Made by a program: the position numbers and the translations under genes. 64,000 nucleotides of DNA from a bacterium (lineage in GTDB: Bacteria > Patescibacteriota > Patescibacteriia > Magasanikbacterales > GWA2-37-8). How positions within the stretch are numbered: position 1 is the first letter of the stretch; the number at the start of each line of letters is the position of its first letter. The stretch is from contig JBDROJ010000023.1 in assembly GCA_043810165.1 (NCBI GenBank), forward strand, positions 4,675-68,674, given 5' to 3'. The notes under the pieces were generated by a model. It ran no database searches. It was given only the letters and a program-made list of their open reading frames with translations, and was not told where the DNA came from. Below, one piece after another: positions 1-64,000 of this stretch.

Positions 1-322
1 TTTTTAAATGCACGATTGAGTTGAAGCTTAAGAAAAATAATATCGAGCCGAGCCAGTGTGTTGGTTGATAATCATAATCCAGGTCTTTAATAATTAGTAC
101 GGCCACTAATAATAAAATTATAGGAAATATGTATCGTACTTGTCCAAAACTGATGGCTAATAGGGCATCAATAAAATGTCCAAGCACGCCAGCCATTTCA
201 AAGAAGCTTAAGGCTGATAAGCCTCCGGCGATAAATAATAATATAGCCAAAATTCCCCGATTAATGTCGGGGTTTAGATTGAGGCGTCCTATCCAATTTG
301 ATTTGCGTCGTCTTTTACCCAT
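1..322 (-). CDS. FtsK/SpoIIIE-family DNA translocase, N-terminal membrane segment (partial, continues past window start)
   Basis: Minus-strand ATG at 322-320 translates to MGKRRRKSNWIGRLNLNPDINRGILAILLFIAGGLSALSFF...: a basic N-terminus followed by several hydrophobic helices, as in FtsK/SpoIIIE. It runs off the edge, so it is absent from the ORF track. Confidence 0.45.
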   Translation of the reverse strand, partial: MGKRRRKSNWIGRLNLNPDINRGILAILLFIAGGLSALSFFEMAGVLGHFIDALLAISFGQVRYIFPIILLLVAVLIIKDLDYDYQPTHWLGSILFFLSFNSIVHLK

Positions 323-396
323 ATTGGGGATATTATATCAAATACAGAACAAATTAACAAATATTTCAGAGTAAAATATTTCAGAGTAAAAAGTAT

Positions 397-433
397 TAAA
401 AAAACCTCCTGATTAAATCCGGAGGTTTTTTCG
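397..433. terminator. bidirectional intrinsic terminator hairpin (aacctcc...ggaggtt flanked by A-run and T-run)
   Basis: Perfect 7-bp stem with A6 on the left and T6 on the right. Sits between convergent minus-strand genes. Confidence 0.6.
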
Positions 434-442
434 AAGTATTTG

Positions 443-538
443 TTAAGCTTCTGGTGTAGCTTCTACTGCCGGTGTTTCTTCTACCGGAGTTTCTGGTGTA
501 GCTTCTACTACTGGCTTATCGCAGTCACAATCACACAT
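443..538 (-). CDS. tiny Cys-Asp / Thr-Pro-Glu repeat peptide MCDCDCDKPVVEATPETPVEETPAVEATPEA (31 aa), hypothetical
   Basis: Hand-translated minus-strand ORF, ATG at 538 and TAA at 445-443. It contains a 19-bp direct nucleotide repeat (451-469 and 491-509). No SD; too short for the ORF track. Confidence 0.2.
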   Translation of the reverse strand: MCDCDCDKPVVEATPETPVEETPAVEATPEA

Positions 539-742
539 AGGTTTGTGTTTAGAAATAAAATGTCAGCCAAGTGTAGCTAACAGTATATATTATAGCATAT
601 TTTGGCAATTTTGTCAAGATTTTGAGGTTTTTAGCCTTACTATTACCAACCATAGGTTGATTGGCAATAGTATGGCCAGGCACGCGTGGTTGCGTGCCTG
701 GCGGATGTGGTTGGATAGTCGGGCTGTTTTGCCCTATATCCA

Positions 743-905
743 GGTACTGCGGTCCTCGGTCGGGTGGCCGTTGAATGGCCACTCTTCCTGGATCTCCAGC
801 CGGGGAGGGGCCTCGTTTGACCGCACCGCCCTGTCGAGAATTTCTCGCAGAGTCAGTGCTTTTTTCTCTTCCCGCGGTGTTGGATTTTCCGTTTTGTCCT
901 GCATC
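743..905 (-). CDS. hypothetical small protein (54 aa) in GC-rich island A
   Basis: Hand-translated MQDKTENPTPREEKKALTLREILDRAVRSNEAPPRLEIQEEWPFNGHPTEDRSTWI, preceded by an aggaaaggaaaaaag purine tract. Same strand as the neighbouring small ORFs. Confidence 0.25.
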
Positions 906-943
906 TTTTTTCCTTTCCGTAGGTGGATTGATAATCGGTTATA

Positions 944-1111
944 TCACACGCGGTTTGCCATGAGCATGTCACGGGACAGGATGTCCTCGTGGGGCGGGCC
1001 CGGGTTGATCGGGGTCATGCCCGGCACCCAGTCACGCTTGTTGCACTGGCAGTTCTGGCTGTTTGTGGCCTTGGTGTTCTGGTTGCGAGCGATTTCTCCG
1101 AACGAGTTCAT
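944..1111 (-). CDS. hypothetical small protein (55 aa, MNSFGEIARNQNTKATNSQNCQCNKRDWVPGMTPINPGPPHEDILSRDMLMANRV)
   Basis: Internal Met of track ORF 944..1207. It has a canonical SD (AAGGAG, 7 nt before the ATG at 1111). The region is GC-rich. Confidence 0.35.
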   Translation of the reverse strand: MNSFGEIARNQNTKATNSQNCQCNKRDWVPGMTPINPGPPHEDILSRDMLMANRV

Positions 1112-1384
1112 AGCACTTCTCCTTTTTAGGGAAATTGGTTGATTCGGCGGATATTGGTGAACGAGAAGATATATTTGATTATATACTCTCTCGTTCACCA
1201 ATATCACGATTTTAAAGAACTAAAAAACCACCTGCGCGGTGGTTAATGATCTATGTAATACGCAAAATCACTAACTCACCGCTGAGTGGTTAATAACAAT
1301 GTTAATAATAACATTATATTGCGATTTTATATATTCCATAGTATTAATATATTAACACAGTGATGGTTTTCGTCAAATGTTAAT

Positions 1385-1393
1385 TGTGGATAA
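1385..1393 (-). other. perfect DnaA box TTATCCACA (reverse complement of tgtggataa)
   Basis: Exact 9-mer. One of five perfect copies in the window. Confidence 0.5.
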
Positions 1394-1403
1394 GTTGAAG
1401 TAT

Positions 1404-1440
1404 TGTTCGGGCCCCCGGCGTCTATCCGGGGGCCCGAACA
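1404..1440. promoter_or_regulatory. 15-bp perfect GC-rich hairpin (tgttcgggcccccgg / ccgggggcccgaaca, 7-nt loop)
   Basis: Read directly from the sequence. Lies between the minus-strand ORFs 1469..1654 and 944..1111. No U-run follows, so it is more likely a processing or stability element than a simple terminator. Confidence 0.5.
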
Positions 1441-1468
1441 GAACCGCGAACATCCCCCTTGCTTGCCT

Positions 1469-1654
1469 CTAGTCTCTCCAGTGATCTGCCCATTTCAGCA
1501 TCTCGCTGGAGAATCTTTCCAATGCCATGGCCTGCGTTTCGATCATCTTGATGATGCTCACCAGGGCAAGCCCGCGTACGGCGTCGCGATCGTCCCTAGC
1601 TCGTGCCAGTTTGGATTGCAGACGCACCATATTGCCGTAGTATAGTTCGGTCAT
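1469..1654 (-). CDS. hypothetical small helical protein (61 aa), first gene of the island A mini-operon
   Basis: Track ORF. SD aggagag 6 nt before the ATG. A consensus sigma70 promoter lies upstream on the minus strand. GC-rich. Confidence 0.45.
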   Translation of the reverse strand: MTELYYGNMVRLQSKLARARDDRDAVRGLALVSIIKMIETQAMALERFSSEMLKWADHWRD

Positions 1655-1681
1655 TCTGTTCTCTCCTAAATATTTTGCTTA

Positions 1682-1709
1682 ATTATATGATTTTTTACAA
1701 AAAAGTCAA
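1682..1709 (-). promoter_or_regulatory. sigma70-type promoter (TTGACT - 16 nt - TATAAT) driving the island A minus-strand ORFs
   Basis: Minus strand reads ttgactttttttgtaaaaaatcatataat. The -35 is the reverse complement of 1704-1709 and the -10 of 1682-1687. Gene start is at 1654. Confidence 0.5.
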
Positions 1710-1728
1710 CTGTTAGATTGTATAATAA

Positions 1729-1737
1729 TTATCCACA
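1729..1737 (+). other. perfect DnaA box TTATCCACA, about 25 bp upstream of the -35 of the island A promoter
   Basis: Exact 9-mer. With the 1385-1393 box it forms an inverted pair flanking gene 1469..1654. Confidence 0.5.
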
Positions 1738-1884
1738 ATCTGATTTGACAGTGATTTTAGCTTGTGTTAATGTATTAATACTATGAATTACAAGATAAAT
1801 AACAGCTACTCCTTTTTCTTTTTTTGGAACCTCTGCTCCGAGGCGTCTTGTTAATGCATAAATAAATTCTTATCAACAAGCAAC

Positions 1885-1908
1885 CTCGGAAAGCGAGGTT
1901 TTTTTAAT
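1885..1908 (+). terminator. intrinsic terminator-like hairpin (aacctcg gaaag cgaggtt + T7)
   Basis: 7-bp stem followed by a T-run. Confidence 0.45.
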
Positions 1909-2031
1909 TTAGCTCTTTGAAACAGTATAAATAGGCGAAAGAAAGCGCGTGATTAAATCCAGTGTTTTCTTTCGCCTATTTACCGAATGTCAGAAAAACC
2001 AGAACAAGGTCGGAAGACCAGGAGGATGATC

Positions 2032-2199
2032 ATGTCACATCTGTATGGTATCACGGCAGATGACGTCTTGGCCGGGCTCAAAAACCTGACCAAACAGTCC
2101 CATGACGACAACCAGGAAAGGAAGGATGATGAGGAGGTAAGTCCTAAGCCCAAGCTGGCCGTCGTGGTTGGCGACTTCTGGTGGCCCCCCGGCTGTTAG
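2032..2199 (+). CDS. hypothetical small protein (55 aa, MSHLYGITADDVLAGLKNL...VVVGDFWWPPGC)
   Basis: Track ORF 1987..2199. Start chosen at the ATG at 2032 because AGGAGG at 2019-2024 sits 7 nt upstream. GC-rich. A hairpin at 2218-2250 follows. Confidence 0.3.
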   Translation: MSHLYGITADDVLAGLKNLTKQSHDDNQERKDDEEVSPKPKLAVVVGDFWWPPGC

Positions 2200-2363
2200 T
2201 CTGGGGTTTCCGTATCTCAGGCCTGTTCCGATGTATTTCGAAGCAGGCCTTCCTTTCAAGTATTTTTGCTAAAGAATATTTAAAAGGGAGAGAGTCAAAA
2301 AACCAAGCTACTTGGTTTTTTTATTGACTAAATTAAAAAAACCAATTATAATTTGGTAATAAT

Positions 2364-2435
2364 GCGGGCGTGGTATAATGGCTATTACTCCACCCTTCCA
2401 AGGTGGTTACGCCGGTTCGATTCCGGTCGCCCGCT
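2364..2435 (+). tRNA. tRNA-Gly (anticodon UCC)
   Basis: Hand-folded cloverleaf: acceptor GCGGGCG/CGCCCGC, anticodon stem CCACC/GGTGG with loop CUUCCAA, T-loop TTCGATT. CCA is not encoded. Confidence 0.85.
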
Positions 2436-2623
2436 CAGGACCGAAAAAGCAGTCTGAAATGAGGCTGTTTTTTGCTTGACTAAGCTTAGAATTCCTAGTT
2501 CGCACAAGGCTTTTTTGACCTCTTCTTTTTCTAGGCTATTTTTAAGAACCAAATATGGTTTTTCCAATTGAATAAAGAGTTTTTTGTCCCTGTAAGTAAA
2601 GTTCTTACCAACCAGTTTTTACG

Positions 2624-2941
2624 GTGCAGTATCCAGTTGCTAAAAGTCTGTATGAAACACAGCTATATTGTGATTTCATTATATATCATCCAGAAAAGCA
2701 CGAGAAGTGTTTAATTATTGAATCTAAGTGGCAACAGTCTGCAGGTTCTGTTGATGAAAAATTTCCTTATCTTGTACTTAATATCAGAGAAAGATATCCG
2801 TGTTCAACTATAGTTGTGTTAGATGGAGGTGGTTACAAAAAAGGGGCGGAGAAGTGGTTAAGGGATCAAATTGATGATAAATTAATCCACATATTTAGTA
2901 TGATGGAATTTCAAAAGTGGAGTAATAGTGAGGAGCTGTAA
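2624..2941 (+). CDS. PD-(D/E)xK-like nuclease-fold small protein (105 aa), possibly a truncated remnant
   Basis: D...ESK motif region (CDFIIYHPEKHEKCLIIESKWQQ) fits the PD-(D/E)xK catalytic pattern. Starts with GTG right after an in-frame TAA. Terminator-like hairpin at 2977-3003. Confidence 0.35.
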   Translation: MQYPVAKSLYETQLYCDFIIYHPEKHEKCLIIESKWQQSAGSVDEKFPYLVLNIRERYPCSTIVVLDGGGYKKGAEKWLRDQIDDKLIHIFSMMEFQKWSNSEEL

Positions 2942-2976
2942 TATATAGTGTGACGAGGGTGGGGGCATATTACGAT

Positions 2977-3005
2977 CAGCGTAAAATATCGCTATACTAA
3001 GCGGT
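2977..3005 (+). terminator. terminator hairpin atatcgct-atacta-agcggtat + T-run
   Basis: 8-bp stem with one G-U pair, followed by ttttatttttc. Same hairpin family as 7650-7672. Confidence 0.45.
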
Positions 3006-3055
3006 ATTTTATTTTTCCCGCAAAAGATGATAGAATTGAGATAATAACTATAATT

Positions 3056-3925
3056 ATGTCTAAAGGTATTTTCTATCTAATAATAGCCTTGTTCACTTAC
3101 GGTTTTACTCACATTACCGATAAGCTTGGTATTGAAGCTGGGGTTGATCCAGCTGTTTTTACTTTTTTTAGAATATCATTTGCCATGGTATTTGTGGGTA
3201 TTCTCTGGTTCTCGTTAAGAAAGAAGAAGAAATTGCAATTTAAAAAAGCCGACATTAAACAAGTAGCTATTATTGGTATGTTGGCTTCAGGTTTAATGGC
3301 TCTTCTAAGTATACAAGCGCTAGAATATACTACGGCTACCAATAAAGGGATAATGCAAGGGTTGTATACTTCAGCCACTTTAGTAATTGCTTTTCTGTGG
3401 ATCAAAGAAAGATTTTCCAAGTTATTCTACCCAACATTTGCAGTAATGATTTTTGGCTTGATTTTACTTACCAGTAATGGTTTTATGCAATTGCCCAACA
3501 AAGGAGATTGGTTGTTGTTTTTAACTATACCTATGGTTGGTTTCTGCAATGTCTACGCTAAGAAGATAATGTCTGGCTTGCATTCCTTAACTGTTAGTTT
3601 TGGTAGGTTTATCTTTGGCTCACTGTTTTTATTGTTAGCTTTGCCCTTTATTGGTTTAGATAGCATACACACTGTTCAATATGGTATATTATGGGTGATT
3701 TGTTCTGGCGTATTAACTTCGATAAGAGTTGTAAGTTTCTATAAAGGAATTCAAGAAGTAGGACCAGGTTTGGCCGCAACTATTTTGGCTGTTTCACCAG
3801 CTATAACAGCTATTTCAGATCATCTTATTATCGGGACTTCTTTTAGTAGTTTACAGGTAGTTGGTTTAGTTTTAGTGCTGGGTTCTGCTTTTATTGTGGC
3901 GAGATTAAAAGCAAGTTATAAATAG
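3056..3925 (+). CDS. EamA/DMT-family transporter (10-TM drug/metabolite exporter type)
   Basis: 289 aa, about ten hydrophobic helices with duplicated halves, as in the EamA family. Confidence 0.75.
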   Translation: MSKGIFYLIIALFTYGFTHITDKLGIEAGVDPAVFTFFRISFAMVFVGILWFSLRKKKKLQFKKADIKQVAIIGMLASGLMALLSIQALEYTTATNKGIMQGLYTSATLVIAFLWIKERFSKLFYPTFAVMIFGLILLTSNGFMQLPNKGDWLLFLTIPMVGFCNVYAKKIMSGLHSLTVSFGRFIFGSLFLLLALPFIGLDSIHTVQYGILWVICSGVLTSIRVVSFYKGIQEVGPGLAATILAVSPAITAISDHLIIGTSFSSLQVVGLVLVLGSAFIVARLKASYK

Positions 3926-3938
3926 TTATATTTAATAA

Positions 3939-4364
3939 ATGATTCATATGCTAAACCACATAACATTAAGAGTAAGCGACTTTGAAAAAAGTCAGGATTT
4001 TTTTTCAAAAGCACTTGAACCACTTGGTTATAAAATACTCAAAAAAGACAAGGATGAAAATATAGATTATACATCTGTCGGATATGCGGTAATAGACAAA
4101 GAAGGTCATAGAGATTTTTGGGTTAAAAAGGTTAAGGATTACAAAGTTACAACACCTTCATTTTCGTGTTTAGCTTTTACTGCTACCAGCAAAGAAATGG
4201 TTAATGAATTCCATAAAGCGGCTATTGAAGCTGGTGGCAAAGATAACGGCAAACCTGGTTACCGTGTTAAATATCATCCAGGTTATTATGCAGCCTATGT
4301 ATTAGATCCAGATGGATATAATATTGAAGCTGTTTTTGATGATATGAGTATGTTAGATAAATAA
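3939..4364 (+). CDS. VOC-family (glyoxalase/bleomycin-resistance fold) protein
   Basis: Starts with an HITLRVSD-type motif and ends with YYAAYVLDPDGYNIEAV, as in glyoxalase I-like VOC proteins. Confidence 0.7.
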   Translation: MIHMLNHITLRVSDFEKSQDFFSKALEPLGYKILKKDKDENIDYTSVGYAVIDKEGHRDFWVKKVKDYKVTTPSFSCLAFTATSKEMVNEFHKAAIEAGGKDNGKPGYRVKYHPGYYAAYVLDPDGYNIEAVFDDMSMLDK

Positions 4365-4374
4365 TATTTACACC

Positions 4375-5235
4375 ATGTTAGATACTATAAAAGGAATAAT
4401 CTTAGACATAGACGGTGTTATCGTGGGTAGTAAAAAAGGAGTTAACTCCCCCGACCCACATCCTGATGTAATCAAAAGATTAAAACAAATAAAAGAAGGT
4501 GGTATTCCGATAAGTCTTTGTACAGCTAAGCCGTATTTTGCTATTGAAAAAATAGTTAGAGAAGCTAATTTGGATAATGTTCATATTGTTAATGGTGGTG
4601 GAGCAATAATGAATCCAATTACTGGCAAGATAGTCAAAACTCACAGTATCGATCAAACTATTTTAAGAAGTATTTTAGAAATGCTTTTAAAAGAAGATGT
4701 TTATACTGAGTTATATACAGTTGAGGATTATTATATCCAGAAAAGCCAGTATCGACATATTACTGATAAACATACTCATGTTTTACAAAGAGAACCAAAA
4801 GTAGTTGAATCTTTACTAGATGAGATTTCTTCTTTAAAAGTAGTTAGGATATTGGCTGTTACTGAAGACAGAGAAGATAGATATATCTTTGAAGATAAAT
4901 TCAAGCCTTTTACCGACAGTCTAAATCTTGGTTGGGGAGTCCACCCAGTAATCCTTCCTTTACAGTTTGGCGGTATTACTCCTAAAGGTATATCTAAAAG
5001 CCATGGAGCGGTTGAGATTGCGGAGAATTTTGGTGTGTCTCTTAACGATATGCTTGGCGTAGGTGATAGCAAACGTGATTGGGAGTTTATAGGGCAATGC
5101 GGATATGGGGCAGCTATGGGAAACGCCAGTCAAGCTTTAAAGGATTTAGTTTTGACCAAAGAGAAGAGTCGTTCATATATCGGCGGTGACGTTGATGAAA
5201 ATGGTATTTTGGAGATATTGGATTATTTTATTTAA
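4375..5235 (+). CDS. HAD-superfamily hydrolase, Cof-type (HAD-IIB) phosphatase
   Basis: N-terminal ILDIDGV (DxD) motif and C-terminal GVGDSKRD...GYGAAMGNA motif, as in Cof/YbiV phosphatases. Confidence 0.75.
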   Translation: MLDTIKGIILDIDGVIVGSKKGVNSPDPHPDVIKRLKQIKEGGIPISLCTAKPYFAIEKIVREANLDNVHIVNGGGAIMNPITGKIVKTHSIDQTILRSILEMLLKEDVYTELYTVEDYYIQKSQYRHITDKHTHVLQREPKVVESLLDEISSLKVVRILAVTEDREDRYIFEDKFKPFTDSLNLGWGVHPVILPLQFGGITPKGISKSHGAVEIAENFGVSLNDMLGVGDSKRDWEFIGQCGYGAAMGNASQALKDLVLTKEKSRSYIGGDVDENGILEILDYFI

Positions 5236-5245
5236 ACTGACGGGC

Positions 5246-5722
5246 ATGGGAGAAATCACCATAAGACAATACAAGGATTCTGACAAGGATAAGATATGGG
5301 ATTTACATATTAAAGTTCTGGAAGACGCTGGTGCGTTGGCTGATAGTGGGCCATGGGATGATGATTTGAAAAATATACAACATGAGTATATTAGTGGTGG
5401 CGGTACTTTTTTAGTAGGTTTATCAGGTGACGAAATAGTGGTGATGGGAGCCTTAAAGGTTGTAGATAATAATAATGTTGAAATAAAAAGGATGAGAGTG
5501 TTACCAAAATATCAGAGAAAAGGTTTGGGTCAGTTAATGTTGGATAAATTAGAAGAGAAAGCCGTTGGTAGTGGTTATAATCAAATTCAGCTAGACACAA
5601 CAGATAAACAAATAGCAGCTCAAAATTTTTATGTTAAAAATGGATACAAAGAAGTGAGCCGTATTAAAGGAAAAAAGTTTGAAAGCATAATTTACAAAAA
5701 GAATTTAGTGGCTGGTATATAG
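5246..5722 (+). CDS. GNAT-family N-acetyltransferase
   Basis: Track ORF 5186..5722 trimmed to the ATG at 5246 (MGEITIRQYK...). Contains the acetyl-CoA-binding motif RVLPKYQRKGLGQLML. Confidence 0.75.
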   Translation: MGEITIRQYKDSDKDKIWDLHIKVLEDAGALADSGPWDDDLKNIQHEYISGGGTFLVGLSGDEIVVMGALKVVDNNNVEIKRMRVLPKYQRKGLGQLMLDKLEEKAVGSGYNQIQLDTTDKQIAAQNFYVKNGYKEVSRIKGKKFESIIYKKNLVAGI

Positions 5723-5810
5723 TGTGGAAGGGGTGTGTACAAAACTAGACTCACCTAACCTTGCACAAATCCCCAACAATCCCAGTTCGCACGTCCTCCA
5801 CTACCCCGCT
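5714..5810 (+). repeat. intergenic repeat family, copy A (~95 bp; contains the 28-mer cagttcgcacgtcctccactaccccgct)
   Basis: Near-identical to 7543-7634 and shares the perfect 28-mer with 6750-6777. Begins at the stop codon of the GNAT gene and is followed by T7. Confidence 0.8.
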
Positions 5811-5854
5811 TTTTTTGATGGACAAACAGGTTAAAATATGCTAAAATAACACAT

Positions 5855-6109
5855 ATGACCATACAGCAATTTATAAAAAAGAGACCATATCTGGTTTGGT
5901 ATACAAAGAATTATGATGAACTCTCTGAAGATGCGATTTTAGAAGCCACTCTTAACTACGGTGATTTTGATGATGTTAAAAAAATGGTAAAAATATTGGG
6001 CATGAGAAAGGCGGCTGATATATTTAAAAAGAAAAATAAACAGAAAAGAAATAATTTCAAACCCCAAGTGTCTCATTATTTTAAATTGTTTTTTAAGCAA
6101 CATGCATAA
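5855..6109 (+). CDS. small protein (84 aa) upstream partner of the AbiEii-like nucleotidyltransferase; putative antitoxin/partner
   Basis: Overlaps the downstream gene by 8 nt (ATGCATAA). No recognisable domain by eye. Confidence 0.45.
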   Translation: MTIQQFIKKRPYLVWYTKNYDELSEDAILEATLNYGDFDDVKKMVKILGMRKAADIFKKKNKQKRNNFKPQVSHYFKLFFKQHA

Positions 6110-6716
6110 AGAAGTATTGAACCAAAAACAAACAGAACTACTACCTTTATTAAAGAAGTTTAATAAAGATTTTGGTTTAGTTGGTGGTACAGCTATCGCC
6201 TTACAACTTGGTCATCGTCAATCAATAGATTTTGATCTGTTTTCTAATAAGCCAATTAAGCCGAGTGATATTCGACGTAAGATAAAAGGAGTTGCTAATA
6301 TAGATAAGGTATTAATTAATGAGAAAGATGAGTATACGGTTATTGTCAATGGGGTAAAAATTACTTTTCTTTTTTATCCATTTAAAATAAAATTTTCTAA
6401 ATCGTTGTCAAATATTATAAAATTACCTGATCTAAAAACATTGGCAGCAATGAAGGCATATGCCCTAGGTAGGCGAGCTAAATGGAAAGATTATGTTGAC
6501 CTATATTTTATTATGAAAGATAAGTATGGTATAAAATCGGTGACGAAAAAGGCCAAACAGATTTTTGAAGAAGAATTTAATGAGAAGATATTTAGAATAC
6601 AATTAAGTTATTTTAAAGATATTGATTATACTGAAAAAGTAGAATATACCAACGATCAGAAAACACCAGATTCAGTTATCAAAAAAGAATTAAAAGATAT
6701 CAGTTTAAAAATTTAA
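6102..6716 (+). CDS. nucleotidyltransferase, AbiEii/AbiGii-toxin-like family (DUF1814-type)
   Basis: GGTAIALQLGHRQSIDFDLF matches the GS...D.D nucleotidyltransferase signature of the AbiEii family. 204 aa. Confidence 0.6.
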   Translation: MHKEVLNQKQTELLPLLKKFNKDFGLVGGTAIALQLGHRQSIDFDLFSNKPIKPSDIRRKIKGVANIDKVLINEKDEYTVIVNGVKITFLFYPFKIKFSKSLSNIIKLPDLKTLAAMKAYALGRRAKWKDYVDLYFIMKDKYGIKSVTKKAKQIFEEEFNEKIFRIQLSYFKDIDYTEKVEYTNDQKTPDSVIKKELKDISLKI

Positions 6717-6729
6717 AGTTCCTAGTACT

Positions 6730-6813
6730 ACACCTATTAGGAACTATTTCAGTTCGCACGTCCTCCACTACCCCGCTCATACGAAAATATAGCTAAAACA
6801 AGCGGTATTTTTT
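6730..6813 (+). repeat. intergenic repeat family, copy B (perfect 28-mer plus terminator-like tail)
   Basis: cagttcgcacgtcctccactaccccgct at 6750-6777, then catacgaaaata...aagcggtattttttt as in copy C. Confidence 0.8.
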
Positions 6814-6900
6814 TAATACCCAGGATCTAGGTATTAGCGTTTTTTGACAAAAGATGGTAATCTATTTTTAGACAATCATTTTGCCTAATGGAGGTGTCAG

Positions 6901-7419
6901 GTGAATAGAAATATTTTGGTGCAGGATGAGAGAAAGGTAAGACGCCTACTTCATCTTTGTAGACTAATGCAGGCGGTGTCTTTTTCAACCAAAGACATAA
7001 ATCATGAATTAGCTCGTAGAGTTGGGTATAAAAATAAGCATACGCTTGTAAATGCTATACGTCTATCTGCTTCATGGCGAAGTGTTGAGGAATTGGATAA
7101 ATATCCTTTCACCAAACCGAGCGATAGATTTATACTCAATACAGATCCCAAGAAAGATCCTGAGAGTGGGGATTATGTCACCGTACATAACTTTGTATGG
7201 AGAGACGAAGCACTTAGAAAAAGTGGTTTCATAAATGAGGAAGGCCAGCCTCTCATAGAACTACCTATTCCGAGCGAGATTGTTACTCACGCAGAAAGAG
7301 TAGCTGGGTGGTTGTACAAAAAAAGTCCTACTTACGTTTTGAATGCATTAATTGGTAATCCAGCAGAAACATTGAGTTTATTGCATGAAATGCGGAAGAG
7401 AGGTAAAAATGAAAGTTGA
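6901..7419 (+). CDS. hypothetical protein (172 aa), GTG start with GGAGG SD
   Basis: Track ORF. ggaggtgtcagGTG. No recognisable domain. Flanked by repeat copies B and C. Confidence 0.5.
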   Translation: MNRNILVQDERKVRRLLHLCRLMQAVSFSTKDINHELARRVGYKNKHTLVNAIRLSASWRSVEELDKYPFTKPSDRFILNTDPKKDPESGDYVTVHNFVWRDEALRKSGFINEEGQPLIELPIPSEIVTHAERVAGWLYKKSPTYVLNALIGNPAETLSLLHEMRKRGKNES

Positions 7420-7420
7420 G

Positions 7421-7530
7421 GAGGTGTCTGAATGTAAAAAATGGGAGGGCAACAAAGACCCGCCCCATGTCTGGTATCGCCAGCACGGGCGGGCAGACAC
7501 ATTTCCACCTAATCAAGGTGTTTTTTTTTA
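7421..7530 (+). ncRNA. GC-rich nested-stem element plus intrinsic terminator (candidate structured RNA or 3' UTR element)
   Basis: Outer stem gtgtctg(7424-7430)/cagacac(7494-7500). Inner stem cccgccc(7459-7465)/gggcggg(7487-7493) enclosing the hairpin ctgg-tatcg-ccag. Then cacct-aatca-aggtg + T9. GC-rich, unlike its surroundings. Confidence 0.4.
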
Positions 7531-7542
7531 ATCTAAAAATAT

Positions 7543-7672
7543 ATAGTGTGGAAGGGGTGTATGTAAAACCAAATTCACCTAACCTTACACAAATTATCCA
7601 TCACCCCAGTTCGCACGTCCTCCACTACCCCGCTCATACGAAAATACCGCTATAATAAGCGGTATTTTTGGT
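7543..7672 (+). repeat. intergenic repeat family, copy C (full length, with terminator hairpin ataccgct-ataataa-gcggtat + T-run)
   Basis: Aligns by eye with copy A over ~95 bp and with copy B over the 28-mer and tail. Confidence 0.8.
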
Positions 7673-7680
7673 TATTGTAG

Positions 7681-8322
7681 CTATAGTTGGTTTATTAGGT
7701 CGTAATTAATTTCTTTAATACTGCTTAACACTCGTGTAGCCAGACTAAAATCATTGTTTTTAGTATGCTTATTGGGGATGGCTATACTTTTCATACCAGC
7801 ACGATGAGCTGCCACTATACCTTTTTGAGCATCTTCTAAAACCAGGCAATTTTTTGGATCTATGTTCAGATCGTTGCTGGCCGTTAAGAATATCTCGGGA
7901 TCAGGTTTGTCTTTAGAAATTTGTTCGGCAGTTACTATAGTTGAAAAGTATTTTTTTAAGTTATTTGAACCTAATACTATATTTACAGCCATTTTTGATG
8001 AGCTGGTAGCTAAACCTAATTCAAATTTTTGCTTCAGCAGTCTAATTGTTTGGCTAACACCTGGAAACAGTCGAGCTTTTTCTTTGAGTATTTTTTTATA
8101 TAATTTCTTTTTTTCTTGGTAAACCATATTTGTATCTAAGTCTATTTTTTCTTGTTTTACGTATTTGTGTACATCTAATCCCTGGGTCGTAAAGTATTTG
8201 TAGAAATTTTTATCGCTTAGTTCAACTCCAAATTTTTTGAGAGTGGTTGTGTAGCAATAACACTGCAAAGGTTCGCTGTCAACGATTAGACCGTCCATGT
8301 CGAATATAATAGCTTTTATCAT
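7681..8322 (-). CDS. HAD-IA family hydrolase (beta-phosphoglucomutase/phosphatase-like)
   Basis: N-terminal IIFDMDGLIVDSE (DxDG) motif and C-terminal LVLEDAQKGIVAAHRAGM, typical of HAD-IA enzymes. Confidence 0.75.
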   Translation of the reverse strand: MIKAIIFDMDGLIVDSEPLQCYCYTTTLKKFGVELSDKNFYKYFTTQGLDVHKYVKQEKIDLDTNMVYQEKKKLYKKILKEKARLFPGVSQTIRLLKQKFELGLATSSSKMAVNIVLGSNNLKKYFSTIVTAEQISKDKPDPEIFLTASNDLNIDPKNCLVLEDAQKGIVAAHRAGMKSIAIPNKHTKNNDFSLATRVLSSIKEINYDLINQL

Positions 8323-8352
8323 ATTTTTTATTAATTAAAATTTATAGAGTAA

Positions 8353-8616
8353 TTGTATACTATTTTTAAATTACACACAAAATTGACTGCTAATTTTGTT
8401 TGTTTAAAAAGAATTAAGGTTGACGGGATCTCAGTCAGCCAGGTAGCTGATGAGCACGGTATTAGACCAAACACAATTTACACCTGGTTGGCTAAAGGCG
8501 TTAACAACGCACCAACCTGGAGTGAGGTATCTAAATTAAAAAAAGAAAACAAGATGTTATTAGAGCTTGTCGGAGAAATTACTGTTAAACTTAGTCAGTC
8601 CCAAAAAAAGAATTAG
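8353..8616 (+). pseudogene. IS3-family transposase OrfA remnant (HTH domain, N-terminus not conserved)
   Basis: See the mobile element entry. Confidence 0.5.
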
Positions 8617-8618
8617 TT

Positions 8619-9170
8619 ATGAATGGTCCTAACAAGACCAAGCTGGCTGAGATGATGGGAGTTTCAAGACGATTATTGTATTATGACCACAAACAACCAA
8701 ATAAAGATTGGGAGTTAAAGACCAGGATAGAACTAGCCTTGCAAAACCATCCTAGCTATGGACACAAAAGACTAGCCACCTATTTAGGCAGAAACAAAAA
8801 AGCAGTACTAAGAGTGATGAATATGTTTGGCATTAAGCCATACCGACGAAAAGGCAAAAAATACAAGTATATTAAGCTAAAAAAGGATAAGATATTTACC
8901 AACCTGCTTTTTGAAGACAAACCACAGTGTCCCAATCACATCTGGGCTTCTGACTTTACCCACATAGCTAAGTTTAACAATAAGTGGGTTTATCTGGCCA
9001 CTATACTAGATTTATTCACTAGAAAGATTGTAGGTTTTAGTATTCTAATGAATCACAGTAACCAACTGGTTATAGAAGCTTTGCTAATGGCCATATTTAC
9101 AAATAATCTAGCAAGAGTTAATTCAAAGACAGCCCAAATAGGTTGTCTTTTTAGTAACTCCAGCACATGA
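8619..9170 (+). pseudogene. IS3-family transposase OrfB, 3'-truncated (integrase core incomplete)
   Basis: HTH_21-like N-terminus and the first DDE motif region are present; the rest of the catalytic core is missing. Confidence 0.55.
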
Positions 9171-9259
9171 TAACTCCTTACAATTATTACAAAGAATTAG
9201 ACGGGCTGGAGTGCGCCCGTACATGAAACAGGAACAGATGGAAGAGAAAGGATATATGA

Positions 9260-9412
9260 CTATTTTTTTTCATCCGGTATTTTTGACGAATCGTCTTGAG
9301 ATTCGTCGTCAACTATTTTTTCTCCATCTACTTTGAACTGATACATCGTTTCTTCAATCCACTCTCTGGTTGAAGGAACTTCAGTTTTTTTGTCCTGCTT
9401 GAGTTTGGGCAT
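9260..9412 (-). CDS. hypothetical small acidic protein (50 aa, MPKLKQDKKTEVPSTREWIEETMYQFKVDGEKIVDDESQDDSSKIPDEKK)
   Basis: Hand-translated. A strong SD (GGGAGGGG) lies immediately upstream of the ATG at 9412, but the spacing is short (~4 nt). Confidence 0.3.
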   Translation of the reverse strand: MPKLKQDKKTEVPSTREWIEETMYQFKVDGEKIVDDESQDDSSKIPDEKK

Positions 9413-9523
9413 TGCCCCTCCCTTGATTTGGTTGTGTCATTAATTATTACTTAAAAATAGTTTTTTGGCAAATTCTATCTTGACAAGAGTTTGAATTTGT
9501 TTTAATATATCAACCAATGTATC

Positions 9524-9597
9524 GCGGTAGTAGCTCAGTTGGCTAGAGTGTTTCCTTGCCAAGGAAAAGGTCGCCGGTTCGAATCCGGTCTACCGCT
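9524..9597 (+). tRNA. tRNA-Gly (anticodon GCC)
   Basis: Acceptor GCGGTAG/CTACCGC, D-arm TAGCTCAGTTGGCTAGAG, anticodon stem TTTCC/GGAAA with loop TTGCCAA, T-loop GTTCGAATC. Confidence 0.85.
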
Positions 9598-9649
9598 CTT
9601 GTTCTAAATAGGATCTACAAAGCAATTTCTAGTTTAAGATCACAAATAT

Positions 9650-9721
9650 CGCGGGGTAGAGCAATGGCAGCTCGGCGGGCCCATAACCCGCAGGTTCCCG
9701 GTTCGAGTCCGGGCCCCGCAA
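9650..9721 (+). tRNA. initiator tRNA-fMet (anticodon CAU) with the C1:A72 mismatch and three G-C pairs at the base of the anticodon stem
   Basis: CGCGGGG...GGGCCCATAACCCGC...GTTCGAGTCCGGGCCCCGCA+A closely parallels bacterial initiator tRNA. Unpaired C1/A72 and the GGG/CCC anticodon-stem end are the initiator hallmarks. Confidence 0.85.
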
Positions 9722-9722
9722 C

Positions 9723-9760
9723 TAAAAAACAGATCGATAGCCGACCTGTTTTTTTATTTG
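9723..9760 (+). terminator. terminator after the tRNA pair (aacag...ctgtt + T7)
   Basis: Short stem followed by tttttttatttgttt. Confidence 0.4.
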
Positions 9761-9769
9761 TTTAATTTT

Positions 9770-10822
9770 TTAGTTGTTAGACAATTCCTTCCTATAGTGA
9801 TGGGCGTACATCTCCCACATGGATAATAACAGCGCAGCTACAATCGGACCGATTATGAATCCGGAGATGCCAAACATCACGATTCCTCCCAGAGTAGAGA
9901 ATAGGATTAGTAGAGGATGCATATTGGTATCTTTGCCAATCAATAATGGTCGTAATAAATTATCAATTGTGCCGATTACAGTGGCACCAAAGATTATTAT
10001 TACCATGCCTTGCCAGACATTTCCGGCAATCAACATTATTATTCCGGCCGGCAACCAAACAATTGATGAACCAACGCCTGGAACAGCGGCCGCCACTATC
10101 ATTATGATGCCCCATACCAAAGCGCCTTCAACTCCGGCGATTATAAAAATAATAGAGCCTAGAAAACCTTGCACAACTCCAATAATCAGAGTTCCTTTAA
10201 TGGCGGCTCGAGCCGTTGAGGTAAATTTGTTATAGAGCATTCTTTCGTTTTTATCGCCCAGGGGAGATAAATACATTAATTTTTTAAGCATATCCTGTCC
10301 ATCGCGTAGGAAATAGAATAGTGTGTAAAACATAATAATGAACATTGCCACAAACAGGAGCGAATTTTGAGTTAGATTTTTTAAGCGTATGAAAATAAAG
10401 GACGTAATTGTTTTGGTAACATCGGAAAATTTTGATACTAGCATTTCTTCATCTATATTTAGATTTTTAGTCAGGGTATTGTTTTTAACCCAATTGACAG
10501 TTTCTTGTACATTTCCAATTATTTGTCCTTTGTTGTTATCAATAGCTGCATAAAGATCCAACGATTCTTTTATAAGCAGACTGCTTAATAAGGTTAAGGG
10601 GATCACGATGATTATAAAAACAAATAACAAGGTTATCATGGCGCTAAGATTTTTCATCTTAAGGTGCCTGGCTAGTTTCAAGTGGATTGGGTAGAAAATA
10701 CTGGCAATTACTGCCGCCCAAAATACCGGCAGGAGAAATGGCTTTATCACATAAAAAAATGCTATTGTGATAAAGGCTAGCAAGCCAAAGAATAAAATGG
10801 TGCGTAGTTTGGCAAAGTCCAT
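9770..10822 (-). CDS. AI-2E family transporter (PerM/UPF0118)
   Basis: 350 aa, 8 TM helices, conserved C-terminal GISGFIIGPIVAALLLSMW-type segment typical of the AI-2E family. Confidence 0.75.
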   Translation of the reverse strand: MDFAKLRTILFFGLLAFITIAFFYVIKPFLLPVFWAAVIASIFYPIHLKLARHLKMKNLSAMITLLFVFIIIVIPLTLLSSLLIKESLDLYAAIDNNKGQIIGNVQETVNWVKNNTLTKNLNIDEEMLVSKFSDVTKTITSFIFIRLKNLTQNSLLFVAMFIIMFYTLFYFLRDGQDMLKKLMYLSPLGDKNERMLYNKFTSTARAAIKGTLIIGVVQGFLGSIIFIIAGVEGALVWGIIMIVAAAVPGVGSSIVWLPAGIIMLIAGNVWQGMVIIIFGATVIGTIDNLLRPLLIGKDTNMHPLLILFSTLGGIVMFGISGFIIGPIVAALLLSMWEMYAHHYRKELSNN

Positions 10823-10870
10823 ATGATTTGTTTTTATATTATATATATAATTTTAACACAAATATCTGAT

Positions 10871-12289
10871 TTAAGACAGGGTCTTTTTGGATAGTATCTC
10901 TTTGATTGTCTGCTTAGAAATTATTTTTAGAGCCAAGCCCAGTGTTCCATATATTATCATCCCATAAACAATAGAGACTAATACATGAGGCGATGGAAGG
11001 ATGTAAACCAGATAACCCATGACTGCACTGGAAAAAATTATTTTTAGAAATACTTTGCCAGAAGGCCAGAGTTTGGCGTAATAACAAGCCAGCATCATTA
11101 AGCCCAAGCCCGCATAAACTTGAGAGAAAACTGCTACAATAACCGCTCCCCAAACTCCGTACAAAGGTATTAGAATTATATATGCTGTTAACGATATAAT
11201 TGCATCAGTTACATAAATCCACATGCTTTGGCGTTGTTTTCCAATTGCCAAAGCAATATGGCCGAAGATCATGCCAAAGACAATTCCAAGCATGGCCAAG
11301 GTGAATACGCGCAAGATAATTCCTGAAGAAATAAATTCATGGCCACCAACTAATTTCATAATTGGAGTGGATAAAACCAGTATGCCGACAATCATTGGTA
11401 AGACCATTAAATTTACCAGATCAAAACTCATTTGAAAATATTTTTTAAATTCTTCGGATTTTTTGCTTGCCCAAGCGTGAGTAAGCAATGGCAACATAAT
11501 GCCCATTATCATGGCGATTACTTGTGCAACTATTTCCACTACCCGAAAAGCTGCGCCATACAGGCCCACATCAACCTGGCTGGCATATAGCGGTAAAATT
11601 ACTTTGTCGCTTTGTAAGTAAACCGCATTGAAAACCACTGCAATGGCCACGGGCCACATTTTTTTAAAAATATCTTTGGATATTTTTTTATCTAGACAAA
11701 GTTTAATCCTATCACTGCGCAACCACATATAGCCGGTGTAAATACTGGCAGCCACTGTGATCACAAACATCATGGGCAAGAAGCCGTAACTGCCAATCAT
11801 CATTAATGATAACCCTGCTACAAGTACAAGACGGCTAAGCACTTCAGCAGTAACTTGAATTATCATTTTTAATTTATGCTGATAATAACCTATGAAGACG
11901 TGGTTTAGGGATATAAAAAAGAAGGAGAGGGACAAAACCAATACGCCCATTTTTATGGTGTGAGGATATGGCAAAAATAAGAATATAACCGGTGCTGAAC
12001 CATTAAATATCAAGGCTGTGATCAAGCGCCAAGTAAATAAATTATTAAAAAGTTTTTTCTGGTCATGTTTAGATTCAGACAGCATGCTGGCTGTGACAAC
12101 GGAAAAACCGAAATCACAGAGAATTCCAATGAATAGCAAAAAGCCGGTGGTAGTTACATACCAGCCAAATTGTTCCACGCCTAGATGGCGGGTCATGATG
12201 GCAACAGCCAAAAGACCTAAAAAAGTACTTATGGCTTTGCCGATCAACTGGATCATTGTATTGTGTGCGATTTTTTTGGTGGTGGACAT
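10871..12289 (-). CDS. polysaccharide biosynthesis protein / oligosaccharide flippase (Wzx-like, MOP superfamily)
   Basis: 472 aa, ~12-14 TM helices. The N-terminus (TMIQLIGKAISTFLGLLAVAIMTRHLG) resembles Wzx/PST-family exporters. Confidence 0.7.
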   Translation of the reverse strand: MSTTKKIAHNTMIQLIGKAISTFLGLLAVAIMTRHLGVEQFGWYVTTTGFLLFIGILCDFGFSVVTASMLSESKHDQKKLFNNLFTWRLITALIFNGSAPVIFLFLPYPHTIKMGVLVLSLSFFFISLNHVFIGYYQHKLKMIIQVTAEVLSRLVLVAGLSLMMIGSYGFLPMMFVITVAASIYTGYMWLRSDRIKLCLDKKISKDIFKKMWPVAIAVVFNAVYLQSDKVILPLYASQVDVGLYGAAFRVVEIVAQVIAMIMGIMLPLLTHAWASKKSEEFKKYFQMSFDLVNLMVLPMIVGILVLSTPIMKLVGGHEFISSGIILRVFTLAMLGIVFGMIFGHIALAIGKQRQSMWIYVTDAIISLTAYIILIPLYGVWGAVIVAVFSQVYAGLGLMMLACYYAKLWPSGKVFLKIIFSSAVMGYLVYILPSPHVLVSIVYGMIIYGTLGLALKIISKQTIKEILSKKTLS

Positions 12290-12416
12290 ATTGGTTTCAT
12301 TATAACATCTTTTAGCAGAAAAGTAGAGATTGGTCGTTGACCAAATGTAATTATTATGGTATTAATTTGATTAGATTCCTAGATAACACAACCAATGGTT
12401 TGATAAGGATATAAAG

Positions 12417-12953
12417 ATGACAAGACCTGATGATCTGATTGTTAATACTTGGCCTACAGATACTAGGGTTTGTGTTGATGCAAATGGCGTGGTGCGCGCC
12501 ATCACCCTTAGTCTTATGCCCGGTTTGAGGGACAGAGTTGGCATGGATGCGGATTACGATACCTATCGGCGATTGGGCAAAGATGGGAGGTATCGTAGAG
12601 TGCACAATCTGTACGGGGCCTGCCGTGCTCATCGTTATGCATCTGAATTTGAGTTGAATGATGAACGTCTGTCAGTCCGTGGTATTGAGATATGCAATGA
12701 TTTGGGGGTAAGATTGGTCGGGATTGGCAGTCACACGACAGATGAACGGCTGATCACCGAGATTCTGTACCCAGTTCAACGACAATTGTTGATTCTCAAG
12801 CGCGTCTATGACGATCAAAAAGTCAAAGCGCGTTGTCACTTTGAACGCATGGCCGATCTTAAGGATAGCCGTGGGCGGGATAACCCCGGTGCCAAACGGG
12901 TCAGTGGTGTGGTCGCGCGTGTTGCATGGGATAGAAGGTCGGCAAATATTTGA
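12417..12953 (+). CDS. hypothetical protein (178 aa) in GC-rich island B
   Basis: SD (aagga, 7 nt) before the ATG. Protein-like composition. Overlapping alternative-frame ORFs on both strands make the call uncertain. Confidence 0.35.
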   Translation: MTRPDDLIVNTWPTDTRVCVDANGVVRAITLSLMPGLRDRVGMDADYDTYRRLGKDGRYRRVHNLYGACRAHRYASEFELNDERLSVRGIEICNDLGVRLVGIGSHTTDERLITEILYPVQRQLLILKRVYDDQKVKARCHFERMADLKDSRGRDNPGAKRVSGVVARVAWDRRSANI

Positions 12954-12989
12954 CGCATCCAACCATGGCTTAAGTTCTATGACGAGGCC

Positions 12990-13412
12990 ATGCGTGCCAG
13001 GATCATGCAAATTCAATGGCACTTGGAGCAGGCTCGTGGTGTGTATTCTCAAATCAAGAGTTGGTATTGGCAACGTGGGTATGATAATCGCCTTCAGTTC
13101 AAAGATCGAGACGCCATGCTGGTCAAGCTTCGCTACCACATTAGCCGGCTTAACATCAAGCCATACAGGCGGCATTACTTGCATCTATGGAAAGAAGCTG
13201 AAATCATGCAAAATTGTTCTGGGCATGATTGGTATGATCTTTGGGATATGGCTGACCGCGGTTTTCAATCTGCAGGGTTGATGCTGGCGCGTAAGCGGTT
13301 AGAGTTGGCCAAGATGCATCTGCGACTGGCTGGATTAGGCTCTGCAGTGTATGTAGCCTTGTTACCCACCTGTTTTTTTCTAAGCCTAGTACATATGTAC
13401 GGTACCGGGTAA
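12990..13412 (+). CDS. hypothetical protein (140 aa) with a C-terminal hydrophobic segment, island B
   Basis: gaggcc-ATG SD-like context. GC-rich. Follows the previous ORF after a 36-nt gap. Confidence 0.3.
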   Translation: MRARIMQIQWHLEQARGVYSQIKSWYWQRGYDNRLQFKDRDAMLVKLRYHISRLNIKPYRRHYLHLWKEAEIMQNCSGHDWYDLWDMADRGFQSAGLMLARKRLELAKMHLRLAGLGSAVYVALLPTCFFLSLVHMYGTG

Positions 13413-13523
13413 GCCAGTCCGGGCAACCAAAATTCCAAGGAGGTTGTCACCAGCCTCCGCCATTTGTCATAAATTTTTATGACAAGCGGTTGATGCTGGT
13501 GGCAAAATTTTTTTAGATATCAA

Positions 13524-13556
13524 AAAACACTCGGAGATATTCTTGAGTGTTTTTTA
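13524..13556 (+). terminator. intrinsic terminator (aacactc-ggagatattctt-gagtgtt + T-run)
   Basis: 7-bp stem followed by ttttttattt. Confidence 0.5.
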
Positions 13557-13708
13557 TTTATACGGATTTTGTTTTCTCGGTCTAATACTCCTTATTACAA
13601 AGTACCAAAGAATATTAGCGGACCGAGATAAAGCAAAAACCTTACACCCAATCCGCCTCAACCCTATGTTTTTGTTGAAGTTTTTTGGGCGTGATCCGAG
13701 GGAGTGTT

Positions 13709-14047
13709 TTATTTTTCTACCTCCTCGGACTTGGCCAGCTCGGCGTTGATTTTGGCGGACAGCCATGGAGCCAGCTGATCCACCACGATGTCCTTGGCCA
13801 CTCCGATGACCTCCGGGTAGTGTTGGCTCAGGAATTCCTTGATTTTCTTTCTCACTGTCTCGTACTGGGCTTCACCGCCGGCGTTGCCGTTGTCGGTCAG
13901 GTCCATATCAAATTGCTTTTCAGGCCAGTCAGACTCAGGCTTGTTGTCCACCTGCGCCCAGAAGGTTACTCTGGCCTGTTCTTTTTTTTCTCCGAACTTT
14001 TTGAGCTCAATTTTTTGACTAATTAGAGCTGAAAGTATTGGAATCAT
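13709..14047 (-). CDS. hypothetical acidic protein (112 aa), GC-rich, canonical SD
   Basis: AAGGAG 7 nt before the ATG at 14047. Protein-like sequence. The opposite-strand ORF 13685..14026 is rejected. Confidence 0.5.
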   Translation of the reverse strand: MIPILSALISQKIELKKFGEKKEQARVTFWAQVDNKPESDWPEKQFDMDLTDNGNAGGEAQYETVRKKIKEFLSQHYPEVIGVAKDIVVDQLAPWLSAKINAELAKSEEVEK

Positions 14048-14169
14048 GTTGAATGCTCCTTCACATAGGGTAATTATAGGCTAGCAGAAAAAACAGGTCA
14101 TGTAAAGCCCTGAACTCGGGATCCTGTGGATTAAATAAAATCGTTTTTTGTGTTATACTATTACTTGTT

Positions 14170-16296
14170 ATGAAATTGAATTTTAAATTAAAATTATCAA
14201 TTTGGCTTCTGCCTTTACTGGCTGGTTTTGTGTTGTTAAATTCGGCTAAAGCTAGCGAGTTTACCCCGCCAGAGGCCAAATATTTCAGTTATCAAGCTCG
14301 ATATTATAGCCAATCAATTGAGGATCCTATTACCATGGAAGCCGGCAGTACAAAAGAAGTGGTAGTTAAATTCAAAAATTCCGGGCAAAAGATATGGCCG
14401 ACTGATGGATGGAATTATGTTTCAGTTTATACGGTTAATCCTAATTATGGAGCCAGTGATTTGGCAGATCCAAGCTGGCTAAGCGATTATCATCCCATAT
14501 TGATTAGTAAACAAACTGCGCCCGGAGAAATCGGGGAATTTAAAATTAAATTAAAAGCACCGGACAAAATTGGAGAGTATAAACAAGATTTTAATTTAGC
14601 GGTTGAAGACTCCACTTGGATTAAGGGTGGTTATTTTTTTCTTAAAGTCAAAGTAATTCCGGCCAAGCCAAAATATAATTTTACCAAAGAATTGAATGTG
14701 GGCGATGACGGAGAAGAAGTAAAACAATTACAGTTAAAATTAAAAGAATTGGGTTATTATACTCATTCAGAAATAACCGGATATTATGGTGATTTGACGA
14801 AGCAGGCTGTGGTTGAATTCCAAAAAGCAAATAAATTAGAACCTTATCCAGGGTTTGTAGGTCCTGGCACAAGGGCAATTTTGAATAATATGTCTGACGT
14901 CGGTAAGGTTGAGAAGAAAGAAGCTCAATCGGCTGTTGTCCCCATTTCAACAAGTCAAAAAGACAAAGAGGTTGTGCAATTAAATAATGATTATCAAGCC
15001 GACATTATTGGGATTACAAGCAATCGTATTGAAGTCAAAGGAGGTCAACGAGTCAATTTTAAAGTGATATATAATAATTCCGGTGAAAAAACTTGGAATC
15101 AGTATGTTTTGCGCGAAGCCGGCAGTCAGGCCAGCACCAGTATATCCATAGCCAGCGTAAAAGAAATTAGTTTGGCTGATGAAACTTGGCTGACCGATAA
15201 AAAGGTAGTGAGTGGCAGTGGTGTTATAGCTCCGGAAGATGTTTTACGAGTAGCTTTTAATTTTCGCGCGCCAGCTAAAAAAGGAGTATATATAGCTAGG
15301 TTTGATTTAAATATTGATGGGCATATTTTAAATGGAGGCAGTCTGGAAATTCCTGTGATTGTGACAGAAGATGCGCCAACTAATTATCAAGCTCCGGTTT
15401 TATCCGCTGACCTTAGCAATCGAGATTTAATTAAGGAGCCTGATATTAAAGTAGGATTGTATAGCAGTGAAGATCCGGTCAAAGTAAAATCGCCTGTTAC
15501 TTATTTAATATATTCAGGAGATGAATACCGCGGTTTGTTGGTTCCTAACACCGAAGCGATTTTAAGTTATAGTAACGGGATTTATAAATACAAAAGCGTA
15601 GGCCTTGAATTCACCAGTAATAAGCATTTACGTTTGATGCCCGGGACAGCGGACGGGTATTTTATTCTGCCCGAATATGTGCGCACAGTTTCATGGCGAG
15701 GCGACAAAAGCTTCAATGCTTATCGCGGTATTTTGGAATATATTTACTCTCCGCGTAAAAATATACCATATATTGTAAATGAATTGCCATTGGACGCATA
15801 TGTTGCAGGAATAGCTGAAACTTCAAATGAAGCACATGCTGAATATGCCAAAGCTATTTTGGTGGCGGCTCGTAGTTATGCTTATTACAGTATTAATAAT
15901 GGTACGCCAAAAGACCAGCGTACCTTTGATGTTTATGGTAGCACAGTAGATCAATTATATTTGGGGTATATTTCTGAAACATTGATGCCACGCATAGTGC
16001 GGTCGGCCAAAGATACTTACGGAGAAATGGTAACATATAATCGTGAACCTGTTATTACTCCATATTTTGGCCATTCTGACGGAATTACGCGTACCTGGAA
16101 GCAGGTCTGGGGCGGTAGTGATAAACTTTGGATAAAACAAGTTAATTGCGAATATGACCAAGGACTGAGCATGTATGGCCATGGTGTGGGAATGAGCGCA
16201 CGCGATGCATCTTATCGCGCCGGTAAAGATGGTTGGGATTACAAGAAAATATTAAAATATTATTATTCAGGAGTAGAAGTGGAGAAAATTTATTAG
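14170..16296 (+). CDS. secreted SpoIID/LytB-domain protein with a peptidoglycan-binding (PG_binding_1-like) domain
   Basis: Signal peptide (MKLNFKLKLSIWLLPLLAGFVLLNSAKA). LKLKELGYYTHSEITGYYGDLTKQAVVEFQ is a PG-binding repeat. The C-terminal ~300 aa has SpoIID/LytB motifs (LDAYVAGIAETSNEAHAEYAKAILVAARSYAYY, YGEMVTYNREP). Confidence 0.75.
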   Translation: MKLNFKLKLSIWLLPLLAGFVLLNSAKASEFTPPEAKYFSYQARYYSQSIEDPITMEAGSTKEVVVKFKNSGQKIWPTDGWNYVSVYTVNPNYGASDLADPSWLSDYHPILISKQTAPGEIGEFKIKLKAPDKIGEYKQDFNLAVEDSTWIKGGYFFLKVKVIPAKPKYNFTKELNVGDDGEEVKQLQLKLKELGYYTHSEITGYYGDLTKQAVVEFQKANKLEPYPGFVGPGTRAILNNMSDVGKVEKKEAQSAVVPISTSQKDKEVVQLNNDYQADIIGITSNRIEVKGGQRVNFKVIYNNSGEKTWNQYVLREAGSQASTSISIASVKEISLADETWLTDKKVVSGSGVIAPEDVLRVAFNFRAPAKKGVYIARFDLNIDGHILNGGSLEIPVIVTEDAPTNYQAPVLSADLSNRDLIKEPDIKVGLYSSEDPVKVKSPVTYLIYSGDEYRGLLVPNTEAILSYSNGIYKYKSVGLEFTSNKHLRLMPGTADGYFILPEYVRTVSWRGDKSFNAYRGILEYIYSPRKNIPYIVNELPLDAYVAGIAETSNEAHAEYAKAILVAARSYAYYSINNGTPKDQRTFDVYGSTVDQLYLGYISETLMPRIVRSAKDTYGEMVTYNREPVITPYFGHSDGITRTWKQVWGGSDKLWIKQVNCEYDQGLSMYGHGVGMSARDASYRAGKDGWDYKKILKYYYSGVEVEKIY

Positions 16297-16313
16297 AAGT
16301 AACGTGGACAAGT

Positions 16314-16322
16314 TGTGGATAA
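16314..16322 (-). other. perfect DnaA box (tgtggataa), with an adjacent near-box tgtggacaa
   Basis: Exact 9-mer in the SpoIID-rpoB intergenic region. Confidence 0.5.
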
Positions 16323-16411
16323 ATATTTGGTTTTTTATAACCGAATATTTTTTTGGCTAAGTTAAGCTCAGAAATTGTTTACTTGACAAAAATAATTTTT
16401 TCCACATTTAT

Positions 16412-16440
16412 TTGACAAAATCGATAAAAACTGTTAAAAT
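16412..16440 (+). promoter_or_regulatory. candidate rpoBC promoter (TTGACA - 17 nt - TAAAAT), implying a ~310-nt 5' leader
   Basis: Second of two TTGACA hexamers; the first at 16383 has a weaker -10. Confidence 0.4.
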
Positions 16441-16759
16441 TGACCTGTTTTCCAAGCTAGTATTACAAAGAAGCCAGAAATCTTGGAGAATTTCGCTTAA
16501 ATTAGCCTTGCCTGGCAGACAGGCGGGTCAAATCACGGCAAATTTACCACATTAATTTGCTGTGTGCAAGGAACATAAACATGCTAACCTTGCCATTTTT
16601 TTATAAAATTTAGTATTTTAACAAAAAACGCCACTTTATGGTGGAGTTTTTTATTATCAAAAGCGATAAACAGTAGTAAATAGCGAATTGTTGTTATTAT
16701 CTATTTACTATTGTCTATCGTCTATTAATTATTTACTATTTTACTAATCAAATATTACT

Positions 16760-19700
16760 ATGCCTTCAGTTTTTAAGCGCCAACCTCTTAAGACAAAAGA
16801 GAGAAAATATTTTGCTGATACTCGATCAACCGTGCCCATGCCAGATTTAATTGAAGTGCAGAAAAGTTCTTATGATTGGTTTTTGAAAAATGGTATTAAA
16901 GAATTGTTTGAAGAGACTTCCCCGATTACCGATTTTAGCGGTCGTGACCTAGAAGTCTATTTGGAAGATTATTATCTGGATGACTCAAAATTTGATGAAG
17001 TTACTTGTCGAGAGCGCAATATTACCTACGATGCTCCTTTACGCGTAACCGCCAGATTAGTCAGTAAAAAGACAAACGAGGTAAAATCGCAAGAAATTTA
17101 TTTGGGAGATATCCCTTTAATGACACAACGTGGTACCTTTATAGTCAATGGCATTGAAAGAGTAGTTGTTTCCCAATTAATTAGAAGCGCTGGAGCATTT
17201 TTTACGGCCGAGACAGTGCGTGGAAGACGTTATTATGGTGCCAAAATTATTCCTAACCGCGGTGCTTGGATTGAAATTGAAACCGATTCTAATAATGTGA
17301 TTTGGGTTAAAGTAGATAGAAAGCGCAAAGTAGCTATTACTTCTCTTTTGCGTGCTTTTGGTTATGAGTCAGATGAAAAATTAATGGATTTATTTAAAGA
17401 TATTAACACTCATCCGAATATTGATTATATTGAATCAACTTTGCAGAAGGATGTTGCTAAAAATGAAGATGATGGCTTGATTGAAGTTTATAAAAGAATA
17501 AGACCGGGCGATTTGGCGACTTCTGACAACGCCAAAGGTTTGATACACGCCATGTTTTTCAATTTTGATCGTTATGATTTGGGTAAGGTTGGTTTGTATA
17601 AATTTAATACGAAATTTGATTTGGGCTATGACACCAAAGATTTTGATGACAAAGAAAAACGCGTGTTGTCCCCTGAAAAATTATTAGCAGTTGTAAAAGA
17701 GGTAATAAGATTAAACGTTACCCAAGAAGAACCGGACGATATTGATCATTTGGGCAATCGTCGCATTCGAGCTGTTGGTGAATTGGTGCAAAATCGTTTT
17801 CGTGTAGGTTTGGCACGAATGGAGCGCATCATCAAAGACAGGATGAGCACGCAAGAAATTGAAAATCTGAATCCAAATAAATTAATTAATGCCCGTCCAG
17901 TAATTAGCGCTATCCGTGAGTTTTTTATGAGCTCGCAGTTGTCTCAATTTATGGATCAAACCAATCCCTTGTCCGAATTGGAGCATAAAAGGCGTGTAAG
18001 TGCTTTGGGCCCTGGTGGTTTATCTCGCGATCGAGCAGGTTTTGAAGTAAGAGATGTTCATACCACACATTACGGGCGTATTTGTCCGATTGCCACACCA
18101 GAAGGACCCAATATCGGCTTGGTAAATCATTTGGCTAGCTATGCTAAGGTAAATGAATATGGTTTTATTGAGACGCCTTATCGCAAAGTTTTAAAAGAAG
18201 TTGATAATAAAGCCGAATTAACTGAAGGTGAGATTTTATTTGAAGATGTAGAAAAAATTGAAGCCGGTACTAAAATTACTTCGGATATAGCTAAAAAATT
18301 GGCCAATGTTAAGTTGGAAAAAATTAAGATAAAGCCCAGAGCCACAAATGAGATTGTTTATCTCAATGCTTTTAAAGAAGAAAAATCCATAACTGCTTCG
18401 GCCACGATTGATCTTGATGAATCTGGATATTTCATGGGAGAAAATGTACCTGCTCGCATCTATGGACAGCCAGGCACGGTGAAAACCGATCAAATTGATT
18501 ATCTTGACGTATCATCTAACCAAATTGTTAGTGTGGCTACTTCCTGTGTTCCATTCTTAGAGCATGATGATGCTACTCGCGCTCTTATGGGTTCAAATAT
18601 GCAACGCCAGGCCGTACCTTGCATAAAGGCTGAAGAGCCGATTGTGGGCACAGGCATAGAAGCCAAAGCCGCTGTTGATTGCGGTCATATTATATTGGCC
18701 GAGTGTGACGGCGAAGTTGTTGAGTTGGATGGTGCTCATATGGTGATCAAAGATCAAAAAGGTGAAAAATATACTTATAATTTAAATAAATTTATTCGTT
18801 CAAATGCTTCTACATGCGTGAATCAAACTCCAGTAGTGAATTTGGGAGAAAAAGTTAAGAGAGGACAAGCATTAACTGATGGACCAAGCGTGAGCAATGG
18901 CGAATTAGCCCTGGGTCAAAATGTATTGGTTGCCTACATGATTTGGGACGGCTATAATTATGAGGATGCCATAATTGTTTCAGAATGTTTGGTGCAAGCT
19001 GATCGATACACTTCTATTCATATTGAAGATTATACCATTGATGTACGTGAGACCAAATTAGGTTCAGAAGTTGTTACATCTGATATACCAAATGTCAGTG
19101 AAGAAAAATTAAAAAATTTGGATAGTGAAGGCATAGTTCGCATAGGTGCTGAAGTAAAATCAGGAGATATTTTAGTGGGTAAAATTACCCCTAAGGGTGA
19201 AACTGAATTAAGCGCTGAAGAAAGATTGTTAAGAGCGATTTTTGGAGAAAAAGCTCGAGATGTGCGTGACTCTTCTTTGTATTTAGAGCACGGCGAACAT
19301 GGCCGTGTGATTGGCATTAAGATTTTTTCAGCCGAGCAGGGCGATAAATTACAGCCAGGAGTTGTTAAACAAGTACAAGTTAGGGTGGCTGATATGCGCA
19401 AGGTGCAAGTAGGCGATAAAATGGCTGGCCGACACGGCAACAAAGGTGTAATTTCCAGAGTGGTACCCCGTGAAGATATGCCATTCCTGGCTGATGGCAC
19501 GCCTGTTGATATTATCTTATCTCCTTTGGGAGTTGTTTCCCGCATGAACTTAGGACAGTTGCTAGAAACTCATATCGGTTTAGCAGCTAATGCTTTGGGC
19601 TATAAGATGGCCACTCCTGTTTTAAATGGTCTGACAGAAGAACAAATTAAACAAGAATTAATCAAAGCAGGCTTTCCGGAAAATGGCCAAGTAACTTTGT

Positions 19701-20191
19701 ACAATGGCCGTACCGGCGAAGCTTTTGATCATCAGGTGACGGTCGGCTACAGCTATATGTTAAAATTGAACCATATGGTTGAAGATAAAATTCACCAGAG
19801 ATCTATTGGTCCGTATAGCTTGATCACTCAACAGCCATTGGGAGGCAAGGCTCAATTTGGCGGACAGCGTTTTGGTGAAATGGAAGTTTGGGCTTTGGAA
19901 GCTTATGGGGCCGCTCATATTTTGCAGGAAATGCTGACTATTAAGTCAGATGATGTGCCAGGGCGATCTAAAGCTTATGAGTCCATCATTAAAGGTGAAG
20001 AAATCAGCAAAATTAATTTGCCAGAATCATTTAATGTTTTAGTGCGTGAATTAAAAGGATTATGTTTGGACGTTGAATTGTTGAAGAGATCTGAATCAGG
20101 CGCGTATATTACCAGCGATGAATATAAAAAAGAAAGAGCGGATGTTGAACGTTCAATTGACGAAGAGGATAAAATAGTAGAGCAAGAGTAG
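16760..20191 (+). CDS. rpoB: DNA-directed RNA polymerase subunit beta
   Basis: 1143 aa. Conserved RpoB motifs throughout (e.g. GEMEVWALEAYGAAHILQEMLTIKSDDV). Confidence 0.97.
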   Translation: MPSVFKRQPLKTKERKYFADTRSTVPMPDLIEVQKSSYDWFLKNGIKELFEETSPITDFSGRDLEVYLEDYYLDDSKFDEVTCRERNITYDAPLRVTARLVSKKTNEVKSQEIYLGDIPLMTQRGTFIVNGIERVVVSQLIRSAGAFFTAETVRGRRYYGAKIIPNRGAWIEIETDSNNVIWVKVDRKRKVAITSLLRAFGYESDEKLMDLFKDINTHPNIDYIESTLQKDVAKNEDDGLIEVYKRIRPGDLATSDNAKGLIHAMFFNFDRYDLGKVGLYKFNTKFDLGYDTKDFDDKEKRVLSPEKLLAVVKEVIRLNVTQEEPDDIDHLGNRRIRAVGELVQNRFRVGLARMERIIKDRMSTQEIENLNPNKLINARPVISAIREFFMSSQLSQFMDQTNPLSELEHKRRVSALGPGGLSRDRAGFEVRDVHTTHYGRICPIATPEGPNIGLVNHLASYAKVNEYGFIETPYRKVLKEVDNKAELTEGEILFEDVEKIEAGTKITSDIAKKLANVKLEKIKIKPRATNEIVYLNAFKEEKSITASATIDLDESGYFMGENVPARIYGQPGTVKTDQIDYLDVSSNQIVSVATSCVPFLEHDDATRALMGSNMQRQAVPCIKAEEPIVGTGIEAKAAVDCGHIILAECDGEVVELDGAHMVIKDQKGEKYTYNLNKFIRSNASTCVNQTPVVNLGEKVKRGQALTDGPSVSNGELALGQNVLVAYMIWDGYNYEDAIIVSECLVQADRYTSIHIEDYTIDVRETKLGSEVVTSDIPNVSEEKLKNLDSEGIVRIGAEVKSGDILVGKITPKGETELSAEERLLRAIFGEKARDVRDSSLYLEHGEHGRVIGIKIFSAEQGDKLQPGVVKQVQVRVADMRKVQVGDKMAGRHGNKGVISRVVPREDMPFLADGTPVDIILSPLGVVSRMNLGQLLETHIGLAANALGYKMATPVLNGLTEEQIKQELIKAGFPENGQVTLYNGRTGEAFDHQVTVGYSYMLKLNHMVEDKIHQRSIGPYSLITQQPLGGKAQFGGQRFGEMEVWALEAYGAAHILQEMLTIKSDDVPGRSKAYESIIKGEEISKINLPESFNVLVRELKGLCLDVELLKRSESGAYITSDEYKKERADVERSIDEEDKIVEQE

Positions 20192-20232
20192 AAAATCATT
20201 TTTTAATTATTTTTTAATTATTTTTCTATATT

Positions 20233-23200
20233 ATGTCTGATTATAAATTAAATCCAAATGATTTTGACGCCATCCGTTTGCGCTTGGCCTCACCAGAAGT
20301 GATTAAAAGATGGTCTCAGGGCGAAGTTCATAAGCCGGAAACTATTAATTATCGCACGCAGAAACCAGAAAGGGGCGGGCTATTTGCCGAGGAAATTTTT
20401 GGGCCTACAAAAGATTGGGAATGTTATTGCGGTAAATATAAGAAGATTCGCTATAAAGGAATTGTTTGTGATAAATGCGGAGTGGAAGTAACTCGTTCTT
20501 CAGTACGTCGTGAGCGCATGGGTCATATTGAATTATCTGCACCAGTCTCTCATATTTGGTTTTTACGCTCCGTGCCTTCTAAAATTGGTTTAATTTTAGA
20601 TCTATCTGCTCAAGCTTTGGAAAAAGTAGTATATTTTGCTTCTTTTATTATATCTGATGTTAACGAAGAAGAGAAAAAAAATACCTCCGATTTATTGCGC
20701 CAAGAATATAAGAGCAAGCGCAGGCAAATTCAAAAGGAAGCTGAAAAGAAAATGCAGGAGGCTAATGACAAGAAAGCAGATAAGAAAGTTCTAGAAGACA
20801 TCCAAGTTCAGGCCGAAAGAAAATCAAAAGCTTTGGAAGAGGATTTTCAAAAAGCAGACAAGGAATTAAAAGAAATACAGGTACTAAAGATTATTTCTGA
20901 AAACAAGTATCAAGAATTATCTTTGCGATATGGCCATTTGTTTGAAGCGGCCATAGGCGCTGAAGGCGTGCGTGGTTTGCTGGAAAGGATTAATGTAGAT
21001 GAAACCATTAAAAAATTGGAAGATGAGCAAGAAAAAGCCAAGGGCGCTAAACTGGAAAGAATTATCCGTCGTAAAAAAGTTTTAAAAAGTTTTAGTTTAA
21101 ATAATATTAAGCCAGAGTGGATGGTTTTGAAATCAATCCCGGTAATTCCTCCGGATCTTCGACCAATGGTGGCTTTGGACGGTGGCCGTTTTGCCACTTC
21201 TGATTTAAATGATTTGTATCGCCGTGTGATTAATCGCAACAACCGCTTGCGCCGTTTGATTGATTTGGATGCCCCTGAAGTTATTTGTCGCAATGAAAAA
21301 CGCATGATGCAGGAAGCGGTAGATGCTTTAATTGACAATAATGCCCGTCATTCCAAAACCGTGACTGCTTCTACTGGTCAGAAAAGACAACTGCGTTCTT
21401 TGGCTGACATCCTGAAAGGCAAACAAGGCCGATTCCGCCAGAACCTATTGGGAAAGCGCGTGGATTATTCAGGTCGCTCTGTAATTGTGGTAGGTCCTAA
21501 TTTGGATATTGATGAGTGCGGTCTGCCAAAGCGCATGGCTTTAGAATTATTCAAACCTTTTATCATGAGCGAAATTATTAAGCAGGAATTAGCTCACAAC
21601 GTACGCAGTGCTTCTCGTTTCGTTGAATCTGAACGCGATGAAGTTTGGGATATTTTGGAAGATCTTACCAAGACTACGCGCGTATTGTTAAATCGTGCTC
21701 CTACTTTACATAGATTGGGAATTCAGGCTTTTCATCCAAGATTGATTGAAGGCAAGGCTATTCAATTGCATCCTTTGGTGTGTACAGCTTTTAACGCTGA
21801 CTTTGATGGAGATCAAATGGCTGTTCATTTGCCGTTGACAGTGGAGTCCCGCTGGGAGGCTGATAATTTGATGGCTGCTGAAAAGAATATGCTTAAGCCG
21901 GCTACTGGTAGCCCAGTAATTACTCCTAAACAAGATATTGCCTTGGGTTGCTATTACCTAACTCAATTTAAAAAGGATGATAAGGCTGATGTAAAAAAAT
22001 ACTTTGGCTCTGAAAAGGAGGCCATCTTTGCTTATAAAACACGTCATATTAATTTACAAGAAAGAATCAAGGTTCGTTTCAGCGACTTAAGCAAGTTTCC
22101 CAAAGATACTGATTCGCTTGTTGAGACATCGGTTGGTCGTATTCTATTTAATGAAGTATTACCCAACAAGCTTCCATATTTGAATGAAGTTGTTGATGTT
22201 AAAAAATTGGCCATGATTATTCGTCTAGCTTTGGAATTGTGTAATAAAGAAGACGTGGCTCCGTTTGTAGACAGATTGAAGAATATGGGATATCGCTATG
22301 CCACCAAGTCGGGTTATTCTCTTGGAATGGAAGATTTTCCTACTATTCCGGAAAAACCAGGATTGTTAGAAGAAGCAGAAGCTTTGGTTTGTCAAGTAGA
22401 AGATCAATATCAGGAAGGATTGTTAACAAAGTCAGAAAGATTGACCAAAGTATTAAATATTTGGGCTGAAACCAAAGATCGAGTAGTTGCTAAAAATCAG
22501 CAGGCCTTGGATAAAGATGGCCCCGTATTTGCCATGATTGATTCTGGAGCGCGCGGTAGCTGGGGGCAATTAGGCCAGGTTATTGGTATGAAAGGCTTGG
22601 TAGCTTCTCCTTCAGGAGAAACCATAGAACTGCCGGTACGTGGCAACTTTAAAGAAGGTTTTAGCGTGTTGGAATTTTTTATATCATCACATGGTACTAG
22701 AAAGGGTCTATCTGATACGGCTTTGCGTACAGCCAATGCAGGCTATCTTACCAGACGCTTGGTTGATGTCTCACAAGACGTAATAGTAGTTGAGGATGAT
22801 TGCGGAACCGAAGGAGGCGAGTTATTTACAATTGAGCAATCAAAAGAAATGGGACAAAAATTATCCGAACGCGTTTGGGGCAGGTATGTGATGGAAGATG
22901 TAAAGGCCGGCAATAAGAAGATAATAAAAGCCGGAGAGTTGGTTGATGACAAAGCTGTTCGGTTGATAGATGAACATGAAATTAAGGAAATTAGAGTGAG
23001 AAGTATTTTACAATGCAAATTAAATAAAGGTATTTGTCGCAAGTGTTATGGATATGACCTTGCATATAACAAGCCAGCTGAAAACGGCGCGGCTGTTGGC
23101 ATTATCGCGGCTCAATCAATTGGTGAGCCAGGAACACAGCTGACCATGAGAACTTTTCATACTGGTGGTGTGGCAGGAGGCGGTGATATTACACAAGGTC

Positions 23201-24108
23201 TGCCACGAGTTGATGAGTTGTTTGAAGCGCGTAAACCAAAGAAACAGGCTGTATTGGCAGAAGTGGCTGGTGAGATTGAAATAGAAGAAGCTGACGGCAA
23301 AATCATTACCTCTCCTACCGGCAGAAAAATATTTGAGGGACGCCGTGGCCAGAAAATTGTTCATATTCATTTTTCAGGAATGGATGAAATGAAGATTAAA
23401 GTTAAAAAGAGTGATGAAGTTTTGGTCAAAGATGGTGATGTGGTTAAGAAAGGTCAAGTTTTGGTGGTAGTAGGCAGTTCCGGCGAAGAAATAAAGTCAA
23501 AATATACTGGTTCCGTTAAGATTGAAAAGAATACCATTATTTTGACTTACGAAGGTCCGCATGTAAGAGACTATATTGTCCCACTTGGCTACAAAATTCA
23601 TGTGAAGACCGGAGACCAGGTAGAAAAAGGTCAAAGATTGACTGATGGCAGTATTAATCTTCATCAGTTGTTTGAGCTTAAAGGCAGAGGATCTGTACAA
23701 AGATATATATTAGAAGAAGTACAAAATATTTATTCTTCTCAAGGACAGAAAGTTAATGATAAGCATGTTGAATTGATTATTAAGCAGATGTTTAGCCGTG
23801 TATATATAGAAGACGCTGGTGAGACCGATTTATTGCCAGGCGAGGTGGTGGAAAAGGCACAGTTGGATACATCTAATTTGCAGGCCAAAAAGAATAAGCA
23901 GAAATTAGCTGTTGGCAGAGAGGTGTTTATGGGCATTAGCAGAGTTGCCTTGTCAACTCAAAGTTTCTTGTCAGCCGCTTCTTTCCAAGAAACAGCTCGC
24001 GTGTTGATTAACACAGCAATTACCGGGAAAATTGATTATTTGGAAGGACTGAAAGAAAATGTAATTATAGGTAGTTTGATACCGGCCGGTACTGGTTACA
24101 GAGATTAA
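20233..24108 (+). CDS. rpoC: DNA-directed RNA polymerase subunit beta'
   Basis: 1291 aa. Zn-finger CYCGKYKKIRYKGIVCDKCGVEV and catalytic NADFDGDQM. Confidence 0.97.
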   Translation: MSDYKLNPNDFDAIRLRLASPEVIKRWSQGEVHKPETINYRTQKPERGGLFAEEIFGPTKDWECYCGKYKKIRYKGIVCDKCGVEVTRSSVRRERMGHIELSAPVSHIWFLRSVPSKIGLILDLSAQALEKVVYFASFIISDVNEEEKKNTSDLLRQEYKSKRRQIQKEAEKKMQEANDKKADKKVLEDIQVQAERKSKALEEDFQKADKELKEIQVLKIISENKYQELSLRYGHLFEAAIGAEGVRGLLERINVDETIKKLEDEQEKAKGAKLERIIRRKKVLKSFSLNNIKPEWMVLKSIPVIPPDLRPMVALDGGRFATSDLNDLYRRVINRNNRLRRLIDLDAPEVICRNEKRMMQEAVDALIDNNARHSKTVTASTGQKRQLRSLADILKGKQGRFRQNLLGKRVDYSGRSVIVVGPNLDIDECGLPKRMALELFKPFIMSEIIKQELAHNVRSASRFVESERDEVWDILEDLTKTTRVLLNRAPTLHRLGIQAFHPRLIEGKAIQLHPLVCTAFNADFDGDQMAVHLPLTVESRWEADNLMAAEKNMLKPATGSPVITPKQDIALGCYYLTQFKKDDKADVKKYFGSEKEAIFAYKTRHINLQERIKVRFSDLSKFPKDTDSLVETSVGRILFNEVLPNKLPYLNEVVDVKKLAMIIRLALELCNKEDVAPFVDRLKNMGYRYATKSGYSLGMEDFPTIPEKPGLLEEAEALVCQVEDQYQEGLLTKSERLTKVLNIWAETKDRVVAKNQQALDKDGPVFAMIDSGARGSWGQLGQVIGMKGLVASPSGETIELPVRGNFKEGFSVLEFFISSHGTRKGLSDTALRTANAGYLTRRLVDVSQDVIVVEDDCGTEGGELFTIEQSKEMGQKLSERVWGRYVMEDVKAGNKKIIKAGELVDDKAVRLIDEHEIKEIRVRSILQCKLNKGICRKCYGYDLAYNKPAENGAAVGIIAAQSIGEPGTQLTMRTFHTGGVAGGGDITQGLPRVDELFEARKPKKQAVLAEVAGEIEIEEADGKIITSPTGRKIFEGRRGQKIVHIHFSGMDEMKIKVKKSDEVLVKDGDVVKKGQVLVVVGSSGEEIKSKYTGSVKIEKNTIILTYEGPHVRDYIVPLGYKIHVKTGDQVEKGQRLTDGSINLHQLFELKGRGSVQRYILEEVQNIYSSQGQKVNDKHVELIIKQMFSRVYIEDAGETDLLPGEVVEKAQLDTSNLQAKKNKQKLAVGREVFMGISRVALSTQSFLSAASFQETARVLINTAITGKIDYLEGLKENVIIGSLIPAGTGYRD

Positions 24109-24127
24109 TTTTAAATTTTGATATTAT

Positions 24128-24165
24128 ATGGAGAACGTTTAATCAACGTTCTCCATTTGTATTAA
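24128..24165 (+). terminator. rpoC terminator, 12-bp perfect hairpin atggagaacgtt-taatca-aacgttctccat followed by a T-rich tract
   Basis: Read directly from the sequence. Confidence 0.6.
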
Positions 24166-24217
24166 TTTAGATTTTACATTAGAATACCATATATTGAACT
24201 CATATTAAGTTTTAATT

Positions 24218-24940
24218 ATGTCAGGACATTCTAAATGGCACAATATTCAAGCCCGCAAGGGCAAGCAAGATGCTAAACGAAGCGGTATGTTTAGTAAAAT
24301 TAGTAAAATGATTACAGTGGCTGTTCGCTCTGGCGGTGGAGATATGGATACTAATTTTTCTTTGCGTTTGGCAATTGATAGAGCTAAAGCCGGGGGTTTT
24401 CCCAAAGATAATATAGACCGTGCCATTAAAAGCGGTACAGGCGAATTAAAAGGCAACCAAATTGAAGAAGTAAGTTATGAGTGTTATGGACCGGGCGGAG
24501 TAGCCATATTAGTTAAAGGTTTTACTGACAATAAGAATAGAACAGTTTCTGATATCAAACATATTTTATCTAAAAACGGTGGGTCAATGGGCGGATCTGG
24601 CAGTGTAATTTGGATGTTTGACCAAAGAGGTGTTGTGGTAGTTGACAAAGGCAAAATATCAGATAGAGAAGAGTTTGAATTAGAAATGATGGATGCTGGA
24701 GCCGAAGAAATTCAAGATATTGAAGATAATAAAATTAAGATTGATACTAAAATTGAAAATTTAAAAATGGCTTTGGATAAATTAAAGAATTTGGTAATTG
24801 AATCGGAAGAATCTGGCATGGAATGGGTGGCTAAGGATAAAGTAAAAGTTGGATCTGATGTGGAATCTAAATTAAATAATCTATTTGAACACTTAACTGA
24901 CCATGATGACGTTGAAGATTTTTATACTAATGCTGAATAG
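24218..24940 (+). CDS. yebC: YebC/PmpR-family DNA-binding transcriptional regulator
   Basis: MSGHSKWHNIQ...RKG start and overall length are typical of YebC. Confidence 0.9.
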   Translation: MSGHSKWHNIQARKGKQDAKRSGMFSKISKMITVAVRSGGGDMDTNFSLRLAIDRAKAGGFPKDNIDRAIKSGTGELKGNQIEEVSYECYGPGGVAILVKGFTDNKNRTVSDIKHILSKNGGSMGGSGSVIWMFDQRGVVVVDKGKISDREEFELEMMDAGAEEIQDIEDNKIKIDTKIENLKMALDKLKNLVIESEESGMEWVAKDKVKVGSDVESKLNNLFEHLTDHDDVEDFYTNAE

Positions 24941-24945
24941 TAGTT

Positions 24946-25443
24946 ATGAATAAATCCGAGATAATTTTAGGTATTGATCCAGGTTTTGGCAGAATAGGCT
25001 GGGGCGTGATAATTCAAGAAGGCAAAGATTGGTTGCCCGTAAATTACGGCTGTATTGAAACTGACATGAAAGAAAGGTTTGTCGATCGGCTTGCTGAATT
25101 ACATAAGGAGGTTAAAAAAATCATCAAAAAATACAAGCCAACGCGCATGGCCGTAGAAGACCTATTTTTTTTCAAGAATTTGAAAACTGCTATAAAAGTT
25201 GGACAAGCGCGCGGAGTGATTTTGTTGACTGGCGTGGAAAATGGCCTAGCCATTGATGAGTTTACTCCTTTGCAAGTCAAACAAGCCATTACTGGTTATG
25301 GCCGAGCCGAAAAAAAACAGATGCAGAAAATGGTGCAAGCCATTTTGAGTTTAAAACAGCCCATTGAATCTGATGATGCGGCTGACGCTCTGGCTGTTGC
25401 TTTATGTGCCGGACAGAGTTTATGGGTAAAGAAATATGATTAA
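24946..25443 (+). CDS. ruvC: crossover junction endodeoxyribonuclease RuvC
   Basis: ILGIDPGFGRIGWGVI N-terminus and the MAVEDLFF acidic catalytic motif. Confidence 0.9.
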   Translation: MNKSEIILGIDPGFGRIGWGVIIQEGKDWLPVNYGCIETDMKERFVDRLAELHKEVKKIIKKYKPTRMAVEDLFFFKNLKTAIKVGQARGVILLTGVENGLAIDEFTPLQVKQAITGYGRAEKKQMQKMVQAILSLKQPIESDDAADALAVALCAGQSLWVKKYD

Positions 25444-25894
25444 AGAAAAATTTGTTTTAGTATTGCCGAGCATACGCAGTGGCCATAATGTTGGCGCGAT
25501 GTTTAGGACTGGCGACGCGGTTGGCGTGGATAAAATATATCTGACCGGATATACTGCATGTCCGCCACATACACAAATAGACAAAGTTTCTCTTGGCGCT
25601 GAAAAATGGATTCCATGGCAGTATTACAAAAGCACTGGTTGTTGTTTGAATAAACTAGAGAAAATGGGGTATAATATAGTAGCACTTGAACAGACAGATA
25701 AAAGCAAAAATATATTTGATTGGAAGCCCAATTTTCCTCTAGCTCTGGTGGTTGGAAATGAAGTAAGAGGGGTTGATAAAAAGTATCTAGATAGATGCAG
25801 TGAACATGTGGAGATCCCCATGAGAGGACGAAAGGAGAGCTTGAATGTAAGCATAGCAGTCGGGGTGGCCTTGTATTATATAAAAAATCTTTGA
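25436..25894 (+). CDS. SpoU/TrmH-family RNA 2'-O-methyltransferase (TrmL-like)
   Basis: LALVVGNEVRGVD...ESLNVSIAVGVALY SPOUT knot motifs. Confidence 0.8.
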   Translation: MIKEKFVLVLPSIRSGHNVGAMFRTGDAVGVDKIYLTGYTACPPHTQIDKVSLGAEKWIPWQYYKSTGCCLNKLEKMGYNIVALEQTDKSKNIFDWKPNFPLALVVGNEVRGVDKKYLDRCSEHVEIPMRGRKESLNVSIAVGVALYYIKNL

Positions 25895-26664
25895 TTTGGA
25901 CAAAGCAAATGTGCTCGGTCTGGGGTAGTAGTAATTATTTTTTAATTATTTTTATGTCTGTATACACTTTACAATTGTTTCGTCATCTTTTTGAAAATTT
26001 ACCGCCTTTATTTCCAGACGATCTTGTAAAAGAGATTGAACAGCGCCTGCAAGAATTTGAACAATCCGGAGAGGTGCTTATTGATGAATTGGAAAAAGAA
26101 ATGGTTAAATATGGATACCATGTTTGGCCTTATGCACAGGCACATAAAGAATTTTTGTATAAGGCCCAAGATAAGTTGGCTGATCATTTTTTATTGCCAT
26201 ATCTTAGCGATGGATTGCAAAAGAAATATTTAGAGTTGAGAGATTATGGAGAGAGCTGGGATCGCGTTTATAATGGGCAGACAATCCATCATTTTGATAG
26301 TGGAGAAAGAGTTTTACTGGCCAGAGCTTTTATCCAGGCGCGCAACAAATTAAAACAGTATGTTGAACAGGAAATAAAAGGAACCGGGAGAGATAAATAT
26401 CTGCAAAGAGTGGGTAAGTATAATCAAATTTTGGGAGAAATGAAAAATGAATTAGATAATTTAAAAGAATTAGCTGAACAAGAAAAAGATCATCCGGTTT
26501 TAGCCAGAGAGCTCGGAGCCAAAATACAAGACATTGAGCACAGTCTGTGCCTATTGGGTAGAGAACTGCAACATCATGAATTATTTAATGCAAGAGAGCA
26601 CTTTATAGGCCGTAAAGAAGAATTGAGCCGTTTGCGAGGTATTCATGAGCCATTGATTTTATGA
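25891..26664 (+). CDS. hypothetical alpha-helical/coiled-coil protein (start ambiguous: TTG 25891 or ATG 25909/25954)
   Basis: Track ORF. Charged, helical sequence with no recognised domain. Confidence 0.45.
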   Translation: MIWTKQMCSVWGSSNYFLIIFMSVYTLQLFRHLFENLPPLFPDDLVKEIEQRLQEFEQSGEVLIDELEKEMVKYGYHVWPYAQAHKEFLYKAQDKLADHFLLPYLSDGLQKKYLELRDYGESWDRVYNGQTIHHFDSGERVLLARAFIQARNKLKQYVEQEIKGTGRDKYLQRVGKYNQILGEMKNELDNLKELAEQEKDHPVLARELGAKIQDIEHSLCLLGRELQHHELFNAREHFIGRKEELSRLRGIHEPLIL

Positions 26665-26671
26665 TTTGGTC

Positions 26672-26712
26672 AAAAAAATATCCCCGGATGTGTATTCGGG
26701 GATATTTTTTAA
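26672..26712. terminator. bidirectional terminator (atatccccgga-tgtgtat-tcggggatat flanked by A7/T6)
   Basis: Between convergent genes 25891..26664(+) and 26721..27743(-). Confidence 0.6.
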
Positions 26713-26720
26713 TAATTTTT

Positions 26721-27707
26721 TTAAAAGATTGGCTTTGGTTTAATATCCGAATACCGTTCTATCGTTTTGATAATAGTCTTTTTATTCAACAGGCCATTTT
26801 GCGCTCCTACTTGAGTAATTACCCCGCAACTATTAGCTATGCCCCAACGCAAAGCCTGCGGGCGGTTATATCCATAACAGCGAGCTGAAACATATCCGGA
26901 TGAAAAAGCATCGCCAGCACCTGTTTTGGCTACGACTTTCGCCGGGTAACTAGGCATATACCAAACTTCGTCCAAACTGCCCACATATGCTCCTTTGGCC
27001 GAATCAGTGATTACGACTTCTTTAGCTCCCAAGCCAACCAATTGGCGAAGCAGGGCTGTCATGTTTTTAACTTCTTTAAGGCTGGTTTGTAAAATATGCT
27101 CGGCTTCCTGTGTATTCACTATTAAAATTTCTGATATGGCAATGGTTTCTTTTACCTCATCCAAATGATTTTTTAATTGATAAGATCCTGGATTAAAAGC
27201 TAGACGGACAGTTGGGTGTTTTTTTAACCAAACCAGCATGTTTTTCTTGATTTTTTTAAAACCCATGCTCAATCCGGTATAATAAAGCCAATCTGTGGCA
27301 GGCATCTTGCTGGGCCAGATATAGTTTCTTTTTCCATGATAAGCCAATATAGTTCTTTCTCCTTTGAAGTTTAACACAACTGAATAACGGGTCTGTTTTT
27401 TATCTTTCACTATTACATGTTCGATGTCAACATTGAATTTTATTAATTCGTCAAGAGCCAGACGGCCATTAGGGTCATTGCCGATGGAGCTTATTATGGC
27501 TGATTTTAATCCCAATTTTACTGCTCCGACCGCCACATTAGATGCATTTCCGCCCAAAGATTGAAAACTATCGCGAATAGGAATTTTAGTAGCAAAATCT
27601 AGGCATAATTGGCAAGGTTTATTTTTTATTTTACATTGCAAGTTGGCATCGTCAATTTGGACATGCGTGTCAATCACTATATCTCCAACTGTAATTAAAT
27701 TGAACAT
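26721..27707 (-). CDS. PfkB-family carbohydrate kinase (ribokinase-like)
   Basis: GG motif (LGGNASNVAVG) and C-terminal TGAGDAFSSGYV anion-hole motif. Start is uncertain: ATG at 27707, or TTG at 27743 as in the track. Confidence 0.7.
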   Translation of the reverse strand: MFNLITVGDIVIDTHVQIDDANLQCKIKNKPCQLCLDFATKIPIRDSFQSLGGNASNVAVGAVKLGLKSAIISSIGNDPNGRLALDELIKFNVDIEHVIVKDKKQTRYSVVLNFKGERTILAYHGKRNYIWPSKMPATDWLYYTGLSMGFKKIKKNMLVWLKKHPTVRLAFNPGSYQLKNHLDEVKETIAISEILIVNTQEAEHILQTSLKEVKNMTALLRQLVGLGAKEVVITDSAKGAYVGSLDEVWYMPSYPAKVVAKTGAGDAFSSGYVSARCYGYNRPQALRWGIANSCGVITQVGAQNGLLNKKTIIKTIERYSDIKPKPIF

Positions 27708-27753
27708 ATTATTTAATATGTCATTGCGAGCGTAGCGAAGCAATGACAGTTGA

Positions 27754-28041
27754 TTATTTCCCTCCTAGGTCTTTGTGTAGGCCTATTAGAATTTCAATAA
27801 ATTCAATAAAACTCGCAAGCATTAGACCTGTCATGGCCACGGCGAACAAGACGTTGCCAATATACAAAGCGTAGATTAACAATCCGAAAGCGCCCATAAA
27901 TAAAATTATATCTTGCCTTTTTTCGGTTTTTAAAAATATTCCGTAAGTAATTAAAATTGCGCCTAGTCCGGCAACTACGCTTATAATGATTTCCAAGGTT
28001 TCCCAAGGCAAAGATGGCAATAAAATTTCTAATGGTGGCAT
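27754..28041 (-). CDS. small membrane protein (3 TM, 95 aa), hypothetical
   Basis: Track ORF immediately downstream of the trxB-like gene; hydrophobic helices. Confidence 0.45.
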   Translation of the reverse strand: MPPLEILLPSLPWETLEIIISVVAGLGAILITYGIFLKTEKRQDIILFMGAFGLLIYALYIGNVLFAVAMTGLMLASFIEFIEILIGLHKDLGGK

Positions 28042-28042
28042 A

Positions 28043-29002
28043 TTATTTTTCCTCCCACTTATTAATATACTCTATTGAGGCCAATCCGGCAATGATGCCT
28101 TGGCCTGTGGCGATTCCGATTTGATTATATGGCACGTCAGTTACATCGCCTGCCGCAAAAATCCCCGGACAGCTTGTACTGCATTTTTTATCTACAATTA
28201 TTTGTCCGCCACTATCAAGTTCAACACAAGTGGTAAAATGGGAATTAGGAATTTGCCCGATATGTACCATTACGCCTTTGACATCCAGAGTTTTTTCTTG
28301 TTCATTGGTTAGATCTTTGTACTTTAATCCTGTAACAAATGTATCCCCTATAATTTCAGTGGTTATGGCATTGTAAATCACTTCAATTTTTTCGCGTGCT
28401 TTAACTTTATCTATTAATATATTTTCTCCTGGTGGAAAACCTCCATTATTTTCTTCAGTATTGGAATATTTACTAAGCAAGTAAACCTTATCAGATATTT
28501 CGGCCATCATCAGGGCTGATTCCAGGGCGCTATTACCTGATCCGACCGTGGCAGTGGTTTTGTTTTTGTATAAGGGGCCATCACAGACAGTACAGTATGT
28601 TACACCCTTGCCTCGGTATTCTTCTTCGCCAGGTATTTTTAAATATCTTGGCCTGATGCCACTAGCGATAACAACGGCTTTGGCTTGATATTCTTTTTTT
28701 TCTTGTTCACTGCCAATTTTTTCAGCTGTGATTATATGGTAATTTTTAGTTGGCTGTATATCAGTTACGCGCCAGCCCTGATCTATCTTTGGGTTGTAGC
28801 TTTTAATGTGTTCGGAAAATTTTTGAGCTAATTCATATCCTTGGATGCTTATAATTCCTGGCCAATTGCCAACTTCGCCCGATAAAGCCACCTCACCGCC
28901 CATATCTTTGGTGACAATTTGAAAATTCAAATTTCGGCGAGCCGCATAAATGGCTGAGCTGATTCCAGCTGCTGATCCCCCGATGATTAATAGGTCAAGC
29001 AT
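28043..29002 (-). CDS. trxB: thioredoxin-disulfide reductase-like FAD/NAD(P) oxidoreductase
   Basis: LLIIGGSAAG FAD motif, redox-active CTVCDG (CxxC), second GSGNSALESA NAD(P) motif. Confidence 0.75.
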   Translation of the reverse strand: MLDLLIIGGSAAGISSAIYAARRNLNFQIVTKDMGGEVALSGEVGNWPGIISIQGYELAQKFSEHIKSYNPKIDQGWRVTDIQPTKNYHIITAEKIGSEQEKKEYQAKAVVIASGIRPRYLKIPGEEEYRGKGVTYCTVCDGPLYKNKTTATVGSGNSALESALMMAEISDKVYLLSKYSNTEENNGGFPPGENILIDKVKAREKIEVIYNAITTEIIGDTFVTGLKYKDLTNEQEKTLDVKGVMVHIGQIPNSHFTTCVELDSGGQIIVDKKCSTSCPGIFAAGDVTDVPYNQIGIATGQGIIAGLASIEYINKWEEK

Positions 29003-29009
29003 ATTTGAT

Positions 29010-29651
29010 TTAACTAGATATTAATTTTTTAACCGCTTCTTTTATATTATCAGCGCCCATTAAAGCACTGCCCACATTGAATATTTCCACTCCCCAGGAT
29101 TTTACTTCAGCAATAGTGTTTTGATTAATTCCGCCATCCACGGCTATTACTGGGTGGTTTGGTATTTTTGCAAATTCAATTATTTTGCTTTTCATTTCAG
29201 GCAGGAAAGGTGATCCTTGCCGGCCTGGATAAACAGTCATGAATAGAACTTGATCAATTTGACCTAGGTAAGGTTCTAATATCGCAATAGGTGTATCAGG
29301 ATTAAGAGCGATTCCTGCTTGCCAGTTGTTTTGTTTTATCTGTTTAATTACTTGGATTGGATCATCTTGGGATTCAATATGAAATACTACTCGAAAGACG
29401 TTTTTTATTGATTTCCATTGCTTTAATTCATTGAGAGGGTGATTGACCATCAAATGTAATTCATAATTTAAATACTGATTTAAATACTGATTTAAATCAG
29501 TATTTTCTTCCGCATGATTAAATGATTTATTGGGAACAAAATCACCATCCATTATATCCAATTGTATGTAATCAAAGAGCCGTTCCACTTGTTTAAGTTG
29601 TTTTTCTAGTTGATCGTAGTTGTCTACTAATATTGTCGGAACTATTTTCAT
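29010..29651 (-). CDS. rpe: ribulose-phosphate 3-epimerase
   Basis: IQLDIMDG and VDGGIN motifs. Contains an in-frame tandem LNQYLNQYLN repeat. Confidence 0.85.
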   Translation of the reverse strand: MKIVPTILVDNYDQLEKQLKQVERLFDYIQLDIMDGDFVPNKSFNHAEENTDLNQYLNQYLNYELHLMVNHPLNELKQWKSIKNVFRVVFHIESQDDPIQVIKQIKQNNWQAGIALNPDTPIAILEPYLGQIDQVLFMTVYPGRQGSPFLPEMKSKIIEFAKIPNHPVIAVDGGINQNTIAEVKSWGVEIFNVGSALMGADNIKEAVKKLISS

Positions 29652-29653
29652 AG

Positions 29654-30097
29654 CTAGTTTTCCAATTCTTCTATTTTCTTATTTCTCCTTATTAATCTTG
29701 GATCAGCTTCAAATGCGGTTGTTAAGAATTTTTTGATAATTGCACCCGCGTGATCTTCGGTTAATACTCTGCCGGCTAGGCAAAGTACATTTGCATTATT
29801 ATGCTGGCGCGCCAGTTGCGCTCCTTCAATACTATAACCAATAACCGCGCGTACGCCTTTGATTTTATTGGCTGTAATGCACATGCCGTGGCCACTACCG
29901 CAAATTAATATACCGCGGTTGGTTTTGTCTTCGGATACTTTTTTTGACAAAGGAATGGCAAAATCGGGGAAGTCGTCTGTTTGGTTGAATTCAGCCGGAC
30001 CCATGTCTTGAAAATCAATCTTCATCTGATTTTCTAAATATTTCACCAGGTATTTTTTTAGTTTAAAACCAGCATGGTCAGAGGCAATATATATCAT
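29654..30097 (-). CDS. rpiB: ribose-5-phosphate isomerase B
   Basis: MIYIASDHAGF...ILICGSGHGM RpiB/LacAB motifs. The track N-terminal extension is rejected. Confidence 0.85.
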   Translation of the reverse strand: MIYIASDHAGFKLKKYLVKYLENQMKIDFQDMGPAEFNQTDDFPDFAIPLSKKVSEDKTNRGILICGSGHGMCITANKIKGVRAVIGYSIEGAQLARQHNNANVLCLAGRVLTEDHAGAIIKKFLTTAFEADPRLIRRNKKIEELEN

Positions 30098-30249
30098 AGG
30101 TTTAAAATTAGATGTATGGATATTATAACTGTTTTGGCAATTGTTGGCAAATGGCATAAGATTGTTTATATTTAGCAAATAATTTAGCAAATAATTGACT
30201 TTTTTGCTTAGATTAGGTATTATTTAAGTTATAAATTAATAAATTATTT

Positions 30250-33228
30250 ATGCCATATAATGCTAATGAAAACGAAAATAAAATACTAAAATACTGGGAA
30301 AATCATGATTGTTTTGCCAAATCTGTGGATCAGCGTCCGGCTGACAAGCCTTATGTTTTTTATGACGGCCCTCCTTTTGCCACCGGTTTGCCCCATTACG
30401 GGCATATTTTAAGTTCGGTTGTTAAAGATGTAGTGCCTCGTTATTGGACAATGAAAGGCTATAAAGTAAGGCGTAGATGGGGTTGGGACTGCCATGGCAT
30501 GCCAATTGAAAATATCATTGAAAAAGAACTGGGCATTTCCGGTAAAAAAGATATTGAAGATAAAATTGGAGTGGAAAAATTCAACCAGGCCTGCGGTTCA
30601 AAAGTGCTGTTGTATACTCAAGAATGGAAAAAAATGATAGACCGCATCGGCCGTTGGATTGAATTTGATAATTCATACAAGACCATGGATTCCACCTATA
30701 TGGAATCTGTATGGTGGGCTGTGAAAAATATTTGGGATAAGGGTTTGATTTATGAAGGCAGAAAAGTCTTGATGTATTGTCCGCGTTGCGAAACCCCGGT
30801 TTCAAAAGCCGAAGTGGCCATGGATAATAGTTATAAAGATATTACAGAAGAGTCAGTTATTGTAAAATTTGAGGTTAAGAATGACCAGAAGAGCAGGATT
30901 TTAGATAAATCACTTATAAATAATAATTTATATATCTTAGCTTGGACAACTACCCCCTGGACTTTGCCGGGTAATGTGGCTTTGGCAGTGGGTGAAGATA
31001 TTGATTATGTGGTTTGTCAGGCCGAAGCGCTTGGTACTCTATATATATTGGCCAAAGATAGAGTTGAGGAAATAATGAAAGACAAAAAATATAAAATAAT
31101 TAAACAGATAAAAGGCAAAGACCTGGCAGAAATTGAATATGAGCCATTATATGAAATTGAAAGTGTAAAAGATTCTGCACAAAAAGCATGGTATGTGGCC
31201 ATAGCCGATTTTGTCACCACCGAAGACGGCACAGGCGTAGTGCATACGGCTGCAATTTATGGTGAAGACGACTATGGATTAAGCCAGGAGATTGGATTGC
31301 CAACGGTTCCTACTTTGGATGAACGAGGCCATTTTAATGATCAAGCTCCGGAATTTATTAAAGGCAGGTATTTTAAACTGGCGGAAAAAGATATTAAAAA
31401 AGACCTGGAAGATAGAGGATTATTATTTGAAAAAAAGAATTACACTCATTCGTATCCGCATTGTTGGCGTTGTGAAACTCAATTATTTTACAATGCTATT
31501 TCAGCATGGTTTATCAATGTGCAAAAGGTGAAAAAGCGTTTGATTAAATTGAATGAAAAGATTAATTGGTATCCAGAACATTTGAAGCACGGCCGTTTTT
31601 TGAATATTTTGGAAACTGCTCCGGATTGGAATATATCCCGCAATCGTTATTGGGCCACGCCTCTGCCATTTTGGAAATGTGATGACCAAGATTGCAATCA
31701 AGTTGAATGTATCGGCAGTGTAGAAGATTTAAAGAATAAAGCGGTTAATTTTTTTGAGGTTTATGATAACGACGAAGTGGAAAAAATGGACTTGCACAAG
31801 CATGAAATGGATAGGATCAAATTAAAATGTTCCAAATGCAATGGACAAATGACAAGAATACCAGAAGTAATTGACTGCTGGGTTGAATCTAGTTCAATGC
31901 CTTTTGCAGAGTTTCATTATCCTTTTGAAAATAAAGAGGTATTTGAACAAAGATTTCCGGGTCAGTATATTGGCGAATATATTGGCCAAGTCCGCGCATG
32001 GTTTTATTATATGCATGTGATGTCAGTGTTGTTATTTGATAATGCCAGTTTTGAAAATTGTGTGGTTACAGGAAATATATTAAATGAAAAGGGAGAAAAA
32101 TTATCCAAATCAAAGCAGAATTATACTGATCCGTGGGAGATCATTAAAGAGTATGGAGTGGATGCTCTGCGTTATTATTTAATGACCAATGTGGTGATGA
32201 ACGCTGAAGACCTATTTTTCAACGACCATGAGTTGCGCGATGTTTACAACAAAGTCATTAATATGACTTCAAATGTGCTTTTATTTTACAAGATGTATGA
32301 AGATGATACTTTCATTTCAAGCGAGCCCGTTCGGCAGGCTCAGGGCAGGCTCCGCGAGTTGAGAGATCCCGCGAATATATTAGATAAATGGATATTGGCC
32401 AAGTTGCAAGAGCTGGTTAGAGATGTTACTGAGAATATGGATAATTACAATACTGTAAAAGCAGGCCGGCCAATCAAAGAATTTATCACCGAATTATCCC
32501 AATGGTATGTGCGTCGTTCCCGCAATCGTTTTAAAATTGGCGACGAGCAAGATAAACAAATGGCCATTGCCACATTAAAGGAAGTGTTGTTGACGTTGGC
32601 AAAGGTTATGGCACCATTTACTCCGTTTATTGCTGAAAAAATATATTTAGAAATTGGCGGAGACTTGGAAAGCGTACACTTGGAGGATTGGCCAAAAGTT
32701 AATGGCCGGTTAGCATATGAAGAGGTTGTAAAAAATATGGATTTGGTTCGTAAAATTGTGGAAATGAGCCTGTCTTTACGCGCTGAAGTTGGAATTAAAG
32801 TCAGACAACCATTAAATAGACTATCTGTCATATCCAAATTACCAGAGGAATTATTAGATGTTATTGCTGAAGAGATAAATGTTAAAGAAGTTGTAGTTGT
32901 TCAAGATATTAAAGAAGACCTGGTTAAAGAAGATGGAGAATTAAAAGTGGGATTGGATACTGAAATCACCGAAGAATTGAAAAAAGATGGATTGGCGCGC
33001 GAAATTATTCGGGCTGTTAATCAAATTCGCAAAGAAAATAAGTTAAGTATTGATAAAAAAGTGATAGTTGAATACGCTACGGATGATGAACTACTAAAAA
33101 CAGTGTTTACCGGATATGCTGAAGAATTAAAAAAGAATACAGCTACCAGTGAATTTAAAACAGGCCAAGATGGAGTGGAAAAAGATATTAATGGAAATAA
33201 AATTAAATTAAAGGTGATTGAAGTTTAA
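30250..33228 (+). CDS. ileS: isoleucine--tRNA ligase
   Basis: HIGH motif (PHYGHIL), KMSKS motif (KLSKSK), editing domain, C-terminal Zn-binding cysteines. Confidence 0.95.
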   Translation: MPYNANENENKILKYWENHDCFAKSVDQRPADKPYVFYDGPPFATGLPHYGHILSSVVKDVVPRYWTMKGYKVRRRWGWDCHGMPIENIIEKELGISGKKDIEDKIGVEKFNQACGSKVLLYTQEWKKMIDRIGRWIEFDNSYKTMDSTYMESVWWAVKNIWDKGLIYEGRKVLMYCPRCETPVSKAEVAMDNSYKDITEESVIVKFEVKNDQKSRILDKSLINNNLYILAWTTTPWTLPGNVALAVGEDIDYVVCQAEALGTLYILAKDRVEEIMKDKKYKIIKQIKGKDLAEIEYEPLYEIESVKDSAQKAWYVAIADFVTTEDGTGVVHTAAIYGEDDYGLSQEIGLPTVPTLDERGHFNDQAPEFIKGRYFKLAEKDIKKDLEDRGLLFEKKNYTHSYPHCWRCETQLFYNAISAWFINVQKVKKRLIKLNEKINWYPEHLKHGRFLNILETAPDWNISRNRYWATPLPFWKCDDQDCNQVECIGSVEDLKNKAVNFFEVYDNDEVEKMDLHKHEMDRIKLKCSKCNGQMTRIPEVIDCWVESSSMPFAEFHYPFENKEVFEQRFPGQYIGEYIGQVRAWFYYMHVMSVLLFDNASFENCVVTGNILNEKGEKLSKSKQNYTDPWEIIKEYGVDALRYYLMTNVVMNAEDLFFNDHELRDVYNKVINMTSNVLLFYKMYEDDTFISSEPVRQAQGRLRELRDPANILDKWILAKLQELVRDVTENMDNYNTVKAGRPIKEFITELSQWYVRRSRNRFKIGDEQDKQMAIATLKEVLLTLAKVMAPFTPFIAEKIYLEIGGDLESVHLEDWPKVNGRLAYEEVVKNMDLVRKIVEMSLSLRAEVGIKVRQPLNRLSVISKLPEELLDVIAEEINVKEVVVVQDIKEDLVKEDGELKVGLDTEITEELKKDGLAREIIRAVNQIRKENKLSIDKKVIVEYATDDELLKTVFTGYAEELKKNTATSEFKTGQDGVEKDINGNKIKLKVIEV

Positions 33229-33590
33229 AAGAATATAAAATAAGGAGAGGGTATAAAATTTGAAGTTGATCAGTCTATTAGGATTGAACAATCAAAGAAA
33301 GATAGTTATCTTGCCTTGGCAAATAGAAACATTTCTATTGCCATATGTATAACATCTTTGTTTATTGGTTTTGGGCAGATATGTAAGAAATCCCCGGCAC
33401 ATTTAGTAGCTTATGATTCGTTTAAAAAGAATAGAAGAGTAGAAAGAATTGTCAGTTTTTTAGAAATGAAAAAATATATAATAAAAAAATGACCCAGAAC
33501 TGTTACACCCTTGCACTTATGTCAAGCGATTCACAGCCCTACAGGGTCACTTCTTATTAAGATAATAACATTTAATTAATTGTCAAACAT

Positions 33591-34556
33591 ATGTTAACAG
33601 TAAAACAAATTTTTGAGTTGGGAATACAAATGGGAATTAAAGCCGATCCAAGGGGTATGAACGGAGTTAAGGAATACTTGGAACGGATAAAAAAGGGATA
33701 TGGTGATTTAAAGCCCAAAGACAAGAAATATTTTGACAAGGAGAGATTGGTTAATCCTTATTCAGATAGTCAAATTCATTTAAGCGATGGGAAAACCACA
33801 GTCAAACGAGTGATGGCCGGTATAGATATTGATGAAGGAGAAATTTTGTTAGCCAGTCAATTGAATGAAAGAGATAAAAAAATAGATCTGGTAATTTCTC
33901 ACCATCCCATTGGAAAAGGTTTGGCTGACCTGCATGCAGTTATGGATTTGGTGGTTGAAATTTATGAGCAGAATGGCGTGCCCGTGCATGTGGCTGAGAA
34001 ATTGATGGAAGAGAGGATTAAAGAGGTTGGCAGAGGCGTGCATCCGGTTAATCATTATCAAGTTATTGATATTGCGCGTTTATTGAAGTTAAATTTAATT
34101 AATACTCATACTATTACTGATAATCTGGTCAATGATTACCTGGTTAAGTATTTAGCTAAGAAAAAACCGCGTACAATCGGAGATTTGGTCGATGCTTTAT
34201 TGGAAATTCCAGAATATGATGAAGCTAAAAAGCGAGGAGCCGGGCCAAGTATTTTCGCTGGTGACCCAAGACATCGCGTGGGTAAATATTTAATGGAGAT
34301 GACCGGTGGTACTAGCCCGTCTGATAAAGTTTATAAAGAGTTGTCGCGATATGGTATCAGCACTGTGGTGGGCATGCATATGAGGGATGCGGCCAGAGAA
34401 AATGCCAGTGAACATCATATGAATGTTGTGATTGCAGGTCATATTGCTTCTGATTCTTTGGGCATGAATTTATTTTTGGATGAATTGGAAAAAAATGGAA
34501 TTGATGTTGTGCCAGTGGGAGGGTTGATCCGTATCAGTAGAGTGAAGAAGAAATAG
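33591..34556 (+). CDS. Nif3-like dinuclear metal center protein (GTP cyclohydrolase 1 type 2 / YqfO family)
   Basis: Two signature metal-binding motifs: VISHHP and IAGHIASDSLG. Confidence 0.8.
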   Translation: MLTVKQIFELGIQMGIKADPRGMNGVKEYLERIKKGYGDLKPKDKKYFDKERLVNPYSDSQIHLSDGKTTVKRVMAGIDIDEGEILLASQLNERDKKIDLVISHHPIGKGLADLHAVMDLVVEIYEQNGVPVHVAEKLMEERIKEVGRGVHPVNHYQVIDIARLLKLNLINTHTITDNLVNDYLVKYLAKKKPRTIGDLVDALLEIPEYDEAKKRGAGPSIFAGDPRHRVGKYLMEMTGGTSPSDKVYKELSRYGISTVVGMHMRDAARENASEHHMNVVIAGHIASDSLGMNLFLDELEKNGIDVVPVGGLIRISRVKKK

Positions 34557-34574
34557 AATATAATTTTTTTATTA

Positions 34575-34760
34575 TCTCAGATAAATACCAAGTTTTTATT
34601 GATATGTATCTTAAATTAGTCGAGATAGATATTGATTTATAAAGCGCCAACCGCATCCCGACTGGGTCGGGATGATGTCCGACCAAATGTAGGGCTAAAT
34701 CTTGGCGCAAGTAAATCAATATCTATGAGAATAATTTGAAAACTTGGTATTTATCCGAGA
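34575..34760 (+). ncRNA. 186-bp triply nested inverted-repeat element with a GC-rich apical core (candidate rod-like structured RNA or miniature mobile element)
   Basis: Outer 22-bp inverted repeat (34575-34596 / 34739-34760, 21/22 match). Inner 14-bp inverted repeat (34625-34638 / 34713-34726). Core 7-bp stem gcgccaa/ttggcgc (34644-34650 / 34702-34708) enclosing the hairpin cccgac-tgg-gtcggg. Confidence 0.45.
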
Positions 34761-34771
34761 TATATCCACTT

Positions 34772-35344
34772 ATGATTTCATATATTCAGGGAAAAATAAT
34801 TGAAAAAAGTTTATCTGCTCTAACGGTTTTAACTTCTGGTGGGGTAGGTTATGATGTAAGCATAAAGCCGACTGCTTTGGACAAATATAAGATAGGTGAT
34901 GAAGTGCAGATGCCGACTTTTTTGGCAGTGGGCGAAAGCATGCTTGATTTATATGGTTTTGAAAATTCAGCAGAACGAGAGTTGTTTATTCACTTTAAAA
35001 GCGTGTCTGGAATTGGACCTAAATCAGCTTTGCATTTATTGTCTTTGGGCACGGTTGAAGAGATAACAGGCGCCATCAGTGCCGGAGATGTTGAATATTT
35101 GACCAAAGTCAGCGGAGTGGGGAGGAAAACCGCTGAACGCGTGGTAGTGGAATTAAAATCAAAGATGGGAGATATGACCTTGGGCAGTTTAAGCCCGCAG
35201 AATGAGAGTCTTGGAGACGTTGTTGATGGTTTGGTGGCCATGGGATATTCTATGTTGCAAGCCAGAGAATCTGTAAGATCTTTGCAAGCAGACGGAAAGA
35301 GTACAGAACAGATCATGAGGGAGGCTCTGCAGAAAATGAAGTAG
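34772..35344 (+). CDS. ruvA: Holliday junction branch migration protein RuvA
   Basis: MISYIQGKII start; HhH motifs (IGPKSALHLLS, VSGVGRKTAERVV). The track N-terminal extension overlaps the inverted-repeat arm and is rejected. Confidence 0.85.
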   Translation: MISYIQGKIIEKSLSALTVLTSGGVGYDVSIKPTALDKYKIGDEVQMPTFLAVGESMLDLYGFENSAERELFIHFKSVSGIGPKSALHLLSLGTVEEITGAISAGDVEYLTKVSGVGRKTAERVVVELKSKMGDMTLGSLSPQNESLGDVVDGLVAMGYSMLQARESVRSLQADGKSTEQIMREALQKMK

Positions 35345-35360
35345 AATTGTAAGATATATA

Positions 35361-35394
35361 AAAAATCGCCCGAATTCAATCCGGGCGATTTTAA
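35361..35394. terminator. bidirectional terminator aaatcgcccg-aattcaat-cgggcgattt
   Basis: 10-bp stem between convergent ruvA and pyrF. Confidence 0.6.
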
Positions 35395-35406
35395 ATTGCC
35401 GTGTTT

Positions 35407-36177
35407 TTATTGTGATGATCGTTGTTGGTATGCTTTCCAGCCAGCCTCACGATATTTTTTTGCTTCGGCTAGTGGGTCGTCAGCTTGATAGATTCCGCGA
35501 CCCACAATGATAATATCACTTCCTTGATTTGTAATGACTTTTTCCGGCGTATTGTATTGTTGACCTAGATCATCTTCTCCGACAGCCATTTTAACTCCGG
35601 GTGTAAAGTTGATAAAACTAGGATCATCAATCAATTTACGCATGGTAATAAAGCCAATCACGAAATCTTTATTGTCCCGGGCCATTTTTAAAGTTTCTTC
35701 AGTATAACTTCCTTTGGCTAGATTGCCTTGAGAACTCATCTCGGCCAAGAGTAATAGTGCTCGTCCTTTGTGCATGCCGACTTCTTTGAGGCCTTCAATA
35801 ATTCCAGGTCCTGGTACTGTATGAGTATTAATGATATGCGACCAATCAGCAATATGATAAATGCCGTCTTGATATTGATGTTTGACTGTATTACCAATAT
35901 CGGCGAATTTACGATCTTCAAATAATAAAAATTCATGTTCTTCAGCCAATCGTTGAAGTTCAATGACCAGATCCATATCAAAGTCTTCAATAATATCAAT
36001 ATGGGTTTTTAGCACGCAAATTTCCGGACCCAAGTCTTGAGCAATTTTAATTAATTCGGATTTGGTTGTAACGTCGGCGGCAATACATAGATTGGTTTGT
36101 TTTTTTTCCATTAAATTAAGAAGAATTTTGGCAGTTTGATTTATGCACTGTTGGGCACGTTCAGCATAAGTGGCCAT
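35407..36177 (-). CDS. pyrF: orotidine 5'-phosphate decarboxylase (long, URA3-like type)
   Basis: [13 protein letters not shown] active-site motif. Confidence 0.9.
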
Positions 36178-36181
36178 AATG

Positions 36182-36787
36182 TTATTTTTTAACTTGATTT
36201 TCTTGAATAAATTTTATGGTGTTGTCATAAGCGATCTGATCAATTTTTTGATTTTCTAATAAAGTGTTTAACAGTTCGGTCATAGTGAATACCGTATGTA
36301 GATAATAGCCCTTATTGGCCAGGTTTTCTTTTCCTCCTTGTTCACGATCCAATAGCACTACGACATCAGTGACTTTTAAGCCCTCATGTTCGGTTGGTTC
36401 TATGGTTTCAATTACACTAGAGCCACTGGTAACCAGATCTTCTATAATTAAACAATTTTGTCCAGGTTCAAATACTCCTTCAATGGCTTTTTTAGTGCCA
36501 TAGTCTTTAACTTCTTTACGGCGCATTACCATTGGCTTGTTATGTTCTAAAGATATGGCTGTGGCAATCGGCAAGGCAGTATATGGCACACCCGAGATTA
36601 GATCAAAATTTAGATTTTTTACTTTTCCCCACATGATTTCTCCTATTGCTTTTAGAATTTCCGGATAAGAAATGGTTACGCGCAGATCAATATATATAGG
36701 CGACATGATTCCGCTCTTGAGTTTGAATTCGCCGAATTTTAAGGCGTTAATTTCATGGAGCTTAAGAATTAGTTCTTTTGTATCCAT
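36182..36787 (-). CDS. pyrE: orotate phosphoribosyltransferase
   Basis: PRPP-binding motif [12 protein letters not shown]. Confidence 0.9.
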
Positions 36788-36798
36788 ATATTTTTTTG

Positions 36799-37614
36799 TT
36801 AGAAGTTAATAATTTTTCCGCTTTTATCACGGTGGTATTTTCCAAATTCAGTTATTTGATTAGCCAGTTCACGTTTAACCACTGGTCCATGTGTACACAT
36901 GCAAATACCCAGAGGATCAACCGCACATTGGCCACAGATGCCGTATCCGCATTTCATATAGCGTTCAATACTAACCTCACAATCCACATCATATTGATTG
37001 CATAAGTCAAGCACTTTTTTTTCCATTAGTTCAGGGCCACAGGTGCAAACCAGAGTTTTTTGATCATTGTTTTCGCATAGTAGAGAATTTAAGATGTCTG
37101 TAACATAACCGTGGTGGCCTTGGCTTCCGTCGTCAGTAGAAATGTGTAGCTTGGTGTTTGGTGTTTTATTAATTTTGTCTTCAAATAATAGCAAGTTTTT
37201 GCTTCGAGCGCCAATTAAAAAATCTATATTAGATCCTTGCTGGGCTACTTGTTCAGATAAATTATTTAGTGGAGCGGCGCCATATCCGCCAGCTACCATA
37301 ATATAGTGTGTGTTAGGTTTGATTGAGAAGTTGGTTCCGTATGGTCCTGTAATACCAGCTCGGTCGCCAACATTCATGTCAAATAGTTTTTCAGTTAAAG
37401 GTCCTCGTTTAAAAATAGTCAAACCAAATTTTTCGCCGTCATCGTGAGCGATAGAAAAAGGTTTTTGGTCTATTCCAGGTATCCAGAGCATTACAAATTG
37501 GCCAGGCTGGCTTTTTAATTGGTAATCAAAATAAAAAGTTTTGACTTGGGGATTTTCGTCAACTATCTCAGTAATTTTTATGTGTTTTGGTTGGTCCATA
37601 TCACTTGTGTGCAC
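36799..37614 (-). CDS. pyrK: dihydroorotate dehydrogenase electron-transfer subunit
   Basis: FAD/NAD-binding fold plus a C-terminal 2Fe-2S cysteine cluster (CGYGICGQC). Confidence 0.85.
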   Translation of the reverse strand: MHTSDMDQPKHIKITEIVDENPQVKTFYFDYQLKSQPGQFVMLWIPGIDQKPFSIAHDDGEKFGLTIFKRGPLTEKLFDMNVGDRAGITGPYGTNFSIKPNTHYIMVAGGYGAAPLNNLSEQVAQQGSNIDFLIGARSKNLLLFEDKINKTPNTKLHISTDDGSQGHHGYVTDILNSLLCENNDQKTLVCTCGPELMEKKVLDLCNQYDVDCEVSIERYMKCGYGICGQCAVDPLGICMCTHGPVVKRELANQITEFGKYHRDKSGKIINF

Positions 37615-38515
37615 AGCCTCTTATTTCATCTAAATTACCTATTCCTTCTTTTTTCATGATTTCTTGCATCTCATTGGTTATTTTTTTAAACACATCTTCG
37701 CCACGGAAATACACAGCTGAACCAACGCCTAATAGAGTTGCGCCAGCCATGATCATGGCTAGAGCATCTTCGCCGGTGGTGATACCCCCGGTGCCGATGA
37801 TAGGGATTTTGACAGATTGATAAATACTATAGACACAGTTCAAAGCGATTGGGAATAAGGCTGGTCCAGAAACACCGCCTTGTTTGTTGTGTAGTACGGG
37901 TCGTCGGCTATGGATATCAATACTTATGCCACTGATTGTGTTAACGGCCACAATTCCATCGGCTCCAGCAGATTCAGCGGCCTTAGCGATTTCAGTTATA
38001 TTCCAGGCATTGGGTGAAAGTTTAGTTAATACTGGTACAGTGGATTTTTCTTTGACTTTTTTTGTAATTGTTTCAACCGCTTCAACCGAATAGGCAAATG
38101 GTTTGCCAAATTCTTTCATTACATTGGGGCAGGAAATATTCACTTCCAAAAAATCAATCGGTGCCTGACAAATTTTTTCTGCTGTCTCGCCAAATTCGTC
38201 AAAACTACCAGCAAAAATACTGCCGATCAATGGTGCGTTGCAAACCTGTTTGAATTTTTCCAATTCAGGCAAAACATTATCAACTCCTGGGTTGGATAGG
38301 CCAACTGCATTAATAAAATAATGTTCAGTTCCCATCATGGTGGGGTTGGGGTGGCCGGGGCGCGTATCTTTGGAAACTGATTTGATGGTAATACCGCCAC
38401 AACCGTTTTTAACTGCGTTTTTCATGCAAGCAGAAGTCACACCAAGAATTCCCGAAGCTAAAACAACGGGATTATCAAATTTTTTGCCTAGAAATGTTGT
38501 TTGTAGCATAGACAC
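37601..38515 (-). CDS. pyrD: dihydroorotate dehydrogenase catalytic subunit (class 1B)
   Basis: TIM-barrel DHODH motifs (GLSNPG, active-site Cys in NISCPN). Confidence 0.9.
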   Translation of the reverse strand: MSMLQTTFLGKKFDNPVVLASGILGVTSACMKNAVKNGCGGITIKSVSKDTRPGHPNPTMMGTEHYFINAVGLSNPGVDNVLPELEKFKQVCNAPLIGSIFAGSFDEFGETAEKICQAPIDFLEVNISCPNVMKEFGKPFAYSVEAVETITKKVKEKSTVPVLTKLSPNAWNITEIAKAAESAGADGIVAVNTISGISIDIHSRRPVLHNKQGGVSGPALFPIALNCVYSIYQSVKIPIIGTGGITTGEDALAMIMAGATLLGVGSAVYFRGEDVFKKITNEMQEIMKKEGIGNLDEIRGCAHK

Positions 38516-39472
38516 CTATTGTACCATATTTTCTTTTCCTAGCAACCACATTATTATGCCTTTTTGCGCGTGCATGCGATTTTCAGCTTGGTCAAAGATT
38601 ACTGAATTGGGATGATGAACAGCACTTTTGGTAATTTCATAACCAATATGACAAGGCATGCAGTGCATTATTTTAGCCTGCGGGGCATATTTTTCAATCA
38701 GTTCAGTGTTCAATTGGTAAGGCATAAATTTTGCTTTTCTTTGTGCAAATTCCGTTTGTTTTTCCGGTCTTACCTGCCCGTCAGCAAAAAATTCCATGTC
38801 CATCCAAGTATCAGTATGTATGTAATCAGCTCCGGTTAGAGCTTCTTCTAGGTCTAAATTTTTAGTGACGAGTCCTGTACTTTCTGCCTGTTGATCTAAT
38901 TCAACATCAATACTTGGTTGATTAATTTCCGGCGCTACTATATGAATTTTGATGCCTAGTTTAGTGCACATTAGTTTTAATGTATTGGATACATTATTTT
39001 CAATACCTAACCAAACAACCTTTTTGATGTTCTCTACGCCATTAGAATTTTCAATCATGGTTAGAAGATCGCTTAAAGCTTGAGCCGGATGATATTTTTC
39101 ACTGCAAGCATCAATTACAGGTATTTGATTTTGCGAAGCCGCTAATTCAACGTCATCTGCCTTCATGGCTCTAAACATTAGTATATGTCCGAAACGCATA
39201 ACCGCTTTGATCTCATCGTCAAAGTCAGTTAGAGAAAACTGCGTAGTTTTTGAATCCACAAAAATGGCGTGTCCTCCCAGCTCGGTCATGCCAGTTTCAA
39301 AAGATAATCTAGTTCTTGTAGAACTTTTTTGGAATAACATTACCATTGTTTGGTTGGGTAGATAATTTGTTAGTTCGCCGGCTGTCCGTTTAGCCTTAAT
39401 CTTTTGGGCTACATCCAAAATTTTCAAGATTTCCTCTTTGCTTTGCTCCTTGAGCGAAATGAGATGTCTCAT
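38516..39472 (-). CDS. argF: ornithine carbamoyltransferase-like transcarbamylase, embedded in the pyr cluster
   Basis: STRTR carbamoyl-phosphate motif and an HCMPCH motif resembling the OTCase HCLP (versus HPLP in ATCase). A separate bona fide pyrB is at 41208..42131. Confidence 0.55.
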   Translation of the reverse strand: MRHLISLKEQSKEEILKILDVAQKIKAKRTAGELTNYLPNQTMVMLFQKSSTRTRLSFETGMTELGGHAIFVDSKTTQFSLTDFDDEIKAVMRFGHILMFRAMKADDVELAASQNQIPVIDACSEKYHPAQALSDLLTMIENSNGVENIKKVVWLGIENNVSNTLKLMCTKLGIKIHIVAPEINQPSIDVELDQQAESTGLVTKNLDLEEALTGADYIHTDTWMDMEFFADGQVRPEKQTEFAQRKAKFMPYQLNTELIEKYAPQAKIMHCMPCHIGYEITKSAVHHPNSVIFDQAENRMHAQKGIIMWLLGKENMVQ

Positions 39473-39488
39473 ATGATATATTTAATTA

Positions 39489-40694
39489 TTAACATTTATA
39501 TAATTTATTATTTAAAACAGTGTAAACTGGCCAACCAGTTAATTCCCATCCATGGAATGGAGACCAACCACATTTGGTTTTTAAATTTTTGTTTTCTACT
39601 TTTTTAACTAGATTTAAGTCCACGATTACCTTGTCGTTATTATTAGGTAGATTGAATATCTTTTGTATATTCGTTCTAGTTAATTTTATTATTTTTTCTA
39701 AACTGATCTTATTCTGGCTATGGGCATTTAATAATAATGGTAACAGTGTTTCTATTCCTGGCACTCCAGACGGGGATTGTGGATATGGTTTGGCTTTTTC
39801 TTTTAAACTATGAGGCGCATGATCAGTGCCAATTGTATCAATTACACCATCACCAATGGCCTGCCACAAGGCCCGTTGGTCTTCTAATGTACGTACAGGC
39901 GGGTTCATTTGTGCTTTGGTGCCCAACTGATCATAATCATCCTCTGTTAAAAATAAGTGATGCGGAGTAACCTCGGCGTATACTTCAATGCCACGATTTT
40001 TAGCTTGTTTAATAATTTCAATTTCTTCTTTTGTGTTTATATGACAAATATACAATTTAGTTCCATATTTTTCAGCCAGTTCAACGGCTTGTTTAACTGC
40101 TTTAGTAGCTGCTTGGCGGTCACGAATTTTCGAATGCATTTTTACGTTATTAGAATCAGTATAATTCTCTTGAATAATAGATTCGTCCTCAGCGTGTACA
40201 GCCACAACCAGATCTGACGCAGTCGCAGCTTTAAACACTTTAGCTTGGTCCTCTTTTTTATTTACTAATAGGTTGCCAGTGCTAGATCCCATAAATAATT
40301 TTATACCAATGATTTCATTTTTTAACAAGCTATATGTATCGTGGTTGTTTGGGGTTGCGCCAAAGTATAAATAAAAATTTAGAGGCATGTTTACCTCCTT
40401 CAATTGTTTGTTGATGATTACTTGTTTACTTTTAAGGCTATCCGAATCAATCGTGTCTGGAGAGTTGTTTGGCATGTCAAAAACAGTAGTAATACCACCA
40501 GCAATTGCTGTTCGAGCTCCGGTTTGCCAATCTTCTTTGTATTCTTGTCCGGGTGTGCGAAAATGAACATGTGGATCAATTAAAGCTGGTAAGATTGTTA
40601 AGGCCGAGCCGTTTATTGTTTGGTGTTTATCATCGTCGATAGTGTAATCGAGCTTTCCTCCAGTAGCGGTATTTAGTTTCTCAATACGAGTCAT
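39489..40694 (-). CDS. pyrC: dihydroorotase (amidohydrolase family)
   Basis: DPHVHFR and DHAPH metal-binding motifs. Confidence 0.85.
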   Translation of the reverse strand: MTRIEKLNTATGGKLDYTIDDDKHQTINGSALTILPALIDPHVHFRTPGQEYKEDWQTGARTAIAGGITTVFDMPNNSPDTIDSDSLKSKQVIINKQLKEVNMPLNFYLYFGATPNNHDTYSLLKNEIIGIKLFMGSSTGNLLVNKKEDQAKVFKAATASDLVVAVHAEDESIIQENYTDSNNVKMHSKIRDRQAATKAVKQAVELAEKYGTKLYICHINTKEEIEIIKQAKNRGIEVYAEVTPHHLFLTEDDYDQLGTKAQMNPPVRTLEDQRALWQAIGDGVIDTIGTDHAPHSLKEKAKPYPQSPSGVPGIETLLPLLLNAHSQNKISLEKIIKLTRTNIQKIFNLPNNNDKVIVDLNLVKKVENKNLKTKCGWSPFHGWELTGWPVYTVLNNKLYKC

Positions 40695-40695
40695 A

Positions 40696-41160
40696 TTAAT
40701 TATTTTTGTACTCCCTGATTTCTTTCTGCATGAATATTTTTTCGCAATAATGACACTGTAATTTCATATGATCACCATTAGCGATAACTTTAAAGACTGT
40801 CTCAGTATCATCATTGTTTGTAATACATTTAGGGTTGGGGCAAACAACTACATGCTTAATTTTTTTTGGGATTTTTACTTGACTTTTTTTAATTACTTCG
40901 TAATTTCTAATAATATTAATAGTGGCATTAGGTGCCAAAATAGCTACTCGATCAACTTCTTCATCAGTCAATTCACGTTCTTCTACCTTGATTATATCTT
41001 TGACTTTATCACTTTTTTGGCTGTGTAAATTTAATCCAACCGTGACTGTCTTGCTAAGCATTGGCAGATTTAAAATACGAATTATTTTTAAAGCGTTCTC
41101 AGTATAAATATGATCAATGACCGTACCATCTTTGATGGCTGAAACTAATAGAGTTTTCAT
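40696..41160 (-). CDS. pyrI: aspartate carbamoyltransferase regulatory subunit
   Basis: C-terminal Zn-binding Cys cluster (CPNPKC...CHYC). Confidence 0.85.
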   Translation of the reverse strand: MKTLLVSAIKDGTVIDHIYTENALKIIRILNLPMLSKTVTVGLNLHSQKSDKVKDIIKVEERELTDEEVDRVAILAPNATINIIRNYEVIKKSQVKIPKKIKHVVVCPNPKCITNNDDTETVFKVIANGDHMKLQCHYCEKIFMQKEIREYKNN

Positions 41161-41207
41161 AAGCGAATGGAATGAATAAGATTATACCTTGGCATAATCT
41201 TAATTAA

Positions 41208-42131
41208 TTATTGTAATTTACCTAATACCAAACCCAGCAAGGCTTGTCTGACATATAAACCATTTTCAGCTTGTTCAAAGTAGTAAGCGTGACTTGTTGT
41301 ATCCACATCAGTAGAAATTTCATTAACTCGAGGTAGGGGGTGCATGATTTTTAAATTAGATTTAGCATTTTTAAGCATATCAGCTTCAAGTATAAACACA
41401 TTTTTGATGCGTTCGTATTCCATGGGGTCAGCAAAACGCTCTTTTTGTATACGGGTCATATAGATAATGTCAGTTTTATCAGTAATGTCCTCTATTTTTT
41501 CATGTAGGGTAAAATTGATCCCTTTTTCTTTTAGTTCGTTGCAGATATATTCTGGCATTTGTAGTTCTTTAGGAGCAACAAAGTATAATTGACAATTAAA
41601 ATGTGTTAGAGCTTGGGCCAAAGAGTGGACGGTACGGCCATATTTTAAATCACCTACCAAGGCAATGTGTAATCCATCAATTTTTTGTTGGCATTCTTGG
41701 ATAGTGAACAGATCAAGTAAAGTTTGGGTGGGGTGCTGGTTGGCTCCGTCTCCGCCGTTAATGATTGGTTTATCTGTGGATTCAGTTGCGCGTCTGGCCG
41801 AACCCTCGATTGGATGGCGCATGGCGATCACGTCCACATATTGACCAATGATTCTCATAGAATCATAAATAGATTCTCCTTTTTTAGCTGAAGTAACTCC
41901 GGCTTGAGCAAAACCCACTACACTTCCACCCAATCTCTCCATAGCAGTTTCAAATGATAGACGCGTGCGCGTGGATGGTTCAAAAAAACAACTGCCCATT
42001 ACCTTGTTTTGTAGCAATTGCGGTTGTGGGGTCTGTTTAAGTATTTTAGCCTGCCCCAATATGTGTAGGATCTCATTTTTATTTAGATCCTTGATGGAAA
42101 CGATATCTTTGTTGGTAAAATCCATATGCAA
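41208..42131 (-). CDS. pyrB: aspartate carbamoyltransferase catalytic subunit
   Basis: STRTR, HPTQ and HPLP motifs. Confidence 0.9.
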
Positions 42132-42149
42132 GATAGATGAATTAATAAA

Positions 42150-42186
42150 TTTTTTTTAAAAAAATAGCCACTCCTCACGGAGTGGC
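42150..42186 (-). terminator. intrinsic terminator gccactcc-gtga-ggagtggc + U-run, 25 nt upstream of the pyrB start and downstream of argH
   Basis: 8-bp GC-rich stem followed on the minus strand by tatttttttaaaaaaaa. Confidence 0.65.
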
Positions 42187-42192
42187 CGATTG

Positions 42193-42234
42193 CTAATTAA
42201 GATTTTCAATTGTGTATAGGTAGGTATATTTCAT
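42193..42234 (-). CDS. candidate pyr leader mini-ORF MKYTYLYTIENLN (13 aa), essentially leaderless
   Basis: Hand-translated. ATG is ~14 nt downstream of a TATACT -10. Stop codon is 6 nt before the terminator stem. Confidence 0.25.
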   Translation of the reverse strand: MKYTYLYTIENLN

Positions 42235-42248
42235 AGGCTCTGTTACAG

Positions 42249-42277
42249 AGTATAGCAGAGTACCTGGCAGTGGTCAA
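42249..42277 (-). promoter_or_regulatory. sigma70-type promoter TTGACC - 17 nt - TATACT upstream of the pyr leader/pyrB, with a DnaA box at 42287-42295 just upstream
   Basis: -35 is the reverse complement of 42272-42277; -10 of 42249-42254. Confidence 0.5.
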
Positions 42278-42286
42278 ATGTCGACT

Positions 42287-42295
42287 TATCCACAT
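42287..42295 (+). other. perfect DnaA box TTATCCACA
   Basis: Exact 9-mer. Confidence 0.5.
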
Positions 42296-42312
42296 ATTTT
42301 GGTCACTCTTTG

Positions 42313-43611
42313 TTATTTTAATTTTTGTATTTGATGCTCATAGTGTTCAAGATTTAAATTCCCAGGTGCCCCTAGGCTGATTTTTGTTTTAATATTTTGT
42401 TCCATATTAATATTTGTACTATCTAATTGGTCCATGGCTTGGCAGTAAGCATCTCGAAAAGATAGTTTTTTTTGTATCACCATATCATTGGCAATATCAG
42501 CAGTAAAGATCTCTTTGCTGATAGTTTTTTTGATTTTTTCTTGATTGGGTTTAGTGCCTTGTATAAATAACTGAACTATGAGCAGGCTTTTTTTAATTAT
42601 ATCCACACTTTCTATTAGTGGTTTTTTAATTAATTGCAAATCTCGATGATAGCCCGAGGTGGTATGGGTAACTAGATGTTTAATAGTATTCTGGTGTGAA
42701 ATCATCACACTGATATTGGCTCGCAGTATCTCCATGGCGTCAAGATTTTTCTTTTGTGGCATAATACTAGAACCAGTAGTGAACTGTTCTTCTATAGTAA
42801 AGAAACCAAATTCTTGGCTGGTGAATAAAATCAAATCATTGGCGAATTTACTCAGAGTCATCATAACTTGTAAGAGACCTTCTAAAAATAGGCTTTCAAA
42901 TTTACCTCGACTGTTCTGGCAATACAAGCTATTGATTTGAATATTTTTGAATCCTAATTCAGCTGTGGTCAAATGTCTGTCTATGGGTATGGATGTACCA
43001 AAGCCGGCTGCGCTACCCAAGGGATTTTTATCGATGGCATCAAAAATATCTGTCAGGGTTTTGTGGTCGTCTAATAGGCTTTCTACAAAACTGGCATAGT
43101 AATGTCCCAGACTGCTTAACATGGCCTGTTGGGTATGAGAATAGCCGGGCAGAGGAATATTTTTGTATAGTTTAGCTTTCTTTAGAAACATTTCAGCAGT
43201 TTTTAATACTTCAGCATTGGTATTTTTTATCATGTCTTTCATATATAATCTTAAGGCAACTAATACCTGATCATTTCTACTTCGGCCAGTGTGGATTTTT
43301 TTGCCAACCACTCCTAGTTTGTCAGTTAGGTATTTTTCAATAACCGTATGACAATCTTCGTCAGCCAGAGCAATTACTATCTCATCATTTTTGAATTTTT
43401 GTTCAAGTTCAGTTAAACCAGAACACAACTGTTCCAATTCATTTTTATCTAATATTCCGGCCTGTTCCAGTGCTTTGGCATGAGCTTGGCTAGCTTGAAT
43501 ATCATAGGTCATTAATTCTTTGTCCAATATATGGTCTTGGCCAACCGTGTATTGTTCAACCAATGGGTGAAGTTTGGTTTGGTTTTTTTGCCACAGTTTT
43601 TGTTTGTTCAT
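42313..43611 (-). CDS. argH: argininosuccinate lyase
   Basis: Fumarase/aspartase-family signature GRSRNDQV. Confidence 0.9.
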   Translation of the reverse strand: MNKQKLWQKNQTKLHPLVEQYTVGQDHILDKELMTYDIQASQAHAKALEQAGILDKNELEQLCSGLTELEQKFKNDEIVIALADEDCHTVIEKYLTDKLGVVGKKIHTGRSRNDQVLVALRLYMKDMIKNTNAEVLKTAEMFLKKAKLYKNIPLPGYSHTQQAMLSSLGHYYASFVESLLDDHKTLTDIFDAIDKNPLGSAAGFGTSIPIDRHLTTAELGFKNIQINSLYCQNSRGKFESLFLEGLLQVMMTLSKFANDLILFTSQEFGFFTIEEQFTTGSSIMPQKKNLDAMEILRANISVMISHQNTIKHLVTHTTSGYHRDLQLIKKPLIESVDIIKKSLLIVQLFIQGTKPNQEKIKKTISKEIFTADIANDMVIQKKLSFRDAYCQAMDQLDSTNINMEQNIKTKISLGAPGNLNLEHYEHQIQKLK

Positions 43612-43615
43612 ATAA

Positions 43616-44890
43616 TTAATTTTTTAGTAATTCATTTTCGTAATTATATACATTGTAAGCTGTTTTTTGTGGCAAGTTCCAGATCTCAATGAATCCAGGA
43701 GAAGCATTTTGATTGAATTTAGGATTTTTGTCAAAAGTAGCTAGATCTTTGTCAAACAAAGAGTATGGGGATTCCAGAGCAACCACATCGATATTTCCTT
43801 TATATAATTTTACCTTGACTTTGCCAGTCACTTTTTTGTTATGACTGTTTGAAAAGGCATGTATATGATACATGACTGGGTCATACCATTTGGCACCATA
43901 GGTTAGGTATGCCCATTTGTTATCCAGAAATTCTTTTAATTCGTTTTCTTCTCTAGTAGAAACAATCTGTTCCAATTTTTTATGAGCTGAAATTAAGATA
44001 TTAGCGCCCGGGTTTTCATATACACCCCTGACTTTCAAACCAACTACCCTATCTTCAATTAAGTGTACACAACCAACACCGTGTTGCGCGCCAATATGAT
44101 TGCATTCCAAAATAATTCGACTTAATTTTTTAGCTTGGCCATTAACGGCGATTGGCTTGCCTTGTTCAAATTCAATTTCCACTATTTCTGGTTTATCCGG
44201 AGCATTTTCTGGTGTGTTACACCATTGCAATATATTTTCAACAGGTGGAATTAATTTTGGATCTTCGATTTCTCCGCCTTCGGCTGTATTGCTCCACATG
44301 TTTTCATCATAAGAATATGGAGTCTGCTTTTTTTGTTTTATTTCTATCCCATGTTTTTCTGCGTAAGCAATTTCTTCTTCTCTGCCCATGCCCCATTCCC
44401 TTACCGGTGCAATAATTTTTAAATTTGGGTCCAGAGTAGTCATATATCCTTCAAACCTAACTTGGTCATTGCCTTTGCCAGTACAACCATGAGCGATTAC
44501 TTTAATGCCGTGCTGTTGGGCAATTTTAACAGCGGTTTTTGAAATTATCACCCTCCCCAGAGGACAACCCAAAGCATAACCTCCTTGGTAATCAGCATTG
44601 GCCTTGATGGCTTCTGACAATATTATATCGGCAAATTCATCTTTAGCATCATAAACGATTGCGTCGCTAGCACCTAAATCCAGGGCTTTTTGCTTAATTT
44701 CTTCTAAATTATCTGCAGTTTGCCCGATATCTATAGTCAAAGTAACTACTTTGCTGTTGTATTCTTCTTGTATCCATTTAAGCATGACCGAAGTGTCTAA
44801 TCCTCCGGAATAGAGTAATAGGCATTGATCAAAATCTCCTTTTTCAGCTTCATACGAAGCTACTTTTTTGTATTTTGTTTGATTGTCCAT
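43616..44890 (-). CDS. argG: argininosuccinate synthase
   Basis: PP-loop ATP-binding motif YSGGLDTS. Confidence 0.9.
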   Translation of the reverse strand: MDNQTKYKKVASYEAEKGDFDQCLLLYSGGLDTSVMLKWIQEEYNSKVVTLTIDIGQTADNLEEIKQKALDLGASDAIVYDAKDEFADIILSEAIKANADYQGGYALGCPLGRVIISKTAVKIAQQHGIKVIAHGCTGKGNDQVRFEGYMTTLDPNLKIIAPVREWGMGREEEIAYAEKHGIEIKQKKQTPYSYDENMWSNTAEGGEIEDPKLIPPVENILQWCNTPENAPDKPEIVEIEFEQGKPIAVNGQAKKLSRIILECNHIGAQHGVGCVHLIEDRVVGLKVRGVYENPGANILISAHKKLEQIVSTREENELKEFLDNKWAYLTYGAKWYDPVMYHIHAFSNSHNKKVTGKVKVKLYKGNIDVVALESPYSLFDKDLATFDKNPKFNQNASPGFIEIWNLPQKTAYNVYNYENELLKN

Positions 44891-44913
44891 ACATTTGTTG
44901 CTTGTGTTAATTA

Positions 44914-44947
44914 AATAATTAAAAAACTTCTGGGAGCTCCAGAAGTA
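44914..44947 (-). terminator. intrinsic terminator cttctgg-agctc-ccagaag + U-run, ~25 nt upstream of the argG start codon
   Basis: Minus strand reads acttctggagctcccagaagttttttaatt. Confidence 0.6.
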
Positions 44948-44974
44948 AATGTGGTAGTATTGACTAGTTAAAGG

Positions 44975-45043
44975 TCAACGCAAACAACCACGCTTCCGAA
45001 GCGCGTGTTTACGACGACGATTTTGTTTAGTCTTGATAATCAT
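44975..45043 (-). CDS. candidate Arg-rich leader peptide MIIKTKQNRRRKHALRKRGCLR (22 aa), nearly leaderless
   Basis: Hand-translated. Five Arg codons (CGT x4, CGG). A hairpin gcgcttc-g-gaagcgt overlaps the Arg codons. A putative TTGACA - 18 nt - TATGGT promoter lies at 45053-45082. Confidence 0.3.
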   Translation of the reverse strand: MIIKTKQNRRRKHALRKRGCLR

Positions 45044-45087
45044 ACTAGGTCTACCATATCTCATTTCTTAAGAACTTGTCAAATAGG

Positions 45088-45096
45088 TTATCCACA
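45088..45096 (+). other. perfect DnaA box TTATCCACA abutting the gatB stop codon, just upstream of the -35 of the putative arg promoter
   Basis: Exact 9-mer. Confidence 0.5.
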
Positions 45097-46653
45097 CTAG
45101 TTTAATTTTTCTTTTAATAATTTTTCTACTACTTTGGGATCAGCACTGCCTTCAGTGGCTTTCATGGCCATGCCAATTAAGAATTTAATGACCGGTTCTT
45201 TGCCTGATCGGTATTCTTTTACTTGTTTGGGGTAGTTTTTAATAACATCATCAATTATATATCCAATTTTACCCTCGTCACTAACTTGTCCATAGCCTTT
45301 TTCTTCCATAATATGAGTTGGATCTTTATCAGTTTTAGCTTCTATCATTTCATTTAATATTTTTAAAGCATTAGTGGAATTTACTCGCTTTGCATAGACC
45401 AAGGCTATGAGCTCCGCAAAATTTTCCGGCTTGGTTTTTAAATCAGTTATATTAATTTTTTTATCACTCATAGTGCCCATGAGTTTGCTAGTAAGCCAAC
45501 CGCCGGCCAAGCGCGCTAATTCAGTATGTATATTTAATTGATCAATAACACCCTGACCGCCTGTTTTTGTTTCAGGCAAATTTTCTATCCAGTCTGCTAA
45601 TTCGCTCATTACATTTTCAGTATAGCTAGCCCAATGCTTGTCAGCTGCAAGAAGTTCGGCGTCAGAAGGCTTGAGGCCGAATTCTTCACAAAAACGGCCT
45701 CGTTTTTGATGGGGGAGTTCGGGAATGGAAATTTTTCCGGCAATTTTTTTCGGTTCAAAAGGAGGAATATCAGGTTCTGGAAAATATCGATAGTCAGCCG
45801 ATGTCTCTTTACTGCGTTGCCAGTATGTTTGTTGTTTGCCATCATCCCAGCCTCGGGTTTGTTGTTCCCATTTTTCTCCGTTGGCTATCAATTTGGTTTG
45901 CCTATCAATTTCATGGTCTATTGCCTTGGAGATGAAGCGGAAAGAATTGATGTTTTTTAATTCTACCTTAGAATTGAGTTCGTATCCTTTTTTCCCAATA
46001 ATGGCCCCATCCTTTTTTTCTGTTTTTCCGGCTTCTTGCACCGATATATTGGCTTCACAGCGCATGTGGCCTTTTTCCATATCAGCATCGCTTATGCCCA
46101 GGTGGCGGAAAATTAATTGTAATTCTTGACAGTATTTTTTGGCTTCAGTTGCATTTTGAATGTCTGGCTCGGAGACAATTTCTACCAAAGGTATTCCAGA
46201 ACGATTGAAGTCAACAAGAGAATCAGTTTTACTGCCATGTGTAAGTTTGGCTGTGTCTTCTTCTAGGTGTACCCTGGTGATGCCGATTTTAGCTGTGTCA
46301 CGGCTATTTTCACCAGTAGGAAAGGCTAGTTCAATAAAGCCATGTTTGCCTATTGGCTGGTCGTATTGAGAAATTTGGTATCCTTTGGGCAAATCAGGAT
46401 AAAAATAATTTTTGCGGTCAAATTTGCTTTGATCAGCTATATTACAGTTAAGGGCCTTGGCAATTTTTACGGCCCATTCAATTGCTTTTTTGTTAGGTAC
46501 AGGCAAAGTGCCTGGATGTCCCAGGCATATTTCGCAAATATTAGTGTTTGGCTTTTGTTCATCAGGATGGTTTTTGCAACTACAAAACATTTTACTGTTT
46601 GTCTTCAATTCAACGTGAATTTCCATGCCGATTATTGGAACGTATTTTGGCAT
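45097..46653 (-). CDS. gatB: Asp-tRNA(Asn)/Glu-tRNA(Gln) amidotransferase subunit B
   Basis: MPKYVPIIGMEIHVELKT... N-terminus and the GatB/YqeY C-terminal domain. Confidence 0.92.
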   Translation of the reverse strand: MPKYVPIIGMEIHVELKTNSKMFCSCKNHPDEQKPNTNICEICLGHPGTLPVPNKKAIEWAVKIAKALNCNIADQSKFDRKNYFYPDLPKGYQISQYDQPIGKHGFIELAFPTGENSRDTAKIGITRVHLEEDTAKLTHGSKTDSLVDFNRSGIPLVEIVSEPDIQNATEAKKYCQELQLIFRHLGISDADMEKGHMRCEANISVQEAGKTEKKDGAIIGKKGYELNSKVELKNINSFRFISKAIDHEIDRQTKLIANGEKWEQQTRGWDDGKQQTYWQRSKETSADYRYFPEPDIPPFEPKKIAGKISIPELPHQKRGRFCEEFGLKPSDAELLAADKHWASYTENVMSELADWIENLPETKTGGQGVIDQLNIHTELARLAGGWLTSKLMGTMSDKKINITDLKTKPENFAELIALVYAKRVNSTNALKILNEMIEAKTDKDPTHIMEEKGYGQVSDEGKIGYIIDDVIKNYPKQVKEYRSGKEPVIKFLIGMAMKATEGSADPKVVEKLLKEKLN

Positions 46654-46656
46654 AAA

Positions 46657-47406
46657 CTATTTTTTAATTGGCGTGGTACTTATAGGATTATTTTTTGCCT
46701 GGACATATAAGATAACCAGAGAAATCATGATTAAAGGCGCGGCAAATGTATTAACAATTGAATTAATGATTATGCTGGCAATTAATTGCCAAGTCTGACT
46801 GCTTATTAGCGCCGATACAATAGTATTGAATATACTATCAGATATAATGATTATCAATCCAAACAGGATCAAAGGCAATATTAATCTTAATACTATTGGC
46901 CACCATCTACCCACAACTAGGTTCTTGCTGAAAGACAGCGATTCTATGACTTTTTTTTCATCAAGTACCACAGCATAAAATACAAATATAAACCAGATCA
47001 TGAATATTACGCCCGGAATTATGAAAAGAATATATCCCCCTATCATAATTAGGATCACTAGTATGGTAATCAAGATGGCCGGCCAAATTAGATGCCAAGA
47101 TGAGGTAAACATCTGTTTGCAGTCGCCTGGATTTTGATTCTCATAACAAGCTTTAATGGTCTTGGCCAAAGCTATCTTAACCCAGATACTATATATGGAA
47201 CTGGCCAAAAATACTATAAAAATAACAATGCTGATAAAAGGCAGGTATGCTTCAGCGTAAGCATATATGAATAAAAGCCCCACAGCCAGCGCGATTAAGA
47301 CAAAAGCTGGGATTAGAAGGAAAAGAATATAAGGCAGTATTTTCTTGAAATTTTTTTGATACAACTCTAAACTTTGCTTAATAAGCTCTATTGGTCCAAT
47401 TAGCAT
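46657..47406 (-). CDS. integral membrane protein (about 6 TM), hypothetical
   Basis: Hydrophobic helices throughout; no catalytic motif seen. Confidence 0.5.
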   Translation of the reverse strand: MLIGPIELIKQSLELYQKNFKKILPYILFLLIPAFVLIALAVGLLFIYAYAEAYLPFISIVIFIVFLASSIYSIWVKIALAKTIKACYENQNPGDCKQMFTSSWHLIWPAILITILVILIMIGGYILFIIPGVIFMIWFIFVFYAVVLDEKKVIESLSFSKNLVVGRWWPIVLRLILPLILFGLIIIISDSIFNTIVSALISSQTWQLIASIIINSIVNTFAAPLIMISLVILYVQAKNNPISTTPIKK

Positions 47407-47410
47407 ATGA

Positions 47411-48118
47411 TTATAGGTTAGTTATTGTTTTTAAAAGTTGAATAGCCTGCATTTTCATTATATCAATTTTACAATCTACCAGCAAATAATGAATGACCGT
47501 GCTTCTGTCTGAAAATATTTTTCTGTAAGTCTCGGAACGATATTCATCAACCAATTTTTTTTGAAATTCCAAGTTTTCAAATATGGCATCATCTTGTTTG
47601 TTATTCCTTTGTCGCAAACGTTCAAAGGCTTGTTCAGCTTGAAGATCTAATAATACTAGATGGTCAGGCGCGTATTTTAAAGCTATTTCATTGCCAGATA
47701 ATTTTTTTAATTCTTCAATTGTCAGACCGTTGTCTTGGGTAGTTTGATAGGCAAAAGTGGTGCTTACTCCTCGGTCTTGGATGATAGTTTTACCTTGCGC
47801 GTGCAAGGGGATTATAAGTTTTTTATATAATTCAAGACGATCAAGCGAATAGGCCATGGCAATTGATTGGGCAGAAAAACTTTTTTTATTATTTATTTTT
47901 TTATCTCTGATATCCAAGCCAGCATGCGTATATGTTGGTTCGCAACTAAAGATCACATCAAATGGCTCTAGTTTTTTGAGTTCAGGATGAGCGTGGTGCT
48001 CAATCCAATATTCTTTTAAATCAAAGATCTTTTTGCCTTGTTCTGTCAGGTATTCTTTCCAAGTATTTAGAATAGTGCTTTTGCCACTGCCGTCAATTCC
48101 ATCTATCATTATGAACAT
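47411..48118 (-). CDS. thymidylate kinase-like P-loop nucleotide kinase
   Basis: P-loop IDGIDGSGKST and a DRGVSTTFAYQ segment resembling the dTMP-kinase DRY region. Placed next to folA and thyA. Confidence 0.55.
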   Translation of the reverse strand: MFIMIDGIDGSGKSTILNTWKEYLTEQGKKIFDLKEYWIEHHAHPELKKLEPFDVIFSCEPTYTHAGLDIRDKKINNKKSFSAQSIAMAYSLDRLELYKKLIIPLHAQGKTIIQDRGVSTTFAYQTTQDNGLTIEELKKLSGNEIALKYAPDHLVLLDLQAEQAFERLRQRNNKQDDAIFENLEFQKKLVDEYRSETYRKIFSDRSTVIHYLLVDCKIDIMKMQAIQLLKTITNL

Positions 48119-48121
48119 AGG

Positions 48122-48592
48122 TTATTTTTTATAGGTTACAAAAGAATATCCGTTATGGTCTTCTCGTTCTACCTCTTTCCAGATGGTCGTGTCAATTTTT
48201 GGAAAAAAGGCATCGCCCTCAACCAGCCCGCGTACATGAGTTATATATAAGGTATCAGCCAGATCAATGGTCTGGGCATAAATTCCAGCGCCACCAATTA
48301 CAAAAATATCTTCGTTTTCATGATCTGCAAATGCTTGTTGGATGTTGTTATACACTTCGGCTCCGTTCGGCACTTGATAGTCGGTACTGCGAGTTATAAC
48401 AATATTTTTTCGTTTTGGAAGAGGCTTGCCCAAATAGCCTAAAATTGATTCAAAAGTTTTGCGTCCCATTAATACGGTTTTTTTGGAAGTTAATTCTTTA
48501 AAATGTTTCAGATCTTCAGGTATATGCCAAGGAAGCTGATTGTTTTTGCCGATGCAATTATTGTCTGCCACGGCCGAAATTAATGCGATCAT
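48122..48592 (-). CDS. folA: dihydrofolate reductase
   Basis: MIALISAVADNNCIGKNNQLPW...GRKTFES DHFR motifs. Confidence 0.88.
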   Translation of the reverse strand: MIALISAVADNNCIGKNNQLPWHIPEDLKHFKELTSKKTVLMGRKTFESILGYLGKPLPKRKNIVITRSTDYQVPNGAEVYNNIQQAFADHENEDIFVIGGAGIYAQTIDLADTLYITHVRGLVEGDAFFPKIDTTIWKEVEREDHNGYSFVTYKK

Positions 48593-48615
48593 AATTATTA
48601 TTTTTTTATCCCAAT

Positions 48616-48713
48616 TTAGTCAGAGAGATACAATACTTCTACGAAACATTCCGCAGATCCGACCGGAGCATGGGCGGGGACGTTGAGGAGAGGTATTGTA
48701 TCTCTCTGACAGG
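48616..48713. repeat. 18-bp perfect inverted repeat (gtcagagagatacaatac / gtattgtatctctctgac; extendable to ~22 bp with wobble pairs) enclosing a GC-rich 48-56 nt core, between thyA and folA
   Basis: Read directly from the sequence. The core ccgcagatccgaccggagcatgggcgggga resembles the cores at 34651-34675 and 7457-7494 by eye. Confidence 0.6.
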
Positions 48714-48717
48714 ATGA

Positions 48718-49590
48718 TTATACAGCAATATCAAATTTAATTCTAGGATAACTTTCATATCCAATTATTTTTGTATCCTGGGCAGTCCAATCAAAAATTG
48801 AAGTAAAGTTTTCTGTGATGATTTGGGGTAGGGGATATTTGTTTGGATCACGGCTTAGTTGTTCTTTTGCGCCGTCTATGTGATTAGAATAGATATGAGT
48901 GTCACCCAAGAATCCGACTAGACGACCTTCTTTAAAACCGGTTTCTTTGGCTAATAAATGTAAGAGAGTGGCGTAGCTGGCAATATTAAAAGGTAAACCT
49001 AGCATGACATCAACCGAACGCTGGTTCCAGAGCAAGTTTAGTTTTTCATTGCTAACAACTACTTGGAATTGAAAATGGCAAGGCGGAAGAGCCATGTCTT
49101 GTAATTGGCAGGGATTCCAAGCTGATACAATCATACGGCGGTCAAATGGATCGGTTTTTAGATTGTGAATTAGTTTTTTTAATTGATCCACGCCTTGGCT
49201 AGTATAATCTGTATCGTAATTTTTGTAATCAGCATTAAAATGCCGCCATTGAAATCCATAAATCGGGCCTAGGTCTCTTTCTTCAGACATTTTCTTTTTA
49301 GTTTCTTGGTCATGACCATAAGGGACTTTTTTGGGACTGCACCATTCATCCCAAATGTGATTTTTATGATCTTTTAACCATTGTTTGTCGGTTATGCCTT
49401 GAATAAAAAATTCTAATTCTGTAGTTATTAAACGAAAAGGCATTTTTTTGGTAGTGAGCAAGGGGAATCCATCAGACATTTCGTGTTCAAATATAACACC
49501 GGCAATGGATTGAGTGCCAGTGCCGGTACGGTCTTGTTTTTTTATTCCCTTATCCAGGATTTTTTCTACTATTTTTAAGTAGTTCAGCAT
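48718..49590 (-). CDS. thyA: thymidylate synthase (ThyA type)
   Basis: Active-site LPPCH motif and GxPFNIASY motif. Confidence 0.92.
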   Translation of the reverse strand: MLNYLKIVEKILDKGIKKQDRTGTGTQSIAGVIFEHEMSDGFPLLTTKKMPFRLITTELEFFIQGITDKQWLKDHKNHIWDEWCSPKKVPYGHDQETKKKMSEERDLGPIYGFQWRHFNADYKNYDTDYTSQGVDQLKKLIHNLKTDPFDRRMIVSAWNPCQLQDMALPPCHFQFQVVVSNEKLNLLWNQRSVDVMLGLPFNIASYATLLHLLAKETGFKEGRLVGFLGDTHIYSNHIDGAKEQLSRDPNKYPLPQIITENFTSIFDWTAQDTKIIGYESYPRIKFDIAV

Positions 49591-49596
49591 ATTTTG

Positions 49597-52464
49597 TTAG
49601 GCGGCTTTTTCTTGTCTCATATCAGCAATTAATTTATCTATATGTTTTTGTGTTTTTGTCAGTTTGGCTATTTCAAGGGAAATTTGGATTTTTTTATCTC
49701 TGAATGTTGGAGATTCCAGACTCCCTTTACGGACTTTAATTCCAAATTCAATCTCTTTTTTGATTGACTGCAAATCTTCTAAATTACTATCTTCGGTAAA
49801 GCCGAGTTTGCTTAAAGTAGATTTTATTTCGGTTTCATCAATATCAGTATCATAATCATATTCATCTCGATCGGCTGTAGCTAGAGATTCTTTGTCAAGA
49901 TCTCGAACAAAAATTGAATCACTGTCTTGTTTTTGTAGTTTTTCTGTTAAGAATTTTATTGCTTCTTTAATAAAGTTTCTGTCATATTTTTTAAATAAAA
50001 GTTCATTGGATTCATCTAGATCTTTTGGTTTTTTAGTATTTGATAATTCATTTTCTGTTTTTAATAATTTTTGTTCAGCTAATTGGATGAGATTGTGTAT
50101 TTCTTTGTTATCAGTATTGCCTTGGTAACCAATTTCAGAAAGAATCATTTTGGTCCCTGTCTGTAATGATACCATTGTGTCTAATCCCAATTCTTTTTCG
50201 GCGTGTTTTGTGTGTTCCGCATCAATTTGTCTAATTTCTTCAGCTAAATCAGCCTCGTTTTCACCAGGTCCTTCTTCGTCTACATCGGCATAAATTTCTT
50301 CATCCATATTCACGTTTGTTGGAGGGATGTTTAATTCATCTGTATCAATATCCTCTAATTCGGTTTGTTTATTTTCCTTAACAATTTTAATCCGAGCAGT
50401 TGTTTTATCTCCAGGTCTTAATTTTCTGGCATGGTCAACCACAGTATCATCTTCCTCGGCCTCTTGATCTGGTGTGGCATATTCTTTGGTTTTAATATCT
50501 TTTTGGATGTCCACCACAGTGTCAGAATCTTCCACATCTATATCTATTGATGTATTCTTTTCAGCCCTTTTCTCATCTACTCGTTTTAAATTTTTGATTC
50601 TTCTCTTCAAACTTTCTGTTTTTCGTTTAAACTTGTCAATTAGTATGTCAGATGCCCCACCTGGCTGGCTTGATATTATAACATTTTCCTCATTGTAGAA
50701 GTCGTGGTGTAATTTTTCTATTCCATTATAAATGGCCGTGCCTTTAAAATCCTCTGCTTGTGAAATTAATTTAACTATATCCACATCAATTTTATAGACT
50801 TCAACTGCTTTCTTAAAGTTTTCCATTTTTAATTTTAGCGCTTCCATGGATTCGGCCGGATCACTTGGATCAAAACTATTTATTTCTTTTACAAAGTTCT
50901 CCGAAGCTTTGACTGTATTTTCCACTCTTTTTTTTGTAGCTTTTGCTTCAGGGCCTAGTTTTTTGGCTTCGTTCAGTAGTTTGTTAGCTGATTTGTCAAT
51001 TTTTTGATAGTCTGAAATTAAATTAAATTTTTCAACAGTTTTATTGGCTAGCTCGTTTTTGTTCTTTTGTTCGTCTGTTTTAACTTCTGGTCTTGGCCTG
51101 CCTAGCTTGCTTTCGGTTTGCTTGCCATAGAAAGTTTTAGCTTGGTCTGTTTTAGTTTCTTCAACCACCAGGTCTGTTTTAACTTCTGGTCTTGGCCTGC
51201 CTAGCTTGCTTTCGGTTTGCTTGCCATAGAAAGTTTTAGTGTCATCTGTTTGTTGATTATCGCTATCATCCATAATTTGATAAGCCTCTTCTTCATCTTT
51301 CACATCTGCAATTTTCACGGGCTTGCTTTCAGCTCTGGTGGCAGTGGCGGTTTTTTCTTTGGCAACACCTGACGGGAGATTAACTCCAGCTTCGGACATT
51401 GCATGGAGAATATTCGTCTCTTTGCCCGTTGGCCTTTCCATGCCTTTTGGAGAGCCCGGAGGCCTTATTCCGGCTTGGGCCATTGCGTGGAAAATATTAT
51501 CTATGTCATCATTTCCGCCAAATTGAGCTTCGGCCATGATTTTAAGTGTTTCGTCCATGTTTTCGCCACCTTGTTTACTAACGACTTTGTCAACTTTTTT
51601 TTCAACTTTGGCCACAGGAGCAGATTTTTTTTCAACAACAACAGGCGGAAGTTTTATTTCATCTTCCTCTATAATTGGTTCTGGCTCTGCCTGTGCTTTT
51701 TCTTCCCTCACTTTGGCGAATGGCTGTATGTCAGGATTTGGTGTTTTTATTTCAGGTAGTTTTTTTGCCTGTGTCTTTTCTTTTGTTATAATTACATTTT
51801 CAGATTGTTTTGGCTCAACCGTAGCGTTGTGAGTGTTTTCTGCTTTAGAACGGACAGCTGTTGGCTGATATTCAGCCGTGGCTTTGTTTTTTGATTCAAT
51901 GTGGAACATCTCTGGCCTGATTGCTGTTTTTGGCGCCATCTCCGGTTCCTCCACAGTAATTTTTAGATCGTCCAATTCTTCTTCAATTTGACCTAATTTT
52001 TGTTTAGTATCTAAACCGGCTTGGTTAGCTAAGTCTTCCAACTCTTTAAAAGTTTGACCATCATCTACGCCCGCTTTTTCAGCTGATTGTTTAAGACGGT
52101 CAAATTCAGCCTGCAATTCTTGATTTATATAATCAACCCCTTCCTGCATTTCTTTGATTTGTTCTTTCACTTTTTCGGTTACTTCCTTTACCCTATAAGA
52201 TACCTCTTCTTTGGTTTCTGCTAAGCCTTCTGGGTCTTCCGGACTGCCCATAAGTTCATTGGCCCTTTTAATGCCCCAAGCCGGGTCAACCCATCTTCTT
52301 ATTTTGTCCAAAACACTTAATTTGGGCTGGCCAGTGGCTTCAACTTGTTGTTTAATCTGCTCTTTTTTAATCTGTTCTTTTTTCAATGAAGCATTGGTCT
52401 TACCTTGTTCTTGTCTTTGCCGGTCGGCTTCTAAATGTTTTTGTTTAATTGGCATGTCTACCAT
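49597..52464 (-). CDS. large acidic coiled-coil repeat protein (955 aa), hypothetical
   Basis: Low-complexity K/E-rich sequence. Internal 98-bp-period duplication (68 identical bp at 51073-51140 and 51171-51238) encoding KTFYGKQTESKLGRPRPEVKTD. Repeated FHAMAQAG / LHAMSEAG motifs. No TM helix or signal peptide seen. Confidence 0.65.
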   Translation of the reverse strand: MVDMPIKQKHLEADRQRQEQGKTNASLKKEQIKKEQIKQQVEATGQPKLSVLDKIRRWVDPAWGIKRANELMGSPEDPEGLAETKEEVSYRVKEVTEKVKEQIKEMQEGVDYINQELQAEFDRLKQSAEKAGVDDGQTFKELEDLANQAGLDTKQKLGQIEEELDDLKITVEEPEMAPKTAIRPEMFHIESKNKATAEYQPTAVRSKAENTHNATVEPKQSENVIITKEKTQAKKLPEIKTPNPDIQPFAKVREEKAQAEPEPIIEEDEIKLPPVVVEKKSAPVAKVEKKVDKVVSKQGGENMDETLKIMAEAQFGGNDDIDNIFHAMAQAGIRPPGSPKGMERPTGKETNILHAMSEAGVNLPSGVAKEKTATATRAESKPVKIADVKDEEEAYQIMDDSDNQQTDDTKTFYGKQTESKLGRPRPEVKTDLVVEETKTDQAKTFYGKQTESKLGRPRPEVKTDEQKNKNELANKTVEKFNLISDYQKIDKSANKLLNEAKKLGPEAKATKKRVENTVKASENFVKEINSFDPSDPAESMEALKLKMENFKKAVEVYKIDVDIVKLISQAEDFKGTAIYNGIEKLHHDFYNEENVIISSQPGGASDILIDKFKRKTESLKRRIKNLKRVDEKRAEKNTSIDIDVEDSDTVVDIQKDIKTKEYATPDQEAEEDDTVVDHARKLRPGDKTTARIKIVKENKQTELEDIDTDELNIPPTNVNMDEEIYADVDEEGPGENEADLAEEIRQIDAEHTKHAEKELGLDTMVSLQTGTKMILSEIGYQGNTDNKEIHNLIQLAEQKLLKTENELSNTKKPKDLDESNELLFKKYDRNFIKEAIKFLTEKLQKQDSDSIFVRDLDKESLATADRDEYDYDTDIDETEIKSTLSKLGFTEDSNLEDLQSIKKEIEFGIKVRKGSLESPTFRDKKIQISLEIAKLTKTQKHIDKLIADMRQEKAA

Positions 52465-52761
52465 ATGTTTTTTATTATTTTGAAATTAAAAAAATTAAAG
52501 CTCGTTTATTTTATGCTTAATCTGATCAATTTTTTGTTGATCCTTTTCTTTCATTTTTTCTTCCAAAATTTGTCCGGCCTGATGCTTTATATCCTCCTCT
52601 TTTTTTAGGAAATTTGTAAAAATTTGGCTTGCGCGCGCCATCAAAACTCTTATTTTTTGTGTGTTTAGCATAATTGTAACAGTAATTTCCCAATAGCCAT
52701 TGAGTGTATGGCAGAGGAAGAATAATTAAATTCAGAATTGGTTATATTATAGTCTAAATTC

Positions 52762-53190
52762 TTAATATTTTCCAGTACTTCCCCATCTGCCTTGACCGCG
52801 TTCGCTGTCAGAGAGTTCATCCACCTCTGTTAATTTTCCAAAAGCCACTGGATAAAGTATTAATTGAGCAATTTTATGTCCTTTTTCGATTTTGTATGGT
52901 CCTTTTCCCAAGTTGATTAATTGTATTAAGTATTCACCCCTATAACCGGCATCAAATACACCGCCTAAAGCATGTATGGTCCTAAAAGCCATTCCTCCTT
53001 TGTCTTTTACGATGGCAGCATAGCCGTTGGGAAATTCCAAAGCAAAACCCAATTTAAAAATATGTTTTTCACCAGGTTGTAATTCATGGTCTTCCAAAGA
53101 ATAAAGATCTAAACCAACATCTCCGGGTAGGGCGTAATTAGGAATTATGGCTTCGGGGTTTAATTTTTTAATTTTAACGTCAATTTGCAT
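52762..53190 (-). CDS. dut: dUTP diphosphatase
   Basis: Start moved to MQIDVKIKKL (ATG at 53190). Motifs GLDLYS, RSG-like FRTIHALGGVFDAGYRGE, and C-terminal RGQGRWGSTG. Confidence 0.8.
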   Translation of the reverse strand: MQIDVKIKKLNPEAIIPNYALPGDVGLDLYSLEDHELQPGEKHIFKLGFALEFPNGYAAIVKDKGGMAFRTIHALGGVFDAGYRGEYLIQLINLGKGPYKIEKGHKIAQLILYPVAFGKLTEVDELSDSERGQGRWGSTGKY

Positions 53191-53752
53191 ACTGAATTTT
53201 TTTAATGATTTCATCGGCTTGTGTAAATAGATCTTGTTGGCTGTCGTTGTTAGTAATAACATAATCAGCTTGTTTGGCGATATCCAGGATTTCATTTTCT
53301 GCCTCTCGTTGGCATTCGGCTTGAAATTGTTCCCAGGTTTTGGTCTGGTCATCTGGATTTTCTGAACGCTGGGTCAGTCGTTCGTAACGAGAACGATTGT
53401 TGGTTTTAATAAAAATAATATAGAAGTTGTCAGGGTAAGTTTTTTTGAGAAAACTGGTGTCTTTGGGGCGACGGATGCCTTCGGTGATAACCAAATTAGA
53501 TTTTTTGCCAGATATATCTTTAGTAATGATTTTAGATATTATTTCTTGACCGAATTGCTGGCGTAAAGCCTTGGAGATATCCTGCATATTTTCGCGGGTT
53601 TGAGGTAAATGCATTCTTGTCAAAATATCACGCAGGCAATCAGAAAAACGAGCTGAATCGGCTTGGTATTTGGTTTTTAAATAATTAGTCAGCGTAGTCT
53701 TGCCGGAAGATATTTCTCCGACAATTCCTATTATAATTTTTCGTTTATTCAT
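53180..53752 (-). CDS. deoxynucleoside monophosphate kinase-like P-loop kinase (phage T4 gp1-like)
   Basis: P-loop GEISSGKTT. The C-terminal ADYVITNNDSQQDLFTQADEI segment resembles the T4 dNMP kinase C-terminus (LVITNDGSLEELF). Overlaps the dut start by 11 nt. Confidence 0.55.
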   Translation of the reverse strand: MNKRKIIIGIVGEISSGKTTLTNYLKTKYQADSARFSDCLRDILTRMHLPQTRENMQDISKALRQQFGQEIISKIITKDISGKKSNLVITEGIRRPKDTSFLKKTYPDNFYIIFIKTNNRSRYERLTQRSENPDDQTKTWEQFQAECQREAENEILDIAKQADYVITNNDSQQDLFTQADEIIKKIQYAN

Positions 53753-54209
53753 GCTCACAAGCATATTGGCGGAGTTTTATGCCTGCGGATACAAACATGC
53801 GCTTAGCGGCCATGAATGCATCCACTTGGCTGTATTTATCACTGGCATACACCACTTCGGTGATTCCATTCTGGATTATGGCTTTGGCGCATTCATTGCA
53901 GGGAAATAGCGTGCAATAAATTTTGCAATCCTTGGTAGAGTTGTTAGCGTTGTAAATCGCATTTTCTTCAGCATGGCAGACATAAGCATACTTGGTATTT
54001 AAAAAATCTCCTTGTCTTTCCCAAGGAAATTCATCATTATCAATTCCTCGTGGAAAGCCATTATATCCAAGCCCTACCACCACGTTTTTTTGGTCTGCAA
54101 TAAGAGCACCGGCTTGAGTAGACGGATCTTTTGATCTTTGAGCGATCAGGTGGGCCATGCGCATAAAGCATTCGTCCCAGGATATATGATTTTGACGTGG
54201 TCCTTGCAT
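53745..54209 (-). CDS. dCMP deaminase (ComEB-type cytidine/deoxycytidylate deaminase)
   Basis: Zinc-binding HAEENAI and PCNECAK motifs. Confidence 0.85.
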   Translation of the reverse strand: MQGPRQNHISWDECFMRMAHLIAQRSKDPSTQAGALIADQKNVVVGLGYNGFPRGIDNDEFPWERQGDFLNTKYAYVCHAEENAIYNANNSTKDCKIYCTLFPCNECAKAIIQNGITEVVYASDKYSQVDAFMAAKRMFVSAGIKLRQYACEHE

Positions 54210-54288
54210 AATATTTGAATTATACCAATTAGTTAGCTATTTGCCAAGTCCTGATTAATTAAAAATCAGGGCTGTTTTAGTCCTGATT

Positions 54289-55329
54289 TTATGTTTGGTT
54301 TTTTTTAATTGACTTAATTTTTTCTTTGTACTTTTGCGCTTGATCTATTATTTTTTTGGCCACGCTGATTGTATATGCCGGACGTTTGCCCACGGCCGTT
54401 TCATGGCAGAGCATAATAGCGCTAGCTCCATCTAGTACTATATTGGTAAGATCAGCTATTTCAGCCCTATAAGGAATAAGGTCATTCATTGAACTCTCCA
54501 ATATATGAGTGGATACTATTACCGGCTTGCGATATTTGAGAGCGATTCTGGTAATTTGTTTTTGCAGAATACAGTTTTTTTCAAAAGCGGTATTAACTCC
54601 CATTTCTCCTCTGTCAAGCATGATGATGTCATAAAATGGATCTTGGCATAGGTCTTTTAATTCTTCTAAACTTATCAGTCTTTCAATTTTTGCGACTATT
54701 TTTGTTTTTTGGTTCTTAATATATGGAATTTGCTTTATTTTTTCTTTAAAGTCAGAATCAATATATGATAAGGCTATGTAATCCGGATTGACGATCTGCG
54801 TTTTTTCTATTATTTCTCTATATCGTGTCAAAGTTTGTTCTTTACCAGGCAACCAATTCATGTTTAATGTTCTAGTATAGCGTATGTATCCGTTATTAAG
54901 CACCTTGGCTTTTATGGTTTGAGGATCAATAATTTCCTTTACTTGTGTTAATATTTCTCCATCTCCGATGGTAATAGTTTGTCCTTGTTGTACTTTATCA
55001 TCCAGGCGATCGGTGTTAACCGGTATATATTGGTTGCAGTCTGTACTAAAGCTGGCGCATTTAAAGACCACTTCCTGGCCTTCTTTTACTGGAAAGAATT
55101 TTATATCAAAATCACCCAGGCGTATTTTATTTAAAGGCATGTCAATCAATATCTTTACTGAAGAATTTAGATCTTCTATTGCTCTGCGTCCAGTTTGAAT
55201 ATGCGCAATATTTTCTTCAGTAGTACGATAAGAGAAATTATAGCGAAGAACCCTTGCTCCAGCCAGGATTATTTTTTTTATCACGCTTTTTTCAAATGAA
55301 TTTAAGCCTATGGCAGCGATTATTTCCAT
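54289..55329 (-). CDS. pyk: pyruvate kinase-like protein (barrel and lid domains; no C-terminal allosteric domain)
   Basis: IIAAIGLNS...LRYNFSYRT, MLDRGEMGV, VIVSTHILESM and DGASAIMLCHETAVGKRP parallel pyruvate kinase core motifs. Confidence 0.65.
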   Translation of the reverse strand: MEIIAAIGLNSFEKSVIKKIILAGARVLRYNFSYRTTEENIAHIQTGRRAIEDLNSSVKILIDMPLNKIRLGDFDIKFFPVKEGQEVVFKCASFSTDCNQYIPVNTDRLDDKVQQGQTITIGDGEILTQVKEIIDPQTIKAKVLNNGYIRYTRTLNMNWLPGKEQTLTRYREIIEKTQIVNPDYIALSYIDSDFKEKIKQIPYIKNQKTKIVAKIERLISLEELKDLCQDPFYDIIMLDRGEMGVNTAFEKNCILQKQITRIALKYRKPVIVSTHILESSMNDLIPYRAEIADLTNIVLDGASAIMLCHETAVGKRPAYTISVAKKIIDQAQKYKEKIKSIKKNQT

Positions 55330-55374
55330 ATTTGATTTAGGTACAAATACGCCCCGGTTCCCCAGGGCGTAAGT

Positions 55375-56052
55375 TTAGTTGGTTGTTAATTTGATGGCTG
55401 GTCCCATTGAGGAGCACATGTACATATTTTTTATGTAAGTTCCTTTGGTTCCGGACGGCTTGGCTTTTTTTAGAGCTTTGTAGAACTCTTCAAAGTTTTC
55501 CATTAGTTGTTGCTCTGTAAAACTTGCTTTGCCGATTGATTGGTGTATATTGGCCGTATCATCATTTTTAAAATTGACCTTGCCTTTTTTTAGTTCTTCT
55601 ATCATTTGTTTGACATTGGGCCCAACCGTTTCTGTTTTGGCATTAGGCATTAATCCGCGCGGTCCCAGAATTTTGGCTATTTGCGCCAGTTTTGGCATCA
55701 TATCTGGGGTAGTTACGGCGACTTCAAAATCAATTTTGCCGGTTTCTTTTATCTTTTTGATGTCTTCTTCATCATAAATAAAGTCAGCGCCAGCCTGTTT
55801 TGCTTCTTCGGCTTTGTTAGATGGCACAAAAGCGGCCACTGTTTTGGTTTTACCGGTTCCGTGTGGCAATACTACTGTACTGCGTACCAATTGGTCTGTT
55901 TTTTTAGGGTTAATTCCCAATCTAACATGTATCTCTATGCTAGCATCAAATTTGACATCAGATGTTTCTTTGGCTAATTTGACAGCTTCTTCCAGGCCAT
56001 AAGTCTGGTCTTTGTCTATTTTTGCCCTAAGGGCGTTCATTCTCTTTGACAT
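55375..56052 (-). CDS. rplA: 50S ribosomal protein L1
   Basis: Typical L1 sequence throughout. A GC hairpin terminator lies downstream at 55336-55368. Confidence 0.92.
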   Translation of the reverse strand: MSKRMNALRAKIDKDQTYGLEEAVKLAKETSDVKFDASIEIHVRLGINPKKTDQLVRSTVVLPHGTGKTKTVAAFVPSNKAEEAKQAGADFIYDEEDIKKIKETGKIDFEVAVTTPDMMPKLAQIAKILGPRGLMPNAKTETVGPNVKQMIEELKKGKVNFKNDDTANIHQSIGKASFTEQQLMENFEEFYKALKKAKPSGTKGTYIKNMYMCSSMGPAIKLTTN

Positions 56053-56125
56053 ATTAATTATAGTTAGTGGTGCAAACTCCTGAATGGATCAGGATCCCAC
56101 TTTAATGCTATTTTAGCGGATTGTT

Positions 56126-56154
56126 ATTATATGATAAATTCATTAAATTGTCAA
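56126..56154 (-). promoter_or_regulatory. consensus sigma70 promoter TTGACA - 17 nt - TATAAT for rplA
   Basis: -35 is the reverse complement of 56149-56154; -10 of 56126-56131. Confidence 0.55.
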
Positions 56155-57482
56155 TAGATTTCCAGGTATTTTTTTTTCTCCCAATCGGTTACTGCAGTAC
56201 GGAATTCATTCCATTCTTGCATTTTAATATGGTAGTATTTGGCAAAGGTTTGTTCGCCCAATACATCCCGAATAACCTGATTTTTGTATAAAGCCCGTAA
56301 AGCTCCGTATAGGTCAGGTGGGAGAGTTTGAATCTTGCGGTCTCGCATATCTGCGGAGCTCAATTCGTATACATTTTCTTCAATTGGCGTTGGAATCATG
56401 GTCTCGTGTTCAATTCCATCCAACCCAGAGGCTAGCATGACAGCAAAGGCCAAGTAAGGGTTGGCTGAAGGATCTGGACACCGCAGTTCAGCCCTGGTTG
56501 AGTTTGGCTTGTCAGTATTAATTTTTGGTATACGGATAAGAGCCGAGCGGTTGGTGGTTCCCCATGTGATGTATACTGGCGCTTCATAGCCGGCTACTAG
56601 TCTTTTGTATGAATTAATAGTTGGGTTGAGTATGGCATTCATTGCCTTAATATGTTTAAGCTGTCCGGCAATAAATTTTTTGGCAATTTTGCTTAAGCCG
56701 TATTGATCTTCAGGGTTGTGAAAGGCGTTGCCATTGTTTGTGAATAAGCTTTGGTGCACATGCATGCCAGAACCATTAATGCCAAAGAAAGGTTTGGGCA
56801 TAAAAGTTACATGCAGATCATGCTTGTCAGCGATAGTTTTTAAGACATATTTAAAACTAATGGCATTGTCTGCGGTTTTTAAAGGGTTGTCATAGCGAAA
56901 ATCAATTTCATGCTGGCTGTTGGCTACTTCATGATGCAAGGCTTCTACATCAATATCAAGAGCCTGCAAAGCCGAAGACATTTGTTTGCGCAAATCCACG
57001 GCCGATCCGTAAGTCTGATCAAAGTAGCCGGCCGAATCACCTGTAAGAGGCAGAATTTTTCCATTTTCACGTTTGAGAATAAAAAATTCTAATTCGGGTC
57101 CGACAAAATATTCATAGCCCATTTGTTTGGCTCTTTGTATTTGCTTTTTTAAAATATAGCGCGGATCACTGGCATAAGGCTGGCCGTCCGGGCAATACAC
57201 ATCACAAATAAATCTGGCAGTTAAAGACCCGTTATTTTTTGTCCAAGGCAAGACAGCAAAAGTATCCAAATCCAATTTTAAATACATATCGCTTTCTGAA
57301 ATTCTAGCAAAGCCTTCTATTGAAGAACCATCAAACCAAACATGATTTTCCATGGCCGTTTCCAATTTTGTTATGGGGATGGTTATTGCCTTTAATTGCC
57401 CCAGCAAGTCACTAAATTGCAGTTCTATGAATTTAATTTCTTGTTTTTTGCACACCTCTACTATTTTTTGCTTAGTTTGCAT
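56151..57482 (-). CDS. glnA: glutamine synthetase, type I
   Basis: 443 aa. GS beta-grasp and catalytic domain motifs (e.g. NPYLAFAVMLASGLDG). Confidence 0.92.
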   Translation of the reverse strand: MQTKQKIVEVCKKQEIKFIELQFSDLLGQLKAITIPITKLETAMENHVWFDGSSIEGFARISESDMYLKLDLDTFAVLPWTKNNGSLTARFICDVYCPDGQPYASDPRYILKKQIQRAKQMGYEYFVGPELEFFILKRENGKILPLTGDSAGYFDQTYGSAVDLRKQMSSALQALDIDVEALHHEVANSQHEIDFRYDNPLKTADNAISFKYVLKTIADKHDLHVTFMPKPFFGINGSGMHVHQSLFTNNGNAFHNPEDQYGLSKIAKKFIAGQLKHIKAMNAILNPTINSYKRLVAGYEAPVYITWGTTNRSALIRIPKINTDKPNSTRAELRCPDPSANPYLAFAVMLASGLDGIEHETMIPTPIEENVYELSSADMRDRKIQTLPPDLYGALRALYKNQVIRDVLGEQTFAKYYHIKMQEWNEFRTAVTDWEKKKYLEIY

Positions 57483-57585
57483 AGGTTTAACGGTTATTAA
57501 TAACTGGGTTATTATAGTATGTTTTTATGCTCTTGTAAAATCATTGTCAATTGAGGTATAATAACAACTAATTAATCATAATAAC

Positions 57586-58365
57586 ATGCAAGATCTTAAT
57601 CATTTTCAACCTTACACTCAAACCAGGAAAATGCCTGTGTTTCTCTATATGATATTAATAGTGGTTTTAGGTATTTTAGTGGCTGGCGGAGTAGAGTATT
57701 TTTCTCAATTAAAGAAAGTGGATAATTTGAACGCCCAAGTGGCAGAAATGGACAAAACCATTCAGAATTTGAAAAAAACCGATGTCCAAATTGTAAATCA
57801 GGTTAATCAAATTGCCAATAGTCAAGTAGAGAAAAAGCCAACTAATACTAATAAGCCCATAATAGAAGATCCATTTAAGGATTTTCCGATTGTAAAACAA
57901 GATTTTACCATGCCGTCTGCTGAAGATTTTTTTTCCAGTTATGGCACGGTTGATGTAATAGGCTATTTATTGGTGGAGAGGCGAATATGCAAGCCAGGCG
58001 ATATGTGTGGTAAAGCAATAGATCACGCTTCTTTGGTGCTTACAGAAAATCCTAGTAGTACGGATTTTATTGCTTTTATAGCCATGGATAAAAAAGACAA
58101 AACATCTGTTATAGGTGAAAAAATTGGATTGGGTTGTTATGAAAAAGATGATAATAGGATTTTTTCATATAATTTTGGGACAAGCACTGCAAGTACAAGT
58201 ACTGATGGTTCGGTAGAGAATATTATTCAAGGAGTTAGTTTTATTAAATTAATTAATAGCAGTGAGGAACAGCCAGTTAAATTAAGAATAACCAAGCCTA
58301 AGCCAGCCTTGGGCAGAGTTGCGCCTGATTGTTATTCATTTTTTAGATATTTTAAGATCTATTAG
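57586..58365 (+). CDS. membrane-anchored hypothetical protein (single N-terminal TM, coiled-coil, Cys-containing C-terminal domain)
   Basis: Track ORF. TM helix PVFLYMILIVVLGILVAGGV. A TTGTAA - 17 nt - TATAAT promoter lies upstream. Confidence 0.5.
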   Translation: MQDLNHFQPYTQTRKMPVFLYMILIVVLGILVAGGVEYFSQLKKVDNLNAQVAEMDKTIQNLKKTDVQIVNQVNQIANSQVEKKPTNTNKPIIEDPFKDFPIVKQDFTMPSAEDFFSSYGTVDVIGYLLVERRICKPGDMCGKAIDHASLVLTENPSSTDFIAFIAMDKKDKTSVIGEKIGLGCYEKDDNRIFSYNFGTSTASTSTDGSVENIIQGVSFIKLINSSEEQPVKLRITKPKPALGRVAPDCYSFFRYFKIY

Positions 58366-58507
58366 ATAGTTCAAGTAATTTAAGAATCATCTTTGTATAG
58401 AGGTGGTTTTTTAATTTTGATAAAGAGCATTGATTTATTAGTATAAGTATGCTTAAATTAATGAGGATAGTTTTCAACCACTATTGTGTATACAAGGAGG
58501 GCTGACA

Positions 58508-58975
58508 ATGTTGAGGGCAGATATTGCTGTTGGTTGGCTGTTGGAAAATTTGGGCAAGCTAAAGGACCTACCAGATCCGGTAACAGCCTATCGGCATCAA
58601 GGGAGCGTGATCTGGGTCAAGCCGGCCGAGCATGCGGCATGGGTCGTTTGTTTGGATACCAAATACAGACGATGGCAGATCAGGGGCATATCCCAAGGAA
58701 ACGGAGGATCTGTTCCGTTGGAGGTGAAAGGATTCATCAAGATTCTCTGTCGGAGGCAGGATCGTATCGCAGAGCAGATACAACTTCGGGCTGGGCAAAA
58801 AGGCAGATTGGTTTGGCAAGAGCGAGCTGAAGATGGACAGATCGTAAAAAAGTGTGGAAGTACGACTTTTGAGGTGGTGGCCACGGTCGATTCTAATCCG
58901 GACCATCCATATCAGATCTTGTTTCCGGATGGTATCAAGGCCTGGGTCAACCAGGCGCAGGTAGTGCCTGCCTGA
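58508..58975 (+). CDS. hypothetical protein (155 aa), GC-rich island C, canonical SD
   Basis: AAGGAGGG 7 nt before the ATG at 58508 (track ORF 58484 trimmed). Overlapping minus-strand ORFs rejected. Confidence 0.4.
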   Translation: MLRADIAVGWLLENLGKLKDLPDPVTAYRHQGSVIWVKPAEHAAWVVCLDTKYRRWQIRGISQGNGGSVPLEVKGFIKILCRRQDRIAEQIQLRAGQKGRLVWQERAEDGQIVKKCGSTTFEVVATVDSNPDHPYQILFPDGIKAWVNQAQVVPA

Positions 58976-59017
58976 TATCTAAAACCATAACAAGTAGAAC
59001 AAGTGGCGAGCCAGTAG

Positions 59018-59117
59018 CTTCAGCTCTCCACTTCTGATGGTTGTTAAGAATAGCAATCACCAGAAGAGAGCTGAAGTTGTAATTAAAAAATACCGATTAT
59101 GTCGGTATTTTTTTTGT
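59018..59117 (+). terminator. long interrupted hairpin (cttcagctctc...gagagctgaag, ~16 bp) followed by the intrinsic terminator aataccga-ttat-tcggtatt + T9
   Basis: Read directly from the sequence, downstream of 58508..58975. Confidence 0.55.
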
Positions 59118-59284
59118 TTATCAACTCTAATGATAGTATAGATAAAATTTTTTAACTAAGATAATCATTCTTGCTTGTAAACAGGCTAGGAATTGGATGA
59201 TCTCCAGGGGATGGACACCTACCCACTGGCAGGTGTCACAGACTTATTAATTGTACAACCTTGATTTTATTAAATATATAACGA

Positions 59285-61990
59285 CTAAAATTGTATAGTA
59301 CCTATAGTTTCTAGCATCTGTACTCCGTTTCCAGAGTTATCAAGTTCCTCAATTATTGTAGTCTCTACAGGATCTTCAAAAGTTAAAGCTTCAAAAACCC
59401 CTTTTAATATATTCATCACACCCGGGTCAGTGTCAACCCAAGATGTATTTTTAAGAGCTATATCGGCTAAATTTGTGTAATCTAATTTTTTACCATATAA
59501 ATCAGAAACCACATTGCGTGAATGACTGACATAGTTTGTTTTACCAGGATAAATACCACATAAGTGAGGAGCGCCCAATTTGATAGATAATACCTTCCCG
59601 CTATCATCTAAACTAACCATGGTGTCAAAAGTTTTGTAATATCTTAAATTTGCATATTGATTATTATCAGTTAGTACTGCTGGCAAATCACCTACACCCC
59701 AAATATTTATCCTATTCAAACTACTTGGATCACCATAATTATCACCTAACCCAAGAGTAAATAATCCATTCACGGCAGAGCCCTGCACCGTTCCTTTGAC
59801 CGGAGTACTTCCACCAGAACAGGCATTAATATTTACCGAACCTGAACCCGGAGTTAGGCTACTATGTATTGTGGCTGGATCAATCCTCTTATCAAAAGTT
59901 ATATAAATTTTTTCTTCTTGAGTTAATCTATATCGTCCAGTCAAACTGAAGCCACCTTCTTTAAAATAGACGATACTTTTAACTTTTGGTTGAACATTAT
60001 AATATGAACCCAAGCTAGTACCAGCATTGAATTTCAAAATCACACCATCTAATGGTCTGTTGTTTAATGTATCGGTAACTTCATTCTCTAACCAACTAAT
60101 ATCTATCTTTGTATCGGAATCTTGCCAAACAAATCCATTGTCACTTCCAAAACCAGCGTAATCTATGCTAGCCAACATATTACTGCTAAAATTATTAAAA
60201 CCAACATCTGCATAAACATAGAAATACGCGGTTTTTCCTTCATCAAGTAAATTTAGACCGTTCTCGGTAGTAAAATAACATCTCCACTTGTGTTGTTGAG
60301 TAGTAACATAACCTAGGCTAGAACAATCACTTGATGGAGCCGGTGTATAAGTAGTGGGAGAAACTAATTTTAAGTTGTCTATAATAGCACCACCCAGATC
60401 AAAGCTAATATCAATGTATTTTAAAGTTAGATTATTATTAGCTACATCTTCAGAATTGTTTTGCGCTTGAATTTTGAAACTAAACAATTCAATATTCTCT
60501 CCACCGTTTAGGTTTTCTGCATTTATTTTTAAATTACCACCCCAGTTACTTGAGTACCAATTTGATTTATTAACCAAACTAAGTTTGGGTTTGGTATCAA
60601 CTACCTGAATTTTTGTTTTTATGGCTAAAGTATCCACAGTTGGTTTTTTACCTGTGCTGGCTCCTTTGGCAGTTAAACTAGCTAATTTTAATTCAAGTTT
60701 ACGACCAACCGGAGAAGTAGAATGGGTAGGTAGATTTAGATCTGTACCAATTTTTGTTTTTAAAGTTATAATAACTGTTTCACCTTGCGGTATTTTAATT
60801 ATATAATTGTTATCTGACCAAGTAGCTTCAGCATACAACAACGCTTCTTTGAATGTAGATTTACCAGCTGTTTTGTTGTCACTTAAAAGTTCAACTGATT
60901 TAATTAATGAGTTTCCCACACTATAATGTATACCACCTTGCATTTCACTATCTAAATAGGTTGCTTGAAATTTGAGATCGGTAATATATATGTCTTCTCG
61001 TTCCGAAGCGGTGGCTTTGAAGACCAAGACATCTCGTTCAGAACCTGTCAAAACTTGTTTATCATATGTTTTTATATAATCTAATTTTAAGTCTAAAGTG
61101 GTAGGAATTTGTTGGGTTGTATTAGGGTCGGTAGTTGGCTCTGAATTTGTTTCGTCTAGTTCTGCTTCTTCTTCAGCAACAGATGGGATATTCGGAGCAT
61201 TATCAATCTGCTCCATTTCTACCTCTATAGATAATTGAGCGTATTCAATTAATTCTTGGGATTGCCTCTTTACTTCTTCCTCTAATATCTTCATATTTTT
61301 AATCATTTCCATTTCCATTTCATGTACATACACCTCTTTTAGTCCGTTCTCTTTAAAACCTTCTTCAGTAATTTCGCTAAGAGTTTTATCTGAATTCACT
61401 ACATACTTTTTTTCCTTTACTTCTACCACCATTCCTGGATGTGGGTCTGGATTTTTGCCTGTAATCTCCGGAGCTGTATTATAGTAATTCAACATAGATG
61501 GTAATGAAATCTCACGTAAGGGAAAATTCTTTCCATACAAATTTTCAGCTGCTTCTTTGGTGATTAGTGCTTTGGTATTGTCGGGTAAAACTGCATAAAG
61601 TTCTTCACTTCCACGTGTTTTTATTATACCAGACCCAGCGCGACGATTTATATAAACTGGAAATTTATTGGCTACTTGAAAACTAGCCAAACAATCAGCT
61701 GTAACTAACTTAAAATGATTGTCATAATCATTATCTGTATGCCATGTTTTGAAATCATCGCCGTCTAAATATGGGCGTATCTTATTATCACTACCCACGT
61801 TCCAAATAGCTCGAGAATTCCAGTTATTTGATTTAATATTATCGCCTTTATTGACCGTGCTACACTCCACTGGTTTTTTTTGCGAGTCTTCTTCGGCCGA
61901 AGCGTTTGGTATATAACCAGTAGGTGAAAAACTTAATGAGGCAACAAGCGCAAAAATTGCGCAAAATCCTAGAATTATTTTTTTCTTCAT
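59285..61990 (-). CDS. large secreted protein (901 aa) with signal peptide, hypothetical surface/cell-envelope protein
   Basis: MKKKIILGFCAIFALVASLS signal peptide. Acidic E/M-rich coiled segment, then a beta-rich region. Confidence 0.7.
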   Translation of the reverse strand: MKKKIILGFCAIFALVASLSFSPTGYIPNASAEEDSQKKPVECSTVNKGDNIKSNNWNSRAIWNVGSDNKIRPYLDGDDFKTWHTDNDYDNHFKLVTADCLASFQVANKFPVYINRRAGSGIIKTRGSEELYAVLPDNTKALITKEAAENLYGKNFPLREISLPSMLNYYNTAPEITGKNPDPHPGMVVEVKEKKYVVNSDKTLSEITEEGFKENGLKEVYVHEMEMEMIKNMKILEEEVKRQSQELIEYAQLSIEVEMEQIDNAPNIPSVAEEEAELDETNSEPTTDPNTTQQIPTTLDLKLDYIKTYDKQVLTGSERDVLVFKATASEREDIYITDLKFQATYLDSEMQGGIHYSVGNSLIKSVELLSDNKTAGKSTFKEALLYAEATWSDNNYIIKIPQGETVIITLKTKIGTDLNLPTHSTSPVGRKLELKLASLTAKGASTGKKPTVDTLAIKTKIQVVDTKPKLSLVNKSNWYSSNWGGNLKINAENLNGGENIELFSFKIQAQNNSEDVANNNLTLKYIDISFDLGGAIIDNLKLVSPTTYTPAPSSDCSSLGYVTTQQHKWRCYFTTENGLNLLDEGKTAYFYVYADVGFNNFSSNMLASIDYAGFGSDNGFVWQDSDTKIDISWLENEVTDTLNNRPLDGVILKFNAGTSLGSYYNVQPKVKSIVYFKEGGFSLTGRYRLTQEEKIYITFDKRIDPATIHSSLTPGSGSVNINACSGGSTPVKGTVQGSAVNGLFTLGLGDNYGDPSSLNRINIWGVGDLPAVLTDNNQYANLRYYKTFDTMVSLDDSGKVLSIKLGAPHLCGIYPGKTNYVSHSRNVVSDLYGKKLDYTNLADIALKNTSWVDTDPGVMNILKGVFEALTFEDPVETTIIEELDNSGNGVQMLETIGTIQF

Positions 61991-62026
61991 ATGATTGTTT
62001 TATACCCTAAAAATAGATTAGGGTGT

Positions 62027-62195
62027 TTAAGGCACTGTCGCCAAATACCATTTTGACTAAAAATTACATATTTCGGCCATAATTTCTGAAAAATTTTTTA
62101 GCTTAGCTAAGGCTAAACCGTAAAATTTGTTCAAAAATTCTGGCTCAAAATCTAAAATTTTTATTTCAAAAACGTATTTGGCGACAGTGCCTTAA
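62027..62195. repeat. 169-bp element bounded by perfect 22-bp terminal inverted repeats (ttaaggcactgtcgccaaatac / gtatttggcgacagtgccttaa) with an AT-rich interior
   Basis: Read directly from the sequence. MITE-like architecture. The interior contains a TTGACT - 18 nt - CATAAT promoter-like motif. Confidence 0.6.
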
Positions 62196-62307
62196 TTATT
62201 ATTCTATTATTGTATCACGGAACTGTACAAAGGTAAAATTACAAAACAAAGAGATTGTGGTTTATGAATGTGATTTCGGAAACAAAAATAGATTTGTTTT
62301 AATACAA

Positions 62308-62337
62308 CAAATACCAAGTTCATAAACTTGGTATTTG
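62308..62337. repeat. 13-bp perfect hairpin caaataccaagtt-cataa-aacttggtatttg sharing its 12-mer arms with the outer inverted repeat of the 34575-34760 element
   Basis: aaataccaagtt and aacttggtattt occur at both loci. Could also act as the Fic terminator. Confidence 0.55.
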
Positions 62338-62587
62338 CGTCAATTTAATATATTTATCAATTCCAATTTTTTCGATAAAGTATCTATCATGAGATACAAT
62401 TATTATGGGAATGGGCTGTGATAAAATAGACTTTTCCAATTCTTCTCGAGTACAGCCGATGTTAAATTTTATATGTTATCTTATTCTGTAATAGTTAAGT
62501 CGTTTATAGTTAATGTTGGTACTAATATATGTAGTAAATATTATATCCGATCAGTTTTCAATGGCAAGGGTAGTTTATTCACCATTG

Positions 62588-63655
62588 TTATTTAAAATAA
62601 TTCGCAACCGCAAATTCAATCTGTTCGATAAATATTTTTTTAATATAAGTAATATTATTTTGTTCATAAAATAATAACATAGCTTTCTTATATTCTATAG
62701 CATCAACATTTCTATAAGATAGCATTGGACATTGATTGGCGTGTAGAATAGCATTAGCAATTATACGAGAAGTCCTTTTATTCCCATCTTCAAAAGGTTG
62801 AATATAGGCGATCATAATTAGAAAAACAAAAGCCTTAAGAAAATGATTATTAGTTTTATCTATTTTTTCTGTCAAACAATTAATAGCCTGTTCAATTTTA
62901 TCTTTTTTTGACAATGGCCTGTAAAGAGTCCCTGTAATTCCAACTGAACGATTGCGAAAGTCAGTTTTTATTTCAATTCCTTGAACTAGCGATGAATGAA
63001 TTTCTTTTATTTTACTAATATTAATCTTCTTATTAAAATGGTTAGGTCTTAACAGAATGTAGTCCAAAACTTTTTTATGATTCAATATCATTTGAGCTTC
63101 GGTCTTATTTTTACCTTTGGCAAAAGACATATCTTTAATAAGAAATTCTGTTTCCAATAAAGTATATGTATTGCCTTCTATTTCTGAAGATTTCCATGAC
63201 AAATCAATAACAAGACGCTCCCATTCTTTCTTGAAAATAGTCGAACTTTCTTTTTTTAAAGAATTCACAGTTTTATTATATTTAACTTCAGCTTTTTTGA
63301 GTCTCTCATATTCTTCTTTTGAAAAAACATCCTCTGACAATTGGTTAATTATATCCCTGTCAAAAAAAGGTTTTGCATTTCTTTCACCATGATGAATTGA
63401 AAAATATGTATTCACATCATATTCTTTAATAAGTAAATATTTTTTTGATATTTGATAAGAGACACCACGTCCTTTCCCTTCTTTAGTTAATATTAATTTT
63501 TTAGTTAATAGAGACAAATCTCGAACAATGGTCAATCTTTCAACATCAAATTTGTCTTTTAGATATGCTAAAATATCCTTGGTTTGAAAGGATTTTGTTT
63601 GTTCTGCAAATTTTATTATTTTCTTTTGCCTATTATTTAATTTATCAATATCCAT
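62588..63655 (-). CDS. Fic/DOC-family protein with an N-terminal winged-helix domain
   Basis: Fic motif HPFEDGNKRTSR (matching HPFx[D/E]GNGR). Confidence 0.85.
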   Translation of the reverse strand: MDIDKLNNRQKKIIKFAEQTKSFQTKDILAYLKDKFDVERLTIVRDLSLLTKKLILTKEGKGRGVSYQISKKYLLIKEYDVNTYFSIHHGERNAKPFFDRDIINQLSEDVFSKEEYERLKKAEVKYNKTVNSLKKESSTIFKKEWERLVIDLSWKSSEIEGNTYTLLETEFLIKDMSFAKGKNKTEAQMILNHKKVLDYILLRPNHFNKKINISKIKEIHSSLVQGIEIKTDFRNRSVGITGTLYRPLSKKDKIEQAINCLTEKIDKTNNHFLKAFVFLIMIAYIQPFEDGNKRTSRIIANAILHANQCPMLSYRNVDAIEYKKAMLLFYEQNNITYIKKIFIEQIEFAVANYFK

Positions 63656-63657
63656 AT

Positions 63658-63746
63658 AATTGTATCATATTTGTATTTAATTATGCCGTAATTGTATCAT
63701 ATTCGCAACAAAAAAGCAAGTAATTTGCAATGAAATGATACAATTA
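63658..63746. promoter_or_regulatory. three copies of aattgtatcat (two direct at 63658-63671 and 63690-63703, one inverted at 63734-63746) immediately upstream of the Fic start codon
   Basis: Read directly. The first copy begins 3 bp from the ATG. Each copy contains a -10-like hexamer (tatgat / tacaat on the coding strand). Confidence 0.45.
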
Positions 63747-63931
63747 ACCTGTTGTTTTAGAAGTTTTTAGTTAACCTTAGCCAAGTAGCTCCCCAGATGG
63801 AACGAATTTCGAGCTGTTTTGGCTAATTTTAGGCAAGAATTTTTTCAAATTCAATCCACCTAATAATTAACCCAATAACATTAGTTTTCTAAATCTTGAT
63901 AAACAAAATCTTTTATTTTTCCAGAATAAAA

Positions 63932-64000
63932 TTATTTTTTATTCTTTTTTGATGGAGTCCTTTTTGTGACTTTTTTCTCCGCTGCTTTAATTGCCTGCAA
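63932..64000 (-). CDS. C-terminal end of an unidentified gene (lysine-rich tail ...LQAIKAAEKKVTKRTPSKKNKK), partial at window end
   Basis: Minus-strand frame open from the window edge to TAA at 63934-63932. Confidence 0.2.
   Translation of the reverse strand: MQAIKAAEKKVTKRTPSKKNKK

Follow-up and report, generated by a model that had tools for sequence, protein, structure and literature searches.

The element described here lies between a NIF3/DUF34-like gene and ruvA in the 64-kb window, by which we mean the whole 64,000-nucleotide stretch of DNA that was analysed. The NIF3-like gene (33591-34556, plus strand) encodes a protein of 321 amino acids with a weak match to Pfam PF01784, and its orthologues stand directly 5′ of ruvA in relatives. 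Its TAG stop codon is found 16 nt before an imperfect palindrome of 190 bp (34573-34762), called the rod below, which occupies most of the 215-nt spacer that separates the gene from ruvA (34772-35344, plus strand, 190 amino acids). The true start of ruvA is the ATG at 34772, since the protein read from it begins MISYIQGKII and is 100% identical to the public annotation (MFH1291947.1; 190 aa), and RuvA homologues start with MIS(Y/L) at the same point. The open reading frame listing had begun the gene at a TTG at 34736, inside the right arm of the rod, and the initial annotation was right to regard the resulting N-terminal extension as an artefact, for which the rod accounts. Besides this false extension, the only open reading frame that touches the rod is a 61-aa TTG-initiated frame on the minus strand (34534-34719) that starts in the rod interior and extends into the NIF3-like gene at its 3′ end. 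A canonical bidirectional terminator is located 3′ of ruvA at 35361-35393. A replication terminus or dif site at the strand switch at 35.35 kb was considered and rejected, because the skews merely follow gene orientation and the spacer between ruvA and pyrF is a bidirectional terminator of the ordinary kind.

Architecture and folding of the rod

The rod is built of nested inverted repeats around an apex of 51 nt. Its outer left arm, the terminal inverted repeat TATCTCAGATAAATACCAAGTTTT (34573-34596), holds the 12-mer AAATACCAAGTT at 34583-34594 and faces the outer right arm AAAACTTGGTATTTATCCGAGATA (34739-34762); the two arms of 24 nt are 96% complementary, with a single mismatch that is A.C on the plus strand and G.U on the minus strand. 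Next to the left arm lies a segment of 16 nt, TATTGATATGTATCTT (34597-34612), opposite which the right arm has a single C, and both the self-alignment of the arms and the MFE structure place a one-sided bulge at this point. A short helix, AAATTA/TAATTT (34613-34618 / 34732-34737), is followed by a degenerate non-complementary block (GTCGAG versus TTCTC), by a perfect inner stem of 15 bp between ATAGATATTGATTTA (34625-34639) and its 100% complementary partner TAAATCAATATCTAT (34712-34726), and by a GC closing stem of 7 nt, GCGCCAA/TTGGCGC (34644-34650 / 34702-34708), again with 100% complementarity. In the apex, a hairpin of 9 bp with the loop TGG, CATCCCGAC-TGG-GTCGGGATG (34654-34674), is adjacent to a second predicted hairpin (34677-34695), and the GC-rich core as a whole (34644-34708, 60% GC) is predicted to form a three-way junction. 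The triply nested structure with a 51-nt GC-rich apex reported earlier is thus present, with stems of 24 (one mismatch), 15 and 7 bp rather than 22, 14 and 7 bp.

The GC content is 57% in the apex (34651-34701), 21-24% in the arms and 37% in the whole window. The rod interior has no terminal repeats of its own and begins with the 16-nt left-only segment. A TAT at 34570-34572 directly abuts the left terminal repeat and pairs with the TAT at 34763-34765, which directly abuts the right one. These trinucleotides are a possible target-site duplication, or else a duplicated TA may be hidden in the outermost TA of each arm; however, the TAT flanks are a 3-nt repeat in AT-rich DNA and are too short to be told from chance.

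A concern with any palindrome on a contig from a single metagenome-assembled genome, of which the collections hold no second assembly of the same organism, is that it could be an assembly artefact formed by a chimeric inverted junction. We regard this as most improbable. Artefactual fold-backs are normally perfect and found at contig ends, whereas the palindrome described here is internal, short and imperfect, with a unique non-palindromic centre, and both flanking genes are intact and have normal ends.

Folded as RNA, the rod has a free energy of -79.6 kcal/mol on the plus strand (z = -10.7) and of -77.9 kcal/mol on the minus strand (z = -9.9), and on either strand 0 of 200 shuffles were as stable. 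The core by itself folds at -30.3 kcal/mol (z = -3.3 on the plus strand, z = -3.4 on the minus strand), and its MFE structure makes up 31% of the ensemble. One reading of such a fold is that the rod is a lineage-specific functional structured RNA, either a small RNA or an intercistronic cis-element involved in processing, stability, attenuation or translational coupling; its function would reside in the GC-rich three-way-junction apex, and the AT-rich stem would serve to present this apex. This possibility is supported by the GC-rich core in AT-rich surroundings (57-60% versus 21-24%), which is a classic structural-RNA signature, by the well-defined core fold, by the alternation of perfect helices with discrete internal loops, and by the slight excess of G.U pairs on the sense strand (3 versus 1 on the other strand). 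Against it, both strands fold nearly equally well, and the small number of G.U pairs together with this near-equal stability argues for a palindrome at the level of the DNA rather than for strand-specific selection on an RNA. We consider a functional RNA to be a possible but rather unlikely explanation, and further observations that bear on it are given below.

A consensus scan called no sigma-70-type promoter in or beside the rod, and a scan of 34300-35000 found no intrinsic terminator; no U-run follows the rod stem, the tail of which is TATCCACTT. The lack of a promoter or terminator of its own also speaks against a functional RNA. The rod itself was rejected as an intrinsic terminator because it does not combine a G+C-rich stem with a short loop and a T run. 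A weak promoter-like geometry, TTGAAA-17 nt-GATATA (34736-34764, plus strand), is found 7 nt before the ruvA ATG, with the TTGAAA at the inner edge of the right arm. Its -10 element GATATA is poor and the consensus scan did not call it, and TTGAAA-17-GATATA-7-ATG is at most a weak candidate for a ruvA promoter. The same geometry precedes ruvA in two related loci, as TTGAAA-17-TATTAT-9-ATG in L004 and as TTGAAT-17-TAGGAT-9-ATG in L002. In L002 and L004 (3960-4000), ruvA lacks a NIF3-like gene upstream and has a canonical TTGAA(A/T)-17-TA..AT promoter that ends 9 nt before the ATG. The positions of these promoters suggest that ruvA mRNAs in these bacteria may be leaderless or near-leaderless.

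It had also been proposed that the rod is a 6S-like or other extended-hairpin non-coding RNA. At gathering thresholds, the Rfam search of the whole window returned 3 tRNAs only, and at E≤1 it returned nothing relevant; at E≤10, just two chance-level matches (E = 1.8 and 5.4), both to eukaryotic families, were obtained at the rod locus. Ribozymes, riboswitches, SRP RNA and tRNA-like RNAs were rejected, as none gave a relevant Rfam match, and the absence of any such match is a further point against a functional RNA. A divergent 6S RNA gene, whose product of about 190 nt would mimic an open promoter and sequester RNA polymerase, is brought to mind by the 190-nt size of the rod and by the extended hairpin shape that it has in common with 6S RNA (RF00013). 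However, neither RF00013 nor any other 6S family matched either strand at E≤10, and perfect helices of 15-24 bp are atypical of 6S RNA. The rod does not have the central bubble of 6S RNA; in its MFE and centroid structures the sole large loop is a bulge of 15-16 nt on the 5′ side only, and no two-sided central bubble is formed. The rod also differs from a 6S gene in having no promoter or terminator of its own and in its lack of conservation, being absent at this locus in relatives. The proposal of a 6S RNA is not borne out by these observations, and we would give it hardly any weight.

Related loci, further copies and other structured elements

RuvA and ThyA relatives point to a Magasanikbacteria-like member of the Candidate Phyla Radiation. 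The RuvA cluster at 90% has MFH1291947.1 as its single NCBI member, the next-best RuvA is only 65% identical, and the next-best ThyA only 80%. In 8 related loci the gap between the NIF3-like gene and ruvA is 2-5 nt, and the junction is as a rule tight and probably translationally coupled. Three other loci have unrelated spacers, which in L010 is 120 nt with an ordinary terminator, in L031 (70-125) two GTAC-rich palindromes of 24 nt each, and in L034 (445-565) 121 nt of short tandem repeats. None of the 12 related loci examined has the rod at this position, which is a point against a functional RNA, and the surrounding gene order is otherwise kept in the relative contig JBDRCM010000039.1. The spacing of 2-5 nt in relatives thus makes the rod a lineage-specific insertion, and in this respect the comparison of the ruvA upstream regions upholds the suggestion in the initial annotation that the element was inserted, although the relatives behind this contrast of filled and empty sites are distant (at most 65% RuvA identity). 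From the compared loci, the rod is best described as a recent lineage-specific insertion that would have brought in about 215 bp of new spacer, of which 190 bp is self-complementary, and not as a conserved RNA gene of this locus.

In L004, a palindromic unit ending in AATTCACCTAAT is found in two copies within 8.5 kb, at 2186-2292 and 7908-7983. The small repeats that L031, L034 and L004 each have of their own indicate that this phylum does have families of small palindromic repeats.

No second copy of the rod was found in the 64-kb window, where a sensitive BLAST with the spacer as query recovered only the spacer itself, its reverse complement and short words expected by chance. The rod, its core and the full terminal repeat were also without a copy in the other fetched loci (320 kb); with the loci that had been selected by the arm pattern set aside, the rod, its core, and the two other hairpin elements described below likewise gave no significant match. 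Distant BLAST against phage and plasmid records gave chance matches alone (E≥0.2), core and arm patterns had zero matches in viral contigs, and a 25-mer of the core was absent from the metagenome contig collection. A 19-nt match at 47564-47582 was rejected as a rod copy, since it lies within the tmk coding sequence (FENLEF) and is due to chance; the enrichment of the 10-mer AAATACCAAG was similarly rejected as a sign of extra copies, because two of the additional sites are coding (K-Y-Q and T-K-Y codons). In the data at hand the rod is therefore a single-copy orphan, and its mobility is unproven.

An element of the same architecture is present at the thyA-folA junction, where a hairpin of 93 nt (48619-48711) has a perfect AT-rich stem of 18 bp (22 pairs counting G.U) and a GC-rich core. 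Relatives have thyA-folA spacers of 3 nt (L038), 67 nt (L036 and L037) and 85 nt (L035), all without structure. On this comparison the hairpin is a lineage-specific element that has the architecture of the ruvA rod and an unrelated sequence. Its existence would favour a functional RNA; however, the operon's antisense strand gives the more stable fold of this hairpin (-49.8 kcal/mol, versus -41.1 kcal/mol on the sense strand), which counts against one. A second rod of 169 nt (62027-62195, z = -12.6) has perfect terminal arms of 22 bp starting with TTAAGG, and is much more stable on the minus strand, the sense strand of the neighbouring genes (-82 versus -66 kcal/mol). It is located at the edge of a region of 27.5% GC with a gene for a Fic/DOC protein (62588-63655). 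The sequence ATTTGGCGACAG..CCTTA is common to the right arm of this rod and to L038:126-145 (nhmmer E = 0.001), a match that is non-syntenic and whose downstream protein is without a homologue in the window. The rod at ruvA has no significant similarity to this second rod. The motifs that the initial annotation took to be common to the apex and to the elements at 48616-48713 and 7421-7530 are at chance level (local alignment versus shuffles, p = 0.30-0.62 and p = 0.13-0.66), and the cores of the ruvA, thyA-folA and 7421-7530 elements have no significant similarity.

The window holds several other regions of unusual composition or structure. A repeat family of 84-95 nt, 83-85% identical and holding CAGTTCGCACGTCCTCCACTACCCCGC, with a terminator-like hairpin at its end, occurs at 5716-5810, 6729-6812 and 7540-7669; its members stand between small gene cassettes in a layout that resembles a cassette array, an AbiEii toxin being encoded by one of these cassettes (6102-6716), and the family had no match in viral contigs. 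The GC-rich element at 7421-7530 stands just before the third copy. A GC-rich island at 650-2250 reaches 63% GC in 150-nt windows and contains segments that are strongly structured (z to -4.8) as well as three long hairpins (1150-1205, 1404-1440 and 1928-1982); the island has no Rfam match and its 199-aa open reading frame (543-1142) no Pfam match, and it is probably foreign DNA beside the tRNA gene at 2364-2435. A further GC-rich patch (12400-14050, 45.5% GC) has overlapping open reading frames on both strands without Pfam matches, and contains a hairpin with 30-nt arms at 13444-13505 that is followed by a T run. At 8353-9170, just upstream of two tRNA genes (9524-9597 and 9650-9721), lies a remnant of an IS3-family transposase that consists of an HTH_Tnp_1 open reading frame and a truncated rve integrase core.

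The arm 12-mer and the shared hairpin base

The 12-mer of the rod arm had been noted to recur as the arm of a simple hairpin at 62308-62337, and it does so as AAATACCAAGTT-CATA-AACTTGGTATTT at 62309-62336. As the window contains only 17 perfect inverted repeats of at least 12 bp with a spacer of at most 200 nt, a shared stem 12-mer would be unlikely under a naive model. The hairpin at 62309 belongs, however, to a terminator-like class with an AAATAC...GTATTT base, of which short-loop members are found at four sites in the window (7642-7667, 29470-29505 with starts at 29470 and 29482, 59088-59110 and 62309-62336). This amounts to 5 overlapping matches in the window compared with 0.5 expected, and the motif is also present in both rods. 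GGTATTT is 2.5-fold over-represented in the window. The AAATAC...GTATTT base looks like the convention of this genome for terminator-like hairpins, and because it is shared by these hairpins only about 5-6 further bases are specifically common to the rod arm and the 62309 hairpin. We estimate the chance probability of their sharing the 12-mer at about 0.01. Since the likeness ends after 12-13 nt, the 62309 hairpin did not arise by deletion from the full 24-nt ends.

In metagenomes the exact arm palindrome, with a loop of 0-30 nt, gave 15 matches on unrelated AT-rich contigs, mostly in terminator-like hairpins of the A-tract/T-tract type. A specific family of target sites defined by the arm palindrome was rejected on the grounds that these matches are all unrelated AT-rich hairpins. 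The claim that the arms are a pre-existing palindromic target is a weak one: the 12-mer does recur once as a hairpin, whereas the hairpin is of a generic class with 15 unrelated metagenomic matches and the rod interior is not bounded by terminal repeats. Judged from these base patterns, the outer stem resembles the base of a generic terminator-like hairpin more than it does a dedicated target for insertion. REP/BIME units and terminator-like hairpins resemble the rod in this, its outer stem standing on the AAATAC...GTATTT base of four other window hairpins; the rod differs from them in that its loop is structured and 142 nt long, compared with 4-10 nt, and in that no U-run follows the stem. 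No RAYT or other REP-associated transposase was seen among the selected open reading frames of the window that were scanned.

A generic hairpin base under the outer stem is what would be expected if the palindrome had grown locally from an AAATAC...GTATTT hairpin, with template switching during replication or fold-back inverted duplication extending and homogenising its arms. That hairpins can be created and expanded by template switching has been documented (PMC8794818, PMC13100816). The perfect patches of 24, 15 and 7 bp between non-complementary blocks and the one-sided 16-nt indel have the pattern of patchwise arm conversion, and the several unrelated long hairpins, together with the 169-nt rod at 62027-62195, suggest a genome-wide tendency and not one mobile family. 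Long hairpins are commoner in the window than in about 85 kb of related loci. Local growth nevertheless leaves the origin of the 51-nt GC-rich non-palindromic centre unexplained, it would have had little local template, as relatives have only 2-5 nt at the junction, and no donor sequence was found nearby. We consider such an origin unlikely.

Comparison with mobile repeats and proposed consequences for the mRNA

Our results are explained best, if tentatively, by a lineage-specific MITE-like palindromic insertion of the Correia/ERIC kind, or the decayed remnant of one, that is co-transcribed as an intercistronic hairpin; we would stop a little short of calling this probable. The fit to a MITE rests on near-perfect terminal repeats of 24 bp, TA/TAT flanks, a length of 190 bp, the lack of coding capacity, AT-rich arms, symmetry at the DNA level and absence from relatives. 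The properties by which MITEs are recognised include terminal inverted repeats (here 24 nt, 96%), a length of about 50-500 bp without coding capacity (here 190 bp) and filled and empty orthologous sites, all of which are found. The genome also contains IS remnants (8353-9170), and the thyA-folA hairpin is located at a second tight operon junction, both of which favour a MITE-like insertion. No cognate autonomous element was found, as the IS3-like remnant is the sole transposase remnant of the window and is without similarity to the rod ends. This lack of an autonomous element with matching ends, the lack of a second copy and the shortness of the TAT flank all count against the MITE-like reading. 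It would also be unusual for a MITE to have a well-folding core of 57-60% GC with arms of 21-24% GC, and to have perfect stems split by fully mismatched blocks. This GC contrast and block pattern could be due to selection on an RNA.

Among known repeats, the CREE/NEMIS elements of Neisseria and the ERIC/IRU elements of enterobacteria are most like the rod. They are non-coding intergenic insertions of 100-190 bp with terminal inverted repeats of about 25 bp beginning with TA, stand between genes that are transcribed together, and form long hairpins in the RNA. In contrast to the one copy of the rod visible in 64 kb, CREE and ERIC have tens to hundreds of copies per genome. The rod also has no sequence similarity to them and no recognised IHF-like central site, and its interior is itself palindromic with a GC-rich core. 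Integron attC sites were rejected, since the arms (...CCAAGTTTTTA and ...AAAACTTGG) do not fit GTTRRRY of the RYYYAAC ... GTTRRRY core sites and the neighbours are housekeeping genes in conserved order. Correia elements (CREE) can create promoters at their ends, and their hairpins in mRNAs are cut or bound by RNase III (PMC2649163).

A possible course of events for a MITE-like rod is that a non-autonomous element was inserted into a NIF3-ruvA junction of 2-5 nt. Since no promoter or terminator was detected and the co-oriented neighbours are adjacent in relatives, the rod is most likely part of the NIF3-ruvA mRNA, in which the base of the long hairpin would rejoin the two cistrons. In the folded rod, the distance through space from the stop codon of NIF3 to the start of ruvA would be about 25 nt, and this bringing together of the rod ends may be the reason that the insertion is tolerated. 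The hairpin could serve in the mRNA as a double-stranded target of RNase III or could hold up exonucleases, it might act as a weak terminator, and it may supply the -35-like TTGAAA for ruvA. The origin by transposition, the co-transcription and the effects on the mRNA are what we infer from the arrangement of the locus.

In the AT-rich mitochondrial genomes of fungi, mobile GC clusters and double-hairpin elements are short stretches of GC-rich DNA that fold into one or two hairpins. They occur in the very AT-rich spacers of compact genomes, vary between close lineages and make up multi-copy families with shared sequence. The rod is like them in that its core has two adjacent GC-rich hairpins; it differs in that the three GC-rich cores of the window are not significantly similar to each other, in its bacterial host and in the placement of its core inside an AT-rich stem of about 70 bp. 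A more speculative reading, which we judge improbable, is that the host carries an undescribed class of sequence-heterogeneous hairpin insertions, each with a perfect AT-rich stem and a folded GC-rich core, that colonise junctions that are tight in relatives. Such insertions could be a bacterial counterpart of the mitochondrial elements or else lineage-specific modules of structured RNA, of recent origin, that punctuate polycistronic mRNAs. The sites of the proposed class would be NIF3-ruvA and thyA-folA (3 nt in the nearest relative), and the 169-nt rod at 62027 might be a further example.

The rod is a real and statistically robust structure outside the known RNA families, and it is most like a MITE or a Correia-type intergenic repeat. 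The genomes of the Candidate Phyla Radiation are tiny and tightly packed and are thought to be repeat-poor, and full-text searches for MITEs in this group and for non-coding RNA or 6S RNA in Patescibacteria gave no description of such elements. If the rod is mobile, it would be among the early palindromic repeats or MITEs to be documented in a genome of the Candidate Phyla Radiation. It also illustrates how an insertion of 190 nt can be tolerated between two almost-overlapping cistrons, as the fold of the RNA would keep the genes adjacent in space.

Follow-up and report, generated by a model that had tools for sequence, protein, structure and literature searches.

How is the pyrimidine operon controlled in a member of CPR/Patescibacteria, bacteria that cannot be grown alone and encode few regulators? 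The question is raised by the spacer between argH and pyrB in the 64,000-nt stretch of DNA analysed here (hereafter the window). To our knowledge, almost nothing is known about gene regulation in CPR/Patescibacteria, and our literature search found no paper on transcription attenuation in Patescibacteria. The spacer is 187 nt long, from the argH stop codon (42315-42313) to the pyrB ATG (42125), and all its leader features lie on the minus strand. An initial annotation had proposed that it holds a pyrB attenuator composed of a promoter, a mini-ORF and a terminator, and all three parts are present at the minus-strand places assigned to them (Table 1). Given the comparison with relatives described below, we consider it fairly probable that the spacer comprises the pyr operon promoter and a translation-dependent (ribosome-dependent) transcription attenuator. 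That the input of this attenuator is pyrimidine nucleotide supply is a more tentative proposal, drawn by analogy, which we regard as quite possible but short of probable.

The genes on both sides were assigned by NCBIfam and Pfam. The initial annotation had spoken of pyrB as the controlled gene; pyrB is indeed the first gene, but what follows the leader is an eight-gene operon and not pyrB alone. The phosphoribosyltransferase of this operon is PyrE, scoring above its curated cutoff, and no pyrR gene was found in the operon, the region searched for it. Between pyrC and pyrD lies an OTC-like gene (38516-39472, minus strand) with a score just below the NCBIfam ArgF cutoffs (284.9 vs 306); most relatives, among them genomes without argGH nearby, also have it at this place (65-79% identity). 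The genes upstream of pyrB are gatB, argG and argH. The nearest PyrB relatives, at 67-79% identity, come from metagenome-assembled genomes of Candidatus Magasanikbacteria (Patescibacteria/CPR), and a metagenome scan for closer relatives, intended for measuring substitution patterns in the mini-ORF, detected no PyrB with more than 80% identity. The closest syntenic genome, GCA_002778405.1 (L164), shares the gene order thyA-folA-tmk-x-gatB-argG-argH-pyrB. In most relatives gatB is directly upstream of pyrB or of the pyr leader, a place taken by argH in the window and L164; the fetched pyrB loci (L001-L024, L081-L114) showed neither argG nor argH close to pyrB. The presence of argG and argH with a leader of their own (42313-45096) between gatB and the pyr leader, seen only in the window and GCA_002778405.1, points to an arg module that was inserted there (or lost) as a self-contained unit.

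Table 1. Positions of the pyr leader, the operon downstream and the arg leaders of other genomes (window coordinates unless a locus is named).
Feature	Position	Strand	Basis or remark
9-mer TGTGGATAA (TTATCCACA on the plus strand)	42286..42294	-	Equals DnaA-box consensus TTATNCACA; 8 nt upstream of -35
-35 hexamer TTGACC	42272..42277	-	Promoter scan
Extended -10 TGcTATACT	42249..42257	-	Promoter scan
Mini-ORF, ATG to TAG, peptide MKYTYLYTIENLN, 13 codons	42193..42234	-	No Shine-Dalgarno site
5-nt gap CAATC, mini-ORF stop to hairpin	42188..42192	-	Within predicted footprint of terminating ribosome
Predicted intrinsic terminator: 9-bp stem, GTGA loop, A, T7	42158..42187	-	Scan and fold
A8 and AT-rich 24-nt spacer before pyrB	42126..42157	-	No promoter-like or Shine-Dalgarno site
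Eight-gene pyr operon: pyrB, pyrI, pyrC, OTC-like carbamoyltransferase, pyrD, pyrK, pyrE, pyrF	35407..42125	-	NCBIfam and Pfam
Strong terminator after pyrF, closing the pyr operon	35364..35390	-	
arg leader in other genomes	L162:2500-2680; L164:4785-4975; L165, L166, L167 ~1240-1500		

In the window, 17 nt separate the -35 from the -10, and a further 14 nt (CTGTAACAGAGCCT) separate the -10 from the ATG of the mini-ORF, whose codons read ATG AAA TAT ACC TAC CTA TAC ACA ATT GAA AAT CTT AAT TAG. The mini-ORF had been described as leaderless. Its ATG does lie near the transcript start, but given the 14-nt distance, which is greater than in most relatives, the window transcript probably carries a 5' UTR of ~7-8 nt and is thus short-leadered, not strictly leaderless. 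Past the 5-nt gap, the hairpin GGCCACTCC-GTGA-GGAGTGGCT (42187-42166) comprises nine pairs including one G-U, folds at -17.9 kcal/mol, and is followed by an A, T7 (42164-42158) and A8 (42157-42150). The terminator had been placed ~25 nt before pyrB, a figure that counts from the end of the A-run; the pyrB ATG is 40 nt past the end of the hairpin and 32 nt past the end of the T-run. This hairpin is the top terminator in a 12-kb scan and the only terminator after argH, so it can also end the argGH transcripts, as had been suggested.

A promoter and a terminator of this kind, taken singly, are of little weight. Scanning yielded 52 promoter sites against 41 expected and 17 terminators against 9.9 expected; with counts so near expectation, a single match is weak evidence, and significance has to come from comparison. 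We thus read the regions upstream of pyrB in ~43 distinct relatives. The full unit of promoter, mini-ORF and terminator is present in ~28 of them, four have the hairpin only, located 5-6 nt after the gatB stop, and ~11 have neither hairpin nor leader ORF. Those without the unit include loci in which pyrB follows carB within a longer operon, and L024. In L024 and L113/L114, which have no leader ORF or terminator, the pyrB ATG comes 10 nt after a promoter of the form TGTGGATAA-N5-TTGACA-17-TACACT, and pyrB of this lineage appears leaderless and unattenuated. The hairpin-only loci (L010, L087, L089/L091, L090) lack the pyr promoter and the mini-ORF, and the gatB stop stands 5-6 nt before the same hairpin; in this sub-clade, by analogy, translation of gatB would take the role of rph at E. 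coli pyrE.

The leader-bearing loci were tabulated as a set of 26 (the window and 25 relatives, with L164 outside the set), which share ancestry, and the counts given for them are therefore not independent events. An extended -10 (TGnTAnnnT) was found in 25 of the 26 and a -35-like hexamer in all of them, with a spacing of 16-18 nt, 17 in most. An ORF starting with ATG 8-18 nt after the -10 and ending between -4 and +6 nt from the hairpin is present in 21/26 loci. By comparison, shuffled leaders predict this arrangement in 0.26 loci, with a maximum of 5 loci in any of 200,000 simulations. The conservation in relatives that the initial annotation had named as a check was thus found, the promoter, mini-ORF and terminator being kept across Magasanikbacteria whatever the upstream gene. 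The relatives' ATG lies mostly 9-12 nt after the -10, most commonly at 9-10 nt; their mini-ORFs comprise 11-33 codons, with a mode of 11-13, and in 13 of the 26 loci precisely 5 nt separate the stop from the hairpin. Five of the 26 depart from the arrangement: the ORF enters the hairpin in L011 and L013 (as it also does in L164) and ends 11 nt ahead of it in L014; the ORF of L001 begins a long way past the promoter, and that of L023 meets no stop codon ahead of the hairpin.

The arrangement is conserved far better than the letters. All 25 of the 25 hairpins folded are stable (-7 to -22 kcal/mol) and have four to eight consecutive T behind them; their stems are of many different sequences. These values come from per-sequence folds, used because a MAFFT alignment of the hairpin region, which was not structure-aware, gave only 3 pairs with RNAalifold. 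A blastn search with the window leader found a similar hairpin in a single relative, L003, and otherwise the primary sequence has diverged. L164 retains the unit, although its peptide, MTHYILKSKQTTIIKTESHSH, is a different one. Between the members of two close pairs, L005/L008 and L007/L084, every one of the seven ORF substitutions (7/7) changes an amino acid and none breaks the frame, which fits selection on the act of translation rather than on the peptide product.

The divergence of peptide and leader also bears on whether the unit might be an independent small gene, specifying an ~80-nt trans sRNA or a functional 13-aa peptide unrelated to pyrB control. A promoter, a short transcript and a terminator are the anatomy of an sRNA gene. 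However, neither the peptide nor the leader sequence is conserved, the unit always has the orientation of pyrB and usually lies 12-51 nt from its ATG, and no other promoter for pyrB is visible; we regard such a gene as very improbable. Just as hard to credit is that pyrB is driven by a promoter overlapping or following the terminator, with the upstream unit irrelevant to pyr expression. The region after the hairpin is AT-rich, where -10-like hexamers are easily found, but no promoter-like site between hairpin and pyrB was scored in the window scan, no conserved motif is visible there, and only 12-16 nt separate hairpin and ATG in L020, L013, L019, L011 and L023. With no promoter after the hairpin and a gap of only 12-26 nt in most relatives, the operon must be read through the terminator, in agreement with what had been claimed for pyrB. 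The gap itself is longer in L014 (3830-3990), L016/L102, L083/L086, L092 and L106, where an insert of 100-180 nt separates the pyr terminator from pyrB; these inserts carry inverted-repeat elements, e.g. ccctcccctatgaggggaggg...ccccctcatagggggagg, and may be small mobile repeats.

Reading through a terminator by means of a translating ribosome requires that the mini-ORF be translated without a Shine-Dalgarno site. Of 48 gene starts checked in the window, nearly all lack such a site, with one GGAGG at 6901. The genes at 14170(+), 12289(-) and 54209(-), as well as a 107-aa ORF near 320(-) (~322), start 9-10 nt after an extended -10, and leaderless or near-leaderless mRNAs seem to be a normal mode of expression in this organism. 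Thus, the commonest ATG spacing of the relatives' mini-ORFs is that at which real genes start. The start site, the translation of the mini-ORF, the termination and the read-through are nevertheless all predictions from sequence.

The alternative of an attenuator that works without translation, in which a protein or RNA acting in trans, a start-site choice sensitive to nucleotides, or reiterative transcription would determine read-through, is in our view improbable. It would suit a mini-ORF that has no Shine-Dalgarno site and whose translation is predicted only, and T-runs do occur right after the -10 in a few relatives (L107, L110, L013). These start-site T-runs, however, are inconsistent across loci, and a frame that stays open from the ATG until no more than 6 nt from the hairpin, seen in 21 of 26 loci where 0.26 would be expected, argues for translation. 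Also against this alternative, Rfam searches of the whole window at the gathering score and of 41900-45300 at E<=10 gave chance matches only, neither of them matching a PyrR site or a known leader family, and the operon has no pyrR.

Taken together, these features enable us to propose a putative mechanism for the translation-dependent attenuator. Polymerase coming from the pyr promoter would halt at the terminator by default and pass it only once a ribosome stands at the stop codon of the mini-ORF. The ribosome would load on the 5'-proximal AUG, and the peptide that it makes would have no role of its own. Once at the stop, its footprint would cover the 5' arm of the hairpin, the hairpin could not close, and polymerase would enter pyrB. 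A ribosome protects ~10 nt beyond its A site. In a published test, a stop codon placed 5 bp before the terminator tR2 lowered termination from ~90% to <10%, and only when translated; the 5-nt gap from stop to hairpin is the optimum reported there for repression of a terminator by the ribosome (PMC4824070). From the 5-nt gap, the reach of the ribosome and this test, we infer that a ribosome finishing the mini-ORF would mask the hairpin. Whether it arrives in time would be set by the speed of polymerase over the G-free stretch, composed of U, C and A only, before the hairpin. In E. coli pyrBI and pyrE, low UTP slows polymerase, the ribosome catches up and pyr expression rises. Here too, low UTP, and perhaps low CTP, would slow polymerase, let the ribosome catch up and raise pyr expression.

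The composition of the leaders was examined with respect to this input. Across the family, positions -25 to -6 relative to the hairpin contain 40% T vs 29% (Wilcoxon p=0.005), and positions -15 to -7 contain no G. Such a T-rich, G-free tract fits, by analogy, a polymerase speed set by UTP or CTP. The window is a weak example, as its own tract before the hairpin has 35% T and a longest T-run of 2. Over the whole leader, U (32%) is close to the genomic level, and the clearer biases are high A and low G. The leaders average 9% G, leaving nothing available to pair with the C-rich 5' arm of the hairpin; no antiterminator or alternative fold was found, the terminator being the only stable element of the leader fold. 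The 25 leader peptides show an excess of F (1.8x) and K (1.5x), which reflects UUU and AAA codons, with no strong amino-acid enrichment and no conserved sequence. Amino-acid sensing by a trp/his/leu-type attenuator was rejected, given that the 25 peptides contain no regulatory codon run and the leader no alternative fold.

The weak U-tract of the window would suit an unregulated insulator, an explanation that we consider unlikely, though less so than the others. In that case the main function of the hairpin would be to end transcripts of the operon before it (argGH in the window, gatB in relatives), compactness of the genome would be the sole reason for the pyr promoter standing upstream of the hairpin, and the mini-ORF would let pyr transcripts pass at a fixed rate and sense no metabolite. 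It is consistent with the hairpin being the only terminator after argH or gatB, and with the loci L010, L087, L089 and L090, which keep the hairpin behind the gatB stop in the absence of promoter and mini-ORF. Against it, the unit persists in L022 and L110 despite a separate terminator after gatB, the T-rich, G-free tract is a family-wide bias, and in E. coli pyrE this geometry is proven to sense pyrimidines. We therefore keep to the ribosome-dependent attenuator as the preferred reading.

A second promoter-proximal ORF belongs to the argG leader (45096-44918, minus strand), 2.8 kb upstream of the pyr leader. This leader has the form TGTGGATAA-N5-TTGACA-18-TATGGT with an ATG 9 nt later, and its ORF, MIIKTKQNRRRKHALRKRGCLR, contains CGT CGT CGT (RRR). 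It is structured (z = -3.4), and 35 nt separate its terminator from argG. The combination of RRR and a subsequent terminator before argG was found in six genomes, the window and five with different upstream genes (Table 1). In folds mimicking a ribosome stalled at RRR, the terminator gave way to an antiterminator in 3/6 genomes, the window not among them. The argGH leader is a candidate arginine leader-peptide attenuator; our literature search found no published Arg-codon leader for argG. The conservation of RRR would be hard to explain unless promoter-proximal ORFs are translated.

The promoters of the pyr and arg leaders share the 9-mer listed in Table 1. Copies in the window are located at 42286-42294, 45088-45096, 1385-1393, 1729-1737 and 16314-16322. 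With at most one mismatch and in either orientation, a DnaA-box-like 9-mer lies 5-14 nt upstream of the -35 in 23/26 pyr loci, and it is present at arg-leader promoters in 5/6 genomes. The sequence TGTGGATAA occurs 23 times in 378 kb against ~4.7 expected (~5-fold excess), 15 of the 23 occurrences being at pyrB promoters, and other promoters in the same loci are without the 9-mer. This distribution points to a putative binding site for a regulator, possibly DnaA; no paper on a DnaA box at pyrBI was found in our literature search. Elsewhere in the window, at ~1385-1740, a GC-rich stretch in this AT-rich genome carries a long perfect hairpin (gttcgggcccccgg...ccgggggcccgaac) and is flanked by two DnaA-like boxes in opposite orientation; Rfam gave no match for it, and it contains no convincing ORF. 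At 62330-62420 on the minus strand lies a remnant of an ABC-ATPase gene (...PIPIIIVSHDRYFIEKIGIDKYIKL...), followed by a terminator. The site at 62333-62312, considered as a third promoter/mini-ORF/terminator unit, was rejected, since it sits in this remnant in another frame (...IIIVSHDRYFIEKIG...) and is 320 nt from the next gene.

If borne out, the pyr leader would be a concrete, testable regulatory device in CPR/Patescibacteria and near the smallest conceivable ribosome-dependent attenuator, at ~80 nt and 11-13 codons and with neither a Shine-Dalgarno site nor an alternative fold. Its layout amounts to a rule by which genomes can be scanned: an extended -10, an ATG within ~12 nt, a short ORF, and a stop within 6 nt of a terminator. 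A far broader generalization, which we hold to be speculative and rather doubtful, is that Magasanikbacteria, and perhaps other CPR, run their few biosynthetic operons by minimal attenuators consisting of a near-leaderless ORF of ~12-22 codons and a terminator, the pyr version reading nucleotides via polymerase speed and the arg version reading Arg-tRNA via RRR, from DnaA-box promoters. If it were true, the synthesis of pyrimidines and arginine would be under direct control of the replication initiator, in organisms that possess very few transcription factors.

Among known systems, the Bacillus PyrR attenuators likewise have a terminator within the leader of a pyr operon, but differ in that here the Rfam searches found no PyrR-binding loop, and there is no antiterminator/anti-antiterminator and no pyrR in the operon. 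The leaderless sensory ORFs of Actinobacteria, such as the mycobacterial polycysteine sORFs (bioRxiv 10.1101/834739) and the leader peptides of amino-acid operons in Corynebacterium, open a biosynthetic operon as its first cistron. Like the pyr mini-ORF they have no Shine-Dalgarno site, and they begin at the 5' end of the transcript or beside it, a position predicted for the pyr mini-ORF as well. In contrast to the pyr mini-ORF, which has no codon run and a terminator as its target, those ORFs sense an amino acid via codon runs, and the mycobacterial one controls how the following gene is translated, by exposing that gene's ribosome-binding site. The construct of Li et al. 2016 (PMC4824070) shares the 5-bp distance from stop to hairpin, but is a synthetic E. 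coli test system and not a natural element.

The initial annotation had compared the leader with that of E. coli pyrBI, and this holds for gene context but not for geometry. As in pyrBI of E. coli and Salmonella, a promoter, a dedicated leader ORF, a stretch that is U-rich across the family (weakly so in the window) and a terminator precede pyrB, which follows within 40 nt, and there is no alternative structure. PyrL, however, is 44 codons long, starts behind a Shine-Dalgarno site at an ATG 25 nt past the -10, and continues across the hairpin to stop 3 nt before pyrB, whereas the window ORF of 13 codons stops before the hairpin. The classical pyrBI/PyrL form is found in Vibrio, Aeromonas and Paludibacterium loci. 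Homology to gammaproteobacterial pyrL leaders was rejected, as blastn-short against 103 non-CPR loci gave matches of A/T-runs only.

The E. coli rph-pyrE attenuator, reportedly UTP-sensitive and translation-coupled, is closer. In both systems an upstream ORF stops 5 nt before an intrinsic terminator preceding a pyrimidine gene, with TGA-ttttt-AAGGCGACT...T8 in E. coli and TAG-caatc-GGCCACTCC...T7 in the window, and in both there is no antiterminator and a ribosome at the stop masks the hairpin, as predicted for the window. The loci L010, L087, L089 and L090, in which a real gene, gatB, stops 5-6 nt before the hairpin, have the exact rph arrangement. The differences are that the E. coli leader is a full-length gene, rph, whereas that of Magasanikbacteria is a dedicated ORF of 11-13 codons at the transcript start without a Shine-Dalgarno site; that the controlled gene here is pyrB, the first of eight, and not pyrE; and that there is no sequence similarity. 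The pyr leader of Magasanikbacteria is thus most likely a pared-down relative of the pyrBI and pyrE attenuators of E. coli, and the logic of pyrE and pyrBI would recur in a very distant lineage, possibly by convergence. As judged from these comparisons, the leader most closely resembles rph-pyrE in geometry, pyrBI in gene context, and the leaderless sensory ORFs of Actinobacteria in its start.

Follow-up and report, generated by a model that had tools for sequence, protein, structure and literature searches.

What does the 206-base interval between argG and gatB do in this Patescibacteria genome, and to which signal would it respond? The window, by which we mean the whole 64-kb stretch of DNA that was analyzed, belongs to a Magasanikbacteria-like member of that group. 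On its minus strand the interval (44891-45096) runs from a promoter through a leader ORF and hairpins to a terminator and then argG. A first-pass annotation had read this arrangement as an arginine attenuator, with a TTGACA-18-TATGGT promoter preceded by a DnaA box, a leader ORF starting at 45043 and containing CGT CGT CGT, and a strong terminator just before argG. We found every one of these elements on the minus strand, within 0–2 nt of the coordinates originally given (Table 1). Judged from the sequence, it is likely that the element is a transcription attenuator of the ribosome-mediated (leader-peptide) type, which would sense charged tRNA-Arg and control read-through into argG-argH.

Table 1. 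Coordinates of the leader elements and of the genes that follow them, numbered by position in the window.
Feature	Position	Strand	Description
TGTGGATAA box	45088..45096	-	Same as the DnaA-box consensus; ends 5 nt 5' of the -35 hexamer
Sigma70-type promoter	45053..45082	-	TTGACA 45082-45077, 18-nt spacer, TATGGT 45058-45053; 10/12 matches
Leader ORF MIIKTKQNRRRKHALRKRGCLR*	44975..45043	-	22 codons + TGA (stop 44977-44975); ORF between promoter and argG
Candidate regulatory codons CGT CGT CGT (Arg9-Arg11)	45011..45019	-	
Region 1	44999..45018	-	Forms the 5' side of the 1:2 hairpin; spans most of the Arg run and 12 nt beyond it; MFE of the free leader
Region 2	44974..45002	-	Inside the leader ORF except for its final nucleotide
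Region 3	44936..44964	-	Antiterminator partner of region 2; ACCAC 44955-44951, CUUCUGGAGC 44945-44936
Intrinsic terminator	44921..44946	-	ACTTCTGG-AGCTC-CCAGAAGT 44946-44926, then T5; RNA ACUUCUGG-AGCUC-CCAGAAGU, 8 bp + U5
argG	43616..44890	-	Argininosuccinate synthase, 424 aa; ATG at 44890; NF001770, 501 bits; first regulated gene
argH	42313..43611	-	Argininosuccinate lyase, 432 aa; 4 nt downstream of argG

The two arginine genes are presumably co-transcribed. Gene order is shared with a Magasanikbacteria genome (thyA-folA-tmk-x-gatB-[IGR]-argG-argH-pyrBIC), and across that pair CAAAATCGTCGTCGT, the -35 hexamer and the terminator are conserved even though protein identities are 33–84%. A search of positions 44500-45500 against Rfam at E ≤ 10 returned merely two chance-level matches, both to unrelated eukaryotic families, and even at that threshold no amino-acid leader family of Rfam (His, Leu, Thr, Trp and others) matched the leader. 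At the gathering score, the entire 64-kb window yielded three tRNAs and nothing else.

The leader peptide contains six Arg residues (R9-11, R16, R18 and R22), one more than the five in 22 codons counted by the first-pass annotation. With 4 Lys and 1 His also among its 22 aa, it is strongly basic. Since Arg makes up 3.55% of codons, the chance of RRR at any given position is about 4.5e-5, and the 9-mer CGTCGTCGT occurs a single time in the window when both strands are counted. The leader ATG lies 9 nt past the -10 hexamer and has no Shine-Dalgarno sequence. The leader mRNA is predicted to be leaderless or nearly so, with a 5' UTR of at most ~3 nt. Translation of the ORF would then depend on leaderless initiation, the efficiency of which is uncertain if transcription starts 2–3 nt 5' of the AUG.

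Homologous leader ORFs were found at loci L081 (MNITINKQNRRRKYTLRKLRCL) and L083 (MNYQNYTQNRRRTRAFWKML), and the relatives align with the 45043 start. A mechanical ORF call had extended the frame to 29 aa from an in-frame ATG at 45064. That start was rejected because it falls inside the promoter spacer and the extension is absent in relatives. The leader TGA and argG share a reading frame, uninterrupted by any other stop over the intervening 153 nt. Reading TGA as a sense codon (code 25) was also rejected, given that TGA terminates 9 of 55 long ORFs, that ArgG homologues align from residue 1 and that the terminator intervenes. A Pfam search with the leader peptide gave no match, and a suspected likeness to ribosomal protein L34 was dropped on those grounds.

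Upstream of the ORF, the promoter is conserved among relatives: TTGACA is invariant within alignment A2, and promoters of 9/12 or better were scored in 30 of 36 related leaders. The TGTGGATAA box beside it is a probable protein-binding site. Five exact copies are present in the window, which is an over-representation, and every copy is intergenic; some are near non-arg promoters (pyrB, and upstream of 16760). The box is kept 4–8 nt 5' of the -35 hexamer of the arg leader promoter at L081, L083, L085, L007 and L029 and is missing in most other lineages with an Arg leader. In the Magasanikbacteria branch, this DnaA-box-like site may add a second input that is common to the pyrB leader. That leader, in the same window, also consists of a short ORF and a terminator ahead of the gene, without obvious regulatory codons.

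The leader RNA can form competing structures. The whole leader folds at -35.9 kcal/mol (z -3.4) and beats 200 of 200 shuffles; as free RNA, its MFE structure is a long 1:2 helix holding the Arg codons, plus the terminator. In this form region 2 pairs with region 1 through 44974-44995 (helix partner 45018-44999). A local hairpin, CGCGCTTCGGAAGCGTG, lies at 45005-44989. The gcgcttc/gaagcgt hairpin of the first-pass annotation does exist, but it is merely the tip of this helix of ~20 bp, whose 5' arm holds the Arg run. Region 2 can alternatively pair with region 3, using GCUUCGGAAG at 45002-44993, GUGGU at 44991-44987 and GUUGAC at 44979-44974; its segment GCTTCGGAAG is complementary to CTTCTGGAGC. 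In region 3, CUUCUGGAGC comprises the terminator 5' arm and part of the terminator loop. The 2:3 antiterminator (-24.0 kcal/mol, z -3.77) sequesters that arm, so it and the terminator are mutually exclusive. A small hairpin, TTGAC...GTCAA, is present at 44978-44960. The weak hairpin that had been described after the stop codon is likewise real, but it is the tip of the antiterminator, which had been missed. The terminator itself, with its GC-containing stem of 8 bp, is worth -10.4 kcal/mol and ends ~30 nt 5' of the argG ATG.

We modeled a stalled ribosome as a 29-nt footprint. With the footprint on any Arg codon and the RNA cut before the terminator 3' arm, the antiterminator forms and 88% of the terminator 5' arm is paired upstream. 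In thermodynamic folds of the full-length RNA, the terminator is lost only when the ribosome sits at the second Arg codon. The model therefore depends on the kinetics of folding during transcription, as is also the case for trp.

Relatives of the leader were collected by way of ArgG homologues, the window's own ArgG having no exact database record. At least 36 of 134 non-redundant regions upstream of argG have the same layout of promoter, Arg-run ORF, antiterminator, terminator and argG. This count comes from a fold-based terminator finder, an earlier strict finder having missed many loci, and it is a lower bound because the fold-based finder still misses loci whose U-run is broken by G or whose Arg run is interrupted (L004, L005, L017, L019, L034 and L100). 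Some runs are merely RR, and a few loci picked by script are probably chance matches. Seven loci were regarded as doubtful and set aside: L006, in fact a T-box locus, and L039, L144, L152, L060, L105 and L011. They were picked by eye, with their peptides already seen and their scores not yet computed; their antiterminator z then proved to be about 0. All but one of the members that carry a taxon label are labelled CPR. The labels of metagenome-assembled genomes are those given at deposition, and some of them are unreliable.

The first-pass annotation had pointed to conservation of the reading frame and Arg run, and to alternative pairings in related genomes, as tests of its proposal, and both are borne out by the family. 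What the analysis shows directly is the sequence elements, their geometry and the competing structures with their energies, together with conservation and co-variation over at least 36 independent loci. The ORFs have 15–32 codons and runs of 2–5 consecutive Arg codons, with an ATG in frame 8–11 codons before the run in 31/36 loci. The runs use CGT, CGC, CGG, CGA, AGA and AGG. Since synonymous codons of both boxes are used, what is conserved is "Arg" rather than a nucleotide motif. When residue runs were counted in 57 CPR-type loci, RRR was found in 23, and the next most frequent, LLL, in 9. The remark that the leader is leaderless also extends to the relatives, with an ATG 5–12 nt past the -10 hexamer in 24 of the 30 loci that have a good promoter.

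Every listed locus has a terminator, and a segment ~12–23 nt past the Arg run is complementary to the terminator 5' arm of the same locus. This complementarity is better than in shuffles in 32/35 loci (mean z -3.25). Pairing with the locus's own terminator averaged -11.8 kcal/mol, compared with -6.9 kcal/mol when terminators were swapped between loci (permutation p < 1e-4). In alignment A1, a 12-sequence subfamily, pairing of the antiterminator reaches 97% and includes 3 compensatory pairs, whereas slid controls reach 49–65%; the terminator and the 1:2 helix are each 83% paired. The RNAalifold consensus of A1 fused the helices into a single long-range 1-2:3-4 pairing, and the three helices were therefore scored separately.

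The geometry is also shared. Region 2 starts a median of 12.5 nt past the Arg run, the median position of the stop codon is +28 nt, and a ribosome at the stop overlaps region 2 in 32/36 loci. Only part of the family has the 1:2 "protector" helix, with the Arg run at least 50% paired in 10/36 loci. The terminator is within the free-RNA MFE in only 17/36, so many members may be two-state devices. The peptides have no common sequence beyond the Arg run, and their post-run part tracks the RNA pairing. A blastn comparison of the intergenic region with 80 genome loci found similarity confined to the start of the argG coding sequence. Conservation is thus architectural rather than at the level of sequence, except among the closest relatives.

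Some sister lineages have a different arginine sensor at this position. Searching 44500-45500 for a T-box (RF00230; T-box sequence GGUGGUACCGCG) gave no match even at E ≤ 10. In contrast, four loci (L003, L006, L097 and L106) share a common T-box-like leader 5' of argG, confirmed by Rfam for L006 (specifier CGC, E 7e-16). At L045 the two kinds of leader stand in tandem, a T-box (specifier CGA, E 2e-15) followed by an Arg5 leader peptide. The L006 and L045 matches came from a permissive E-value search; at the Rfam gathering score, 20 loci yielded no T-box. The presence of Arg T-boxes in sister lineages suggests that tRNA-Arg charging is the signal under selection. Together with the conserved run, the complementarity to the locus's own terminator and the way in which the element moves with argG, these T-boxes support the arginine-attenuator interpretation that the first-pass annotation had offered.

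We infer the transcription start, translation of the ORF, ribosome stalling and Arg-dependent read-through, which would combine as follows. Transcription would start from the TTGACA/TATGGT promoter at the leader AUG or a few nt before it, and a 70S ribosome would initiate on the near-leaderless 5' end. When Arg-tRNA is scarce, the ribosome would stall with its A site on any of the three CGU codons (45019-45011), covering region 1. Region 2 would then be free to pair with nascent region 3 (-24 kcal/mol), the terminator 5' arm would be locked, and argGH would be read. When Arg-tRNA is plentiful, the ribosome would cross region 2 to reach the UGA, leaving region 2 either occupied or re-paired with region 1 after its passage. 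With region 2 unavailable, the 3:4 terminator would form and transcription would end on the U-run, 30 nt short of argG. RNA that is not translated, for example read-through from gatB, in which the AUG would be internal and without a Shine-Dalgarno sequence, would fold as 1:2 plus terminator. The same hairpin would thereby also end the gatB operon.

That last role raises the possibility that the hairpin and T-run are a plain terminator of the gatB operon, with an unregulated argG promoter and an incidental Arg-run ORF. gatB does end 15 nt before the -35 hexamer with no other terminator after it, the free RNA does adopt the terminator form, and the hairpin probably halts gatB read-through. However, this terminator is downstream of a conserved promoter rather than upstream, the Arg run and reading frame are conserved, and the antiterminator co-varies with the terminator. 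The module also stays with argG behind unrelated genes (gatB, an aminotransferase gene and recO occur 5' of it) and behind divergent ones in 9/32 loci. We therefore consider a plain gatB terminator highly unlikely. It is scarcely credible that the ORF instead encodes a functional small basic protein, such as a ribosome- or nucleic-acid-binding peptide, to which the RNA structures are secondary. In favor of a protein are its strongly basic composition and the precedent of trans-acting leader peptides such as peTrpL (PMC7298713). However, the peptide matches no family, and the relatives vary from 15 to 32 aa, share no peptide sequence beyond the Arg run and have a tail that follows the RNA pairing. 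The ORF is also always located between promoter and terminator, 5' of argG.

An attenuator that is not specific for Arg is improbable. It could respond to general translation capacity or coupling (as in E. coli pyrBI), to stalling by a poly-basic nascent chain or to an RNA-binding protein. Alternative structures by themselves do not identify a signal, and the pyrB leader of the same window shows that a short ORF and a terminator can occur here without obvious regulatory codons. On the other hand, the controlled genes make arginine, Arg is the sole residue that is consistently repeated, an Arg-specifier T-box takes the same place in sister lineages, and we found no conserved single-stranded protein-binding motif across subfamilies. 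Very improbable, in our judgment, is control exerted chiefly at the promoter, by DnaA or another protein on the TGTGGATAA box or by an ArgR-type repressor, with the leader adding little. The box matches the DnaA-box consensus perfectly and is kept beside the -35 hexamer in Magasanikbacteria-type loci, and the window has more copies than expected, all of them intergenic. Because it is missing from most Arg-leader lineages and present at non-arg promoters, it cannot carry the Arg signal. Nor is there any site with ≤3 mismatches to the ARG box (TNTGAATWWWWATTCANW, the ArgR/AhrC operator) in 43408-46824, a span that covers 44891-45110. Promoter control is moreover compatible with attenuation as an added layer, and so is not a true alternative to it.

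An arginine-sensing leader-peptide attenuator would join a well-known class. The enterobacterial attenuators (trpL, hisL, leuL, thrL, pheL, ilvL/ivbL) have an ORF of 14–30 codons with tandem codons for the end product from about codon 9–10. In the trp/his paradigm, regions 1–4 form mutually exclusive 1:2, 2:3 and 3:4 pairings, with the regulatory codons in region 1 and the terminator before the first structural gene. The window leader resembles them in its promoter-proximal ORF, tandem codons, 1:2/2:3/3:4 pairings and terminator before argG. It differs in its amino acid (arginine), in having no Shine-Dalgarno sequence, in an AUG at or near the predicted 5' end and in its Patescibacteria/CPR host. 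The fungal arginine attenuator peptide (AAP; the N. crassa arg-2/yeast CPA1 uORF) is a eukaryotic translational control in which the nascent AAP and free arginine stall the ribosome at the uORF stop; the peptide sequence matters rather than Arg codons, and it is high Arg that stalls. AAP and the window leader each have a short upstream ORF and arginine-dependent control (proposed, for the window) of an arginine-pathway gene, but their logic and polarity are opposite and they have no homology.

Among bacteria, no arginine leader-peptide attenuator is present in Rfam or was found in the searchable literature. For RNA-level control of arginine genes, only T-boxes are listed, and Arg T-boxes (RF00230) are known 5' of arginine genes in Firmicutes (PMC1262725). 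An Arg T-box and the window leader are alike in their position 5' of argG, their terminator/antiterminator output and, as proposed for the leader, tRNA-Arg charging as the quantity sensed. A T-box, however, binds uncharged tRNA directly through its specifier codon and T-box sequence and does not need translation, whereas the window leader is ~125 nt long and has no T-box match. In mycobacteria, leaderless polycysteine short ORFs are described as amino-acid-responsive attenuators of operons (bioRxiv 10.1101/834739). Like the ORF predicted for the window, these are reported as leaderless ORFs that open an operon mRNA and carry consecutive codons for the amino acid made by the genes that follow. 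They differ in using Cys, in their actinobacterial host and in not necessarily involving an intrinsic terminator, whereas the window leader has a canonical terminator and antiterminator.

We lean toward the view that a hitherto unreported family of Arg leader-peptide attenuators is common to CPR lineages, which would be the first of this kind for arginine in bacteria. Being leaderless, the device would "read" only transcripts from its own promoter, and it would have been exchanged with Arg T-boxes and once stacked behind one. Leader-peptide attenuation is known for Trp, His, Leu, Thr, Phe and Ile/Val, and for Cys in actinobacteria, while arginine operons have so far been associated with ArgR repressors, plus T-boxes in Firmicutes. 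An Arg-codon attenuator would fill this gap among leader-peptide specificities. Leader peptide, T-box and a tandem of both before one gene would amount to a natural experiment in sensor exchange. The family would also represent a class of real ORFs of 15–30 codons, mostly leaderless, that gene callers have overlooked, and at ~125 nt the leader is a compact candidate Arg-responsive switch with possible use as a biosensor. CPR bacteria are largely uncultured, with small genomes and few known regulators, and are usually deemed regulatory minimalists. If our reading is correct, transcription and translation in these organisms would be coupled tightly enough for attenuation, and they would actively tune arginine synthesis beyond scavenging.

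The 206-nt spacer between gatB and argG carries every feature of a classical ribosome-mediated attenuator that can be sought in sequence, which supports the first-pass annotation's interpretation of it as an arginine attenuator. We consider it likely that this arg leader is a functional Arg-responsive attenuator. Its promoter, ORF and terminator had been described accurately; the leader peptide, credited with five Arg codons, has six in translation. A longer mechanical ORF from ATG 45064 was rejected, since its start falls within the promoter spacer and relatives have no counterpart.

Features of the arg leader, the leader-like module before pyrB and the DnaA-type boxes in the window
Feature	Position	Strand	Detail
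gatB	45097-46653	minus	stop TAG at 45099-45097
arg leader TGTGGATAA box	45096-45088	minus	first element of spacer
arg leader promoter	TTGACA 45082-45077; TATGGT 45058-45053	minus	18-nt spacer; promoter scan 10/12
leader ORF	ATG 45043	minus	9 nt after -10 hexamer; MIIKTKQNRRRKHALRKRGCLR-TGA
1:2 helix (predicted fold)	5' arm 45018-44999; 3' arm 44995-44974	minus	5' arm holds most of Arg run
intrinsic terminator	44946-44921	minus	ACTTCTGG-AGCTC-CCAGAAGT + T5
argG	43616-44890	minus	start 206 nt past gatB end
argH		minus	4 nt downstream of argG
pyrB module TGTGGATAA box	42294-42286	minus	
pyrB module promoter	TTGACC 42277-42272	minus	17-nt spacer; TATACT
pyrB module ORF	42234-42193	minus	13 codons, MKYTYLYTIENLN
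pyrB module terminator	42187-42158	minus	GGCCACTCC-GTGA-GGAGTGGCT + T-run; 5 nt past ORF stop
other TGTGGATAA copies	1385-1393	plus	
	1729-1737	minus	
	16314-16322	plus	

The module recurs in relatives. We reduced 167 argG loci to 134 non-redundant upstream regions and searched them with a fold-based script for an ORF with at least two consecutive Arg codons, followed after 10-130 nt by a hairpin with a T-run and then argG. This layout was matched in 43 of the 134, and 36 remained once seven doubtful loci were removed by eye. The figure is a lower count, as six further loci missed by the script (L004, L005, L017, L019, L034 and L100) show the layout by eye. Those of the 36 that carry a label are labeled Magasanik-, Peregrini-/Peri-, Gracili- or Saccharibacteria, Moranbacteria or 'Patescibacteria group', with the sole exception of L001, deposited under uncultured gammaproteobacterium. 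Approximately 70 Balneolaceae, Bacteroidota and Calditrichia loci contributed none, despite ArgG identities of 67-75%. The upstream gene varies among the three closest loci (gatB in L083, an aminotransferase gene in L081, recO in L085), and in each the order is TGTGGATAA, 5-8 nt, TTGAC(A/G), -10 hexamer, short ORF, then GC hairpin plus T-run. The short-ORF codons in the closest loci read CAA AAT CGT CGT CGT, with the variant CAA GCT CGT CGT in L085.

In 23 of the 57 closest upstream regions, a short sense-strand ORF contains RRR; LLL, the runner-up triple, is found in nine. Checking the ORF frame and Arg run in related genomes, as the first-pass annotation had proposed, showed that in 31 of 36 loci the run starts 8-11 codons past the ATG, a distance equal to that in the classical trp, his and leu leaders. 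Because the runs mix CGT, CGC, CGG and CGA with AGA and AGG (for example CGT CGT AGA, CGC AGA CGC and AGA CGT CGG CGG AGG), what is conserved is the amino acid or its tRNA and not a nucleotide string. Outside the run, the peptides show no conservation across subfamilies, and they gave no Pfam matches. Arg makes up 3.55% of window codons, CGT (23%) and AGA (27%) are its two common codons there, and CGTCGTCGT occurs once in the window.

At the window's ATG-to-hexamer distance, a Shine-Dalgarno sequence for the leader ORF would not be possible. A promoter scoring at least 9/12 lies ahead of the ORF in 30 of the 36 loci, 24 of which place the ATG 5-12 nt past the -10 hexamer. Other window genes carry Shine-Dalgarno sequences (for example, aggag ahead of the ORF downstream of 1729), so the predicted leaderless arrangement is peculiar to the arg leader. 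Mycobacteria provide a precedent for leaderless short ORFs sensing amino acids (bioRxiv 10.1101/834739). An A/U-rich stretch of approximately 30 nt separates the terminator from argG, and no argG Shine-Dalgarno sequence is recognizable in 44891-44920 or in the equivalent parts of L081 and L083. The leader TGA and the argG ATG share a reading frame, with no further stop in the intervening 153 nt (44888-45043). This is inconsequential under the standard code, and relevant to code-25 (UGA = Gly) Gracilibacteria relatives; the leaders of the three that we inspected (L017, L032, L034) stop at TAA.

The free leader (45046-44915) is predicted to fold into a helix of approximately 20 bp (1:2) plus the terminator (3:4) at -35.9 kcal/mol (z -3.4), which 0 of 200 shuffles equaled. 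With a 29-nt ribosome footprint covering an Arg codon and the transcript ending short of the terminator 3' arm, the prediction becomes a three-tier antiterminator (2:3; GCUUCGGAAG/CUUCUGGAGC, GUGGU/ACCAC and GUUGAC/GUCAAU) that takes up seven of the eight nt of the terminator 5' arm along with some of the loop; in isolation it folds at -24.0 kcal/mol (z -3.8). The two hairpins noted in the first-pass annotation form the ends of the 1:2 and 2:3 helices. Full-length equilibrium folds displace the terminator at some ribosome positions only, so the decision must be kinetic, as in trp.

The alternative pairings, whose presence in relatives had been suggested as a check, were borne out. In 32 of 35 loci, the best duplex between the post-run segment and the locus's own terminator 5' arm outscores 95% or more of the shuffles (mean z -3.25), and the doubtful loci set aside score near 0 in that test. 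When terminator arms (34 distinct sequences) were swapped, leaders paired at -11.8 kcal/mol with their own versus -6.9 with those of other loci (permutation p < 1e-4). The 12-sequence alignment of one subfamily (A1) shows the antiterminator 97% paired, with three compensatory pairs; slid controls give 49-65%, and 0 of 500 shuffles match the antiterminator score. The terminator and the 1:2 helix are each 83% paired. The geometry is uniform, with region 2 at median +12.5 to +23 nt past the run and the stop codon at median +28. A ribosome stalled at the first Arg codons leaves region 2 free, and a terminating ribosome covers part of it in 32 of 36 loci. Not every locus has a strong 1:2 helix, and just 17 of 36 include the terminator in their free-RNA MFE; in some members, 2:3 is probably broken by the translating ribosome alone.

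TGTGGATAA is the DnaA-box consensus. Its five exact window copies are all intergenic, lie upstream of promoter-like sites and occur on either strand; allowing at most one mismatch, the window has 33 matches versus 20.4 ± 4.7 expected. Beside the -35 of the arg leader promoter, the box is conserved in Magasanikbacteria-type loci only. A second leader-like module lies between argH and pyrB (42158-42294, minus strand) and recalls the E. coli pyrBI leader. In its L083 counterpart (7574-7745), the box has the opposite orientation, and the short ORF, MTHYILKSKQTTIIKTESHSH, extends into the terminator loop. Elsewhere, approximately 1.2 kb (1143-2363) without an ORF of at least 90 codons holds two of the boxes and a perfect 14-bp GC-rich hairpin (~1405-1439: GTTCGGGCCCCCGG...CCGGGGGCCCGAAC). 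Rfam gave no credible match for this region; it may represent an RNA gene missed in annotation, or else serve in replication or regulation.

The closest ArgG relatives of the window are from Patescibacteria MAGs. L083, a Candidatus Magasanikbacteria contig, has full synteny with the window at 33-84% protein identity (thyA-folA-tmk-membrane protein-gatB-[220-nt spacer]-argG-argH-pyrB-pyrI-pyrC). TGA closes 9 of 55 long ORFs in the window, which therefore uses the standard genetic code. An ornithine carbamoyltransferase-like gene (38516-39472, minus strand), just under NCBIfam cut-offs (285 vs 306 bits), means that the cell can probably convert ornithine to arginine; since it lies within the pyrB-pyrI-pyrC-...-pyrD-pyrK-pyrE-pyrF cluster, one arginine-pathway step is under the pyr leader and not the arg leader. 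CPR ArgG shares 67-79% identity with its Balneolaceae, Melioribacteraceae and Calditrichia counterparts (L010, L011, L015 and L038-L080 vs CPR loci), whose loci have no Arg leader. This likeness far exceeds that of neighboring genes even within CPR genomes, which suggests horizontal transfer of argG.

Four CPR loci (L003, L006, L097, L106) lack the leader ORF and share a T-box-like leader before argG, recognized by eye (GAA-CGC-G + GGUGGUACCGCG). Rfam matches concern L006 (3655-3938; 72 bits, E 7e-16, Arg codon CGC at the specifier) and a further locus, L045 (3550-3813; specifier CGA, E 2e-15); L003, L097 and L106 are recognized by eye only. At 71-72 bits, both lie under the Rfam gathering score (93) and therefore escape default scans. 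L045 (~3550-3975) has two sensors in tandem: an Arg T-box with its terminator, then, after 16 nt, a MFKSILQLRRRRRKYQKFR ORF with five Arg codons, its own antiterminator and a second terminator ahead of argG. This exchange of sensors supports the arginine reading independently.

The window arg leader itself is not a T-box, as Rfam gave no match, nor does it match any other Rfam leader family. Its hairpin does not suit the role of a mere gatB terminator, because it is downstream of the promoter and the module accompanies argG whatever gene precedes it, with a divergent neighbor in 9 of 32 loci; as a by-product, it probably does stop gatB read-through. The lack of peptide conservation makes it unlikely that the ORF encodes a small protein with a function of its own. 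Control may act at the promoter through the TGTGGATAA box; this box is also found at non-arg promoters and is absent in most lineages bearing the leader; no ARG box is present at the arg leader. A non-specific or protein-mediated attenuator is a less likely alternative; it would leave unexplained both the Arg-only codon runs and the swap for Arg T-boxes.

Searches of full texts outside subscription journals yielded nothing pertinent on arginine leader peptides or attenuators before argG, or on leader peptides in Patescibacteria. The one comparative paper found on this point lists T-boxes as the sole RNA-level control of arginine genes (PMC1262725), and another places leader peptides, at that time, only in Proteobacteria, Actinobacteria and, newly, Firmicutes (PMC2965389). 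Against those texts, what is apparently new here is the amino-acid specificity (Arg), the phylum and the habitually leaderless start predicted. With both T-boxes and leader ORFs before argG, the clade thus has two devices that would place one gene under tRNA-Arg-dependent termination control.

Follow-up and report, generated by a model that had tools for sequence, protein, structure and literature searches.

An orphan long hairpin between thyA and folA in a Patescibacteria genome, one of the broad group of small intergenic elements that form hairpins

Introduction

REP units are 20–40 nt long, imperfect and highly repeated. Where they act as stabilisers, a hairpin located between two cistrons can protect the upstream message from 3′-exonucleases, and differential expression of the cistrons can result. 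A helix of 18–22 bp is a canonical substrate of RNase III as well as a barrier to 3′-exonucleases. Longer hairpin-forming elements are found among the MITE-like repeats, for which we considered the Correia elements (CREE, NEMIS) of Neisseria, ERIC, RUP, BOX and the Rickettsia palindromic elements. Correia elements that are present in transcripts bind RNase III and are either cleaved or protected (PMC2649163); MITE-like hairpin repeats are also the subject of two reviews (PMC2229807 and PMC10969869). In the IVS of rRNA the two ends are complementary and pair into a helix of about 20–28 bp; such stems, of 20-odd bp, serve as cleavage sites of RNase III (PMC4990558).

Here we describe a long hairpin, from here on element A, in the spacer between thyA and folA within a 64-kb (64,000 nt) stretch of Patescibacteria DNA, which is called the window throughout. 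Its host belongs to a poorly studied, genome-reduced lineage in which genes are otherwise very tightly spaced. Like the MITE-like repeats, element A is about 100 bp long and non-coding, has terminal inverted repeats around a core, lies in the spacer between co-directional genes and folds as a long RNA hairpin. Unlike them, it was found in one copy, it combines AT-rich arms with a GC-rich core, which is unusual, and it has no sequence similarity to repeats in the collections searched. With the rRNA IVS it shares complementary termini that can form a long stem, but it is placed in an mRNA spacer instead of a 23S or 16S rRNA helix, the window contains no rRNA, and element A has no ORF. As a stable hairpin between two cistrons it also recalls the REP sequence in malE-malF, from which it differs in being 92 nt long, perfect-stemmed and single copy.

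Operon context of element A

Element A is located within thyA-folA-tmk, a conserved gene block that is encoded on the minus strand of the window. In the direction of transcription, its parts are:

48718-49590, minus strand: thyA, thymidylate synthase (PF00303, Pfam E = 6e-97), the upstream cistron
48711-48717, minus strand: spacer remnant of 7 nt between the thyA stop codon and element A
48619-48710: element A, the thyA-folA hairpin, 92 bp, non-coding
48593-48618, minus strand: folA leader, 26 nt, A-/AT-rich and unstructured, UAAAUUGGGAUAAAAAAAUAAUAAUU-AUG
48122-48592, minus strand: folA, dihydrofolate reductase (PF00186, Pfam E = 2e-54), the downstream cistron
47411-48118, minus strand: tmk, thymidylate kinase (PF02223, Pfam E = 1e-23), the third cistron

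An earlier note on this DNA had let the hairpin occupy the entire thyA-folA spacer. It takes up 92 of the 125 nt, and 7 nt and 26 nt are left over at its two sides. The thyA stop codon and the folA leader are untouched by element A, and the start region of folA lies outside its structure. Across the element, the AUCCU within 48711-48717 could pair with a GGGAU at 48608-48612; this pairing is weak and may be due to chance.

Promoter- and terminator-like sites occurred between 48000 and 49700 at about the rate seen in shuffled sequences, and none of them was convincing on either strand. In the element A region the terminator scan returned nothing beyond a weak internal site, no more than shuffled sequences give, and neither strand has a U-tract after the stem, so that element A does not have the GC-rich hairpin plus U-tract of an intrinsic terminator. 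A promoter made by the element itself (CTGACT, 18 nt, AATAAT; 9/12) was considered and rejected, because such sites are at shuffle expectation; its −10 element would, moreover, put the start of transcription inside folA. There was no transposase among the tested ORFs of the window, and neither an integrase nor a transposase was located near element A. A search of the window for rnc gave no match, a result that is uninformative as the query was an approximate E. coli RNase III sequence.

Anatomy, composition and folding

On the plus strand the layout of the element is ...CCCAATTTA GTCAGAGAGATACAATAC ttct ACGAAACATTCCGCAGATCCGACCGGAGCATGGGCGGGGACGTTGAGG agag GTATTGTATCTCTCTGAC AGGATGA..., with the following parts:

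48619-48636: left arm of a perfect 18-bp inverted repeat, GTCAGAGAGATACAATAC, 39% GC
48637-48640: inner 4-nt extension of the left arm, pairing with 48689-48692 with one T-G
48641-48688: GC-rich core, 48 nt, 62.5% GC
48689-48692: inner 4-nt extension of the right arm
48693-48710: right arm of the perfect 18-bp inverted repeat, GTATTGTATCTCTCTGAC

The perfect 18-bp stem, its possible extension to about 22 bp and the GC-rich core of 48 nt had all been described in the earlier note, and direct inspection of the sequence verified them. The arm pair, which did not appear in the automated repeat listing, was confirmed by direct comparison. The stem is lengthened from 18 to 22 bp by four inward pairs (T-G, T-A, C-G and T-A), which leave the core of 48 nt. 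The T-G pair is a G-U pair in plus-strand RNA only, where 22 contiguous pairs result; because it becomes an A-C mismatch in the minus-strand mRNA, the helix in the mRNA would consist of 18 bp, one mismatch and 3 bp.

The GC content is 0.39 in the arms and 0.59 or 0.625 in the core, depending on whether 56 or 48 nt are counted, compared to 0.18 in the rest of the spacer and 0.37 in the whole window. By composition, the arms are host-like and AT-rich, while the core looks foreign. In the minus-strand, that is mRNA, sense element A folds with −45.4 kcal/mol (z = −7.9 against shuffles); a slightly more stable fold is obtained for the plus strand, which runs antisense to the operon (−51.6 kcal/mol, z = −8.2). 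Pairing within the core is weak and comprises CCGC/GCGG and a small UCC-GACC-GGA hairpin.

Inverted repeats with arms of at least 18 nt were absent from all 40 Markov-simulated sequences of 64 kb, whereas the window has two; with arms of at least 14 nt, nine were found in the window compared to a mean of 0.175 per simulated sequence (n = 40). Even at 3 mismatches, the arm of element A occurs exactly twice in the window, with 0.03 occurrences expected. Element A is real and non-random, far beyond chance.

Comparison with related genomes

The relatives of the window are Patescibacteria, many of them labelled Magasanikbacteria, and the nearest other ThyA is 80% identical. Over 38 adjacent thyA-folA pairs in the fetched relatives, the estimated spacer length has a median of ~5 nt and a range from −4 to 443 nt, with many estimates falling between −4 and 11 nt. 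Most of the fetched relatives have thyA and folA 0–10 nt apart, and judged from this spacing translational coupling of the two genes is plausible there.

The element A hairpin is present in none of the closest relatives by ThyA (77–80% identity; L081-L083 and L085-L087). Of these, L081 (ThyA 80%) and L082/L083 (79%) have the gene order of the window (dUTPase, a large unannotated ORF, thyA, folA, tmk, a membrane protein and gatB), with the block complete in L081 and L082, and their thyA-folA spacers of 85 and 67 nt, respectively, are AT-rich, unstructured and have nothing in common with element A. The spacer measures 5 nt in L085 (79%) and 35 nt in L087 (77%); that of L086 (78%) extends over 132 nt, is AT-rich and folds no better than shuffled sequences (z = −1.7). 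Subtracting element A from the spacer of the window leaves 33 nt at 18% GC, similar to the spacers of these closest relatives. As relatives with the same gene order are devoid of it, element A appears to be a lineage-specific insertion into a short AT-rich spacer. The comparison of thyA-folA spacers across relatives had been proposed as a check in the earlier note, and its outcome, with the hairpin missing from the closest relatives and almost no spacer at all in most syntenic ones, speaks for one of the possibilities raised there, a mini-element inserted into the operon.

Other inserts were found at the same operon in further relatives. The 443-nt thyA-folA spacer of L002 contains a gene for a PF05635 protein (23S rRNA IVS protein, E = 8e-38) at 4877-5302, between inverted repeats of about 15–23 bp. 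Between folA and tmk, L003 (~5370-5800) and L088-L093 have a PF05635 gene whose inverted repeats are related to these. The inverted repeats of these PF05635 elements have the motif GTTCATAGCCAAT / ATTGGCTATGAAC in common. Neither a PF05635 homologue nor the motif GTTCATAGCCAAT was found in the window. The 179-nt thyA-folA spacer of L007 folds into a long hairpin, and the 57-nt spacer of L008 contains a hairpin. The thyA-folA junction has taken other palindromic inserts independently in other lineages. As a further point of likeness to rRNA IVS, the repeat-flanked PF05635 genes, at most putative IVS, reside in the spacers of the same operon.

Other hairpins in the window and an element with the same architecture in Magasanikbacteria

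Seven long inverted repeats are present in the 64-kb window compared to eight in about 690 kb of the other loci, and the genome of the window is prone to palindromic inserts. Besides element A, the following are considered here:

34573-34762: element B, a nested long hairpin (−80 kcal/mol) located between a nif3-like gene and ruvA, whose 215-nt spacer it fills
62027-62195: element D, a 169-bp AT-rich near-palindrome between the gene of a 901-aa secreted-looking protein and a Fic-domain gene

Element B consists of a 24-bp outer stem (96% complementarity), a perfect 15-bp inner stem and a branched core of 56% GC, and had no match in Rfam. At the nif3-like/ruvA junction, L094 has a spacer of 2 nt, next to an upstream gene that is an ortholog with 74% identity, and L095 has one of 41 nt. 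By this sequence comparison element B is apparently a second lineage-specific hairpin insert of the genome. Element D has perfect arms of 22 bp, 37 nt at 86% complementarity, and is 79% self-complementary overall.

Another hairpin element, present in two copies, was found in a related lineage, Candidatus Magasanikbacteria RIFCSPHIGHO2_01_FULL_33_34:

L088 7930-8049 and 9677-9780 (also L003 7430-7549): two-copy hairpin element flanking gatB

Its two copies in L088 are 80% identical and have perfect AT-rich stems of 20–23 bp around a core of 59% GC. At two stem positions both partners differ between the copies (A-U to G-C and G-C to A-U), which keeps the stems perfect; with effectively two sequences, these compensatory changes are suggestive, not statistical. 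A 3′ tail of 23 nt is found in both copies, one of which has a 16-nt deletion of a core hairpin. Element A resembles this element in its perfect AT-rich stem, its GC-rich core and its location in a spacer of the syntenic dTMP/gatB block of a related lineage, but the L003/L088 element has a branched core of two hairpins and the conserved 23-nt 3′ tail, and its sequence is without significant similarity to element A (z ≤ 0.75 against structure-aware shuffles). A cmsearch of the window and 40 loci with the L003/L088 covariance model R1 at E ≤ 10 returned only the training copies and a weak match in L027 (E = 2). Since this model finds neither element A nor element B, what element A has in common with the L003/L088 family is the architecture, not membership.

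Searches for further copies and for known families

Element A is single copy in the window, with no further copies at up to 3 mismatches, and it was absent from 0.75 Mb of related loci. Searches with elements A, B and D by blastn (word size 7) against the window and all loci yielded no further copies. Nothing relevant to element A was found in phage and plasmid collections, and the core 24-mer and the 18-nt arm were without a match in 2.9 M viral contigs. A core 21-mer had one match in the JGI metagenomes (L084), which can be ascribed to chance as it lies inside a GC-rich coding gene and does not extend beyond about 22 nt.

Scanning the whole window with Rfam 15 at the gathering score returned three tRNAs only. 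On 48500-48800, relaxing the threshold to E ≤ 10 added only two chance matches to snoRNAs (E about 5–7), and the four local Rfam E-value scans in the window, this one included, found no RNA family, so that element A matches none of the structured RNAs in Rfam 15. Among the candidates rejected for lack of an Rfam model match were the THF and ZTP riboswitches, SRP, 6S and Y RNA and ribozymes. Features of a hammerhead, of THF/ZTP riboswitches and of tRNA-like, SRP and Y-RNA structures were also sought by eye, with nothing convincing found. Readings of element A as attC, retron, terminator or small ORF were rejected on anatomical grounds.

The earlier note had also reported motifs common to the core and to 34651-34675 and 7457-7494, which would imply a family of three cores. 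Local alignments scored 17–21 against a shuffle maximum of 24–26, and under a null model that keeps the arm/core composition and the palindrome z did not exceed 1.6. Such a family is not supported, and for the covariance search with the three cores that the note had proposed there is no alignable basis. Elements A and B do have CCGCA, the 7-mer TCCGACC and ATG..GGGC in the same order; by a rough estimate, the chance of one common 7-mer between cores of this size is ~0.2–0.4. Homology of element A with elements B, C (7423-7500) and D (62027-62195) or with the L003/L088 element was rejected as not significant. Element A is an orphan without an assignable family that belongs, as to its general kind, to the small hairpin-forming intergenic elements.

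Interpretation of element A

The explanation that we favour, while holding it with as much reserve as conviction, is that element A is a single-copy, lineage-specific, MITE-/IVS-like palindromic insertion which is co-transcribed with the operon and forms an intercistronic dsRNA helix. The palindromic insert is the natural reading in view of the other inserts at this junction, the other elements in the window and the Magasanikbacteria element with the same anatomy. With respect to MITEs, element A has the terminal inverted repeats (18 bp perfect, 22 bp with one T-G), and it measures 92 bp without an ORF. It was found once in the 64-kb window and not in the other data searched, and its flanks (...AATTTA/element/AGGATG... 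on the plus strand) have a single A in common, which is not a target-site duplication. As there is no target-site duplication of more than 1 nt and neither a transposase nor a parent IS was seen, the MITE label is to be understood as an analogy only.

According to this explanation, a palindrome of 92 bp would have landed in the AT-rich thyA-folA spacer and would since be transcribed together with thyA-folA-tmk. That element A is part of this message is suggested by the lack of promoter and terminator signals of its own. Within the mRNA it would form the 18–22 bp helix, and this helix, by analogy to the systems above, would likely be a target of RNase III or a barrier to decay. If left uncleaved, the hairpin could block 3′-exonucleases and stabilise the upstream thyA segment; cleaved or uncleaved, it might uncouple the expression of thyA and folA, either physically or kinetically. 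An RNase III processing site and a differential-decay element, the other two possibilities raised in the earlier note, would be plausible consequences of such a helix in the transcript. Because close relatives lack it, the host most probably tolerates element A and does not depend on it. The difference in composition between AT-rich arms and GC-rich core, together with the perfect stem, could instead reflect selection on an RNA.

A small structured RNA of a novel class is a rival explanation. Its functional part would be the GC-rich core, mounted on a long AT-rich stalk, and it would be released from the operon message by RNase III cutting in the stalk or be transcribed separately from the plus strand. 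Islands of high GC content within AT-rich intergenic sequence are a classical hallmark of structured RNAs, and the core with 62% GC in a window of 37% fits this description, as do element B and the L003/L088 element, in which perfect AT-rich stems likewise carry GC-rich branched cores. The two compensatory stem changes and the strand-specific 23-nt tail of the L088 pair point in the same direction, as do three G-U pairs in the plus strand of element A that correspond to mismatches in the minus strand. The perfect stem and the more stable plus-strand fold also count in its favour, and a functional RNA might be of either sense. Nevertheless, we regard a small RNA as unlikely: homologues that could reveal conservation or covariation were absent from the collections searched, Rfam returned no family even at E ≤ 10, the covariance model of the L088 family did not match, promoters and terminators were unconvincing on both strands with counts at shuffle expectation, the closest relatives are without the element, and the core on its own folds weakly. 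An in-place-evolved cis-regulatory hairpin for folA, such as a sensor of a metabolite, a protein or temperature, an attenuator or a terminator, would be favoured by the position exactly between two cistrons of one pathway and by the very stable fold (−45 kcal/mol in the mRNA sense). It is very unlikely in our assessment, since there is no U-tract on either strand and only a weak internal terminator site, no match to a THF, ZTP or other riboswitch model, and a folA start region that is not involved in the structure. The spacers of relatives, moreover, vary from about 0 to 132 nt and are unstructured wherever they are long, and a perfect 18-bp repeat enclosing a core of foreign composition is unlike the product of gradual evolution in place.

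A function at the DNA level, as an attC-like recombination or integration site, the footprint of a transposon, a cruciform or a protein-binding palindrome, might be suspected from the perfect inverted repeat and from the neighbouring folA, since dfr/folA genes are frequent integron cassettes. Yet the attC core sites (RYYYAAC / GTTRRRY) are absent from the stem base, and element A has neither the R''/R' sites at an imperfect stem base nor a cassette array, the order thyA-folA-tmk being conserved chromosomal synteny. Spacers of 56 nt between the arms disfavour cruciform extrusion, and 56 nt is the distance in element A. Together with the lack of an integrase or transposase nearby, these features make a DNA-level site highly improbable. 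Still less credence is due to an artefact of assembly or amplification, a chimeric palindrome in a metagenome-assembled contig. The source is indeed a MAG contig, the core is compositionally foreign, and its sole match elsewhere is 21 nt in an unrelated GC-rich contig. However, the insert is internal and precisely bounded between two intact genes, it does not repeat neighbouring sequence in inverted form, the same contig has other clean hairpin inserts, and comparable elements exist in related genomes from independent assemblies.

Taken as the palindromic insertion that we favour, element A would be one more small palindromic DNA in a permissive operon spacer and, as it stands, matters little. 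It has a modest value as a marker, indicating that this Patescibacteria lineage tolerates, and has repeatedly acquired, hairpin insertions in its dTMP-synthesis operon and elsewhere, by which the tight thyA-folA spacing of most relatives is broken. A bolder proposal, which we consider distinctly doubtful, is that elements A and B and the two-copy Magasanikbacteria element represent an undescribed class in Patescibacteria, in which GC-rich, structured RNA cores on long and perfect AT-rich stalks would be excised from operon mRNAs by RNase III. Members of such a class would colonise intercistronic spacers and sometimes, as in the case of element B, the loop of a pre-existing hairpin. If true, the class would be the mRNA counterpart of the rRNA IVS, releasing a small RNA or simply leaving separated cistrons; an RNase III-processed family of the stalk-plus-core type would carry the concept of the IVS over from rRNA to mRNA.

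Additional observations

Several further features were noticed in the window and in the loci used for comparison. The PF05635 (bAvd-like) genes of the relatives are inserted between cistrons of the thyA-folA-tmk operon and not in rRNA, and the ORF-less spacer hairpin of L008 (...GGTTCAGGGTTCTAGGGCCCTATGAACC...) resembles the repeats of the PF05635 elements. The gatB-upstream copy of the two-copy element is nearly invariant across seven loci of the same species (L003 and L088-L093), apart from a single SNP in L090.

The outer stem of element B is formed by the 12-mer AAATACCAAGTT and its complement, 146 nt apart at 34583-34594 and 34741-34752; at 62309-62336 the same pair makes a small hairpin whose loop has 4 nt. 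In the window this 12-mer has six matches at up to 1 mismatch (four of them exact) compared to 1.1 expected. As the pair also occurs as a separate small hairpin, element B looks as though a repeated palindrome had received an insert in its loop. At 100-135 of L095, a perfect palindrome, CCCAGTACCGTACGGTACTGGG, lies in the nif3-like/ruvA spacer, with a near-copy, CCTGTACCATACGGTA, in front of it; this is another small hairpin at the junction which element B fills in the window.

Two hairpins lie just downstream of the ORF 6901-7419, at 7423-7530. The first is GC-rich (GACCCGCCC...GGGCGGGC, with GTGTCTG/CAGACAC closing it), and the second, CACCTAATCAAGGTGTTTTTTTTT, has the clean form of a terminator, including a T-run; together they may constitute a 3′-UTR element or a small RNA. 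A segment of ~1.9 kb at 12290-14170 stands out by having only short ORFs, which overlap on both strands, and by its GC content (0.455 over 12001-14000 against about 0.37). Three tested ORFs from it had no Pfam match and the segment had none in Rfam; a degraded foreign gene and a large RNA are both conceivable. The region 1-3050 is ORF-poor and GC-rich (0.42 over 1-2000, with local islands above 60%), contains strong hairpins at 675-702, 1150-1205, 1404-1440 and 1928-1982 and adjoins a tRNA at 2364-2435. Its ORF 543-1142 had no match in Pfam and the region had none in Rfam; possibly the region is foreign DNA that has integrated.

In L040 (4001-5110), on a contig labelled Woesearchaeota, the match to thyA covers 1110 nt compared to 870 nt and its alignment is split, which suggests an internal insertion such as an intron or an intein, or a frameshift. 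Many of the contigs with the thyA-folA block among L001-L040 bear labels such as Gammaproteobacteria, Woesearchaeota or Gemmatimonadota, which are probably taxonomic mislabels of MAGs, or else point to horizontally shared thyA.
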